This document shows positions 1 to 64,000 of a stretch of 64,000 nucleotides of DNA, in pieces; positions within the stretch are counted from its first letter, which is position 1; each line of letters begins with the position of its first letter. Source of the DNA: Neoechinorhynchus agilis. Taxonomy: Eukaryota; Animalia; Acanthocephala. The notes under the pieces are model-generated. The model searched no databases and was not told the DNA's origin. It worked only from the letters and a program-made list of their open reading frames with translations. The stretch is taken from the NCBI GenBank assembly GCA_051530055.1, contig CM121342.1, positions 8,943,480-9,007,479 on the forward strand, given 5' to 3'. The position numbers were made by a program, and so were the translations under genes.

Positions 1-38
1 CGAATTTTCAAGGCCTCCGCCTCCTTCTCAAACATCGA
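1..38 (-). ncRNA. Minimal type I hammerhead ribozyme (PLE type), cut by the window edge
   Basis: Minus strand reads tgt-TTGAGAA-g-gaggc-ggag-gcctt-GAAA-at-TC-g: U3-A8 core variant, 5-bp helix II, palindromic AATT helix III. Confidence 0.6.
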
Positions 39-190
39 AAAATGGTACCTAAGTTGATAGCCTTGACTCGGGTGCGTGGGGACCGTCGATTCCCGAGGTG
101 ATTCCTCGTCGTAAGCCTTAGACCATGATTGCTCTTGTTCCCCTCCATTGTGTCCTCCATGTCAATGAGCAGAGCCTCATCCATTTTTAG

Positions 191-228
191 ATGCTTGAGA
201 AGGATGCTGAGGCCTTGAAAATTCGCAA
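191..228 (+). ncRNA. Minimal type I hammerhead ribozyme (PLE type)
   Basis: tgc-TTGAGAA-g-gatgc-tgag-gcctt-GAAA-at-TC-gca: helix I tgc/gca, helix II with one mismatch, AATT helix III, cleavage after C224. Confidence 0.6.
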
Positions 229-513
229 GATTGATTTCAATAAAACTCGAGTGTGTTACAATTCGCCATTGAGAATACACATCCACTCGAAGGGACGGAG
301 AATTTTACTACCTTTGCATAGAGCGTGCTTAGACGCTGCTGATTTTACAGGCTAAACGACGTACCAAGTTTTTCCTTACATTCTCAAAGATTTACGATTG
401 AATACGTCACTAACTTTCCATGACCTCGAGAGATAAATGACCACATTGACGTTTAGATACGAAAGAAACAACGAAATTCCTCATTAAGTTTTTGTAAAGG
501 ATCTGAGAGGACG

Positions 514-975
514 ATGACTACCGAGGAGGCGATGGACGTTGATTTTTCGCCATCATCTGAGTTAATTGATATGCCTTACGAGCAGAAACTTTCATATGTT
601 AACGCGATCAGTCGTCCACTCGCTAATCGCAAACTGGCTAAACGAATCTATCGACTTTTAAAGGATTCCGCGACTGAGTCTAACAAAACTTTGATTAGAA
701 ATAACGTTAAAGACGTTCAGAAATCAATAAGAAAATGCGAAAAAGGAATTGTGATTCTGGGTGGAAATGTAACTCCGATCGATACTTATTCCCATATTCC
801 GGTCCTTTGTGAAGACAACAAGATTCCATACGTCTTCGTTCCCTGCAAAGAAGATTTACAGGCTTGTCTTGGTTGTCGATCTCTCGTTAATTGTGTAATG
901 GTCAAAAGATCGGACGCAAATGGCGAAATGTACGATAAATGTGCAGCAAAGATTAACGAGACGCTTTCTTATTGA
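514..975 (+). CDS. NHP2: H/ACA snoRNP subunit NHP2 (L7Ae family), intronless
   Basis: 153-aa ATG ORF with the NHP2-type sequence VNAISRPLANRKLAKRIY...VKDVQKSIRK...GIVILGGNVTPID..SHIPVLCED.KIPYVFVP.KEDL. Confidence 0.92.
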   Translation: MTTEEAMDVDFSPSSELIDMPYEQKLSYVNAISRPLANRKLAKRIYRLLKDSATESNKTLIRNNVKDVQKSIRKCEKGIVILGGNVTPIDTYSHIPVLCEDNKIPYVFVPCKEDLQACLGCRSLVNCVMVKRSDANGEMYDKCAAKINETLSY

Positions 976-1149
976 AGAATCTTTGTTTGATTATTTGTTG
1001 AGAAATTCCATTTTCGAACGTTTTTTAGTAACTCAGAAACGAATTTAGTGCGAAACCGATTTTCATTATACAAAACTAAATACTTTCATTGATTTTAATA
1101 TGAAATCGGTAATGAAACTTCTTGTCATTCATTGTTAACACATTCAATC

Positions 1150-2010
1150 GATTCTCTTCCGCCTTAATTTCTACCACACATTTCTCCTTTTAATCACACC
1201 CAACATTTTCCATCCTTCAATTTCTCGAACAAATCTGTACCTCCGCTTTTTCTTCTCCACCGCCCAATCCTCCAAATGCGAATTGATTCGCAGGAAAGAG
1301 CGGAAAACAACAACTACAAATTAAGCAACCAAAGTTCTATAAAGTGTACAAGATTCACGGGATACCTAAGTAATAAAGTTCGTTGACTTGTGCTTCGTTT
1401 TAATAAAACGCGTTTATATATATGCATAAGTGGGTTCTTGTTCACAATAAATAGTTTGCCATTCATTTAGTTTTCAAAATCGACTTAACTAAGATTTATA
1501 AGGACTTTTCATTAAACTTCTAAAAGAAGCAGAAATTTTTACGGTTCTAATTTTCAATTTCTCGCACAGAGTTCTCCGCTATTTCTTCTCCACCTCCAAA
1601 TGCGAATTGATTCGGAGGAAAGAGCGAAAAACAACAACCTTACAACTTTAACTTACAACACTCGTCGCCCCAACATTTTCCATCCTTCAATTTCTCGCAC
1701 AAATCTGTACCTCCGCTCTTTCTTCTCCACCGCCAATCCTCCAAATGTGAATTGATTCGGAGGAAAGAGCGGAAAACAACAACTACAAATTAACCAATTA
1801 AAATCAAATAAATCTACCACAAACAATAACAACCAATTCCCCACCCCAACGGACGGATATTAACATACGATCGGACATCCCCCGACCGGATACTCCCATC
1901 CGACCGAACCCGTAATCCCCCTCAAAATAAACAACCGCATTCGTTTGGTAAATCAGTGCTCTCGAGGACGCAGAGGTTCATGGTTTCTCTGTTTGTATCA
2001 ATAAAATGTG
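1150..2010 (+). mobile_element. LINE 3'-end remnant with internal tandem duplications
   Basis: A 100-160-nt block (ctccgctntttcttctccacc...caaatgcgaattgattcg...acaacaac) recurs at ~1200, ~1570 and ~1670. 1880-1940 is homologous to 4790-4850. An inverted copy lies at 27930-28120. Confidence 0.5.
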
Positions 2011-2512
2011 TTGTTGAATACGCACCGCTGAAGTATTGGCTGTGCAATCGTGATAAAACAGTTTCTTAGAACTTAAAAAAAGAAATTCACAGCTTAAGTC
2101 GCGTGAAGCTATCTTTTTTCAAAAGCTTAATCTTTACTGCTAGTGATGATGATATCGATTCAATCACTAAACATTTATTCACATCAACATTATGAGTTGC
2201 AATTCAAATTTCATCTCATCGTATTCATTTGCGGCTACCGAGATTTCCCGCATTATCGAATTCAAACATCGGTATTAAAGCAATGATTATCTTCAGTTTC
2301 CATAAATATTAGCAACAGACTCAAATCCGTTTAATTTTTTAATCATTCTCAAACAAATTCGCAATGTTTCAATGCCGTACAAAAAAATAGAGGTTGTATC
2401 GAATGAAAAAATTTCCTTCTTCCAAAGACGATAAATTCCTACGTTTTCCTCGAAAAAGTTTCTCTTCCCAAGTCTTTATCCAGGTAAAAGTTTACTCGTC
2501 GTCCGAAAAGGC

Positions 2513-2676
2513 ATACTTACCTGGTTCCGGAGTTAACGGTGATCAAGGAGGCCGTTCTCCCGGGCAGAGGCCCCTCCATTGTACTTCGGTGGTGGCTGAC
2601 GTCTGCGATTTCCCCAAATCGGGGAAACTCGGGAATGGAATTTTTGGGTGTGGGGATTGCGTTCGCGCTTTCCCCT
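2513..2676 (+). ncRNA. U1: U1 spliceosomal snRNA
   Basis: Starts ATACTTACCTGG. Loop I GATCAAGGAG, loop II CATTGTACTT, stem III GCGATTTCCCCAAATCGGGGAAACTCG, Sm site AATTTTTGG, 3' stem ending GCGTTCGCGCTTTCCCC; ~164 nt. Confidence 0.97.
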
Positions 2677-3329
2677 TTAATTACAATATAACGAAAAGAC
2701 TTTTCCTATGCGGGGGAAGGAGCTTTCGGATTTCAATGGTTTCAGTTCGGTAAACCTTGAAACGATTGCGTTCGTGCTTCGTTTTGGCGTCGAGATAGCG
2801 CGGCGCACGACTTGGTCAAGCAATTGTATGAGAGATCGAGACGAATCACTGGCGAGCTGGGGCATTCCTCCTGCTGTGAATGATCTTATGGCTTAAAATA
2901 AAATTTAGGAATTTAAAAAAGCGTTGCGAAATTTAATGATTTAATCTTTTTTTAAAGAAAACAAGAATTTTTTAAGCAACCATACATAATTTATAGTTTC
3001 TTCAACGCTCCTATTCATCGGCGCTAAAAAAAGAAAAAAAATGATTTAATCTATAATTTCGAACGTGCAAAGTTCCGACGAGAACTGAGAATGCAGTATT
3101 TTGTTTCGGAATCTAAATTATACTAAAACTCATCAAGTAATTTATTCTATTTTCTTGGAATCGATTTATTTTAAAATTAAGAAATTCAGGTCAATCACAA
3201 ATATGAAAATTCGATAAGTCGTTTTTATGGTCGTCGCAGAACGTCTTGCAATTTTCCTCTCTTTTAAACATGAATGCGAAATTGCCAAAAAATTACGCAA
3301 TGACATAAAAAATTTGTTTTGATCACTCA

Positions 3330-4260
3330 GGTAGCCGAACTCAGAAGCATATTTACCCAACTCTTCCACTTGCCAACTCCCGCAAACTACATCCCAGTTC
3401 AAGCTCTTTCAAACAGCCATTTCCCATCATTCTTTTCACTAACATAAGAGGTCTGTTACCAAAAATAGATAATCTTTCACTTTTGGCCACTACCACCAAC
3501 GCAGACATTCTAGTCATCGTGGAAACATGGCTGCACTCCTCCAAATCCGACATCACCTTGATTCCTGCCTACACGTCTTTCCACTCTTACAGAGACGAAT
3601 GAGCAGGAGGTGGAGTCCCTATTTTCATTCGGTCCGACCTCCCTTACTCCCTCTCCCCTTCAACTCCTTACCAATCACCATACTTAGAGTACATCTACAT
3701 AACGATCTCTCCCAAACTCCGCTCAGGCAGCCGAAATTTAACCATTACCTGTATCCATCGTCCTCCCTCAACCAATCTACAAATGGCATCACAGGAGATT
3801 GATGCAATGATAGCAAATCTTCACTCGCTTGGTCCTGACTTCGTCCAGTTAGTAAAATTTCCTACCCGCCACAACTCACATCTCGATAAAATCTTTACTA
3901 ACATCCACAAATACAAGGATGCTAAGAACTATCACCAATCTCATCCTCAGACCATTGCGCAATAATCCTCTCTCCCTCCGCTTTTCCTTATCAATCAAAG
4001 TTTCAAGGCCGGAATCATCCCTAATTGCCTTAAAACAGCTCGGGTAACCCTGCTCCCGAAAGCAGGTAAACTTATGTCCACCTCAAGTTTTCGACCCACC
4101 TTTATCTTACATTCATTCTCTTAAATCTTAGAGAGATGCTTTAAGGCACACCTTCTACTAATCTTCAATCGAAAAATTTCACCAATTCAATTCGGTTTCT
4201 TGTACGGACGCCCTTGCATCTTCGATTCTCTTCTTCATAAGCTCGACGCCCAACCCTAAT
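3330..4260 (+). mobile_element. Degraded APE+RT LINE (CR1/L2-like)
   Basis: Frameshifted fragments: ILVIVETW (APE), LDKIFTN (APE C-terminus), GIIPNCLKTARVTLLPK...FRP...ILER...QFGF (RT N-terminus). Confidence 0.7.
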
Positions 4261-4499
4261 TTATCTCTCGACTCATCCCATAACCGAAAGTTCGTAAGCG
4301 AGGTCGTTATTATTGCTGTAGGGATAATCAATAAAGCGGGTGGAGTTATTCGATTTCCTCGGAGCTTTTAAAATCACAATCTTGGTGCCATTGTAGAACG
4401 TACAACAAATTTAAAATATCTGTAGTACGAACAGAAAAGCCCTCGGATAATTTACAAATGGAGCTTCTTATTAAATTTATTCTTTTCAATCCGAATATC

Positions 4500-4920
4500 C
4501 TCCCTTTTGCCTACACCTTTAAGATATATTTGTCCAACTTACAAATTCATTTATTTCCCACGCCCTTACCTATCACTCGTTTGTAAGCATTTATCCTTAA
4601 TTTAATGAGTCTACGTGAATTCGGCACTTCTTCCCAAAAAACGTAATTTCACTTTCCGGTTCAAAAACCCTAACTGTAGAGCTCCTTATCAATGTTTTCA
4701 TTAGATGTTTGGTGTTAGTACAACGCTCGTAGCTGACTAAAGACCCACCCTCAGAAACTCTCCTACAAAAAATAACCACCGATTCACCCACACGACCGGA
4801 TATTCTCACCTGAACGGATTCGTAATCTCCTCCAAATTCAACAACCACCACATTCATTTATCCTACCAGAAATCGAGGGGGTCCTATTCTTTGTGCATTA
4901 ACAAATAAAAAGTGTTATTA
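4500..4920 (+). mobile_element. LINE 3'-end remnant
   Basis: Homologous to 1880-1940 (gaccggata...cgtaatc...caacaacc); ends near AATAAA. Confidence 0.4.
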
Positions 4921-5583
4921 TCATATTTCTTTGAATTCTAACGACGATAGATTTAATAGCTTTCATAGGTTATAAAAGGCTATCGGAACCTTTGCCGTGT
5001 TTTCGTGGATTCCAACCCAGAATAATTTTTACACTTGTAGGATTCCTATACAATCGTAATCTTCCTATGCTAAGAGATTAAGTTAAATAAACAACCTCGG
5101 AAATAACGTGTACTATTAAATTGACGATGTTTTATTTGGAAGTTCTCCGTAAGCTGTAAACTTAAGGTGAGATGTTAAATAGTTATCAGGTTTAGATATA
5201 ATGAGACTTTGTTGAAGTTGCTCAAAAAATGTTCGCGTCTATTATGATGTTCGCATTTCGGCTCAGATTCTTATTTTATAAACTGGAATGAAGCAATTGA
5301 GGTTCTTGCACCTTGAATAGGAAACCTCTTGCTCTACATAGAATTTATTAAAGAAATTTGAAATTAGATCGACGTATATTTAGCCTGCAAACGAATGAAA
5401 TGTCTCTAAAAATGTTCATGCTTTGGAAATTCGTCTATCTTTTAAATCCCTCATAAATGCTTCTAATGAGATTTGACTGAACAAATCATCATTGAAGTGG
5501 CTTTTGTAAAGCAAAAAATCATGTTTTCAAAATCGAGTTTATAAAAGTTGAGTTAGACGAGTTTTTTTATTGAATTTCAATTG

Positions 5584-6480
5584 TTACCACTGCGACATCC
5601 CGTAGTAGGGCATCTGCTGCATCCAACTTGACATTCCGGGCATCCAACTTGACATTCCTGGCATTCCGGGCATTTGTGGCATTCCAGGCATCCAACTTGA
5701 CATTCCTGGCATTCCGGGCATTTGTGGCATTCCAGGCATCCAACTTGACATTCCTGGCATTCCGGGCATTTGTGGCATTCCAGGCATCATTGGCAGATTC
5801 TTGGGTTTTCGTCTGCACATTTTTGATAGAGTCGACGCGGTTGAAAACTATTCGGCTATGAGTTGATGAACTTGCAACTCGAATCCTTAAATACTCACTT
5901 TCTAAGGCGAGAACACAAAGTGTTTTTTTTCAAAACACCATCGGGGCGAAAACAATTTGTTTTGGTCGCTTAAAATTGATAAACGAAGCACGAAATTAGA
6001 AGATTGTAACAATCTATATTGCTGAAGCTTTGAAGAAACCATAAATATATAATAACACATTTGAAGTAAGTATTTTGCTAAACTATAAAAACTTCCAAAC
6101 AATACCTATAGTCTGTGTAAAAAAATCGATTCACAAACAACCTTACTGCACTGATCAAAACTGGTTTTACAAGGAGATGAATAACATCCCCGTTGCCCAG
6201 CTGCACGCAAATCTTTTGTTGACTTGAAGAGCGACTGTTTAAATCAGTAACGAATGCCAGAACATTTAAAGTGATAACTGCTTTAAAATAAGCACATCTA
6301 TAAGGAATTGCATTTGCACTAATCACAGGGAGAGCAAATGAGCTATTGTTAACTTACCATTTTGTTAGTCTGAATGATCCTTGACGAAAATGTGCTCTTA
6401 AATGAGAATAGGAAAAAGTACGCGCTGAAGAAATAGTGCTAGTTGTTTTTGAACACAAAGGAACAATTCTTTGCCATTCT
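5584..6480 (-). pseudogene. Unidentified spliced gene or fragment with a Met/Pro/Gly-rich repeat C-terminus
   Basis: 39-nt GT-AG intron at 6357-6319 joins ...IIQTNK-C-ANAIPYRCAYFKAVITL...; a further GTAAGG donor follows; ends in an MPGMPQMPGMPGMSSW repeat ORF. Duplicated at 24330-25130. Confidence 0.4.
5620..5790 (-). repeat. 48-nt in-frame tandem repeat (MPGMPQMPGMPGMSSW x3 plus partial)
   Basis: catccaacttgacattcc recurs at 5620, 5641, 5689 and 5737. Confidence 0.9.
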
Positions 6481-6845
6481 AAGCGTACTATAAAGCACAA
6501 TAAGATTATTATTGCTCTCTCTCATCAAACTTGCAGCAAATAAGAAAATAAACACAAAGAAAAGTCAAAAATGAGTGTTTTGGCCAAAGAATGAGGCCCT
6601 CTGACGGTTTAGCGATTATTGGCTTGGGAGCTTCGGTGCTTGTATCCATTAACTCACTCAAACTTTGATCTTGAACACCGCTTACTTTTCTAGTAATTGG
6701 ACGTTGATGTTCTTCATTCGTCCGTTTCTTGGTCTCAGCATCGGTCCAATCCTGTTTTATATCCTCAGTAAGCCCGGTTTTCTCATTTTCGAAAATCGAT
6801 TTTAGTTTAGAAGCCACTTGTTTGATGAGATGTTCTAGAATTGCA

Positions 6846-9233
6846 TTGTCATCGAGCTTTTTTAACTTATCGACGTGCTTGACGAAGGAAGCCGCGCGAA
6901 GTTTATAAAGTAGTTTCGGGATGAAGAGGGTATTCTTGATCAGGAATAGAGCCTCGTGTGACGAAAGTTCTCGGACTCTATCGCACAGCATCATGATGTT
7001 CAGGAATAGATGGTCGATCTCATTTTCCAAATTTGAATCAAAAACGCAGCTCCCTAGAAGGCTCAGCCGGTCCAGAGTGATAAATTTAAAACCGGGAGCC
7101 AGATTTCTAGAACCTTCGACGATTTCGCTCTGCGATGACTCGTCGTCGATGTTCATTACCAACAATTCGCATTTCCCTGCATTAAGCACAACGCCCAATC
7201 TCGCAGTCTCCCTTACGAGTGTCTCCAGATCGCGCAGTACTACGGAGGGATCACCTCCGAGGGGTAGCGTCATCAAGGTACCAAGCGTTAAAGTTGGAAC
7301 GGAGAGGGTGCGCTATTGGATTAACTGCAAAGGGAGAAAAGTAAATTGACCGAGAGGGGGTCTCCGCTGTACTCCTCTCTTTCGGACCAAATGAGATGAT
7401 CGTTGAACAGCATGGAGTCGGGGTCCCGCATGCGTTGAGAAAATAAGGAAAAGCTTCTGCACATTCCAAACAGATGGTACGGTGACGAACGGAGTATTTC
7501 GCGCCTACCAAAATCACATGATGGCGTTGAACGATTGTGATGTCTGGCGGCGACACGGCTTTCTGACCTGCAGGGTGTGCAGCATCCCCCAGTTGGAACT
7601 GGGCAAAGTTGCTGCCATATCCCTTCTGCAATACGGTTGCAAAGGATTTTACCTACGAGCCGACGTAGAGCAGAGCCAACGGCGTTGGGACGAATCCCAC
7701 CAGTCTTTTTGTTCAAAGCGCACAAAGATGTGCCAAAAAATAACTCAGTTGCCCGCGGATGTAAATTTGCTTTGATGAAAAGGTCGACTAGTCGACAAAG
7801 ATGGGTAGCAAGGAAGTGGCCTGCATCTCCAACTGAGAACGATATCTTATCCTTTAATTGCTGAGGATGAAGCCCATCGAGGCCATGGCCAGAGCCATTG
7901 GCGAAGAAGGATATGGTCATTCCCAGTTAAACTGTCGAAGTGGAGTGTCTTTGAGGGACGGAACATGTATGAATTTCTGTTTGGGTTGAACTTTGCGGAT
8001 GCTTCAACTTTAAAACCCTGAAGTGTGGAGGGCGAATCACTTGCAAACGTATCAGAGGAAGACAAAATACGGGCAGCTCCCCAAACATCTCCATCCGCGA
8101 GTTTTGAAGACACGTGCTTAGCAAGCTGTCTCGTAGATGCTCGATGGCAGTTAGTCTCATTCGCACGTTGTTTGGAATCCTCCTTTGCTAAACGACGAAT
8201 GCTCAAGAAACTTTCGTCAAAGGATACGAGGCGTCTTTTGATTACCGCAGTGAGGGACTCCTCCCAACTGTCGAAAGCGGAAAGTACAAGTCTAGGGAAG
8301 GCAAAGAGCCGTGTCCAAGAAGACTTTAAAATTTGCTCGAAGCAGTCCAGCAGAAGTGTGGTGAATCCTTTAGCTACTAGATATCGTGCGCCCTTTGGAA
8401 TCCGTTTCAGAATGTTCCTAGGAAGAACACGCACGAGATCAGCAGCGGAAGGAAGACTACCGTCGTCATCGGGGAGCGTCGACGGATTTTCTGGTGTTGC
8501 CGGTTGAAGCGATCGCGGGATTTGACCAGATCCTTCACAAAGTGATTTGGCGGGCCCATGAATGCGCAGAACCCCGAATTTCGTGATGGAAAAAGAGTCT
8601 AAACAAACGGGGCATAAACCTTTGGAGAGGCCTGGTGCTCCGGTAGCGTTGGGCGTTTCCTCGGCATTTGATTGGTCTGAATACGTAGTTGAACTGTCTT
8701 GGCTGGTTGCGTCAAATTGAATCATTGCAGCGGCATAAGGATCGTGTGTTTGACGTGCAAATGAAATTGCTAACCAAAAGAAGATTTTGGCGAACAGAAT
8801 TTAGGCCTGGTTTCCCTTTAGCGTTGGGCGTTTCCTCGGTATTTGAGTGGTCCGAATACGTAATTGGGCTGTCGTGGCTTGTTGCGTCAAATTCTATCAT
8901 TGCAGCGTCAACAGGTCGTGGCATCGGATAAGGATCGTGTGTTTGCCGTGCAAATGAAATTGCTTGTCTCAAATTGGGTATTTGATGAACAGAATTTAGG
9001 CCTTGTTTCCCTTTAGCGTTGGGCGTTTCCTCGGTATTTGATGGGGCCGAATACGAAGTTGGGTTGTCGCCCTACGTCAAAATGTCGTGTCTCTAAGAGA
9101 TGGCCACAAGTAAGAATTGAACAAATTTTTAATTCGTGACGTTTCCGGGTCAATTTTCGTGTTTCGCGAGTTTTCAACTATGGTCTTTTAGCAACAAAAG
9201 ACCAGAGGGCAGCCAGCGATCTTTATCAGAGAA
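6846..9233 (-). mobile_element. CRE-clade non-LTR retrotransposon, 3'-truncated and frameshifted (copy 1)
   Basis: CPVC..F...LRIHG zinc-finger-like motif; ILKRIPKGAR; ALNKKTGGIRPNAVGSALRRLVGK; WYLDD; LNAGKCEL. Near-identical to 25470-27672 and 51005-53623. Confidence 0.85.
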
Positions 9234-9459
9234 TCAGACATTCAGAAACGGAATGCTTCATTCTAATAATAATAACACGTTTATTTGTTAATTACCAAAA
9301 AGTGATCCATGCATCTTTGGGTTCTCATGAACACTCGAATTTGCAGGATATTGATTTTGGTACTTCTTTAAGATTCGTTGAGAGATTTGAAGAATTTTTT
9401 CTCAAGTAAGCTGACGATGGTTGGTAGAAATTGTTTTTGGTCTTTTAGTTGGTTTTGGT

Positions 9460-10490
9460 TAATTTGATTTTCCCTTCTCGCCACGGGAACACTGTTAACC
9501 CATCCGGTCTTCGACCGTCGAGTCTGCAGAGGTGACTCGGTTCGAGCAGATTCGGTGCGTGTATCGTGTTTAAGGCCCGACTAATAACCGAGTTAATCTC
9601 AGCGTGGCGAGCATACCTGCCACCGGACTGGCGACAAACGAGACCGTGTCTGCCCAAAGAATCCACAAGGGCCCCACAACGACAGTAGTGTGGGGCACAA
9701 ATCGGGAGACCTAGTCGTAAGGACAATCCGATCTTTACTGTTTCGTCTCTGAGTGAATTTCCGAGAGAAGGAATCGGAACGGCGTTCAGCCAGGCACCAG
9801 ATTCCTTCGAAGAGACCGCCAACAATCTATCTCGGGTCACCTCATCACGTGCGTCGGAAAGCATTGAGCTATGAACTCGAGTGATTAAAGGTTTACCCCA
9901 AACTGACTGTCTCTTGCCTCTCAAAGTAACTTCATCGCACTGCGTAATGCGGCAAAACTCGAAGACCGCCTCTTTAAAATTTTCATCAAGTAAAAACTCT
10001 TTTTCGAGCAATTTAGCTACCAACTTTCGGCTGCTCTCATAGGAACCTAAAAAGGCCGGAATTGCAACATCGGCTGTTTTACGAATACCCAAACCGCCGG
10101 AAGATACAGGCAAGGAAGCTTGTCTCCATGCCTCATCCGACAGTTGGATATTTAAAATCCCTTCGAGACACCTTCTTAAATTATCATCAATTTTCGTCAA
10201 GGAGTGTCGATGTTTGAAGAAGGGCGCTGTACGCAACTTCGGAAGGAACAGGGCACTCTTTATTAAAAATAATGCCTGATGGGATGGAAGTTCCTTCGTA
10301 CGCTCGCAGAGCAATTCGACTCTCGGCGCTATTTGGAGGATCTCTTGAGGTATATTTTCATTAAAAACGCAGCTACCCAAAAGAGACAGTTGAGCACGCG
10401 AAATTATTTTGATGTTAGGTGCTAGCTGCGTAAAGTTGTTGAGGATCTCAGTTTGACTAGCGGCGTTTTCTGCATTCATCACAAACAGCT
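9460..10490 (-). mobile_element. CRE-clade element, C-terminal half (late RT, CCHC finger, REL endonuclease), second subfamily
   Basis: LNTSKCEL...LPVSSGGLGIR...ESGAWLNAVP...LRLG...HYCRCG...HGLVC...RHAEINSVI...LEP...RPDGLT..PW. Confidence 0.85.
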
Positions 10491-10850
10491 CACATTTCGA
10501 GGTATTAAGCTCAACGCCGAGCTTGGCAGCTTCCCTCATGACGACCTCTTGTTGATCGACCCGTCGGAGACGAATATGGACCGCCTTCAACACGAACTGA
10601 ATGGGATGGACAGTAATATTCAGTGGACGATCGAGGAGGAGGACCATGGTACGTTTCCTTTCCTGGATGTAAAGATAGCCCGGTTAACCAGTGGAAAATA
10701 CACGACCAACGTATACCGAAGGAAAGGTATACCTGTGGGCCTTGTGCCATGGACATCAGCCCAACCTCGCAAATACAAAATTTCGAGGATCAGGTCACTG
10801 GTCCACCGCGCTCTTACACACTGTAGCGACGCTAGGCTGTTCGGAATGTA
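10490..10850 (+). mobile_element. PLE reverse-transcriptase and thumb fragment
   Basis: DDLLLI...LNGMDSNIQWTIEEE..GTFPFLDV.I...TNVYRR...SAQPRKYKISRIRSLVHRALTHCS. Confidence 0.85.
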
Positions 10851-12559
10851 CGTTCGGTAGACCTCCAGAACTACGGATTCCCTTTTTTAAAACTTTTAAT
10901 GGTAAACTATGTAAATTATTTTTTTAATTGAACTTCGATGGTGACCTTTTTCAGCCATTTTTGCATAAATTATTTTTATCTAAAATGGTATGTGAAGGTA
11001 GAGTCTTCGGTTTTTAGAATACTATGTACGAAGGACTCGAACAATTTGGATTTCAATTCGATCTTGAGCGGAACATATAAGATGTTCCCAATGGAAAACA
11101 ACCAGTTCAACCAATTTTTAAGTTTTGTATCGGAACGAGAAGCAGGACGATTGGTGAAGGAACCTGAATCCCTATTGGACCTTCCTCACCTAATGCGCTG
11201 TGTAGTATTGTAACTAATTGCGCATGGTTTTCATATTACTGTGAGGCAATAGTAATGACTCAGGGATTTGATCGATCCGATGCTCAGCTTTATTCGTTGC
11301 CTTGATTGGTCTCGACCAACAACACAACGTTAGAAAAAGGAGAAAAGGAAAAACATTGCATGCGTGTCAATAATTGTATGGATGTGTGAGGCTGTGCAAT
11401 AAATAAATAAATTTCTGATAGCTTTGTTAGTTGCGATTTATGTTTATTTTATACTCAAAGTTAAATATTTCTAAAAAAACGACAACCTATGAAGGTAGTG
11501 TCAAGTGTTGCCGCGATGTTCTGAATTAGCTTTATCTTCGTTGTACTCGTCATGTTTGTGATAACCCCAGATTTTAAAGGCATTTCGAGCACTGTTGAAT
11601 TTTTTCGATATTGAAATCTCGATGAGTTTTGGAAGAGATGCAAAAACTTTGCGTAAAATTTTCAATTCAGTTTCAACTTCTTTACTTAAATAACGATATT
11701 TGCAGATTAACTCTTTATCGTGTACATGATGTTTAAAGATTAAATTAAATTTTCATTTCTTACAAAAATAAAAGTTCGTACACAATGTAGCCAATAAAAA
11801 TGAAAGGTCACGTATTTGACCAATAAAAATTAGTTCTTTGTTTTTAAAAAAGCGCATTACTTTCAAAACAACCAGCTGAATCTGTTGAAATGCTTAAATA
11901 ATAGATTTGCTCAGTTATGAACGTCATACGAATCATCTTTAAAGATTAATAGGGCGAAGAAAGCTGATATCAAGAATAATTTGTGCGCATTTTTGTACTT
12001 TATTATCGTTTGAAAAGACTTCTGTTGATCAAAAAATTTCTTGACCAATATATTTCGAGGTTTGCAAATCTTTGCAAGTTGCTTGGACCACTAAAGAAAA
12101 TGGATGCTTTTTTGGCAATGAAGTAAGAAAATTAGATTCCCCGAGGTTATCAAAGTGCTCGAATTCTCTTAATTACGTTCGTGTGTTTCCTAAGGTTAAT
12201 TAAATGCTTTTTGAAGGCCGTAAAACCTATTTGGCAATATCCTCGGTCACGAGACAATTTTTACTCGACATTTGCATGTGATTTAATCACGGATCAATAT
12301 TAATCCAATTAACTTTTAGATAACTTCCAAAAAACCCGTGATAACAACACCTAGCCTACAACGGCCGATAGAAGAAATTTGCTAGATAGTCGATTATCCG
12401 ATAAAAGCAGACCAATGGGACCAAATTTGTGTTCAGTAGCAGGTCAAGGAGGTAGGCCTATGAACTGTAATGAACTTCTATCGAATGATGTTCACAATCC
12501 TATAGAACCGATTATGCTCGCCTGAAGACGGAATCAATGAACGTTCAGGTTCTGCGAAT

Positions 12560-14290
12560 CAAATATCATTACAAATTGAACCAAGCGATCCGCCCGAAAT
12601 GACCCAGTAGGCTTTATTGTGCCCGAGAAGGTGACAATTTGACTCGGGCATTGAAGGATATCGTAGAAGCCTCGAAGTGCAACCCAATAATCCCGAAGTA
12701 CTCTTCAAGATCGGGAATTGCCTAAGAGAAAAAGGATCGTTCACCGAGGCAAAAGATTGCTACATAAAATCTATAAAAGTTAATCCAAGTTATGCGGAAT
12801 CATTTGACGGACTTGCTACGTTATATTGGCAATGGTGACGCCCAAGACAATCCTTAAATGCGATAAAGACAGCAATTTTGTTCGATCACTCTATTGATCA
12901 GCCGATATTTATATTCTTGACAAACCATTCGGAGTCGTGGACGCAAAAAAATGGGACCAATATCTTTAAAAGTTCTATCCATAAAGCATGTTTTCCATTT
13001 AAAATAACCTTTTTCAGAGCAATTTAGCAGCTCTTGATACATAAACCTGTAATCCTGGCTACTCACCAACTCGAATTAGAGAAAAAGGATCGTTCACCGA
13101 AGCAAAAGATTGCTACATAAAATCTATAAATGTTAATCCAAGTTATGCGGAATCATTTGACGTACTTGCTACGTTATATTGGCAATGGTGACGCCCAAGA
13201 CAATCCTTAAATGCGATAAAGACAGCAATTAGAAAACGTCCGAATTCTTATTCCCTGCATATGAGTATCGCTTATCTCATGCAATAAGAAGGTCTTGGGT
13301 CAACTAAAGAAATTTTGGAACATTCCGAGAAAGCCTTAACTTTGAACCCAGGAATCCCTGCGATTCATATGATGTACGTGGACGCCCTTGCATAATTAGC
13401 GGAAGATGTCGAAAAGGCCATCCTTCATTATAATATAGTCATTGAACTCGGCCAAAAAGTCCAAAGAATTTATATGCGGAAAGCAAAAGCGATGAGGATG
13501 ATATCAAATTTCCAAGGAGCAGTTGATGTCTACAAAGTCTCTCTTCGTAAATTTCCAAATTTTCAAGAAGCGATTTTCGGGCTTGAGAATTGTCTTAGGT
13601 ATACTTATGATTGGACGAATTTTACCCGCATGGAGAATTTAATTGTGAATTTTATTCGGAAACAGCTAATTCACAGTGGTCAGCAAACAAAGTGAACAAT
13701 ATATCAAAATCACAGCGTTCTTTATCCGTTATTTCATTCGGAGAGGATATCAATAGCAGAAATAGAAGCCAGGAAGTGCACCAGGAAAGTTGAATTTTCT
13801 CATGCGCCCGCATTCTCTCATTGTTCGAAGATCAGCACGGAACTGGTAAGCAAACGAATCCGAGTTGGCAATGTTTCTTCGGATTTCGGGGACCACCCGT
13901 CGTCCCATCAAATGCAAAGCATTCCTGGAACGCATAATCACGACGTGTTCGAGATATTCTGTTATTCAACAAGGCCTAAAAATCAAACGACATTTTTGTC
14001 AAGAATCAACAGAGGTTCTGACCATTTTATTGATATTTCTGGGATGCCGTTTCAGAATGCGGCAAATCTCATTCACTCTCACCGAATCCATAGTCTGGTA
14101 AATATGAACGGATATATGGACGCTAACCAAAATGAAATCTTTGCGATGAAACCAGGGCCCATACAGATAATGTGACTCGGCTATCCGAATACAAGCGGTT
14201 CACATTTTATGGATTAAATAATCACGGAAGAGATCGCAACTCCGCTGAATTATGCTGAACAATTTAGTGAACGAATGATAAATAATGAAC
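12560..14290 (+). pseudogene. OGT: O-GlcNAc transferase (TPR + GT41) pseudogene, interrupted by an ABCC fragment
   Basis: TPR-like repeats, then RIRVGNVSSDFGDHPSSHQMQSIPGTHN..FEIFCY...LVNMNGY...NEIFAMKPGPIQIM*LGYPNTSG..FMD*IIT, matching the OGT N-catalytic domain. Several in-frame TAA/TGA. Confidence 0.9.
12880..13078 (+). pseudogene. ABCC/MRP NBD1 fragment inserted in OGT
   Basis: RSLY*SADIYILDKPFGVVDAK...LLIHKPVILATHQLE (Walker B region); nearly identical to 21310-21512. Confidence 0.8.
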
Positions 14291-15230
14291 CGGGTTGCAA
14301 TCAAAATTAAAGAAGAATTTCAGCTCAAAAAATCAAAGAAAACGTGCAATGTATCAGCGCGAGGACGCAGTTCAAGCAATAAATTGGAAGCATCAAAGAA
14401 AAAGGAGCTTTCGTCAAAAAAGCAATGATCCAACGAAGGAAAGAAATCCGGTGATATGAAATAAGATAGCGATTCAAGCGTCTACGGCACGAATATTCGA
14501 TCCAATCGGTCAAAATAATTAGCTCTAAAACAAAGACTTTGCATCGAATAGCTAGAGGTACATTAAAGATGCCAAATGGACAAGGGAAGAGTGTACGCGA
14601 CCAAACGGAACATTGACTAACTTTTCAAAAAATATTATCAATAATCGACGACACAAAAGGCAGCTATAATTATTTCTGAGATCCAAAACGATCAGCGAAA
14701 TTCCTATAAGAGAAATTATTGGTATTATTTTGCCACATCCCATTTAGGCGAAATAAAGTGTTGGGCTCAAGATTTTCGTTGCAGCCATGAAAATAAACCA
14801 AAGAATTACTGTAGTAAAGTGGAAGTACTTTGTGGATAACGGCCGAGCAATCTTCTATTTGTAATTATAGTCAATCGACGCTAAATTTTTTAATAATAAT
14901 TTTTTGTAAGATAAGTAATTCTCAACAACGCTCGACAGAAAATGAGCATTAGAGAGCGTTGCGTGAACATCCAACGGATTTTTTAGCAGATAAATACGGT
15001 AGTCGGTTAATGTTTCTACGAAAAAATCGGAGAGCTTGCAACACAAAATATTCATTATCAACAACAAATATTTGTACCTGGCAAATATTTATGCAGAACG
15101 CGAATAATTGTTAAACGAGTTTTGTGAATTTGTTGCAACAAATGTCAACTTTTTGAGAGCTTTATCCGTGACGGTTTATGTTTATTTTAGACTCAAAGTT
15201 AAAAATTTCTAAATAACGACAATCTATGAA
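14290..15230 (+). repeat. Fragment of unidentified multicopy family X and its flank
   Basis: 14420-14760 aligns by eye to 54990-55330; 14880-15200 to 22900-23215. Confidence 0.6.
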
Positions 15231-15537
15231 GTTCTCTGAGTAACAAAATCCGCAGAAGTTTAGACCATGAGTGCATTTCTCGATCGATATTGATAGCTTC
15301 GAGAATTAACCCAATTTTTTATCGGAGAAAGGATCACAGCCTGTGCCCTCTGACAGCAACCTTCTTGGAAGCTCCCCTTGGATCGCAGTTATATTGCTAA
15401 GTTGTTGAGGTTCGGAGGATGCAATGTAGATGTTAGTTGAATTATTGTTCAGTTCTTAGCTCGGTTAATAACTTTTTATTAAAAACGTTCCTAACCTCGT
15501 CTGGTTCATCATCAGTTTGTAGGTTCGAAACGTAGCC

Positions 15538-15682
15538 TAGAACTGGTATGGACAAGAGAATCCAACTGTTTAATTAAAACAAAGCATTGCGATAGCTGTA
15601 ATCAGTGTTGCTGCACTATGACTTCTGCCCAGTGCTCTGAATGTTAAAGTGAAGAAACTCATTGAAGCGCGAGTAAACAGCG
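15538..15682 (+). pseudogene. Degenerate 28S rDNA fragment (region just upstream of the R2 site)
   Basis: agaactggtatggacaagagaatccaactgtttaattaaaacaaagcattgcga...ttctgcccagtgctctgaatgttaaagtgaagaaactcattgaagcgcgagtaaacagcg matches conserved eukaryotic LSU sequence. Confidence 0.93.
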
Positions 15683-16090
15683 CAGGGTGCCTCACCGCTC
15701 CGTAAATAGGAACATCCATCCTAATTTCTTTCACAAAGGAGATAAGCAGGGAGACCAGCTTTCACCTTTTCTATTTGCTCTATGCCTGGATTACCTAGCC
15801 AAATCCTTACATGATTTTAAGGTGGAATAACCTTCGGCGAGGGAGGAGAAGCTATCGTACTTCTTCTATGGAGACGACATCGTTCTTTTAGCAGATCAAA
15901 AAGACGATCTACAGAGGGCATTCAACTTAGCAGATGCTGAACTGAAGAAAATCGGACTGGGACTTAACGTTGCGAAGGACGCCACTTACAGCCAGCAGTT
16001 TTAGAAAACAGCAAGTTTGTTGCAAGCACTGAACTGGTTGTCAATTCGGAAGGGTGCCCGATTGAATCAATAATAGACGGTGAGAGGGTC
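15683..16090 (+). mobile_element. R2/NeSL-type RT fragment joined to the 28S fragment
   Basis: KGDKQGDQLSPFLFALCLDYL...YGDDIVLLAD...DLQRAF...LKKIGLGLNVAK. Confidence 0.8.
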
Positions 16091-16330
16091 ACAATGTTTT
16101 TGATACTTTTCTAATATGCGAGACAAATCTACTGTATTAACATTATCATTTATATTTTGCGGAGATAGTTCGCCAGTTTAGGGCGTGTGTCTTTTATGTA
16201 ATTTTCCATTGTGTTTGTTTAAAGTCTTAAAAAGGAATCACTTTCAGAAACCGCTCCCCTTTTGACTTTGGAAAGATTGATTGTTTAAAGCCAAAAACAG
16301 CAGTCGTCTCTTTGGCACTTTTGTTCGTTA

Positions 16331-16917
16331 TCAACTATCCACATTTTCAAAAAAGATCAATCCATCGCGAAACGTCAAAATATAAAAAGCCTGACATTCA
16401 AGCACATTTAACCGGAGTACAAAAAGGGTAATGGCCGTTTGATGCTCTGAATGTGGTAATATCTGGTCATCTTCAAGTCCGCAAAGGTAAGTCATTGGTT
16501 GGATTTGTTGAAATTCTAATTCACAATAAAAGATGGACGAAACATTAACCTCAATTATTTGCCCGTAATCAAAGGGAAAAATAGATACCTTTTCTGTTTT
16601 CGATTTGCCGTTTACGAGCATTGCTTTAAAACGAGAGAGCTAACGTCAAATGCGTAAATTTGATCATCCTTCAATTCTGCTCAATTAACGATTATTCGTT
16701 TCTGAATATCCAAGTATTATCTGTCAAACGCTTTAATATAATTCGAATTCACATGTCGTGCATCTTCTCTCCAAACGTGGAACCTGCGAGGCGGATCGCC
16801 ACGTTCTCGATTCTCAATGGCAAAAAATTCTTGATTATATTGATTTGTGGTCATTGTGTTCAATGAATGTACGGATCGATCAACCATTGGATGGCCTAAG
16901 GTAATTGAAATCATCAT
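16331..16917 (-). pseudogene. Extended Tudor-domain pseudogene (copy 1)
   Basis: DPPRRFHV...KVSIFPFDYGQIIEVNVSSIF....FQQIQPMTYLCGL resembles the extended Tudor F.DYG..E.V...F..LP...C.L pattern; stops present. Confidence 0.55.
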
Positions 16918-17349
16918 TTTGTGCTATCGGCGATTGCTCTCTTCTGTTCGTAATTAATCGGTCTTCAAATTGCATGCTTATTGATTGACTTTCGATGGAG
17001 ATCATGGGCTGAATCTCAAACAAATTAAAAGACGTAAAACCCTCGGAACTTCCATTATGACCGGCATTTAACTGGTATCTCAAATATTACGTATTTTGTA
17101 AATAAAACAGCGGACGAGGAAGTTCTTAAGATCTACTTTGAACTGTCTTGCAACTTTTCATAAATAAACTAGATCATGGCGCTGGTTCCTTGTGGCTATT
17201 AAAGCAGAAAATCGCAAGATTATATTTGGTCAATGTCACAAAAAGTGAAAATCATTAAAATTCGATAACACCATTGAAATCACCGACTCAGAAATTTCTT
17301 TTTAAAAAAGTCAGTTCTTCAGTTTTACAATAATAAAGCACAAAACGTG

Positions 17350-18649
17350 CAATCACCACCTCCGCAAAATTAGAGCTTCTCTCCTTCCTCGGCCGTCGCT
17401 ATCACGCTAGCCGAATTGCCTCGTTGTACTGAGAGCGAGATATCTTGTCGCAGGAATACACCTGCTCGTGCGCCGCCGGTCGTTTGTCTCAATTTATTCG
17501 TGAAATCCGGGAGCAGAGTGAGTGCCGAACTGCCAAGCGCTCCATACGTCTCTACTCCGAAGGGGAAGCAATAGTGGGCCCTTAAGGTCCTCTCCAGTCA
17601 GGCGGTCGACTAACCGAGAATGCGCACTTTCCAGATAGAGCTGCTTCACCAGTTGTTAAGGACATCATTTCCTTGTGGCCGTAGGTCTGAATGGTGCTGT
17701 GATTGGAGGCGATGAGCCGCATTTTGCTGGGTGGGCTCGTTCGTCCCCCGACGGTTGGGCGATGCTGATTTGCGCCCCTGTGTCGACGAGGAAATTCCGA
17801 CGAGAGTTTGCATCGAAAACGAAAAATAGGTCGCCCACGTTGCTGTTACCTGTCGCTTGGGCGATTATTGACGGCCGGCGAAGGTGTTTCCCGGCCGCGT
17901 TGGGGCCACTTTGTCGTTAAAGACGCAGGGCGGGACGCAGTTCCTAGCACGGTCGCCCCGCTTAGGGAGGCGACCAGTTCACGGACCTTCGTCGGCAGCT
18001 CGTTGATGAAGTGGTATAGAAACAGAGAATCAGCGGACGGGTACGAGTTCGGAGCGTACAGCGCTAGCATGCGCTCCAGGAGGCGCTAGGGGGTGCCGTC
18101 CTTGATTGTCAGCTCCACAATCATCGGCATCCGTCGGAATCCGGAACACTGAATATCTGTGTCAACCGATCGCCGGGCGGTGGAAGATTGACGACGAAAC
18201 TTCTTAGTCGGCTCAGGGTCTCGGCGTTTAGGGTTGTGAATACATAGTCGTACTTCGTTTGGTCCTCGGTGATCTTCCGGAGGTTTAATGTGGCATCGAC
18301 CTGCGAGAACCACATCGCGAAGTCCTTTGGTGTGAAGATTGGTAGTCTCACCGAACTGATGCTGATCTGGGCAAGATTGGCCACCGCCGGGTTCAGAGAC
18401 GAAACAGAGGGTGCGCTCCCGGATGAATTCGGATCTGCCCTGATGTTGTCGCCGGTTAGGTCGCTCGATGGTTGCTTTTCTTGCGATTTCATCTTTCGTC
18501 ATGGCCACCAATTTAGCGGCAATGCGCAATCAAGACGAAATATTTTATTATTCGCTACGATGGTCAAATATGTGTTTTCCTTCCTTCTGGTCGCCGATAC
18601 AAACCTCCTACGGTTGCACGTCAAGCATCGGAGAGAAATCGTTACCACA
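17350..18649 (-). mobile_element. Ty3/gypsy remnant: ~135-nt 5' LTR, PBS, gag and protease fragment
   Basis: Minus strand starts TGTGGTAAC at 18649 and has AATAAA; PBS-like TGGTGGCCATGACG at 18510; gag VRLPIF...MWFSQVDA...ITEDQTKYDYV; protease-like LIASNHSTIQTYG. No 3' LTR seen. Confidence 0.75.
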
Positions 18650-18704
18650 GATTCTTTCGTGTTTCTCATAAGACAAAAAACATTCATCTTTCTGTTCAAA
18701 GGAA

Positions 18705-19249
18705 ATGTCTGAACGAACTGAGAGGACTTTCATTCTGGTAAAACCTGACGGCGTTCAGCGTCGTCTGGTTGGTGAGATCGTCGGTAGATTCGAAAAACGT
18801 GGATATAAATTAATAGCCATGAAATTGATGAAGGTTTTTTTCTCTCATTTCTTTCCTTTACTCTTCGATTAGCCCACAGAGAAACTCGTTAAAATCCATT
18901 ATGAAGAACTCAAGGAGAAACCCTTCTATAATAAATTGGTCAAATACATTTTGAGCGCTCCGGTTGTCGCAATGGTTAGTGTCCATCATAAAGTTTTCCC
19001 TGATGAACGATTTCGCAGATATGGCAAGGCCAAGATGTGGTTACTCAAGCTCGTAAAATGCTGGGTGCAACAAATCCGCTCCAGGCTACAATTGGAACCG
19101 TCCGGGGAGACTTTTGCGTTAATACCGGACGCAATGTTATCCATGGCAGTGACAGTGTCGCATCGGCTAACCGTGAGATTGGTCTGTGGTTCAGTCCCGA
19201 AGAAATCATCGATTGGAATGAAACTGATCAAGAATGGGTTTATGAGTAG
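18705..19249 (+). CDS. NDK: Nucleoside diphosphate kinase, 3 exons (18705-18833, 18873-18974, 19019-19249), 153 aa
   Basis: Spliced product [25 protein letters not shown]...[22 protein letters not shown]...GATNP...GTVRGDF...[10 protein letters not shown]...WF...WVYE; GT-AG introns of 39 and 44 nt, both phase 0. Confidence 0.97.
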
Positions 19250-19600
19250 AATGATAACGAAAAAAGATTAAATATACTTGATTTTGCTCAAAAGTTCAGT
19301 CTGATTTGATGCAGCATCTTCAAGGAATCTTAAGAATTGAGACTTTTTTAAATTTGAAGCAGTTGGTTATTGCGGTTAATTGAGCGAAGCAAATTAATGA
19401 TCGCTTCTTTAAAAAATTAATACTGTGTGGATATCTGAGATTTCGTTTGTTCTCTATACAGAAACTAACCGTATTAACCGGCGTGGCCCGGGTTAGCTTA
19501 ATGAACAATGGATAATCAGTGTCCTACTATGAAACATTATCAAAAAGATGATCAAAATGAACATACTCGAATATTTAAAAACTTACTAGCATTGTAGATC

Positions 19601-19637
19601 TGACTGAAGAAGGCCAACGAAAAGGCCGAAAATTTTC
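19601..19637 (+). ncRNA. Minimal hammerhead ribozyme (PLE type), possibly degenerate
   Basis: tga-CTGAAGA-a-ggcc-aacgaaaa-ggcc-GAAA-ttt-tca; helix III is 1 nt shorter than in the other copies. Confidence 0.55.
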
Positions 19638-19774
19638 AATATAAATCAATTTTCTGAGTGATTATCGCTAAGTTAAATTGAAACAATAATGATTAATTTC
19701 TTTACAAAGAGGAAATAGTTTATTAAAGTTCGTTGGCGAATCCTGCCCCCGGTGTTGTCGTTACTCATTTATTT

Positions 19775-19814
19775 GAGAAATATTTCGCAAGGCTTTCCTT
19801 GCCTCTTCAATCTC
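19775..19814 (-). ncRNA. Minimal type I hammerhead ribozyme at the PLE 3' end
   Basis: Minus strand gaga-TTGAAGA-g-gcaagg-aaag-ccttgc-GAAA-ta-TT-tctc: perfect helices I and II, palindromic ATAT helix III. Confidence 0.75.
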
Positions 19815-19854
19815 TATCTAAAATGGAGATGACATAAACAGCACGCACGTCCGG

Positions 19855-20290
19855 TCACGTCTGGATGTAGCTCAGATCCGCGGGTTTGCTAATATCCAAA
19901 GTGTGGGAGGTTCGATCCGCACACACCCCTTGCGGTTTGTTGCCGACTAATTGGTTCGTCGTACTACGCAACTTTGGTAGCACCAGAGTGAAGTTTGATT
20001 TGTTGCCTTCCATCGTTGGATTCCCCCGGATGTGAATGGCCTCAAGAATCAGACTTCTTCTCAGATCCGGTTCGCTGGTTAGGAATGCCGCTTTTTCAAA
20101 ATCCACCTTGCGCTGGGTTGTTTGCTGGTGGTTCGAGATTGCTGAGGATTTGTCGAAAGTCCTGCAAGCCTGTTTATGCTGCGAGATCCGTTTCTTGATC
20201 CCTTGCAAAGTTATTCCGCACATGGAATTTTGTAGATCCCTGATTTGGTCTCTTGTTTGGCTTTCCTCTTGAGAATACCCGCAATGGATG
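19855..20290 (-). mobile_element. PLE GIY-YIG endonuclease 3' fragment
   Basis: GITLQGIKKRISQH...SAISNH...VDFE...ILEAIHI...TMEGNKSN, followed by the hammerhead at 19814-19775. Confidence 0.85.
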
Positions 20291-21512
20291 CACCGCGTTT
20301 GTTAGGATGGCGGACATATAAAAAGTACTTTAGGTCTTTAAATGATAATCCAAGGAATTGGAGGCGTTTAAGAAGTTAAAGTTTAAAGGACCCTTTATGC
20401 AACAAAATTGATATGTGCTTGTCCCACTTTAGATTTTTCTGAAAATGAAGATCAAGTATACGAACAGAGAAGACGATTGATAGGATAAATCAAATTGCGA
20501 AAGATGCACCTTTAGAAATTTTTAAATTTGGAAGAGACAAGCAGAGTTTCAACCGGTGAAGGGAACTATGTGGATAATGTTTAATTGGTCGACGGTGTTT
20601 ACTTTTTGAATATTTCAAGGGAACAAGTGAAGTTCAATTTTATCTGAAATTTCACTTTCCGCTGCAAAACGGAGTTTATCTTTCCTCTGTGGTCTTATTG
20701 ACTATGGAAAATCGAGTGTGCTTGGCGCAATAATAAACGAGGAAATGTCTCCAGTGGCGGAACATTATCTTACTGTTCACAAAAATCTTGGTTATTCAAT
20801 GGAACTATAAGGGAAAATATTTTATTTGGACTGGATTACGACAAGAGTCGGTATAAAGAAGTTATCACGGCGTGCAAATTGGATGAGGTACTTAACACTG
20901 ATTTTAAATAATTATTGCAATTTTCCTTCACATAAAGGGACTTCCACCAACTCGACCACATGGATTTTTTCGTAAAGTATCAACTGATTATTCTAAATCT
21001 TAAAAAGATTACTCTTAAAAATTTGAAATTTTCTGCTAGTATTTATACTTTTGTCATGCTTATAACCGATAAATCGAAATAAAATTTTGTTTGTAAATAG
21101 CGATTACGGAACTAGTTCACAAAATCTTATTAAAAGATAAATTCTGTAAATAGTACTTCACCGATCTAAATAGAAAAGTTAATTGGGAACGTACGCTTTT
21201 AGTAAATATATATAAAATTTCGCTTTAAGCTCTTAATAACTCCAATCAATTACTGCTATGATCAGTGACAGGGGAACTGGTTTAAGCGGTGGTCAGCGGG
21301 CTAGTCTCTATTGCTCGATCACTCTATTGATCAGCCGATATTTATATTCTTGACAAACCATTCGGAGTCGTGGACGCAAAAAAATGGGACCAATATCTTT
21401 AAAAGTTCTATCCATAAAGCATGTTTTCCATTTAAAATAACCTTTTTCAGAGCAATTTAGCAGCTCTTGATACATAAACCTGTAATCCTGGCTACTCACC
21501 AACTCGAATTAG
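20290..21512 (+). pseudogene. ABCC/MRP transporter NBD1-region pseudogene fragment (copy 1)
   Basis: Degenerate Walker A (GKSSVL), SWLFNGTIRE, GTGLSGGQRA signature, IYILD Walker B; many stops. Confidence 0.8.
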
Positions 21513-22195
21513 AGAAAAAGGATCGTTCACCGAGGCAAAAGATTGCTACATAAAATCTATAAATGTTAATCCAAGTTATGCGGAATCATTTGACGTACTT
21601 GCTACGTTATATTGGCAATGGTGACGCCCAAGACAATCCTTAAATGCGATAAAGACAGCAATTAGAAAACGTCCGAATTCTTATTCCCTGCATATGAGTA
21701 TCGCTTATCTCATGCAATAAGAAGGTCTTGGGTCAACTAAAGAAATTTTGGAACATTCCGAGAAAGCCTTAACTTTGAACCCAGGAATCCCTGCGATTCA
21801 TATGATGTACGGGGACGCCCTTGCATAATTAGCGGAAGATGTCGAAAAGGCCATCCTTCATTATAATATAGTCATTGAACTCGGCCAAAAAGTCCAAAGA
21901 ATTTATATGCGGAAAGCAAAAGCGATGAGGATGATATCAAATTTCCAAGGAGCAGTTGATGTCTACAAAGTCTCTCTTCGTAAATTTCCAAATTTTCAAG
22001 AAGCGATTTTCGGGCTTGAGAATTGTCTTAGGTATACTTATGATTGGACGAATTTTACCCGCATGGAGAATTTAATTGTGAATTTTATTCGGAAACAGCT
22101 AATTCACAGTGGTCAGCAAACAAAGTGAACAATATATCAAAATCACAGCGTTCTTTATCCGTTATTTCATTCGGAGAGGATATCAATAGCAGAAA
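21512..22195 (+). pseudogene. OGT: Duplicated OGT TPR segment
   Basis: Near-identical to 13079-13765 (same MRKAKAMRMISNFQG ORF). Confidence 0.88.
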
Positions 22196-22860
22196 GAAGC
22201 TAGAGTTTAATGGACCTTTTATGCAACAAAATTGATATGTGCTTATCCCACTTTAGATTTTTCTGAAAATGAAGATCAAGTATACGAACAGAGAAGACGA
22301 TTGATAGGATAAATCAAATTGCGAAAGATGCACCTTTAGAAATTTTTAAATTTGGAAGAGACAAGCAGAGTTTCAACCGGTGAAGGGAGCTATGTGGATA
22401 ATGTTGAATTGAGCGAAGATAAAGGTAAAGTGGTTTTACATAATATGACCGCAACGTGGACTTCTTCGGTACATAGAAAAGTATTTTAGTGTTTACTTAT
22501 TGAATATTTCAAGGGAACAAGTGAAGATCAATTTTATCTAAAGGAAATATCACTTACCGCTGCAAAACGGAGTTTATCTATCCTCTGTGGTCTTCTTGGC
22601 TGTGGAAAATCGAGTGTGCTTGGCGCAATAATAAACGAGATGAGCATTCTCGAAGAAAATGTCTCCGGTGGAGGAACATTATCTTACTGTTCACAAGAAT
22701 CTTGGTTATTCAATGGAACTATAAGGGAAATATTTTATTTGGACTGGATTACGACAAGAGTCGGTATAAAGAAGTTATCACGGCGTACAAATTGGATGAT
22801 GTACTTAACACTGATTTTAAAATAATTATTGCAATTTTCCTTCACATAAAAGAACTTTGA
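22195..22860 (+). pseudogene. ABCC NBD1 pseudogene fragment (copy 2)
   Basis: GLLGCGKSSVL Walker A, TLSYCSQESWLFNGTIRE. Confidence 0.8.
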
Positions 22861-23339
22861 CCCTGAAGATTTTATCAGTTATACAAAATCCTATCGACGT
22901 TAAATTAAGCAATTATAATTTTTTATAAGATAAGTAATTCGCAACAACGCTCGATAGAAAATCAGCATTAGAGAGCGTTGCGCGAACATCCAGCGAATTT
23001 CATAGCAGATAAACGCAGTAGTCGGTTAATGTTTCTACGAAGAAATCGGAGAGCTTGCAAGCCAAAATATGTTTTCATTGTCAACAACAAATATTTGTAC
23101 CTGGCAAATATTTATGCAGAACGCGAATAATTGTTAAACAAGTTTTGTGAATTTGTTGCGACAAATGTCAATTTTCAGATAGCTTTATCCGTTGCGTTTT
23201 ATGTTTATTTTAGAATTAAATATAAAAATCATAGAAAATCCTTGGGGATATCTGGGTTAGAATTTTTGTGAGCATAATCCCGGACATGCCATATTTTAAA
23301 TACTCCACGAGGTAACCTCGCCTCATCATTCATTGTTAG

Positions 23340-24000
23340 TTGGTTTTACAAGTGGCGACGAAGAGGTATTAAGGAAAATGTTTTTGCAACAGTCGTTTAT
23401 AAAACATATATTGTGTTCATGGGTGATTTTGGTTTTTGGTCAAATAAATGCCGGTTACCACAAGTGGCGACGAAGAGTTATTGAATAAAATATTGATGTA
23501 ACAGCATCAACTAGTGAAACAGTTGCTTAATTTGGACAATAAGGCGAGGAATGAGCGCGTGGTCCAATTTCGCCCGTTTGAAGAAAGCAAATTATTCTGG
23601 GCTACTTAGAACGAGCTACTCAACAACCATTTTGCTGCCCAGAACATTACAGATGAATCGACGAAACGGGACTTATTTCTGTCATCGATAGGACTTTCCA
23701 CATACCAACCAATTTGTTGGAAACGATGTCGCGTATTGCAAGTTTCAGGAAGTCATTGATCTTCTGAACAAACATTTAACAAGATGGGAACATTTATTGA
23801 CGGCAAAATATCGCGCTCAGTCCATGCGATAAGCGGTCGGACAAAAAAGCCGTTTGGATCGTTCAACTTAGAGAGAAAGCGCGCTCATGTTTATTTTTCG
23901 ACTAACGCATCACAACAGCGAAACAAGCGATTGATAACCGAATCAGAGATGAAACTTTTCCATGACAAAGGGACCGATTTAAGAGAATGAACGTTTCTCG
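23340..24000 (+). mobile_element. Ty3/gypsy (Mag-like) gag remnant with duplicated PBS-like motif
   Basis: acaagTGGCGACGAagag with its TGG at 23353 and 23465; LNNHFAAQNITDESTKRDLFLSSIGLSTY...FQEVIDLLNKH. Confidence 0.6.
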
Positions 24001-24329
24001 AAAGTTAGATCTCGGTGTCTTGGAATCGAACGCTAAGCACTTTGACTACTTTTGAACAACTTGATATGTTCTCAGCGAATGCAGTTGGCGGATATTAAAC
24101 AATTCAATTTTCTTCAGCTTCTAAGCTTTGAGTAGATTCAACTTGTTTATTTGATTTATTAGTTTCAACTTTTCTGATCAGGACACTTTAACGACGGAAT
24201 GTAGAATGAGTCTTACGATGTGTTTTAAAATGCAATTTCTCCATTTGATTGATCATAACTAAAGTTTTCTGTAAGATTTCCGGTATCTTCTTCGAGTGGT
24301 GAAACCTCAACACCGTTAAAACCAGATTG

Positions 24330-25470
24330 GTAGTGCGACAACCGTAGTAGGGCATCTGCTGCATCCAACTTGACATTCCGGACATTTGTGGCATTCCGGG
24401 CATCCAACTTGACATTCCTGGCATTCCGGGCATTTGTGGCATTCCAGGCATCATTGGCGGATTCTTGGGTTTTCGTCTGCACATTTTTGATAGAGTCGAC
24501 GCGGTTGAAAACTATTCGGCTATGAGTTGATGAACTTGCAACTCAAATCCTTAAATACTCACTTTCTAAGGCGAGAACACAAAGTGTTTTTTTCAAATGT
24601 TATGGTCGCTTAAAATTGATAAACGAAGCACGAAATATAGAAGATTGTAACAATCTATATTGCTGAAGCTTTGAAACTATAAAAGTTAAGAAAAAGTTTG
24701 CATTTTCCCAAACAACACCTATGAGAATTGTGTAAAAAAATCGATTCAAAAACGACCTTACTGCACTGATCAAAACTGGTTTTACAAGGAGATGAATAAC
24801 ATCCCCGTTGCCCAGTTCTGCACGCAAATCTTCTTGAAATGATCTCTAAAGAGCGATTGCTTAAATCAAAAATTAATGCTGCGAATTACTTAAAGTGATA
24901 ACTGCTTTAAAATAAGCACATCTATAAGGAATTGCATTTGCACTAATCACAGGGAGAGCCAATGAGCTGTTGTTAACTTACCATTTTGTTAGTCTGAATG
25001 ATCCTTGACGAAAATGTGCTCTTAAATGAGAATAGGAAAAAGTACGCGCTAAAGAAATAGTGCTAGTTGTTTTTGAACACAAAGGAACAATTCTTTGCCA
25101 TTCTAAGCTTACTATAAAGCACAATAAGATTATTATTGCTCTCTCTCATCAAACTTGCAACAAATAAGAAAATAAACACAAAGAAAAGTCAAAAACGAGT
25201 GTTTTGGCCAAAGAATGAGGCCCTCTGACGGTTTAGCGATTGTTGGCTGGGGGGCTTCGGTGCTTGTATCCATTAACTCACTCAAACTTTGATCTTGAAC
25301 ACCGCTTACTTTTCTAGAAATTGGACGTTGATGTTCTTCGTTCGTCCGTTTCTTGGTCTCAGCATCGGTCCAATCCTGTTTTATATCCTCAGTAAGCCCG
25401 GTTTTCTCATTTTCGAAAATCGATTTTAGTTTAGAAGCCACTTGTTTGATGAGATGTTCTAGAATTGCAT
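24330..25470 (-). repeat. Segmental duplicate of 5590-6846 (MPG-repeat gene plus CRE 3' flank)
   Basis: Colinear near-identity with 5590-6846, with fewer 48-nt repeats. Confidence 0.85.
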
Positions 25471-27672
25471 TGTCATCGAGCTTTTTTAACTTATCGACGT
25501 GCTTGACAAAAGAAGCCATGCGCAGTTTATAAAGTAGTTTCGGGATGAAGAGGGTATTCTTGATCAGGAATAGAGCCTCGTGTGACGAAAGTTCTCGGAC
25601 TCTATCGCACAGCATCATGATGTTCAGGAATAGATGGTCGATCTCATTTTCCAAATTTGAATCAAAAACGCAGCTCCCTAGAAGGCTCAGCCGGTCCAGA
25701 GTGATCAATTTAAAACCGGGTGCCAGATTTCTAAAACCTTCGACGATTTCGCTCTGCGATGACTCGTCGTCGATGTTCATTACCAACAATTCGCATTTCC
25801 CTGCATTAAGCTCAACGCCCAATCTCGCAGTCTCCCTTACGAGTGTCTCCAGATCGCGCAGTACTACGGAGGGATCACCTCCGAGGGTAGCGTCATCAAG
25901 GTACCAAGCGTTAAAGTTGGACTGGAGAGAGTGCGCTATTGGATTAACTGCAAAGGAGAAAGCGATTGGACCGAGAGGGTCTCCCTGCTGTACTCCTCTT
26001 TCGGACCAAATGAGATGATCGTTGAACAGCAAAGGAGTCGGGGTCCCGCATGCGTTGAGAAAATAAGGAAAAGCTTCTGGTACGTGACTCAAACAGAGCG
26101 GCACGGTGAATGGAATTGAAAGCATTTCTAAAGTCGCACTTCAAAATCACACACGGCGTTGAACGATTGGTGATAAACTGGCGGAGTGCGTGGACAATGG
26201 CTTCGGACCCGCAGGGTGTGCAGCATCCCAGTTGAACTGGGCGAAGTTGCTGCCATATCCCTTCTGCAATACGCTTGCAAAGGATTTTACCTACGAGCCG
26301 ACGTAGAGCAGAGCCAACGGCGATGGGACGAATCCCACCAGTCTTTTTGTTCAAAGCGCACAAAGATGCGCCAAAAATAACTCTATTGCCTGCGGATGTA
26401 AATTTTCTTCGATGAAAAGGTCGACAAAGATGGGTAGCAAGGGAGTGGCCTACATCTCCAACTGAGAACGATATCTTATCCTTTAATTGCTGAGGACGAG
26501 GTCCATCGAGGCCATGACCAGAGCCATTGGCGAAGGAGGATATGACCATTCTCAGTTCAACTGTCGAAGTGGAGTGCCTTTGAGGGACGGAACATGTAGG
26601 AATTTCTGTTTGGGTTGAACTTTGCGGATGCTTCAACTTTAAACCCTGAAGTGTGGAGGGCGAATCACTTGCAAACGTATCAGAGGAGGACAAAATACGG
26701 GCAGCTCCCCAAACATCTCCATCCGCGAGTTTTGAAGACACGTTCTTAGCAAGCTGTCTCGTAGATGCTCGATGGCAGTTAGTCTCATTCGCACGTTGTT
26801 TGGAATCCTCCTTTGCTAAACGACGAATGCTCAAGAAACTTTCGTCAAAGGATACGAGGCGTCTTTTGATTACCGCAGTGAGGGACTCCTCCCAACTGTC
26901 GAAAGCGGAAAGTACAAGTCTAGGGAAGGCAAAGAGCCGTGTCCAAGAAGACTTTAAAATTTGCTCGAAGCAGTCCAGCAGAAGTGTGGTGAATCCTTTA
27001 GCTACTAGATATCGTGCGCCCTTTGGAATCCGTTTCAGAATGTTCCTAGGAAGAACACGCACGAGATCAGCAGCGGAAGGAAGACTACCGTCGTCATCGG
27101 GGAGCGTCGACGGATTTTCTGGTGTTGCCGGTTGAAGCGATCGCGGGATTTGACCAGATCCTTCACAAAGTGATTTGGCGGGCCCATGAATGCGCAGAAC
27201 CCCGAATTTCGTGATGGAAAAAGAGTCTAAACAAACGGGGCATAAACCTTTGGAGAGGCCTGGTGCCCCGGTAGCGTTGGGCGTTTCCTCGGCATTTGAT
27301 TGGTCTGAATACGTAGTTGAACTGTCTTGGCTGGTTGCGTCAAATTGAATCATTGCAGCGGCATAAGGATCGTGTGTTTGACGTGCAAATGAAATTGCTT
27401 GTCCCAAAGTAGTGATTTCATGAACAGAATTTAGGCCTGGTGTCCCGGTAGCGTTGGGTGTTTCCACGGTATTTGATGGGGCCGAATACGTAGTTGGGTT
27501 GTCGTAGTTCCCACGTCAAAATGTCGTGTCTCTAAGAGATGGCCACAAGTAAGAATTGAACAAATTTTTAATTCGTGACGTTTCCGGGTCAATTTTCTTG
27601 TTTCGCGAGTTTTCAACTATGGTCTTTTTGCAACAAAAGACCAGAGGGCAGCCAGCGATCTTTATCAGAGAA
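25470..27672 (-). mobile_element. CRE-clade retrotransposon (copy 2), 3'-truncated
   Basis: 507-aa and 330-aa ORFs: GGIRPIAVGSALRRLVGK, ILKCDFRNAFNSI, ERGVQQGDPLGP, NAWYLDDATLGG. Confidence 0.9.
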
Positions 27673-28264
27673 TCAGAGATTCAGAAACGGAATGCTTCAT
27701 TCTAATAATAATAACACGTTTATTTGTTAATTACCAAAAGGAGATCCATGCATCATTGGGTTCTCATGAACACTCGAATTTGCAGGATATTGATTTTGGT
27801 ACTTCTTTAAGATTCGTTGAGAGATTTGAAGAATTTTTTCTTTAAGTAAGTTGACTATGGTTGGCAGAAATTGTTTTTGATCTTTTAGTTGGTTTTGGTT
27901 TACTTTATTTTGGTTTACTTTATTTTGGTTGGTTAATTTGTAGTTGTTGTTTTTCGCTCTTTCCTACGAATCAATTCGCATTTGGAGGATTGGGCGGTGG
28001 AGAAGAAAGAGCGGAGGTAGAGATTTGTGCGAGAAATTGAAGGATGGAAAATGTTGGGGCGACGAATGTTGTAAGTGCGAGTAAAAGGAGAAATGTGTGT
28101 GGTAGAAATTGAGGCGTAAGAGAATAAAGGCGCTTTGAGTACTTTTGAAAGATTGGAGAGGTTTTTTCTAAAGGCGCAGATTAGAGCGCACCCCTCTTCT
28201 GAAATTTATTAAGTTTTTGAATTGATTGGAAGAAAAGCTGCAAAAGGTTGGATATCCGTAGGTG

Positions 28265-29365
28265 AACTTTGGTAGGATGGCGGACATATAAAAAGTACTT
28301 TAGGTCTTAAAATGATAATCCAAGAAATTGGAGGCGTTTAAGAAGATAGAGTTTAATGGGCCCTTTATGCAATAAAATTGATATGTGCTTGTCCCACTTT
28401 AGATTTTTCTGAAAATGAAGATCAAGTATACGAACAGAGAAGACGATTGATAGGATAAATCAAATTGCGAAAGATGCACCTTTAGAAATTTTTAAATTTG
28501 GAGGAGACAAGCGGAGTTTCAACCGGTGAAGGGAGCTATGTGATTAATGTTTAATTGAGCGAAGATGAAGGTAAGGTGGTTTTACATAATATGACCGCAA
28601 CGTGGACTACTTCGGTACATAGAAAAGTATTTTTGTGTTTACTTATTGAATATTTCAAGGGAACAAGTGAAGATCAATTTTATCTAAAGGAAATATCACT
28701 TACCGCTGCAAAACGGAGATTATCTATCCTCTGTGGTCTTCTTGGCTGTGGAAAATCGAGTGTGCTTAGCGCAATAATAAACGAGATGAGCATCCTCGAA
28801 GGAAATGTCTCATAAGGGAAAATATTTTATTTGGACTGGATTACGACAAGAGTCAGTATAAAGAAGTTATCACGGCGTGCAAATTGGGTGAGGTACTTAA
28901 CACTGATTTTAAATAATTATTGCAATTTTCCTTCAAATAAAAGGACTTCCACCAACTCGATCACATGGATTTTTTTGTAAAGCATCAACTGATTATTCTA
29001 ACAATTTTCGTTGCAATAAAAATCTTAAACGGATTACTCTTAAAAATTTGAAATTTTCTGCTAGTATTTATACTTTTGTCATGCTTATAACCGATAAATC
29101 GAAATAAAATTTTCTTTGTAAATTGCGATTATGGAACTAGTTCACAAAATCTTATTAAAAGATAAATTCTGTAAATAGTACTTCATCGATCTAAATAGAA
29201 AAGTTAATTGGGAACGTACGCTTTTAGTAAATATATATAAAATTTCGCTTTAAGCTCTTAATAACTCCAATCAATTACTGCTATGATCAGTGACCGGGGA
29301 ACTGGCTTAAGCGGTGGTCAGCGGGCTAGTCTCTATTGCTCGATCACTCTATTGATCAGCCGATA
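28265..29365 (+). pseudogene. ABCC NBD1 pseudogene fragment (copy 3)
   Basis: GLLGCGKSSVL; GTGLSGGQRA at ~29300; colinear with 20290-21345. Confidence 0.8.
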
Positions 29366-29802
29366 AAAATGTTTTCAAAACCATTGCATTAGAGTTTCAC
29401 TATGTTTATCCTCATCTCTCTTTTGATTGCCAAATTAAACTTTTGCACATAAATAGTTAATCAAGTTAGAGATTTTTAAATACCTTCAACGCTAACTTTG
29501 TTTGTATCAACGAGAATTTATCAAGACATTTCGCTTTGAATACTCTGGTCAACTGAATTTTGCTACCACTTTTACGAGGTAAAGAAACGGCCATATCAAG
29601 AACCAACGAGAAAGGAAGGTTGAATGATAATCTTCAATTAGGTTGCGTATTTAGGCGCATTCCCAACCTGTCATATAGAAAAATGAAATGATTTGTTCCA
29701 TCAATCCTTCAATACCTTCTGTAAGAGAAATAATACGATAATGTTTATTTTGAGCCACCTCTCCTCGCACAAGATGTCGATTTCTTCTGAACGTTCTACT
29801 TT

Positions 29803-30538
29803 TTACGTTTTTAATGCTTTTGCTGGAACCGATTTCTGAATAATCCAAGAAACTGTGAATATTGTGATCGCAATGACGGCAATCCCACTGATATTGGCCA
29901 AGTGCGTAACTTGTTTTTTTGCTGAATATTCACCAGAGAAAATGGCTTTTTCTGTTATTCCCAGCACCACAGTCGCAACGTATAAAACAAGTAGCATTAC
30001 TCCGCAGTATCGATGACATGGCATCGATTTGGATCTGGTTTGCGAGGACAACGTTGGATATTGAAACGCAATGAAAGATAAAATCCACTGCACAGCAGCT
30101 AATGATATTGAAATTAATCCCATGATTGAATGAATAGAATAAAAGTGCGGAATTCTCTTTACTACGTGAGATTGGAATGCAAAATAAATACTGACAGCGG
30201 TTGTGGCAACTCCGGATACTCTTTAGGAATTCTCAGCTATCAGCAGGTCAGTGAGAGTTCCCAGATAAGTGGAGAATAAGGTGTAAAAGCCTTATTCTTC
30301 GTCTCATCATCGGATTTGTATCGATTTGTGTGTATTTAAATAATATGCTAGCGATTCATGGAACTGCAATGGCACCGATAATCGCCATAGGTGGATGCGG
30401 GATGAATACGGACGGTGCGTGAACATTGAACGGTTCCCAATTCAGCATCATCCATTTCAAAACCAATGCGATTGGCATTGAAATGAGCACAATAAGAAAT
30501 ATCCATATCAGTATTATACGCAGTGTGGATGAACCCAT
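29803..30538 (-). pseudogene. Cytochrome b561 family gene, full length but with one in-frame TGA and a non-canonical splice donor
   Basis: Reconstructed ~230 aa with all four heme-ligand-type His: PHPPMAIIG, RLLHLILH, FYSIHSIMG, MPCHRYCG, plus LGITEKAIF. TGA at 30358-30356; ~43-nt intron 30261-30219 begins GG. Confidence 0.85.
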
Positions 30539-30559
30539 GTTTTTTCGAACCTAAGGGGA

Positions 30560-30900
30560 AAGATGACAGATTAGGAGTCTTTCCTTGTTCTCCGGTTATT
30601 AAGGAAAGATTGGGCTTGGGGGAAGAAAGATTTTTGGTAGAGGGTGGTACGAGCGAGGGGGATGAAAAAGGTTGGGGTTCCGGGTGTTTACGAAGGAAGA
30701 GTATTTAGAGATTAGGGAAGAAAATTGTGGAGGGGGTTGAAAAAGACGGAGGGCGTTCTTGGAGAAAATGGAGTGGAGGTGGGCGTCGACCAAAGACTTC
30801 ATGCAAGTGTTTTGAAGAAAACAAAAGATTTGTCTAAAAGAGTCTTTAATGTCGATTCGAAAATAAACGAGAAACTGGCCCAATCGGTTAGAGAATTTGT
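30560..30900 (-). mobile_element. Probable LINE 3' remnant
   Basis: Pyrimidine/proline-rich minus strand similar in composition to the 1150-2010 remnant; weak. Confidence 0.3.
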
Positions 30901-31430
30901 ATATTCAATGTTCAATTTGCTGGATGTTTGCGCTTTAAAATTATTAAGTTGTAAGCGCAAAATTAAAACGCAACCATTTAAATTACGTTAATCTGTGCCA
31001 GAACCGAATCCATTGAAAATGCAACGATAGAATGGAAACCAAAAACAATGAAAAATTGTAATATCTACGGTAAAACGAGATTTGGTTAAATGCCATTTGC
31101 TGTAATTTTTTAAATAAAATGGAGATTGACGGCGACTTCAGCAAAATCTAAATATTTTCCATGGTTTTTTGAAATTGGACTCGGCGTCCAAAGCAATTTT
31201 AATGTGTCTTAAAGTTTCGTCTTGAAAGTTGTTTTGATGTTTTAATCTTTAGCTTTAATCTACGTTGTGTATTTGCCAAAATTGTAACTTTTCAGATAAC
31301 GCTTTTTATAATTAAGAAGTATTTTTGTAGCTTCATAGATTCTTTTTTTTTTGAAATTTTTTAAAATTGACATTTGTCGAAACAAATTCGCAACCCTTGT
31401 TTATCAATTATTCGCGTCGCACACCCAAAG

Positions 31431-31495
31431 GGGACGAAATACCGCTGAAGGGAGGAAACCCACTGATGAGTCCCGCCTCCCGGAGGTATCTGAGG
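31431..31495 (+). ncRNA. Hammerhead ribozyme strands in non-canonical order (unit 1)
   Basis: gggac-GAAA-tacc ... ccca-CTGATGA-gtccc ... ggta-TC-tgagg. Confidence 0.6.
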
Positions 31496-31816
31496 ATCCG
31501 GAGGAATGTACAAACTCTTAACCGTGCATTAGAGAGACTATGTCGTTATATCACTTCTCTGATGTATAATTGGTTTGGCTTTATGCCTTAAAAAATAAGC
31601 CGGACAAGAAAGGGATAGACTAAAATTTAATGATAATAACATTTCCGGCTTGCCAGTAAAACTTAAAATAGAACACAGCGCTCACCCTGAGTCGATACAC
31701 TGGCTGAGTTTGACATTTCGAAGTTGTGTCGAGGTGGTCAAGTGGAAAAATGCCCGTGATACCGATTAGGGGTCAAGTGGTTCGAATCCGTTACCACCAA
31801 CGACGCACACCCAAAG

Positions 31817-31881
31817 GGGACGAAATACCGCTGAAGGGAGGAAACTCACTGATGAGTCCCGCCTCCCGGAGGTATCTGAGG
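31817..31881 (+). ncRNA. Hammerhead ribozyme strands in non-canonical order (unit 2)
   Basis: gggac-GAAA-tacc ... ctca-CTGATGA-gtccc ... ggta-TC-tgag; helices I (4 bp), II (5 bp) and III (5 bp) are all perfect Watson-Crick. Confidence 0.7.
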
Positions 31882-32833
31882 ATCCGGAGGAATGTACAAA
31901 CTCTAAACCGTGCATTAGAGAGACTATGTCGTTATATCACTTCTCTGATGTACAATTGGTTTGGCTTTATGCCTTAAAAAAATAAGCCGGACAAGAAAGG
32001 GATAGACTAAAATTTAATGATAAGCCGGACAAGAAGGGATAGACTAAAATTTAATGGCTTACTAAATGGCAAAATGTTTTAGGTTCGATCGCGAAATATA
32101 GCTTTACTTAAAAAATATTAGGCACCAAAATATTCGTGATTACTCGCATCTTCATAACTTTATAACAAAATCCTCAATTGATCCTGCAGTTAAGTCTTCC
32201 AAATAACTGTTTCCAAATTTTAAATCTCAGCTCTATTCAGATATTATAAAGGATCATGAACGATAAAACCGAACCAAACAAAGTCACCTTAAAGCAGATG
32301 TCTCCTTCGCCCTTTGATTTACAAGCATTTATTAGCAGTAATCCGGAATTATTAAGTAGCATTCCTGCCACCGATCAAATGGAAAGAACAGCTACGACGA
32401 AGCTTAAGGACGATTTAGGGAAGATCGTTGACTTCAATGTTTTCGGTAAACTACATTCTGGACGATCACGAAAAGATCTGGATAAGAAGGAAACGAAAAA
32501 CCTCGGCAATGAAGAGTTTAATGACAAGATGACGGCCGGTATTAGAGAACGAAAAATCAATAACAATCACTTGAAACAACCGGTAAACAAAAAAATCTAA
32601 GACTATAAAGGAACAAACTCATCTTAATCTGCCATCAATAACGATGAGCAATAACAATATTAAAAGTGAAGCCATGTTAAATTACACTTGGTATTTAATC
32701 GGCTTGTCACAATCGCCCGCCTCATTGAGAATTTTGCAACAGCTCATACAATACATTCGAAAGTGGACAGGGGAACGGAAATTCATGACAGAAAATCCAT
32801 TAAGTTAAAGATTTTAGTAGTAAATAAATACGG

Positions 32834-33400
32834 ATGTCGATATACGAAAATTTCACAATGACCACAAGTCAATATAGTCAAGAATTTGTTGCTATTAAGA
32901 TTCGAGAATGTTGCGATCTTTTCAAAAAAAATGATGACAAACTTCAACTAACCAATTTTACAAACAATGTTCCAATGCAATTTGTTTTTTCTTACAAAAA
33001 CGTTAGTCTGCGTGGTAAACGTTCAATTGCCTCGCAAGGTTCTACGTTTTGAGAGAAGATGCAAGAAATTTTAATTCGAATTATATTAAAGCGTTTGTCA
33101 GATATTACGACGATCTTGCGAAACTAACAATCGTTCATCGAGCAGAATTGAAGGATGATCAAATTTACGCATTTGACATTGGCACTCTCATTGTTAAAGC
33201 AATGCTCGTAGAAGGTAAATCGAAAACAGAAAAGGTATCTATTTTGCTCTTTGATTGCAGGCTAAAAACTGAGGTTTAAGAGATTAAAGCGCTAATTGTC
33301 AATTTTTTACTCCGGTTAAATGTGTTTGAATGTCAAGCTTTTTATATTCTGACGTTTCGTGATGGATTGATCTTTTTTTGAAAATGTGGAACGTTGATAA
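32834..33400 (+). pseudogene. Extended Tudor-domain pseudogene (copy 2, inverted, internally deleted)
   Basis: REDARNFNSNYIKAF...HRAELKDDQIYAFD...GKSKTEKVSI, homologous to 16917-16331. Confidence 0.55.
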
Positions 33401-33639
33401 CGAACAAAAGTGCCAAAGAGACGACTGCAGTTTTTGGCTCTAAACAATCAATCTTTCCAAAGTCAAAAGGGGGAGCGGTTTCTGAAAGTGATTCCTTGTT
33501 AAGACTTTAAACAAACACAATGGAAAATTACATAAAAGACACACGCCCTAAACTGGCGAACTATCTCCGCAAAATATAAATGATAATGTTAATACAGTAG
33601 ATTTGTCTCGCATATTAGAAAAGTATCAAAAACATTGTG

Positions 33640-34046
33640 ACCCTCTCACCGTCTATTATTGATTCAATCGGGCACCCTTCCGAATTGACAACCAGTTCAG
33701 TGCTTGCAACAAACTTGCTGTTTTCTAAAACTGCTGGCTGTAAGTGGCGTCCTTCGCAACGTTAAGTCCCAGTCCGATTTTCTTCAGTTCAGCATCTGCT
33801 AAGTTGAATGCCCTCTGTAGATCGTCTTTTTGATCTGCTAAAAGAACGATGTCGTCTCCATAGAAGAAGTACGATAGCTTCTCCTCCCTCGCCGAAGGTT
33901 ATTCCACCTTAAAATCATGTAAGGATTTGGCTAGGTAATCCAGGCATAGAGCAAATAGAAAAGGTGAAAGCTGGTCTCCCTGCTTATCTCCTTTGTGAAA
34001 GAAATTAGGATGGATGTTCCTCTTTACGGAGCGGTGAGGCACCCTG
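33640..34046 (-). mobile_element. R2/NeSL-type RT fragment (inverted duplicate of 15683-16090)
   Basis: Reverse-complement near-identity to 15683-16090. Confidence 0.8.
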
Positions 34047-34191
34047 CGCTGTTTACTCGCGCTTCAATGAGTTTCTTCACTTTAACATTCAGAGCACTGT
34101 GCAGAAGTCATAGTGCATCAACACTGATTACAGCTATCGCAATGCTTTGTTTTAATTAAACAGTTGGATTCTCTTGTCCATACCAGTTCTA
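34047..34191 (-). pseudogene. 28S rDNA fragment (inverted duplicate of 15538-15682)
   Basis: Reverse-complement near-identity to 15538-15682. Confidence 0.92.
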
Positions 34192-34259
34192 GGCTACGTT
34201 TCGAACCTACAAACTGATGATGTACCCGACGAGGTTAGGAACGTTGATATCAAATATCG

Positions 34260-34830
34260 ATAAAAGAAGAAACATGGCTATTTTGATTTGTGCGAATTGA
34301 AGGCATAACTCACTCGTGTTGCTTTATTGAAACCGATTGGTTGCTCGGATTGCTTTATTCGTCGCATGATCCTGAAAGCAGCGCTTAGGTATACTATAGA
34401 CCACTACCAAAAGGAGTCAAAAGATTCCTAGAGAATTATGAATACTACGCTGCGTTAGTGACACAACCTAACATTCCGAGTGGAAGGAGGAAAGATTGTG
34501 CTTTTAGGAGCCAAGATTGGTCTTCGTATCTGCCAAGTAATCTCGCGGCATTACATATCAGGAACATAGCTGCAAATTTGGAATGTTCTTTGGTGTGCGC
34601 GTTCATAATGTGCTTGATATGTCGATGGTTCAACGCCAACGTCGCTTGGTTCCACGGGTGTGCGAGGCTGCTGCAAGGGCGAGGTCAGGTTTGAGATCAC
34701 CCATCGGCCCCAAAAAAAGTGGGTTGGCCCTGTCCCTTCGAGTGCGGCTAAGCGCCTCCGATGTTTGTGAGTTAGCCGAAAGGCTCCCAAAGGAATATAG
34801 CCGAAAGGCCAAAAAGGAGATATCGTAAGA
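34260..34830 (+). mobile_element. Possible degenerate REL-endonuclease 3' end and structured 3' UTR of an R2/NeSL-like element
   Basis: Frameshifted IVLLGA...SNLAALHI resembles the REL C-terminus; two agcc-GAAA-ggcy hairpins at 34774-34785 and 34799-34810. Confidence 0.3.
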
Positions 34831-34999
34831 CCAAGCAACTCAATATGAAGATAAACAACTCATAAAACTAACAGTATGCGTGTGTGTGATACATGCATGC
34901 GGAAAAAGATTGCAAGGATGGAAATAACTAACAAATCGATTAAAAAACCCTAGTATTTATTTCATGGAGCACACTTTCATTAATTGTGAATTGGCATAA

Positions 35000-36600
35000 T
35001 TTTACAAGGAGAAATTTGTATTGATGAAAAATAACGTGACTGCATGATAAAAATACTATTGAAAATCAATGTTTTTACTTTTTAGATTGAAAATGATAAA
35101 AAATGTACAATTTTTAGTGAAGAAGATTTAAAGTAAGGAGCGATGTCATAATGGTGGTATATTTAGATCGATTCAATGATTTTTCACGGGTATAATGCGA
35201 ATCGTAAAATCCGACGTCTAAAACCTACAAAAGGCATTTGGTTTAAAAAATGCAAATAAGAGTCTGCAATCCATTAAAAAAAAGCCTGGATCATATTAGT
35301 CCTGGAAACTCAAAGTACAGAACGTAGCTTTATAACATTGCGAAGAATTGTACCAAATCTTTCACAAAACGCGACATTCTCATAAGAATAAATGATCGAA
35401 ATAATTTGATTTATTGCCTTTAGCTTGACGTTATCTCACGAAATTCTTCGTTTTAAGAATCCTTCAACGGATGATTTGGATGTACAACGACTACGGCATA
35501 CCGAGAAATCCTTCTATAACCCAACGATGGAATGGTGTGTACCACATTAACGGCATCCCGACAAATCCTTCGTTTCAAAGAATCCCCCCACCCCAACGAA
35601 GGATTGGGATGCCCAAGAATATGGCATCCTGAGAAATCCGTAGTTATATTTGTCGCTCCTTTGAAACTTTCAAAGCTTAGGTTGATTTTAATAAATTGAT
35701 GAAAACTTGTCATAGCGACCACGTTCTTCTTTTCTTCGGACATTATCCTTCTTTTTTGTGAAGCTTTTCCCGCAGATTTTAAATCGGCTTTTCCTTGATT
35801 TGTTTCCTCCGTGGTTAACATTTTACCACTCTATTTGCTGCCAAAGAAAACAGCACGTTTTCTAGATTGTCCAATCGGAATAAAGTCCTCCATTTTCTTA
35901 AATAATTTATCGACACGACCCCTGTTTCTTATATTTTCCGGATTTTTTCGATCGCTTTCAATGTTTCCATCCAAATTATAGTTTCGAACATCACTTCTCG
36001 AAATTTTCCCTTGAATCATCGAAATCAATATCCTATTAATCATCGCGTGTTTGGAAGTGGCGTATTTTTCATCGATAATAATTTTTAACCGGCAGCAGAG
36101 GTCTTTGGTACTCAATTCGATTTCATTGGACGGGTATGAGGACCTTTTTGAGCATTCGACAGATTATTTGCCATCTCGAACAGAATATTGATTAGTCCGG
36201 ATTCTATTACTTCATTCGGATTCGTTTTACACGATAACATCTCGCATAAAACGCTATTGACCAGTTCAACGCTCTTAGCCCTTCGCTGATTGTCTAATAG
36301 ATGAAGAAGTCTTTGATGAAGGGCTAAGAATTCGAAACGTTTGGATTGACATTCTCGTTTTTGTGTGTAGCTGGTTTTCGTGTCTATTAAACGGCTGCTC
36401 GCTTAGGGTTGCCGAATTTGAACGAAGTCAAATCGACCGTTGTTATAACGTTTTGGAATTAAAAACTATTGAATAATATTAACGCACAGAGGGTGTTTAT
36501 CGCTCTCTCTCTAATCAAAATAGCAACAAATAAGCAAATACTCACAAAGAAAAGTCGAAAATGAATGTTTGAGCTAACGTTTTGAGTCGATTCTATAAGT
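35000..36600 (-). repeat. Unidentified multicopy gene-like family X (inverted copy)
   Basis: ORFs MSTKDLCCRLKIIIDEKY and MLTTEETNQGKADLK are shared with 42760-43880 and 55026-56460. Confidence 0.8.
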
Positions 36601-36989
36601 TTCTGAGCAATTTCTTTTTGTATTTAATTTTTTCATTTTCATACTCATTATTTACATTGCTTGGCTTTAGGTTTTCGAATCCCTAGGATTTTTACATAAC
36701 TATTGCATGATAACAAAAATTTTTAATAAGTCGTCAAAGATTTAAATTGTAGAAAAGTTGAAAGGTTCAGCATTTTTATAATTAAGCAGAACAACTTTAC
36801 AAACTTTTAGCTTAAATGTTCTTCGAAAGTTAGTTTGCATTCTGAATTACTCATGGTTTAAATCTTTCTTACATAAAAGAGATCTACATTTATTTTCGCA
36901 AAAGCACTCGTGCTTTATTGCGAGACGAGATAATCATTTTAAAATCTCTCAAGCTCTTCGCAGTCCAGTCTTCGTGTGCCCAAGGGAAA

Positions 36990-39900
36990 GATAGGTAAGA
37001 TAGAGCTTTATAGAAGGTCCCAGCAAACTTATGCCTTTGCTCAGGGGAGGGGGCCTCTTTAAAAAAGACCAGACCTCAAAATTGCCCAAGCATTCCAAAC
37101 TGTTCTGATCTGATTGTCATTTAAACCTAAAACTTTTGCTCTGCGTGATTCGGCCTGTGCAAGTTTTAGTAATGTATTCAGTTTTTTGAAGTCTCTTGTG
37201 GGCGATAAATTTTTCGTAAAGTGATATCCTAGTATAGTTAATCCTGAAGACCATTTGATGTTTGAGCCAAAGAAATTTCCCAAAAAACTTTTAATACTCT
37301 TTTTTCCTTTCTTCGATTTCGATTTAACCAAAAATTTGGTCTTTGACGGATTCAAGGAAAGACCCATTTTCCCTAGAGAATTTTCGAGATATATCAAACA
37401 AGATAAAAGAAGTTTATTCGCCGCCACATAGTTTGGCTCTTTGATTAGCATAGATTGATATTGACCTCGCCATTTTGCAGTTTTGGATAATGTATTGGTT
37501 GGCCAGGCAAAATAGAATTGGAGATAGTGGAGAGACTTGCTGAACTCCTTTTCGGGGATAATATGTAATTTTGTCCGGATCATTTTGAAAAAAGAAAACT
37601 TTCGATTTTAAAATGTTTTTTATTCGTGCTATGATGTTGTAGGGGAAATAAAAGAATTTTAGCACCTTGATAATAAAATCAATATCGATGTTATCAAAGG
37701 CGCTTCTTATATCACAAGAGATTAAAATGTTCATTGATTTCTGGTCATTATAAAAATTATTTATGATCTCTCTTATGGCACTGTGTACCGATTTTCCCGG
37801 TAAAAACCCATGAGTACGTTCATCAATGCATCGGTTCTCGATCGAGAACTTGAGCAAACAAGTGCATTTTGGATTGAAATGGCTCTTACATCTTTAAATG
37901 ATGCTATTTTCCATCTTTTCTTTTTTAAAAATATTCTTTTAGCTATATTTATCTCCTCTCATTCTTCAGGCGAAGCCATAATCAATGTTCTAGATATCAT
38001 TTCTATATTGTCCCTATTCAATAAATTTGTTGCCTTTGAAGAAATACTTGACCCGTTATTAGAATATTTAGCTTTTGACATCCAGACAATTATAATATCT
38101 TCCCTTTTCAGATCCAACCGCCTTCGTTTCACGGGCCTGAAAATGTCTGCTTTTCGTCTTAATGCGCATCCCTCGGAATGTCCAGTGCACAATTTTACTG
38201 TGACATTCTCCAAACCCTCTGCTCTGATCCAAGAAGATGCTGCCCTTTGCCATGGTATAAACCTATTTTTTGAGACCACTCTCCACCAAGGCGATGAATT
38301 TGGTAAAAGTTCACTTATTCGCCGTTTAACCTGTGTTATTTGAAAGCGAGCTCTACATGGCCAGTAAAGTGCTGCCCAAAATTTAGCTTCATCAAACTTA
38401 TCTTTCGATCTAGCCATAAAAAGCTGCTGCTCGTAAAAAGAGAGCAGTTTGGGTTTATTTTGTTTTCTCCCCATTTTCGTAACAACAGATAGGAAACTAT
38501 TGCTAGACTCGGCCAGAAATGAATTTAGATTTTTGATTGATGAATTTTTATTGAGCCTACAGTAGAGAAAGGTTGATGCGTTGAACAATTGAACATTTAG
38601 GGCTGAGCATTTGAATCTTCGGTTGATCAGGATATTGTTATCAAATTTCCATTCTATTGCATCATGGCCCAAGCTTGAGAAAAGCTCGTGTTGTCTTAGT
38701 AACCTTGGTTTAATATTACAATCTCCACGCCAAAGGCAAAGATCCAAACAAGATGATATGTTGGGTGCTGTAAAAGTTGGGAGTGGAGGAAATAAAATTT
38801 CGAAAGGTGTTACGTCATGAACAATAGATCTAATCCATTTACTCGTTGGGTCATTGAAATCCCCAAATACAAAATTTAGCCCTGATTTTAACAGAAAAAT
38901 TTAAAAGATCCTTATTCATTCGGATATATATTTTCCCCGGTTTCACGTAAATGTTTACAATGACATGATTTTCCAGCATGCTTAAATGAAAAAATGGCGT
39001 AAGTTAGATGGGAAGAGGAGAATTCTGATATCTTTTTAGCAAACAGACTTTCTTTAAAAATTGAGAGTAAACCTTGGGAGTGTTTCTAAACGGTGTTGTG
39101 ATAAAGAAGGAGAAGCCTCCCTTATCCAAAATATTAGCAGGTAAACCGTTTTTGTCATAGAGTGATTTCGTTTCCTGTATAAAAATTATATCTATCTCCA
39201 AGAAATAGGTTGACAGTCTGGAAAAACCTGAGAGCCCCCCTGAATTCCATTGGACCACCTTTAGCTCCATCTTACCTCCTGTTATGTATTAAGTTGCTTA
39301 TCCGCTGGGCACAGACTTCGTTCTGTTCTTCCCATATTTGCTTAATACTCTTCTCGTTTAAACCCTCGTCCCCTTCCATTTCAACATCAGAGTCATGCAG
39401 GAGATAAACAATTTCGGCATTATTTGAATATTCGTGCTTAGATTTTTTAACTGGACCTCTAATTAAATTAACCGATTTCCTTTGCAGGTCTAGAGATTTT
39501 GTGATGTTAACCATCAATGCGTCGAAATGAGCCGAGAGACGTCTTCTTAACCTTATCTACCAAGTTAAGGATGTTTTTCGCAAATTCATCCAGTCTCGCA
39601 TCCAGGTTGGGTTAGAAACCTCTTCTGGATTTTCATTGGTTAGTGCCAAAGTGCTCGTTTGGTTTGTCATCCTAATTTTTCGTGTTCTCGATCATGCCGA
39701 TTCAGTTGAGTTTGATATGTTCCTTATGCTCTGTCCCCATGCTTTAGTCTTTGAATGCTGAACATGTTCTCGAAAAGGCACGGTGTCCTTCTTGTCCGCA
39801 ATTACACCATTGTCTTTTTTGTTTGTCACATTAACTACTGTGATGATATCGAGAACAGAACGCACATCGAACTTTTTTGCTAGGACAGCGCTGAGCCCAA

Positions 39901-40680
39901 TGTCCCCATTGCTGACATCCTGTACATCTTGGGTAAATATGGTCATCCTAATATGAGATTTCATTAGCCGTGAAATTTACTTCCATTGATTGGAAGAAAC
40001 ATCTCATGCTGGTAAGTTTGTCTCGAATTTCTCTTGCTGCTTTTACCACAACTCTTGGTGTCAGCATGTTTGTTTTGTTTGATTTCAGGAAAAAGAGGAT
40101 TTTACAATTGAACTTGTCTTCAAACTCCTTCTTATCCTCTGAACTGATATCCGCAGAAATCCCCGATACAATGAAGGTTGACTCGTATGATCCATTGGTT
40201 ATCAGTACGTCCGAAGTATCGCATCCACCTAGATACTCTTCGTATTCGATTCTATATTTATCACTTATAAGATAAACTTTCATCTTCCCTGCAAAATACG
40301 TTATTGACTTGGTTCGCTGGACATCGTCTTTGTATTTCCTCAGCCAAGGGGCGAGAAAACGTGTATGTATAACTTCTCTAGGTAGAATCGGGTTTGACTG
40401 AATCATCACCATATAAGGCCATTTTTCTGTTATTTGTTCCAAGTAAACCATTTCCTTTGTACTCGCTAGGTAATTCTGGGTTTGTTGAACATCGTTGGAG
40501 TTTTTGTCATAATGATGACATATTTGTTTTTTCAATGTTGAGGATACTTCTATCCTAAGTTTATTGGGTGGACGTTTGCCACCCTCCTCCGCAACAAGAG
40601 GTTAATTATAATAATTAATTTATTCGTAAAGGTGACACAAGATATCGCACACGACGTCTAGAACCAGTTGCTCAACAGTA
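36990..40680 (-). mobile_element. Near full-length APE-type LINE (ORF1 with three zinc knuckles; ORF2 APE+RT), disrupted
   Basis: ORF1 CTGCQQWGHWAQRC / CAFCSRYHHSS / CNCGQEGH; APE QWNSGGL...IFIQETK, LDLCL, GHDAI; RT HGFLPGKS, SCDIRSAFD, GVQQVSPLSP. Confidence 0.88.
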
Positions 40681-40699
40681 ATAACCGGAATATTATTCA

Positions 40700-42760
40700 A
40701 TTATGACGTTGCTGTTCCAATCCATCTCAAGGATTTGCTGGCCCAGCCCACAGAGGGAATCCACTCAAAAGGAAGTCTCGACAGAATTTGCAGAAAGACG
40801 CAGCGGAAGGTTAGGCGTTGTTCTGGAGGCCTTCCTCTGGAATAAAAGACCAGACCTGAAGTAGCCCATGCGCACCATATCGTTTTACAATTCTTGGCGC
40901 TAAGTCCGATACGAGCGGCACGTCTGGCCTTAACTCTTGCCGTTTCAAAAGTTTTTTCATCTTTCGCATATCAGATGCTGTCGATAGGTTATTCGTGAGT
41001 GTATAACCCAAAATATCGAGCCTCTTGTATACAGGGTCGAAATCTAACCCAAAAACTCCTTTATACACTCTCTGATATTCTTCTTGCCTATTCTAGATTT
41101 AGATTTTATTAAAAATTTCGTCTTCTTTTGGTTCAAAGAAAGATCCATTTGAGGTAGGTGGGATTTTAAAAAATTCAGCACGGCAGCCAATTTCGCACGT
41201 GATCGTATGTAATTAGCTTCTTTAATGACCACAAAGAGGTCATCGGCATACATCGTTATGCCCCGACAAACGGTGCAATTTTGAATTAAAAATTGGGTTG
41301 CCAAGCAAAAGAGTATGGGTGATAACGGTGAGCCTTGTGGAACACCCTTCGATTTATAAAACATAGTCCCTGCTGGATCGTCTACAAAATAAAATTGTTT
41401 GCATTTCAGTATGTTGTTTACCCCCGCAATAATATTAAAAGGAAAACTAAAAAAATCTTAAAATATTTACAATGAAGGTGATGTCGACATTATCAAAGGC
41501 TTTCGATATATCGATAGAAATGAGAATGTTTGTCGACATAGGATTTTTATAAAAATTATCTATTATATCATTGAGCGCAGTATGAACGGATTTCCCTGGT
41601 AGGAATCCATGACATCGCTCATCAATTAGATGATGTATACAAGAAAATTCCAAAATAGATCTCGCCAAGACACGCTCGTAAATGGATACGAAAGAATTTT
41701 GAATGGATATGGGCCTGACATCACTAGGTGAAGAAACAGCCTTGCCTCTCCTTTTACAAAGAAAAATTCTTTTTGAAATGTTTATCTGAGGCCATTCCTC
41801 AGATGAAGCTGCCAACATGTGCTCGGCTACAGCTATGATATTAGTTTGATTTAGCACATTCGTAGCTTTAAAACATGGGGACGAGCCATTACTCGATGAA
41901 GGATTCCTCGAACCCCACCATTGGATAAAATCGTTCCTACAGAGATCAAAACGACGCGGTTTAATTCTAATAAAATTATGGCAGACCGGAATCTTACTCG
42001 CTCCATTACAATGCTCAGCGCAAAGAGCTCAAAAAACATTTTCCCACCCCGAGGTTTTAATCCAATTCGCTGCGGCCCTCTTCCAAGGACGGAATCGTTT
42101 TGGTGCAGCAACCTGCCACCAAGGAGAAGAATATGGCATAAAAGATCTAATTCTCTTACTGTCGCAATCTAATTGAAAACGAGTTCTACAGGGCCAATAC
42201 AAAGCGGACCAAAACTTAATATCATCCTTATCATCGAATGCCTTAGCCATAAAAAGTTTCTTGCCATACATGGAAAGTAATTTTGGTTTTTGAATATTCG
42301 AGCCTATGCATCTCTTGACCGTTGTCAAAATTAATCGCTAGCTGTTGCTACAAATTCATTCAGGTCGTTAAGCTGCATAAAGGCTCCAAATGTAGTGGCC
42401 AACTTTATTGCTGCATTAAAGATGTCTATATTGAGAGCACTCAATTTAAATTTACGGCACAAGAGAGTATTACTCCCCAAAACCCATACTAGGACATCGT
42501 GTCCAGCCACTCGAAAAATTGATGATTGCGAAACGAGTTTGGGTTTAACGGGAAAGTTACTTCGTGCAAGGCACAAATCTAAAAAAGAATGGGACCTGCC
42601 GTCAGAAAAGGTAGGAGCAGTAGGAATAAGAAGTTCATGTGTGCCACCTGAACGTAAAATGGCCTTCAACCATTTCTGGGACGGACCGTTAAAATCGCCG
42701 AAACAGAAGTCAATTCGGGCTGCTAAAACATTTTTCATAATATCCTTATTCTGTGACAAG
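40700..42760 (-). mobile_element. 5'-truncated APE-type LINE of the same family, tandem to the previous copy
   Basis: FGDFNG, PTF...FLDLCL, GHDVL; VRPISIQN...YERVL; ISIDISKAFDNVD; GVPQGSPLSPILF; MYADDLF. Confidence 0.88.
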
Positions 42761-43880
42761 TGAATTTTTTAGTAATTTCCTCCCCATGAAACGAATCGAA
42801 AATATAGCGTATGATAAATCCGGGTAGGTATACTCTGAAATTAGAGTTGGCTGTAGGTCAGTCCTAAAAATGGATAATAAACCTTGAGAATTGTTTAAAA
42901 AAGGCTTGGATGGAAACATTGAAAGCGATCGAAAAAATCCGGAAAATATAAGAAACAGGGGTCGTGTCGATAAATTATTTAAGAAAATGGAGGACTTTAT
43001 TCCGATTGGACAATCCAGAAAACGTGCTGTTTTCTTTGGCAGCAAATAGAGTGGTAAAATGTTAACCACGGAGGAAACAAATCAAGGAAAAGCCGATTTA
43101 AAATCTGCGGTAAAAGCATCACAAAAAAGAAGGGTAATGTCCGAAGAAAAGAAGAACGTGGTCGCTATGACAAGTTTTCATCAATTTATTAAAATCAACC
43201 TAAGCTTTGAAAGTTTCAAAGGAGCGACAAATATAACTACGGATTTCTCAGGATGCCGTATTCTTGAGCATCCCAATCCTTCGTTGGGGTGGGGGATTCT
43301 TTAAACGAAGGATTTGTCGGGATGCCGTTAATGTGGTACACACCATTCCATCGTTGGGTTATAGAAGGATTTCTCGGTATGCCGTAGTCGTTGTACATCC
43401 AAATCATCCGTTGAAGGGTTCTTTAAAACGAAGGATTTCGTGAGATAACGTCAAGCTAAAGGCAATAAATCAACTTATTTCGATCATTTATTCTTATGAG
43501 AATGTCGCGTTTTGTCGAAGATTTGGTACAATTCTTCGCAATGTTATAAAGCTACGTTCTGTACTTTGAGTTTCCAGGACTATTATGATCCAGGTTTTTT
43601 TAACGGATAGCAGACGTTTATTTGCAATTTTTTTAAACCAAATGCCTTTTGTAGGTTTTAGACGTCGGATTTTACGATTCGCATTATACGCGTGAAAAAT
43701 CATTGAATCGATCTAAATATACCACCATTATGACATCGCTCCTTACTTTAAATCTTCTTCACTAAAAATTGTACATTTTTTATCATTTTCAATCTAAAAA
43801 GTAAAAACATTGATTTTCAATAGAATTTTTATCATGCAGTCACGTTATTTTTCATCAATACCAATTTCTCCTTGTAAAAT
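42760..43880 (+). repeat. Family X copy
   Basis: Near-identical reverse complement of 34980-35960. Confidence 0.85.
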
Positions 43881-43926
43881 TGTTTATTCATAGTTGCAAC
43901 CTTATTAACCTCCCCGATGACTGATT

Positions 43927-43977
43927 TATTTGTACGAATTTTCGTCTGTATGCAGACCTCTTCAGGTATCTAGAATA
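43927..43977 (-). ncRNA. Minimal type I hammerhead ribozyme at the PLE 3' end
   Basis: Minus strand tatt..tac-CTGAAGA-g-gtctg-cata-cagac-GAAA-at-TC-gta..aata: canonical core, perfect helix II, AATT helix III, interrupted helix I. Confidence 0.85.
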
Positions 43978-44023
43978 GTACGTGGTGAGTGTGGCTTGGG
44001 CAGAACTCGGGTGCCCGGGGTTG

Positions 44024-44620
44024 TTAGGCCCGCGGGTGATCTGTCACCCCCTGGGCAGGTCTTAGTTTGTATGGAATCTTCAGCTTCCAGCTTGGGGTAT
44101 TCCCCTCCATACAGTTGTTGTTTATCATTACCGCTTTTTTGATTGCCCTCCTTTTCCAGTCACTCTCGATCATGATCTGATGAACATCCTCAAATCCGAT
44201 TTCATGATTCGTTTTTACAACATGATTACTGATGGCGGACGACGTATCTGCTCTGCGCACACAATATTTATGCTGGTCAATACGCTTTTTTAGTCCTTGA
44301 CTTGTTTGTCGAACATAATATTTTCCGCATTGTCTGCATGGTACTTTATAGATTATAATTTTTATCATCTTGTTTTGGTTTCTTTTTGAATATACCCGCC
44401 AACTTCGTTGCTGCTTTAGAATATATTGACACCGAATGGGTCTTGCATCTTCTTATAAGATGTTGTAATTTGTTCAGAGTTGCTTCATTGATGAATTTTG
44501 ATTCCAAGAATATTTTCTGATTGGCGGTGGGTTTCGGGTTGTTTTTCGATGTAATGTTCGTATCATTCTCCTCTCGCTGAATACTCATCCTCGTCTTCAT
44601 TAAGGACTAGCCCGGTCGAC
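44024..44620 (-). mobile_element. PLE linker plus GIY-YIG fragment
   Basis: IIYKVPCRQCGKYYV.QTSQGLKKRIDQH...SAISNHV...H.I.FE...CMEGN. Confidence 0.87.
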
Positions 44621-44719
44621 ATCGTCGCGCGAGCCTGAAATTAGAGAACTATGAACTCGGGTGACTAAAGGTTTATCTCAGATGAACTGCTTTAGACCAT
44701 TCACGGGAACTTGGTAATA

Positions 44720-45290
44720 ACCCGTATTCTCCCACCATTTATGGACCGCTACTAGAAATTCGTCCGCTAAACAGAACATGGGTCACAATATACGCTTTAC
44801 CAAATCCCAACCCAGTTCGAATGATCGAAAAAACGCTGGCAACGACACATCTACTGCTTTTAGAATACCTAAGCCACTGGACGATACAGGCAATGAAGCT
44901 TGTCGCAAGGACTCGTCTGAAAGCTGGATATTTAAAATGTGCTTGAGACACGCCTTCACAATGTCATCGAGCTTCTTTAACTTATCGACGTGCTTGAAGA
45001 AGGAAGCCGTGAGCAGTATATAAAGTAGTTTCGGGATGAAGAGGATATTCTTGATCAGGAATAGAGCCTCGTGTGACGAAAGTTCATGGACTCTATCGCA
45101 CAGCATCGTGATGTTCGGGAGTAGATGGTCGATTTCATTTTCCAAGTTAGAATCAAAAACGCAGCTCCCTAGAAGACTCAGCCGGTCCAGAGTGATCAAT
45201 TTAAAACCGGGTGCCATATTTCTAAAACCTTTGACGATTTCGCTCTGCGGTGACTCGTCTTCGATTTTCATTACCAACAATTTGTTAATG
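44720..45290 (-). mobile_element. CRE-clade internal fragment (same family as copies 1-3)
   Basis: RLSLLGSCVFD...SHEALFLIK...LFIPKLLY...QASLPVSSSGLGI. Confidence 0.85.
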
Positions 45291-46359
45291 GGAACTCACA
45301 TCTACGTGTCGATATATGAGGATGTACCGGGATAAAATATTAAAATTGCCGTTTACTTCTAGTTTTATTTCCAATTTTGAACCAGTTCAGTTAAGGGCAG
45401 TATAGTTTCTTAAGCATTGATTATTTCCAATGTGATGAATCTTATGAAAATAAAATTGTCAATGATTTTGGTTCAAACATAATTGCCTTTTGGTGTTGTT
45501 TAACTAAATACGACGTTCCTAGGAAATCGACTCGATGATCATTCGAGCGAGACGGGAACAATTAATGGTTCATCGCTCAACAATGAGCATTGAAAAATGG
45601 AGCGGTGAACAGCAAAAACATTATAATTTTTAGCCAAGACGTTCTTATATTTCGTCAAAACGCAAAATAGATTTTTAAATTTTTATATTTTTTTCATCGT
45701 TCTCACAATTCAATGTTCTGAAATATCAGCCTCCATAAGATTCCGAAAATTGGATCTGCTGAAAGGTACTCGCTGTTTTGAGGGAACGCATTGCAATCAC
45801 AACATTATCGACCCCAATTATATTGCTCGCCATTGGCTTCTCTATTTGATTATTGGTAATTAGCAGATTGATACAATTAAAGAAGCAGAAAAGCAATGGA
45901 AAGGAGATTCAACCACGATTTGTTCAGCTCATCCGAGTGGCAGATAGTGAGACGGAAATGGAAGGAACGGATGCGGAAAGTTTTCGGATCCATATAAAGA
46001 ATTTAGGGAAAGCGGAATTGAAATGGAGGATTAAAATTTATTTGAACGATCTGCAAAGAAGATGAAGGAGGAAGGTTGAAATCAAATTGAAAAATGTTGG
46101 GTTGTGGTGGGCGAAGCAATAAACGGTGAAGAGTTATTTTTTTGTTATTATTAAAAGAAAAAAGAAGAAGCGAATGAAATTGAGATTGACGAATAATTTG
46201 AAAAACATGAGATGCGAACGGCAAGCAAGAAAGTGGAAATCGGGCGCTTAAACTGATATTGATCCGGATCAAATCCGCAAAACGTGTTTGGATGGCGATA
46301 AACACCACTGAAAAAAATTATAAGGTGTTTTGCGACTCCACTACCACTTATTCACGGTG

Positions 46360-48170
46360 CAATAAATATTCTTGATAGTCATTTTCGCATCGAGCAGCAT
46401 AAATTCACAGCAAATGTTTGCGACGAACGTCATTCGGTGTGCAAATGTACAAAATGGACATTTCGAATGTATAGATGAGAACGCAGATCGAACAAAAAGT
46501 GCAGCCCCTCCTCTTCCCATTTTTAATAAAAAATTATTCTCTTGGAACTCAGAAATTAATTTTCCATTGGAATCGTGCAGATCTCACGGTTCCGTGTCTA
46601 ATAACTCAATGAGCTGCTGCCCGAAAATCTTCGCTGCTATTAGCGAAGAGATTAAATTTTTATTATTTTCAAAATTAAAATTTACAAAACTAGATTTTAA
46701 TAATCTTCTTCATATTAATATAGTGAAGAAAGTCTTTTTACCAAAAACCAAGGGAATTATTTCAAAACCGGCTCATATTAGAGTAATTTCAATTCAGAAT
46801 CCTATAATCTCTTGCACAGAAAGAGTCGTAAATAGACTTATATACGAGTTTTTGGAAACTAAGAAGCTTATTCCTTCTTACTTCCATGGTTTTATCATAG
46901 GTAAAGGCGTTAACACTTTACTTGATACCCTTAACTGTATGAACAATATTAAATTTGTTCAAAAAATTCTTATTCAGCTTGACCTGAATAAAGCATTTGA
47001 TGCTTTGGATAGAACCTTTTTATGGAAAGCTCTTGAGGAGCTAAAAATTCCTCTGAATCTTATATATAAAATTAATTACTTACTTGAATCAAAGTCCTTT
47101 TATTATGAGGTGGATCCCTCAAAAACCAAATTCTTTTCCCGTTTGGGGGTCCCCCAAGGCTATCCACTATCCCCTACTCTTTTCTTTATCTACCTTATTT
47201 TTATCTTTAAGAAATTGAAACTACCCAGGGGTATCTTTCTTCTTATATATGCAGACGATATCTTTCTCTTCTGCAAGGCCAGGTCTTGTCCCTCTCTTTT
47301 ATGCAACATTCAAGCAGCTCTGAGTACCCTTAGCTCAAAGTTGAAATTGGCTAATCTAGCCACCAATGCCAATAAAACCTTTTTTATCCCCCTCTTCTAG
47401 GAAAGTTTTAATCAATAATTTAATTAAATACCACAATTTTAACTCCTCCAACATTAAGAAATTTACCAGGGTTCTAGGAATCGACTTCCCCTCCAAGACA
47501 TTTAGATTTTTAATTAATTCTTCGATTAATAATACCTTTCTAAAAATCAAATATGTTAAAAGAGTCAAATATCTTGATTTGAATTTTAACATTATATTAC
47601 CCGTTCTAAAAACTCTCATAGGAGGCTCTATCTGTTTTTTAGGGAGAGGTCGCCCTCCTGAACTTAGGTTTGCCTTCTTTTTTAGATGTTTTAATAAGCT
47701 TCATAAACTTTTATCAAATTATAATCTTATTCATGAGCCTCTTTTATCTTTCCTCTCACGCTTATTATTGGGAAAAATCTTATTCTTCCCTTCATTTTCT
47801 AATAAAGGTAAGTTCTTTTTATCTAATGAACAGGTATTCTACTTTCCCTCTCCTTCTAATCCCAACTTCAGCGTACAATGCTCCCACACAATTCGATTGG
47901 AATTCAATGATGCACACACTTTTTTTTGCAATAAGCAATTTCTTAATGGATAAAGATAGGAAAAAGTTAATGTCAAGAAAGTAATACTACCAGGATAAAA
48001 GATTAATTTGGTCTTTTGGTCCTCCGAGGTGGTCCGAGATCGACCTAATACTTGAGGTCCAATAGAGCAGACGAAGGACCAACGATAACTGCTAGACTAA
48101 CGAAAAACCCTAATTGTTATCTTACTAGTTGTATGGCCGTGTTAAATAAATAAAAAAATAACAAAAAGTT
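46360..48170 (+). mobile_element. 5'-truncated APE-type LINE (RT plus 3' UTR)
   Basis: RVISIQNP...FHGFIIGKG...QLDLNKAFD...GVPQGYPLSPTLF...YADDIF; 3' hairpin ttggtcct...aggaccaa; AATAAA and A-rich end at ~48150. Confidence 0.85.
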
Positions 48171-49439
48171 AGATATAAGAATCACAACAAGCTTGCGCTA
48201 AAAAGATTATATTAAAATTAATAAGAAGCGAATGTCCTGGATTCTATAGTTTGCGTAACACAAGAATTCGATCAAGCAATAAAGACAACACTTTATTGAA
48301 AATATCGCAATGACTATGACATAGGGTTAAGTCTGCGATTTTAGCCGACCTTCATGAGCAGAAGCAGCTACTCTGTTATGCCTCTGCTCATGGCCCACAA
48401 AGCTATGTGGTTCCAGTATTCAACCCAATGGTACATTACAAAATATTCGGTATATCGATCTCCATAGAGCGCATAATGGTGCTGATACACCTGAGTCAAC
48501 CAAGTGATTTCGTATTGGAAATCGTTGTAGATCCAGGCAAGTTCAAGGGCCGTGTACATTTCGTTTCAAGGATGAGAGATGAAGATGGTTCGTTGGATCG
48601 AAAACGAAGTGACGCTCCAACCAAGTAGACTTTAGCGAGTGCACAAACGGAGACTATGAATGGTAAACATAGCTACAAAATAGTACACAGGCGTTCAAAG
48701 TTTGTTCAACAACACGAAAATTAATCAGCAAACACGTTTACTAGAACAACTTTATAATGCTTCATAACGACGTAAACGAAAATCTTTTTAAGGAAAAATT
48801 GGGTTTCGAACGCGTAGAATAAAATTACGATCAGGCGATAAATTAAGTTGGAAAAGTTCAGAAAACATTTAAATGCGTAACGATAAACAAACATTTAAAT
48901 AAGCAAAGCCATACCGAAGAGGTGACGGCAACGAATTCGATAGAAGTATATTGCCCATTAAGCAAAGAAGCAGTAAAACTGCTGAGATTATTTCTCGTAG
49001 TCAACACGAGACATTCTGTTAACAAACGACAATTTCGGAAAATCGCGAACTAACAAAATGAACACAACAGCAGCAAAGATTCACGGATGCCTAATCTTTA
49101 AAAGGCGGGCGCAATTTTTACATGGGACAACCTTAAACCTTCCAACTTGCCGGGGAAATTCTACACCTTTGCGAGGGACAACTCGTTCTTAGACTAGAGA
49201 TCAAGTCACACGTCCTCTATTTCAATGCTCAAATCTACTTGGAAAATAAAGAATAAATCGGAAAGGTTGATGAGATTTTCGGACCAATCAAAGAATACTA
49301 TTTTTCAGTAAAAATGATGGATAATATGAAGGCAAATTCATTCAACAAGGGTCCATCCAATAGACTTCTTCTGGAAACGTCTCTGTTGCAAGCGCCAGGA
49401 GCGAAAAGCACTCAAGGCGGTGGAGCCCTTCTGATAACA

Positions 49440-51004
49440 CAGAGTTTGTTCAATTTCTTCAAAATGTTTCCTAACTGCGAGAATGATGAACAAAAGACAG
49501 TAGCATCCGATTTCACGAGATGATAATTTGTCTTCTTCTGATTCGCGAATTATTATAACCATTTTTAATTGTTTTGCAACACAGCATTTGTGCAATTTCT
49601 TTAAAATATTTCTTAACTGCGAGAATGATGAACAAAAGACAATAGCATCCGATTTAACGAGATGATAATTTGTCTTCTTCTGATTCGCGAATTATTATAA
49701 CCATTTTTAATTGCTTTGCAACACAGCATTTGTGCAATTTCTTTAAAATATTTCTTAACTGCGATAATGATGAACAAAAGACAGTAGCATGCGATTTAAC
49801 GAGATGATAATTTGTCTTCTTCTGATTCGCGAATTATTATAACCATTTTTAATTGCTTTGCAACAAAGCATTTGTGCAATTTCTTTAAAATATTTATTAA
49901 CGGCGAAAATTATGATCAAAAGATAGGGACATCCGATTTAACGAGATGATGATTTGTCTTCTTCAGATTCGCGAATTATTATAACCATTTTTTAATTGCT
50001 TTACAACACAGCAATTGTGCAATTTCTTTAAAATATTTCTTAACTGCGATAATGATGAACAAAAGACAGTAGCATCCGATTTAACGAGATGATAATTTGT
50101 TTTCTTCTTATTCGTTAATTAGTGTAATCAGATTTTAATTGCATGGTAGCACAGAATTTGTTCAATTTCTTTAAAATATTTCTTAACGGCGAAAATTATT
50201 ATCAAAAGATAGGGACATTCGATTCAACGAGATGATGACTTGTCTTCTGATTCGTTAATTATTGTAATCATTTTCTAATTGCTTTTAAAAGCACGAGTCG
50301 CTATCTATCATTCAAATATTTCAAAACAGCGAAAATGATGAACAAAAAGACATTGACATCCAATTTAAAGAGATGATGATTTGTCTTTTTCTGATTGGCG
50401 ATTTATTGCAATCAGTTTTTTAAATGTTTTTTCAAGACTTGTTCAGTTTCTTTAAAATATTTATTAAGAGCGATAAATTTAAACAAAAGACAGGGCATCC
50501 AAAATAAAGTTAGAATGATGATTTTCTTCTGATTCGCGAATTATTATAACCATTTTTAATTGCTTTGCAACACAGCATTTGTGCAATTTCTTTTAAATAT
50601 TTCTTAACTGCGATAATGATGAACAAAAGACAGTAGCATCCGATTTAACGAGATGATGATTTGTCTTCTTCTGATTCGTGAATTATTGTAATCATTTTTA
50701 ATTGCTTTGCAACACAGCATTTGTTCAATTTCTTTAAAATATTTCTTAACGGCGAAAATTATGATCAAAAGATAGGGACATCCGATTTAACGAGATGATG
50801 ACTTGTCTTCTGATTCGTTAATTATTGTAATCATTTTTCTAATTGCTTTTAAAAGCACGAGTCGCTATCTATCATTAAATATTTCAAAACAGCGAAAATG
50901 ATGAACAAAAAGACATTGACATCCAATTTAAAGAGATGATGATTTGTCTTTTTCTGATTGGCGATTTATTGCAATCAGTTTTTTAAATGTTTTTTCAAGA
51001 CTTG
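49440..51004 (+). repeat. ~142-nt tandem array, ~11 units; consensus resembles a C/D-box snoRNA plus spacer
   Basis: Unit starts at about 49472, 49614, 49756, 49898, 50041, 50184, 50324, 50465, 50605, 50747 and 50885. Confidence 0.92.
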
Positions 51005-53623
51005 TTCTCTGATAAAGATCGCTGGCTGCCCTCTGGTCTTTTGTTGCAAAAAGACCATAGTTGAAAACTCGCGAAACAAGAAAATTGACCCGGAAACGTC
51101 ACGAATTAAAAATTTGTTCAATTCTTACTTGTGGCCATCTCTTAGAGACACGACATTTTGACGTGGGAACTACGACAACCCAACTACGTATTCGGCCCCA
51201 TCAAATACCGTGGAAACACCCAACGCTACCGGGACACCAGGCCTAAATTCTGTTCATGAAATCACTACTTTGGGACAAGCAATTTCATTTGCACGTCAAA
51301 CACACGATCCTTATGCCGCTGCAATGATACAATTTGACGCAACCAGCCAAGACAGCCCAACTACGTATTCGGACCCATCAGGTACCGTGGAAACACCCAA
51401 CGCTACCGGGACACCAGGCCTAAATTCTGTTCATGAAATCACTACTTTGGGACAAGCAATTTCATTTGCACGTCAAACACACGATCCTTATCCGATGTCA
51501 CGACCCGTTGCCGCTGCAATGATACAATTTGACGCAACCAGCCAAGACAGCCCAACTACGTATTCGGACCCATCAGGTACCGTGGAAACACCCAACGCTA
51601 CCGGGACACCAGGCCTAAATTCTGTTCATGAAATCACTACTTTGGGACAAGCAATTTCATTTGCACGTCAAACACACGATCCTTATGCCGCTGCAATGAT
51701 ACAATTTGACGCAACCAGCCAAGACAGTTCAACTACATATTCAGACCAATCAAATGCCGAGGAAACGCCCAACGCTACCGGGGCACCAGGCCTCTCCAAA
51801 GGTTTATGCCCCGTTTGTTTAGACTCTTTTTCCATCACGAAATTCGGTGTTCTGCGCATTCATGGGCCCGTCAAATCACGTTGTGGAGGGTCTGGTCAAA
51901 TCCCGCGATCGCTTAAAACGGCAACACCAGAAAATCCGTCGACGCTCCCCGATGACGCCGGTAGTCTTCCTTCCGCTGCTGATCTCGTGCGTGTTCTTCC
52001 CAGGAACATTCTGAAACGGATCCCAAAGGGCGCACGATATCTAGTAGCTAAAGGATTCACTACACTTCTGCTGGACTGCTTCGAGCAAATTTTAAAGTCT
52101 TCTTGGACACGGCTCTTTGCCTTCCCTAGACTTGTACTTTCCGCTTTCGACAGTTGGGAGGAGTCCCTCACTGCGTTAATCAAAAGACGCCTCGTATCCT
52201 TTGACGAAAGTTTCTTGAGCATTGGCCGTTTAGCAAAGGAGGATTCCAAACAACGTGCGAATGAGACTAACTGCCATCGAGCATCTACGAGACAGCTTGC
52301 TAAGAACGTGTCTTCAAAACTCGCGGATGGAGATGTTTGGGGAGCTGCCCGTATTTTGTCCTCCTCTGATACGTTTGCAAGTGATTCGCCCTCCACACTT
52401 CAGGGTTTAAAGTTGAAGCATCCGCAAGGTTCAACCCAAACAGAAATTCCTACATGTTCCGTCCCTCAAAGGCACTCCACTTCGACAGTTGAACTGAGAA
52501 TGGCCATATCCTCCTTCGCCAATGGCTCTGGTCATGGTCTCGATGGACTTCGTCCTCAGAAATTAAAGGATAAGATGTCGTTCTCAGTTGGAGATGTAGG
52601 CCACTCCCTTGTTACCCATCTTTGTCGACTAGTCGACCTTTTCATCGAAGAAAATTTACATCCGCAGGCAATAGAGTTATTTTTTGGCGCATCTTTGTGC
52701 GCTTTGAACAAAAAGACTGGTGGGATTCGTCCCAACGCCGTTGGCTCTGCTCTACGTCGGCTCGTAGGTAAAATCCTTTGCAACCGTATTGCAGAAGGGA
52801 TATGGCAGCAACTTCGCCCAGTTCAACTGGGATGCTGCACACCCTGCGGGTCCGAAGCCATTGTCCACGCACTCCGCCAGTTTATCACCAATCGTTCAAC
52901 GCCGTGTGTGATTTTGAAGTGCGACTTTAGAAATGCTTTCAATTCCATTTACCGTACCGCTCTGTTTGAGTCACGTACCAGAAGCTTTTCCTTATTTTCT
53001 CAACGCATGCGGGACCCCGACTCCTTTGCTGTTCAACGATCATCTCATTTGGTCCGAAAGAGGAGTACAGCAGGGAGACCCTCTCGGTCCAATCGCTTTC
53101 TCCTTTGCAGTTAATCCAATAGCGCACTCTCTCCGGTCCAACTTTAACGCTTGGTACCTTGATGACGCTACCCTCGGAGGTGATCCCTCCGTAGTACTGC
53201 GCGATCTGGAGACACTCGTAAGGGAGACTGCGAGATTGGGCGTTGAGCCGAATTGTTGGTAATGAACATCGAAGACGAGTCATCGCAGAGCGAAATCGTC
53301 GAAGGTTCTAGAAATCTGGCTCCCGGTTTTAAATTGATCACTCTGGACCGGCTGAGTCTTCTAGGGAGCTGCGTTTTTGATTCAAATTTGGAAAATGAGA
53401 TCGACCATCTATTCCTGAACATCATGATGCTGTGCGATAGAGTCCGAGAACTTTCGTCACACGAGGCTCTATTCCTGATCAAGAATACCCTCTTCATCCC
53501 GAAACTACTTTATAAACTGCGCATGGCTTCTTTTGTCAAGCACGTCGATAAGTTAAAGAAGCTCGATGACATTGTGAAGGCGTGTCTCAAGCACATTTTA
53601 AATATCCAGCTATCAGACGAGGC
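51005..53623 (+). mobile_element. CRE-clade retrotransposon (copy 3) with expanded N-terminal repeats, 3'-truncated
   Basis: 634-aa ORF: three 59/65/59-aa repeats, then the same zinc-finger/RT sequence as copies 1-2; GVQQGDPLGP and WYLDD in the +1 frame. Confidence 0.9.
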
Positions 53624-53939
53624 CTGACATGCTTTTAGTGCCGCAAAACCGCACCAACTTTGAACCGAATCCGATCCAACGATTGAAGTCCATATTTCGG
53701 ATATTGGCAGGTGTTTCATTATAATTGAATGTTCCTTACCAACGACAGTATCGGAACGGTCAAGAGCTAAGATTTGATTTCGAAATACTGTTCTCGTCTT
53801 CACACGAATTCGGATGTAGAAGATTTTGTTGAGCATTTGTGTAGCAAAAGTCGAGCCTTTCCATTATTTGATTCTTGACAAGTTCCATTGGCGACGCTCT
53901 CACAAGTTACTCGATCGTTCATTGGCATTGAATAATAAC

Positions 53940-56460
53940 TGACGATTTTGTCAGTTATACAAAATCCTATCGATATTCAATTAAGCAATAATAATTTTTT
54001 ATGACAACAGTCCAAAGGAAAAAAGACGCTTCATTAAGATTAAGATAAGTTTTTGAACAATGCCCTTAATGCGAGAAATGCTTTATTTTTTAATGTCTAA
54101 AGGGTTTGGGAGAATTTAAAATGATTATCTCGTCTCACAATAAAGAACAAGTGCTTTTGCAAGAATAAATATAGATCCCTTTTATGTAACAAAGATTTAT
54201 ACCACGATTAGTTCAGAATGAAAACTCACTTTCGAAGAACATTTAAGGTAAAAGTATTTAAAATTGTTCTGCTGAATTTTAAAAATGCTGAACCTTTCAA
54301 TTTTTCTACAATTAAAATCTTCGAAGATTTATTAAATTTTTTGTTGACATGCGATAATTATGTAAATATTTTTAGAGATTCGAAAACGTAAAGGCAAGCA
54401 ATGTAAATAATGATTGTTTTCTGGCGTAGAAATTAAAATCATTTTATTTTTAAAATCCGGTATTTCGGCACAATCCTGTGCCTTTATCAAGGTTGTTTGC
54501 AAGTTTTAACAACTGTGAAGAGAGAGCCACAAACACAGTCGAAAACCAGTTACATACAGAAACGAGAATGCCGAACAAACGATTAGCAAATATCAAGGAC
54601 AAGTGAATCGAAGAGATATGCTGTGACCTTCAAGAAAATTTGCATGGAGATTGCAGGGCGCCATTCAGGCGCTAGCGAAAAGAAATCTGCGAGAATTATT
54701 GATTCGACCGGTTACAGTTTATTATATTCTTAACTGTGAAATGATCCAAATGGTCGAGCAAATGGCAAGCAATGAGGAGTCCTCAAGTATAAAATGGTTC
54801 GACCGAAAATTAAGGATCAAATTCAAGAGAATATTGGAAGCAAACCACTGCAGGCTACCAAAATATAAGAAATATACAACCGTAAGTGTTGCGCCATCAA
54901 TTCCGACGCGACTACGCGAAGATACAAATTAAGAAACGGAAAAAGGAAGGTAGTGAACAAAGCGGATCCGTCGCCTAAAAGGTTCGAAAGGGAAAAGATC
55001 CAACGAAGGAAAGGGGTCAGGTGACATGAAATCAACTAGCGATTCAAGCATCGACAACACGAATATTCAATCCAATCGTTCCGACGTCTTAGCCCTTCAA
55101 CAAAGACTTCTTCATCTATTAGACAATCAGCGAAGGGCTAAGAGCGTTGAACTGGTCAATAGCGTTTTATCCGAGGTGTTATCGTGCACAACGAATCCTA
55201 ATGAAGTAATAGAATTCGGACTAATGAATATTCTGTCTGAGAGAGCAAATAATGAGTTGAATGCTCCGCTAATGGACATGATCGGGAAAATGGGATCGAA
55301 GATCACCGAGGTTTTGACATGCCCAGTTTCTCAGGTTTCCAGAAAGAGATCGACGGAGTGAAAATAACGTACCAAGGAACTATTTCGAAAAAGAGATCCT
55401 TAAACCCGTCCAATGAAATTGAATTAAGTACCAAATACCTCTGCTGCCGGTTAAAAATTATTATCGATGAAAAATACGCCGTCTCCAAACACGCCATGTT
55501 TACGAGAATATTGATTTCGATGATTCAAGGAGAAATTTCGGGAAGTGATGTTCGAAACTATAATTTGGTTGGAAGCATTGAAAGCGATCGAAAAAATCCG
55601 GAAAATATAAGACACGGGGGTCGCGCCGATAAATTATTTAAGAAAATGGAGGACTTTATTCCGATTGAACAATCTCGAAAACGTGCTGTTGTCTTTGGAA
55701 GCAAATATGGTGGTAAAATGTTAACAACGGAGGGGACAAATAAAAAAAGTCGATTTGAAATCAGCGGGAAAAGCTTCAAAAAAGAAAGGGTAATGCCCGA
55801 AAAGTAGAACGTGGTCGCTATGACAACTTTTGATCTATTTATTAAAATCAACCTAAGCTTTGAAAGTTTCAAAGGAGCGACAAATATAACTGCGGATTTC
55901 TCGGGATACCGTATTCGTGGACATCCCAATCTTTCGTTGGGGTGTGGGGATTCTTTGAAACGAATGATTTGTCGGGATGCCGTTAATGTGGTAAACCCCA
56001 TTCCGTCGTTGGGTTATAGAAGGATTTCTCGGTATGCCGTAGTCGTTGTACATCCAAATCATCCGTTGAAGGATTCTTTAAAACGAAGGATTTCTTGAGA
56101 TAACGTCAAGCTAAAGGCAATAAATCAACTTATTTCAATCATTTATTTTATGAGAATGTCGCGTTTTGTGAAAGATTTGGTACAATTCTTCGCAATGCTT
56201 TAAAGCTACATTCTGTACTTTGAGTTTCCAGGACTAATATGATCCAGGCTTTTTTAACGGATTGCAGACTTCACTAAAAATCGTAAAAAATTACCATTTC
56301 TAATCTAAAAAGTAAAAACAGGGGATTTTCAATAGTATTTTCATCATGCGGTCGCGTTATTTTTCATCAATACAAATTTCTCCTTGTAAAATTATGTCAA
56401 TTCACAATTAATTAAAGTGTGCTCCTTCATGAAATAAATATTAGGGGTTTGAATCGATTT
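53940..56460 (+). repeat. Longest copy of unidentified family X
   Basis: Contains ORFs 54651-54932, 55026-55361, 55319-55807 and 55811-56098; pieces recur at 14.3, 22.9, 35-36.9 and 42.8-43.9 kb. Confidence 0.75.
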
Positions 56461-57147
56461 GTTAGTAACAATATTCAGTTTATAAATAAAATTATAGGTC
56501 ACGTAAAAATTAATCATTGTTTAGTAACCATATTTCTCGACCTGCGGAATTAAGAGATAAACTTTATTTAAGCATCGATCAAAAGCTTAAGAAATTGTTT
56601 TTCAAACTGCAAGTTGATTCTTTGTCCGCTTTAATCCTTTTTTAACAAATTATTTCTAACAAAAATCTGGAATTTTAATAACCGTTTCAATCGTTGCAAT
56701 TTTGGTTAAAACGATGGCAGTTTTATCTTATCAGAGTGTTTCGTTTATTCATTTCTTCAAGAGGTGACTTATGATTTTTTTAAATGTGTACTTTCTATTG
56801 TATTTGACTTTTTGGGTTTAAAAGAAAAGATTGCTTGTATTAATGTAAGAGTGGATTTTTCTAACTAAGAATAAAATTCGATCGAGTTTTTCCTTCGAGC
56901 AGTTCGGTTCATTTTCTCTATACGGCGAGTTTTTCAATTTTCGAGACCTCAACCTCTTTATCCCGGGGTCGATGTTTTCGAAACTTAAGATTAATACACA
57001 TCTTGCGGGTTTGAGCCAGATTAATATCAGTTGGGTCACAGTTGGAGATTCTAATGAATTTCCTGCCGAACTACTCATACATGCCGCTCCAAACGTAACT
57101 TATGAAGCAGCAGAATATGATATGAATGCGAGAAGAATTAATTGTAA

Positions 57148-57190
57148 ACATTCAAATTTTCGAGGCCTCAACATCCTTATCAAGCATCTA
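57148..57190 (-). ncRNA. Degenerate minimal hammerhead at the PLE 3' end
   Basis: Minus strand tgc-TTGATAA-g-gatgt-tgag-gcctc-GAAA-at-TT-gaa; same family as the 1-38 and 191-228 copies. Confidence 0.6.
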
Positions 57191-57238
57191 AAATCACATG
57201 TAGCAGGAGAGCTCATTTGATCCCTGGACGCGGGACCA

Positions 57239-58240
57239 TCAATTTCTGAGGTGACGCTTCACCCTATGCGCTGCTGCTCCACGGAGGTTATTTGTCCGAA
57301 GGACAAGAGCGAAGTTGCTCTTGTTGCCTTCCATTGTCCTCTCCGCGTTGATGAGAAAGGCTTCCTTGATCAGCCTTCTTTGGAGCCCGCTCTCTACCAT
57401 TTTCACCTTCGTTCCTCCGAAGTCGGTTGTGTGGTCATTTCGCACGGCGTGGTTGAAGATGGCCGATGGTACGTCACTCTGTTTGAGTTCGTATTCATGC
57501 TGCCTCACTCTTTTCCAAATACCCTGCTTCATTTGTCCAATATAGACATGGTTACAGTCCTTGCAGGGGACAGAGTAGACCACGCAATCATTGCCCTTGA
57601 GTTGCTCCGGCTTCGACTTGAAAACGCTGTTCAAATTCACTCCTGCAGGGTGGTACGGTATGAGATTCACCGAACTCGATTTCGTCGCAATGTGAGAGAG
57701 GAGGTTTCTCATTTTTGAAGAACGGTAATGAACTCGGATGAATCTCGTTTTCTTCTCGCTCAACTTGTCTTCTTTTCCTTTTTCATGCCCCTTTTTTCTT
57801 CCTTTTGTATGGGCCAGTGCCTTCTTAATGACGTGGGTGGGGTACTCAAGGTCTCTTAGTTTCCGCTCGATGATGTTTATGCTCCTTTTTGTCACATACT
57901 TATTGCTCCCTATTTCCAGCGCTCTCGAGAATAGATTGCAGACAGCGTTAGCCTTATATCTGTTGGAGCTTTCGTATTTGAGGACAAGTTCCACGATCAG
58001 ACGAATGGTGTGGCGATGGGTTCACCGCTAGGTCCAGTACTCGCCAGCATCTTCATGATCCAATACGAAAAAGAGCTATTGGTGAAGTTCCCACAAATCG
58101 AAGCTTGGTTCAGGTATGTCGACGACGTGTTCGCTATCACAAACGAGGTCCCTAACAAAATGAAGCTCGAGGAACAGCTGAACGCGATAAACCCGTCGAT
58201 AAAGTGGACAATCGAACCAGAAGACAAAAATGGGCGGATA
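57239..58240 (-). mobile_element. PLE with 5' inversion: thumb plus GIY-YIG on minus (57994-57239), RT core inverted on plus (58010-58240)
   Basis: Minus: LFSRALEIGS...VVYSVPCKDCNHVYIGQMKQGIWKRVRQH...TMEGNKSN. Plus: MAMGSPLGPVLASIFM...WFRYVDDVF...IKWTIEPE. Confidence 0.9.
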
Positions 58241-58849
58241 GGCAGCGAATTGTTTTTTACTTTATTTTCCTTTTTGTACCTGTAACCTAAGATTTATGCC
58301 GTCACCGACCATATAAAGCAATCTTTAAGCTGCAGCAATAAATAAACATTAAATTTTGTTAAATCTTCATAAAATAAGTCATTCATTGGCAATCACTATA
58401 CCAGCAGATGCTCGTGTCTTTAAGGTGCAACCTTAATTTCTTGAAAATCACTTAACGTGAAATCAAAGAGCCGATTTCCTTTTTGGGTTCTGTTAATTTG
58501 ATTAATGTGTCTTCGTTGTCTGTTAAGCTCGTAACCAATTTTTAGGCAAGTTCCTTGAATAGAAAGACGATTAGATGTAAATTTCCGTTTCGCTCATGTC
58601 GTTCCGTTATAAGATCTAAGATCCTACTTTACAAAAGACAAATTGCGTTTCCGCGCCCGCTGATTTAGCGGCAACAGAGTTCAAGGTAAATATAATGAAA
58701 ACGTTGATATCAAATTCAATAGTTTATTAGAGGGCATTTCATTTTTATATCGAGAAATCACGCAAAGTGCAATCAAGTCATTTTACTCAGACAACTTTTT
58801 TTAAGAAATTAACTGCACATTCCTCGAGATATCCTAGACTAGAAGTAAG

Positions 58850-59285
58850 GCTAAGATAGCAATTTTTTTAGGAAAAAAAACCTTTTGCTTGTGGGGGTAC
58901 GACATGTCGAGAAGTGGGTATTTTTATTAAAAAACGTTGGAGATGTATATTTATTCTTGAAACAATGGCCTACAATTTTTTATTCTTTCACTCTTAAGGT
59001 AGCAATTTTTTTAGGAAAAAACCTTTTGCTTATGGGGGTACGACATGTCGAGAAGTGGGTATTTTTTATTAAAAAACGTTGGAGATGTATATTTATTCTT
59101 GTAACAATGGCCTACAATTTTTTATTCTTTCACTCTTAAGCTAGCAATTCTTTAGGAAAAAATAAAACATTTTTCTTGTGGATGTTGGACATGTCGAGAA
59201 GTGAGTATTTTTTACCAAAAAACGTTAGAGATGTAAATTTATTCTTGTAAGAATGACCCACAATTTTTTATTCTTTCACTCTTAT
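58850..59285. repeat. ~142-143-nt tandem repeat, 3 units
   Basis: Units start at about 58852, 58995 and 59137 (taagntagcaatt...gacatgtcgagaagtg...ttctttcactct). Confidence 0.9.
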
Positions 59286-59367
59286 ACCCTTTTCCGGAAA
59301 ACTAGCGTATATTTTCGATTGAAACCTTGCAAAAATTACGCCTTACAGATATCTAAACTACTTGGAA

Positions 59368-59598
59368 ATGAAGTTGGCAGTAATTCTAGTTCTGGTCGTT
59401 GCAACAATGAGTTCCAAGATTCCGGATTTTTGCTATTCTCCAGCAACCGAAGGCTTAATACACTGCAAGGCAGCATTTCCTAGATGGACTTATAACTCTA
59501 AACTGGGAAAATGCGTTTAATACCTTTATGGCGGCTGCAAAGGAACGAAAAATCTATTCATGACGGAACAGGAATGCAAAGAGGTATGCGATCCATGA
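59368..59598 (+). pseudogene. Secreted single-domain Kunitz/BPTI inhibitor with one premature TAA (not in the ORF track)
   Basis: MKLAVILVLVVATMSSKIPDFCYSPATEGLIHCKAAFPRWTYNSKLGKCV*YLYGGCKGTKNLFMTEQECKEVCDP*; signal-peptide-like N-terminus, six Cys, YGGC; TAA at 59518-59520. Confidence 0.9.
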
Positions 59599-60689
59599 AC
59601 TTGAACTGAATAAATCAGCAGTTTGCTCTTTGCTATTGTACTTTTTCCGACATTTTCAAAATACAATCGATTCGGTTAATCTGAGCGTGATCATTTTGGC
59701 TCTAAGTTTAAATTATCGGCTACACGAGCTAATTTCGTATTTCGAATCTTTTAATCCAAAAATTTCAATTGTTGTCTTTTTCATCGAGCAAAATAGAGCA
59801 CGATTCCTTTAAACTTTTAGCCATCAAATGGTTCGTATAGGATTCTAGAATAAAACAAACTGGGAATTCAACAGAATTGCTTAGAATAATGTGCGGCATT
59901 TCATTGGCTTTAAGACCCGATCCTTTTTATCATTCGATTGCTTCATTTAACCATCACTATTTTGCCTTCTAAATTCACAATAATTATGATTGATCATTTT
60001 GCGCAAATTCCATCGCATATTACGAATATTCCTAATCTCCGACCGATTGCGAATACGACCCCAGCTAACCCATAGCGCTTCCCAAACTACAGTGGAATAT
60101 TATTAAACATTTCTAATCGAGTCCTATTCTATAGTCGAAAATTTACAAACAATTCGGGCCTGTAGCTTTCCTTCTCAATATGTATTGGAGTTTCTTTTAA
60201 GACCGGTCCGCGAGCTATTCTCATCGGGACAATATTAGAAGTTATTTTATGGGAAAAAAACGTCCATAAAAGAAATATCTTTAAGCCATTTTGAGCTCTC
60301 AATTTCTTTGGACTCATTACATCCGAGTCTCGTTAAAGGTTCTTTTCTCAGCTCTGGAGAATATCGCTTAGGAATCTTTAAATTTGCCTTATTGATACTT
60401 TTCGCGATCGCGTTTGTGTTCCGTCAACTAAATGGAACCAAATTGCAGTTCCTTGCACCGAGGAAATGGCTCCCAATCTATGTGATGAGAAGAGCTAGTT
60501 GCAGGGTCTTCTATTGTAAGAAAACAGTGCGTCACAAGCCCAAACGAAGGGCCTTCGAAGGTGCATAATTCGTCGATGATGAGCTGTTCACTGCAATTAA
60601 CAATCTAATAAATGAAGCTGCGCTAAAAGACTAAACATCTCATTATATTTTACGTTGATTGACTGTCTGTCATGACGGATGATCACTGC

Positions 60690-61760
60690 CTCAGCCTGTA
60701 ATGACGCAGAGACAAAAGTGTGTTGACTTCTTGCGGGACATCATGTTACCCTGAAGATGGATTTGATTAAAATCCGTATTCGAGCAATAAAAGATTTCGC
60801 GGTGTGCATAAGTCTGCGAATTTTTTCTCCAAGGTGACATCATACGTCGGTCGAGGAATATCGACAGATTTGGCAATTTGGTGGATCGGTTGTGTTTTTT
60901 CCGTCACATTGGTATTAGCATTCCGTCTTACGAGATGGTCGGATGACGACTCTAGCCTCCTCTGGGTCCTTCGGGAGTCGAAAGAGTTTTTACTTTGAGA
61001 TCCCTGTCGTCTCGCCCAACCAATATACTCTTTGAAGGCTGCACTGTTCTTTGAGAAGGCGCAATGTCCATCACGATTGCAGTTGGAGCAGTGACGTAAC
61101 TTCCTCTCGCACTTTGAACTGTGATGATCTTGGCCACAGAAAGCGCATCTCGTTATTTTGGACGGGCACTTTTGCTCCCAATCACCCCAACATTGGCAAG
61201 CGTTGCATCTCGGAAAGTGAAAGTCGTCATGGTGTGATATCTCGTTTGCTATGAATTTGACTTCCATTGATTGAAAAAAACATCGTTGGGTGCATAGAGC
61301 ATCCCTCCGTTCGACCTCAGCTTTCACAATTGCATTGGGAATGCACTTACCCGTCCTCGATTTCAGGAAAAATAGAATTTTAACTCCAAATTTCTCCTCA
61401 AAAGCTCTCTTATCTGAATCATCGCTATCCGGTGAGAGTCCTGAAACCATAAAGGTTGAGTCGTAGCTCGTGTTAGCGATTGAAACTCCTGCCAAATCGC
61501 AGTTCTTCTTTGTGAAGGTTAGGTAAGCCTTGACGAAATCCGCGGTTAAGAATTTGATTTTCGGAATACCTCCAAAATAACTAAGGGAAGAGATTCGATG
61601 AGTGTCGTCTCTAAGAGATTTGAGCCATGGCGCCAAATAACGTCTGTGTAGCTCTTCTCTGGGTAGAATCGGCGTAGATTGTATTTTAATCGTATTGGGC
61701 CATTTCCTAGACGGCACCTCCACGAAGTTTTTGTTAGTTTGTTCGCTGAGAATTTTCCCC
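60690..61760 (-). mobile_element. LINE ORF1 (gag-like, three zinc knuckles), same family as 39692-40535
   Basis: ILPREELH.R.LAPWL...RCFFQSMEVKF.ANEI...CNACQCWGD / CAFCGQDHHSSKC / CSNCNRDGHC. Confidence 0.85.
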
Positions 61761-61789
61761 TCGCCACGGAAATACTGTAACACCGTCCC

Positions 61790-63140
61790 GTGTATGGTCA
61801 TCGAGTCGGCAGATTATTCGGCTGTAGGATGTTGGGCGCATTCACAGTATTCGGGGCGCGATGAAGAGAATTGCGTTCACTACCGCGTGTCGTGAGACGA
61901 GACCATTTCGTCCCGACGGTTCCACGGTCGTTCCGCAACGGCAGCGAATCGATACCCCAAGTCGCAGGGACACTGCAATCCTTACTGCCGCGTCGGAGGG
62001 TAACCAGAGAAGCGATTGGGATAGCGTTGAGCCAAGCACCCGATTCTCTTGTAGGAACGGCCGCCAACCAAGTTCGGTTCACCAGGTCACGAGAATCTGA
62101 AATTGAGGAGTTGTGAATTCTCACTACCAGGGATGAGTCCCAAATTGATTGTTTGCGACCATTGACGGGTAACTGCTCGCTGCCTGACAATAATTCTCGC
62201 CAAGAACGGATTTAGCTACTTTGCGACTTGCCTCATACGATCGCAAATAAGCTGGCAGAGAAATATCGGCTGCTTTTCGGATACCTAAACCTCCGAACGA
62301 GACAGGCAAGGACGCTTGTCCGACAGCTGAGTACTTAAAATTTTCTCGAGAGAGGCTTTCACCGTCTCGTCTAATTTTGCCAGCTTATCATTATGTCTAA
62401 AAAAATGTGCAGTGTGCAGCTTATACAGCAGTTTTTGGATAAAGTGGGTGTTCGTGATCATGAACAGAGCCCCGGGTGAAGATAATTAATTAACTAGTTC
62501 GCACAGCACCGAAAGTTGCGGCTGAAGATTGGCCTTAGAAGACTCAACCGGTCTGGAGTGATCAATTCTATCCCGGGGGCCAGGTTCTGAAAATATTTCA
62601 CGATAGTTTGCCTGGTCGTTCCACGTTCATCACTAAAATCTCGCATTTCGCAGCATTCAATGCCAATTTTCGCCCTCGACTTCACGAGTGTCTCCAAATC
62701 GCGCAGTACAACAGAAAGGTTACCTCCGAGCGTGACATCGTCCAGGTACCAGCCGTTAAGGCTGGACTGGAGAGAGTGCGCGACGAGATTGACTGTGAGT
62801 GAGAAGGCCTAGGGCCCAAAGGATCCAATTGTTGAACTCCTCTTTCTGAACACAAAACCTGGTTATTGAAGAACAAGGGTGTCGGAATCCCATAGGCATT
62901 AACGAAATAGCGAAATGCTTCTGGTGCGTGATCTCTAACTACTTCGAGCAAATCTGCTCGGTGAACTGTGTTGAATGCATTTTCGAAATCACATTTCAAG
63001 ATCACGCACGGCTAAGAGTTTCCGGTGATGAACGTGCGGAGTGAATAAACAATCGCATCTGCGCCACAAGGTGAACAGCAGCCCAACTGAGTAGCGCGAA
63101 GCAGCATCCCTACTTTTTCCGCGATCCTTTTTATCTTTTG
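61790..63140 (-). mobile_element. CRE-clade element, third subfamily (RT to REL, deleted and frameshifted)
   Basis: ILKCDFENAFNTVHRADLLEVVRDHAPEAF...SERGVQQLDPLGP; MPVSFGGLGIRK; ESGAWLNAIP; RCRCG...RHAVVN. Confidence 0.85.
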
Positions 63141-63236
63141 CTGTTAAGCGGCGCACAGTTGTTCCAATTGTCATAAGAAACCTTCTTATTGGTTCGAGAA
63201 ACATTTGCATTTATTTGAATGTTGTAGGAAATGATT

Positions 63237-64000
63237 TTAAAAAACCGCGCAGATTCCTTTAGGCGGCGCACAGTGCTTTTTGGCTGGGAATACTCGATGT
63301 GGCCATTTTCTACAAGCACAAAGGTACAATCCACTCCTATTAATGTCCGAGGAATTTCTCACATTGAATATAAGCAGCGGAGCATTCAAATAAACATGTG
63401 TTTTTTTGGAGTATTGTACGATATTGTCGATATTGGTTAGATCTATCTTATTTGAAATAAATCTAACTGATCGCTTACCACTGAGATGAAGAGCACGGCC
63501 TTTAAGTGTCAAATTCCCTCGTCCTTGCAATTGATTCGTGTAAAGATGTGGCAAATATGCGACTGAACAGTTCTTCATGGAAATCTTCTCTTGTTTTATA
63601 GCATATGGATCGTTTATCTTTATAAACACTCCTGAAGAGTTAATGACTAACGGACTTGGAGATTGCCCATCGCTGAATCGAATCTCCCCGTCAGTCACCG
63701 AATATTTATTGGTACTGTAGATGCGGCGGAATCGTTGTGGTGTATGAAGCAGATTTACTGACTGTGTCACCACTTTGCTATAATAAACCTTGAGTAATCT
63801 GGCACCTTCCCCTAGGCTGCCAACAAAATGTGAGTCGGGCAGTTGCCAATTGAATCTATGTAGTATTAACATCAACGAAGTTAAGTTCAATGAAGCCATA
63901 ACTAATAGGCAAACTGCTGCTAAAATTAACAACGTAGACTTCACATCATGAACAGGGCAATGCACATCAACGTCCCTATTGCTTTCCCCGTTTGACGACA
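63237..64000 (-). CDS. Sarcoglycan-family type II membrane protein (beta-like); N-terminus beyond the window edge
   Basis: Single TM LLILAAVCLLVMASLNLTSLMLIL, several N-X-S/T sites, GRGNLTLKGR.LHLSGK.SV, C-terminal LCAC......C......C. The frame is open to 64000; the track's first M is a GTG. Confidence 0.75.
   Translation of the reverse strand, partial: SSNGESNRDVDVHCPVHDVKSTLLILAAVCLLVMASLNLTSLMLILHRFNWQLPDSHFVGSLGEGARLLKVYYSKVVTQSVNLLHTPQRFRRIYSTNKYSVTDGEIRFSDGQSPSPLVINSSGVFIKINDPYAIKQEKISMKNCSVAYLPHLYTNQLQGRGNLTLKGRALHLSGKRSVRFISNKIDLTNIDNIVQYSKKTHVYLNAPLLIFNVRNSSDINRSGLYLCACRKWPHRVFPAKKHCAPPKGICAVF

Follow-up and report, generated by a model that had tools for sequence, protein, structure and literature searches.

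We analyzed a 64,000-nucleotide stretch of the Neoechinorhynchus agilis genome (C2:8943480-9007479, referred to here as the window) that contains a tandem array of box C/D snoRNA-like units. Our main finding is that this array is, with a probability of about 0.78, a pseudogenized and segmentally duplicated copy of the worm's U74/snR64/snoR44-type C/D array, whose apparently functional counterpart (the master array) lies on contig C1. Judged by its sequence, the window array most likely makes no working rRNA guide, and its likeness to a snoRNA array would be due solely to its young age. The genome searched comprises 46,219,100 bp in 102 contigs; the published assembly is described with 102 contigs, 46.2 Mbp, and an N50 of 16.4 Mbp, in a paper where snoRNAs go unmentioned (PMC12690905).

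A first-pass annotation of this stretch had described an array of about 11 copies of a C/D-like module, a description confirmed by Tandem Repeats Finder (49436 to 50983, period of 142, 10.9 copies, 82% matches) and by an alignment of 11 units. Box C/D snoRNAs measure 60 to 100 nt and have box C (RUGAUGA) close to the 5′ end, box D (CUGA) close to the 3′ end, internal C′ and D′ boxes, and a terminal stem of 4 to 6 bp that unites C and D; the guide, of at least ∼10 nt, ends 1 to 2 nt from box D or D′ and is complementary to the target RNA. The stable, processed RNA of ∼70 nt is bound by fibrillarin, Nop56, Nop58, and Snu13. Each window unit consists of a ∼72-nt module with a box C/D snoRNA-like sequence and a spacer. 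The alignment reproduced the stem, boxes, and spacings of the earlier consensus: within a 5-bp stem (GCGAG/TTCGC) lie ATGATGA (C), 17 nt, CCGA (D′), 9 nt, ATGATAA or ATGATGA (C′), 11 nt, and CTGA (D), followed by an AT-rich spacer of ∼70 nt. Tandem Repeats Finder also detected a three-unit, higher-order period of 427 bp, and the unit types described below succeed one another as A A A B A B C x A B C, where x is a degenerate unit. Homology between the window array and the paralogous arrays ends at 51007. A permissive Rfam scan of the array, a check that the first-pass annotation had proposed for single units, returned C/D snoRNA families exclusively, all on the + strand, with every match under the gathering score; the top family for the window units was RF00357 (snoR44_J54), at 22.9 to 30.1 bits relative to a gathering cutoff of 48. 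The features of the window are collected in Table 1.

Table 1. Coordinates of the array, its units, and the neighboring features (positions within the window)
Feature	Position	Strand	Observations
Insertion of 1.66 kb, private to the window copy	46500..48160	+	Reverse-transcriptase ORFs; other loci contiguous across
Upstream part of the duplicated module (5′ of GAR1)	48160..49102	+	88-98% identity to other loci, including the master
GAR1 pseudogene	49103..49426	+	Gar1-domain fragments at 49137-49253 and 49257-49425 (PF04410, 27.3 and 35.2 bits)
Premature TAA	49254..49256	+	CAA (Gln) in intact GAR1; common to six of six pseudo-copies
Tandem array, 11 head-to-tail units of ~142 bp with 9 nt of a 12th	49436..51007	+	Tandem Repeats Finder, unit alignment, nhmmer/hmmalign of all genomic units
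Unit 1 core, type A	49476..49546	+	C ATGATGA, D′ CCGA, C′ TGATAA, D CTGA, stem 5-6 bp
Unit 2 core, type A	49618..49689	+	Every box present; extra guide mutation AGACAATAGCA, LSU match ≤6 bp
Unit 3 core, type A	49761..49830	+	D′ mutated to GCGA; guide also mutated
Unit 4 core, type B	49902..49973	+	Guide AGATAGGGACA, 11 bp to LSU with one G·U
Unit 5 core, type A	50045..50116	+	D box CTTA; guide mutated; D guide TTTGTTTTCTT
Unit 6 core, type B	50188..50256	+	Guide retained; C box ATTATTA; D′ region TTCGA; D guide shorter by 3 nt
Unit 7 core, type C	50328..50400	+	C, C′, and D intact; D′ CCAA; stem weakened (AGCGAA/TTGGCG)
Unit 8 core, degenerate	50469..50538	+	C box lost (AAATTTA); C′ region rearranged; D′ CCAA
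Unit 9 core, type A	50609..50680	+	Best preserved: four canonical boxes, 5-bp stem; guide mutated (AGACAGTAGCA)
Unit 10 core, type B	50751..50819	+	Guide kept, 11 bp with one G·U; D′, C′, and D intact
Unit 11 core, type C	50891..50963	+	Like unit 7 (D′ CCAA, weakened stem)
Downstream flank	51005..52040	+	Inverted counterpart at paralogous C2:8793064-8793746

When the whole genome was queried with one unit, at least 76 matches were retrieved at seven loci. An nhmmer profile placed 40 matches at C1:19085461-19090941 (locus L016), 12 at C2:8796200-8797837, 5 on contig C38, 3 to 4 at each of two C1:122xxxxx loci, 3 partial matches at C2:8860350, and 11 in the window. The first of these loci is the master array, with ∼39 near-identical 142-bp units that are canonical throughout: stem GCGAA/UUCGC, C box AUGAUGA, guide GAAAGACAGGGACAU, D′ box CCGA, C′ box UGAUGA, and D box CUGA. 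Going by sequence, it is the copy that looks functional. Its units score 41.3 to 42.6 bits with RF00357 (best E value of 8e-7; ∼1e-6 overall in a 591-nt search), again below 48, and their guide core is identical to the family consensus (AAAGACAGGGACAUC). The exact string of guide plus D′ box occurs 30 times in the genome, every time within this array, where three units have an 11-nt guide deletion and a few have box mutations. Some 22 dispersed one-mismatch matches to AGACAGGGACATCCAA were considered as retroposed snoRNA copies and rejected; they belong to an unrelated GC-rich repeat that has no C/D boxes.

Because most assembled rDNA copies are broken by insertions, the LSU target region was sought by pattern search and found at L036:1370-1560 (...GAGAUUCCUACUGUCCCUGUCUGCAGCC...GGGGAAAGAAGACCCUG...). 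The D′ guide of the master units pairs without a mismatch over 11 bp of LSU rRNA from the worm itself (UGUCCCUGUCU, L036:1432-1442), starting at the second nucleotide upstream of D′; in a comparison covering all rRNA pieces and U1, 5 of 200 composition-preserving shuffles matched as well. In C/D guidance, the methylated base is the one at the fifth position from the D or D′ box (the fifth-nucleotide rule). The D′ guide is thus predicted to address the first C of CCC in the LSU, corresponding to yeast C2337, Arabidopsis C2338, and human C3820. Yeast snR64 has been linked to 25S C2337 (PMC2806949), human U74 guides 28S C3820 (the primers of PMC6856654 span GATTCCCACTGTCCC), and Arabidopsis SnoR44 guides 25S C2338 and A2327 (PMC8053127). 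Since the guide pairs with the site guided by SnoR44, snR64, and U74, the module is, by this sequence criterion, assigned to the U74(SNORD74)/snR64/snoR44 guide family. A different assignment of the target, to snR76/SNORD88 (C2197/C3680), proved wrong, as re-indexing and the published papers both give snR64/U74/SnoR44. At ...UGUCCCU(G/A)UCU..., the master guide forms 11 perfect base pairs and the guides of units 4, 6, and 10 form 11 with one G·U; this pairing is lost in types A and C and in unit 8.

The rRNA guide of the family is therefore the D′ guide and not the D guide, which had been put forward as the rRNA guide in the first-pass annotation. Mutation of the D′ guide in the most frequent unit type of the window explains why it was overlooked there. 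The 8-nt match of the D guide to AAGAAGAC does exist in this LSU, but it is not above chance when all rRNA is considered (24 of 200 shuffles). In the master array, the D-guide element itself (UUUGUCUUCUU) shows good conservation. It can form 8 Watson-Crick pairs with AAGAAGAC at a site 54 nt 3′ of the D′ target, and 1.5% of shuffles do equally well within ±100 nt. The base that it would address is an A, which by our own alignment we take to be at about E. coli A2060. We rejected the D guide as an rRNA guide on the grounds of its chance-level match across the rRNA and of Arabidopsis methylation: the rows consulted in the RiboMeth-seq table of PMC8053127 list no methylated site between Arabidopsis G2396 and G2410, where the predicted A falls. 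The match may instead provide accessory pairing or a weak second guide. Neither the type A guide (equaled by 47 of 200 shuffles) nor the type C guide (107 of 200) has an above-chance target in the rRNA, and pairing of the type A, type C, and D guides with U1, U2, and U6 reaches at most 6 to 9 bp, is rich in G·U, and for types A and C is nowhere above chance.

Within the window, type A is the commonest (5/11) and comprises units 1, 2, 3, 5, and 9, with the D′ guide AGACAGTAGCA. Type B comprises units 4, 6, and 10, which have the guide AGATAGGGACA and a C box that reads ATTATGA or ATTATTA, while type C comprises units 7 and 11, which have the guide AGACATTGACA, a CCAA D′ box, and a weakened stem. 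A unit was scored as intact if it had every one of the four boxes, a terminal stem ≥5 bp long, and an 11-bp guide match. By this measure, 27 of the ∼39 master units are fully intact, compared to 0/11 in the window, and intact boxes and an rRNA guide are found together in none of the 11 window units. In units 1, 2, and 9, the stem and the full set of boxes survive, but the LSU guide match is ≤8 bp (in unit 1, through mutation of the D′ guide to AGACAGTAGCA). Conversely, units 4, 6, and 10 keep the 11-bp guide with its one G·U, but all have lost the guanine of box C, which forms the sheared G·A pair of the k-turn. Unit 4 has also lost box D (C box ATTATGA, D box CAGA), and unit 10, which has the top Rfam score of the window (30.1 bits), combines an ATTATGA C box with a D guide shortened by 3 nt. 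In no window unit did we find an above-chance guide match together with its boxes among rRNA, U1, U2, and U6.

Taken box by box, the combination of box C, box D, and terminal stem is found in units 1, 2, 3, and 9, while the stem of units 7 and 11 is 3 bp long. The C or D box, a feature kept in at least 27 master units, is mutated in units 4, 5, 6, 8, and 10. A CCGA D′ box with a UGAUGA or UGAUAA C′ box occurs in units 1, 2, 4, 5, 9, and 10. Mutations affect the D′ box of units 3, 6, 7, 8, and 11. The guide of unit 7 (AGACATTGACA) has two central mismatches to the LSU, and that of unit 8 (AGACAG-GGCA) has a 1-nt deletion; three further loci have arrays that end in a unit of the unit 8 kind. Units 1, 2, 3, and 9 have kept an intact D guide. 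The earlier suspicion that part of the array is decaying is thus upheld, with damaged boxes or guides throughout; its list of units with mutated boxes (4, 5, 6, and 8) was correct as far as it went, and units 3, 7, 10, and 11 have to be added.

Box and spacer divergence was compared at three levels. Among master units, divergence from their own consensus is 0.4% in the C box, 1.6% in the stem, and 2.3% in the D guide, compared to 7.0% in the spacer; the features conserved in this array are the boxes, the stem, the D-guide element, and blocks of 10 to 14 nt flanking the stem. Relative to the master consensus, divergence of the window units is 9.1% (boxes), 10.9% (stem), 20.7% (D′ guide), and 23.2% (spacer), meaning that the D′ guide of the window has drifted at about the spacer rate. 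We attribute the lower divergence of the window boxes relative to the spacers to constraint on the master lineage only, although it could also reflect residual selection in the window. Comparison of one pseudo-copy with another, which captures changes made after GAR1 died, gave 13 differences in 231 box positions (5.6%) and 31 in 746 spacer positions (4.2%; Fisher p = 0.36), on the basis of nearest-unit pairing rather than orthology and of few, non-independent differences. If the poorly paired unit 8 is left out, the values become ∼2.4% and ∼3.4% (by subtraction from the tallies, with significance not expected). Boxes mutating as fast as spacers had been named in the first-pass annotation as an observation that would speak against a snoRNA array, and this is what is seen between the pseudo-copies; the boxes are not protected there.

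The region upstream of the array also carries lesions. About 1.27 kb (window positions 48160 to 49425) is common to all seven loci at 85 to 98% identity, and its last 330 nt read as Gar1. An intact GAR1 is present at L016:1342-1914; it is intronless, encodes 190 aa with N- and C-terminal GAR domains, and scores 95.8 bits with the Pfam Gar1 model, which it covers in full. In a six-frame search of the genome, this gene, directly upstream of the master array on C1, was the sole stop-free GAR1 copy. The first (partial) snoRNA unit begins ∼10 nt past its stop codon, with no AATAAA between the two. Compared to this gene, the GAR1 of the window is missing ∼200 nt, including the ATG and the part for the N-terminal GAR domain, and has an 18-bp deletion; its C-terminal GAR domain and stop codon are also lost, such that GGTGGAG runs directly into the D-box end of a half unit (junction GGTGGAG/CCCTTCTGATAACACAG). 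Both the 5′ deletion and the TAA stop are common to all six pseudo-copies, the window included, and therefore point to a single dead module as the ancestor of all six. The window module thus shows what is expected of a duplicated pseudogene, namely, shared disabling lesions and neutral-like divergence.

The flanks bear on how the module spread. A reverse transcriptase domain (RVT_1, 93 bits) is present at window positions 46372 to 47397, and spread by retrotransposition, as a 3′ transduction from this upstream element, was therefore considered; we disfavor it. In the other loci, the counterparts of 46298-46500 and of the sequence from 48160 onward directly adjoin each other, and the window flanks at 45497-46500, 51005-52040, and 57066-58000 recur in inverted orientation around C2:879xxxx. 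The inverted sharing of the downstream flank with C2:8793064-8793746 places the window copy inside a large segmental duplication. Since the reverse transcriptase stretch (46500 to 48160) occurs in the window copy only and an inverted paralogue has both flanks in common with it, duplication at the DNA level fits better.

For the window array, we infer loss of function and the following order of events. The working locus would be C1:19084841-19090941, where the intronless GAR1 is followed by ∼39 units, each encoding a ∼72-nt snoRNA; the linkage of GAR1 and array suggests co-transcription, and the master array would be expressed by read-through from GAR1. The D′ guide (AGACAGGGACA, followed by one nucleotide and CCGA) would pair with UGUCCCUGUCU of the LSU, and fibrillarin would 2′-O-methylate the first C of CCC. 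The whole module of upstream region, GAR1, and array would then have been copied. In one copied module, GAR1 would have lost its start and gained the TAA stop, and further duplication at the DNA level would have carried this dead module to six or more places, among them the window. There, drift would have left type A with its boxes but not its guide, type B with its guide but not the critical G of box C, and type C without the D′ box and the center of the guide. The earlier proposal of an amplified cluster or a snoRNA-derived satellite therefore stands with respect to snoRNA derivation and partial decay, but not with respect to a working cluster.

Some observations run counter to decay: units 1, 2, and 9, with boxes and stem, could assemble stable snoRNPs; units 4, 6, and 10 keep the 11-bp guide; C/D boxes tolerate some deviation; and the retained upstream region may hold the GAR1 promoter. 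On the strength of units 1, 2, and 9 and of the 11-bp guide of type B, the window array might be a working part of an amplified, multilocus snoRNA family, in which the units are transcribed and processed, at least types A and B contribute snoRNPs, and type B guides methylation of the LSU cytosine in spite of its variant C box. The lower divergence of boxes than spacers relative to the master and the conservation of the stem-flanking blocks would also fit. Nevertheless, we consider this reading unlikely, given that boxes and guide never coincide in a window unit, that type B has lost the box C guanine (a shifted AUGAUCA lies 6 nt, not 3 nt, from the stem), that boxes are unprotected between pseudo-copies, that the co-duplicated GAR1 is dead, and that 27 intact units exist elsewhere. 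Coincidental likeness of ordinary satellite DNA to C/D snoRNAs is a far more remote prospect. Tandem arrangement at several loci, higher-order periodicity, and AT richness are all satellite-like, yet the canonical box order, spacing, and stem, a guide core equal to that of a curated family, the 11-bp match of the master to a conserved methylation site, and the selection visible on the master boxes argue strongly to the contrary.

Type A could alternatively be a neo-functionalized orphan snoRNA that is directed to an mRNA, to another noncoding RNA, or to a shifted LSU register (CUACUGUC, 8 bp). Its GGA-to-UAG change in the D′ guide is shared with units at C2:8797xxx and on C38, it is the most frequent type of the window and has the best-kept boxes, its changed bases lengthen the complementarity to the adjacent register CUACUGUC, and four of its units (1, 2, 3, and 9) have an intact D guide. 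Set against this, the top rRNA match is 8 to 9 bp, a length equaled by 47 of 200 shuffles, and pairing with U1, U2, and U6 is ≤6 bp. Further mutations in the guide of unit 2, the D′ box of unit 3, and the D box of unit 5 argue against constraint, and we regard neo-functionalization as quite improbable. We hold similarly little expectation for a variant in which the window array is still driven by transcripts of the dead GAR1 and the type A units whose boxes are intact (1, 2, and 9, with counterparts at C2:8797xxx and on C38) are stable orphan snoRNAs that use the new D′ guide and the conserved D-guide element. If it were true, these orphans would represent an animal case of neo-functionalization by a duplicated "protein gene plus snoRNA array" module. 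Pseudogenization of a segmentally duplicated copy remains our preferred reading.

Human U74/SNORD74, yeast snR64, and plant SnoR44/J54/Z268 (RF00357, clan CL00069) are, like the worm units, box C/D snoRNAs of ∼72 nt, and their D′ guide core AGACAGGGACA, which addresses the first C of LSU GUCCCU, is the same in the worm master form. The worm sequences nonetheless score under the RF00357 threshold (42.6 bits for the master and 22 to 30 for the window, with a cutoff of 48). Relative to plant SnoR44, the A2327 D guide is absent and an unrelated 11-nt element takes its place, and in contrast to U74, snR64, and SnoR44, every window unit has a mutated guide or mutated boxes. The human U74 gene is single-copy and lies in an intron of GAS5, whereas the U74-type gene of the worm occurs in tandem arrays.

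In this respect the worm arrays resemble SNORD115/SNORD116 and SNORD113/114, which also consist of dozens of tandem C/D copies, many of them degenerate, and have no rRNA target. The ancestral guide of the worm family, in contrast to SNORD115/116, is a classic rRNA guide. The mammalian units also measure ∼1 to 2 kb, with each snoRNA in an intron of a repeated, noncoding host exon-intron unit, compared to 142 bp in the worm. The comparison with intron-hosted SNORD115/116 drawn in the first-pass annotation does not carry over: in the window units, we found no usable splice donor per unit, with a longest possible "exon" of 5 nt, and the acceptor-like CACAG motif is confined to type A spacers in the window and is unconserved in the master array. 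The 3′-splice-site-like "ttttaat...caacacag" noted earlier is indeed present in the type A spacers, but it is missing from most intact master-array spacers and is therefore not a conserved feature. The snoRNA clusters of trypanosomatids, Euglena, and plants are, like the worm arrays, head-to-tail rows of snoRNA units that presumably mature from long precursors; those clusters are working and usually contain several snoRNAs per repeat. The worm arrays differ in that they are from an animal, have one snoRNA per unit, and include a master linked to GAR1 and, in the window, a pseudo-array. No relevant precedent emerged when the literature was searched for snoRNA satellites or tandem snoRNA arrays of invertebrates.

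Taken alone, the window array would be unremarkable, as a dead duplicate of a familiar guide RNA gene. What is new is the family of GAR1-plus-array pseudo-modules, the unit-by-unit account of lesions, the corrected guide (D′), and the evidence for neutral decay. The family indicates that the snoRNA arrays of this acanthocephalan behave as segmentally duplicating, satellite-like DNA that leaves pseudo-arrays behind, with the result that copy counts based on sequence only overestimate the number of working snoRNA genes. The putative working U74/snR64-type locus lies 3′ of the sole intact GAR1, which links a C/D array to the gene for an H/ACA snoRNP protein. The six pseudo-modules also serve as a natural control for the features that decay without selection (the guide and then the boxes).

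Two observations concern the sequence next to the stem. A per-unit TATA promoter was considered for TAAAATAT and rejected, as this motif starts ∼17 nt before the stem, too near for the standard TATA-to-start distance. Two stretches that adjoin the stem, 14 nt on its upstream side (AAATATTTCTTAAC) and 10 nt on its downstream side (AATTATTGTA), show box-like conservation, with divergence of 8% and 11%, respectively, compared to 28% for the remaining spacer.

A reverse-transcriptase element directly abuts two LSU rRNA fragments in the window at their end, ...AACTATGACTC, and meets LSU rRNA in the same way at an rDNA locus on C1 or C2 (L015; see the table). Because this junction is identical in several rDNA units, the element is a non-LTR element that inserts into rDNA and has carried its 5′ LSU flank along to non-rDNA sites. 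The LSU is interrupted in all assembled rDNA copies examined (L025, L034, L036, and L015, on C1 and C2), with no uninterrupted LSU found among them. The interruptions are of three kinds: an insertion 3′ of H69, a different element ending immediately before AGCCAAATGCC, and the replacement of ∼330 nt by a 60-bp tandem repeat.

Features in the window and at related loci of the assembly
Feature	Location	Strand	Details
U1 snRNA gene, full-length	window 2513-2677	+	RF00003, 131.5 bits
9-bp-unit array	window 5619-5795		unit CATTCCTGG; 39-48-bp higher-order periods
LSU rRNA fragment	window 15561-15754	+	Rfam LSU model positions 2133-2332
9-bp-unit array	window 24350-24458		unit CATTCCTGG; 39-48-bp higher-order periods
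LSU rRNA fragment	window 33975-34168	-	Rfam LSU model positions 2133-2332
Reverse-transcriptase ORFs	window 46372-47953	+	RVT_1, 93 bits; YADD motif
177-bp × 3.4 tandem repeat	window 51174-51793	+	within open frame 51210-53114
634-aa open frame	window 51210-53114	+	weak C-terminal RVT_1 match, 22 bits
146-bp × 3 tandem repeat	window 58852-59284
LSU rRNA/reverse-transcriptase element junction	L015:4738-5500		rDNA locus
Pseudo-module	C1:12226630-12227451		nearly identical to next
Pseudo-module	C1:12256640-12257436		nearly identical to previous

In the window, the duplicated module (GAR1 and snoRNA array) is divided by a 1.66-kb insertion with reverse-transcriptase ORFs; this insertion is absent from the paralogous loci. 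The 634-aa frame probably represents a further retroelement, one whose N-terminal region contains internal repeats, and it is shared with C2:8793064-8793746. Elsewhere, the near-identity of two C1 pseudo-modules (module copies with dead GAR1), together with their 30-kb separation, indicates a recent 30-kb tandem segmental duplication. Contig C38 holds two partial modules arranged head to head.

The C1 master array, the functional-looking copy (L016:2040-7343), has a higher-order repeat of two units in which two spacer variants alternate. Its loop reads TTTTTAGAG or TTTAAAGGG, and three units have lost the guide through one identical 11-nt deletion.

Among the remaining tandem repeats, the CATTCCTGG array occurs twice in the window. 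A search for U6 snRNA returned two full genes and several ∼50-nt partial matches at C2:1338535-1378624; the latter are evenly spaced (∼240 bp) and may represent a U6-derived tandem repeat.
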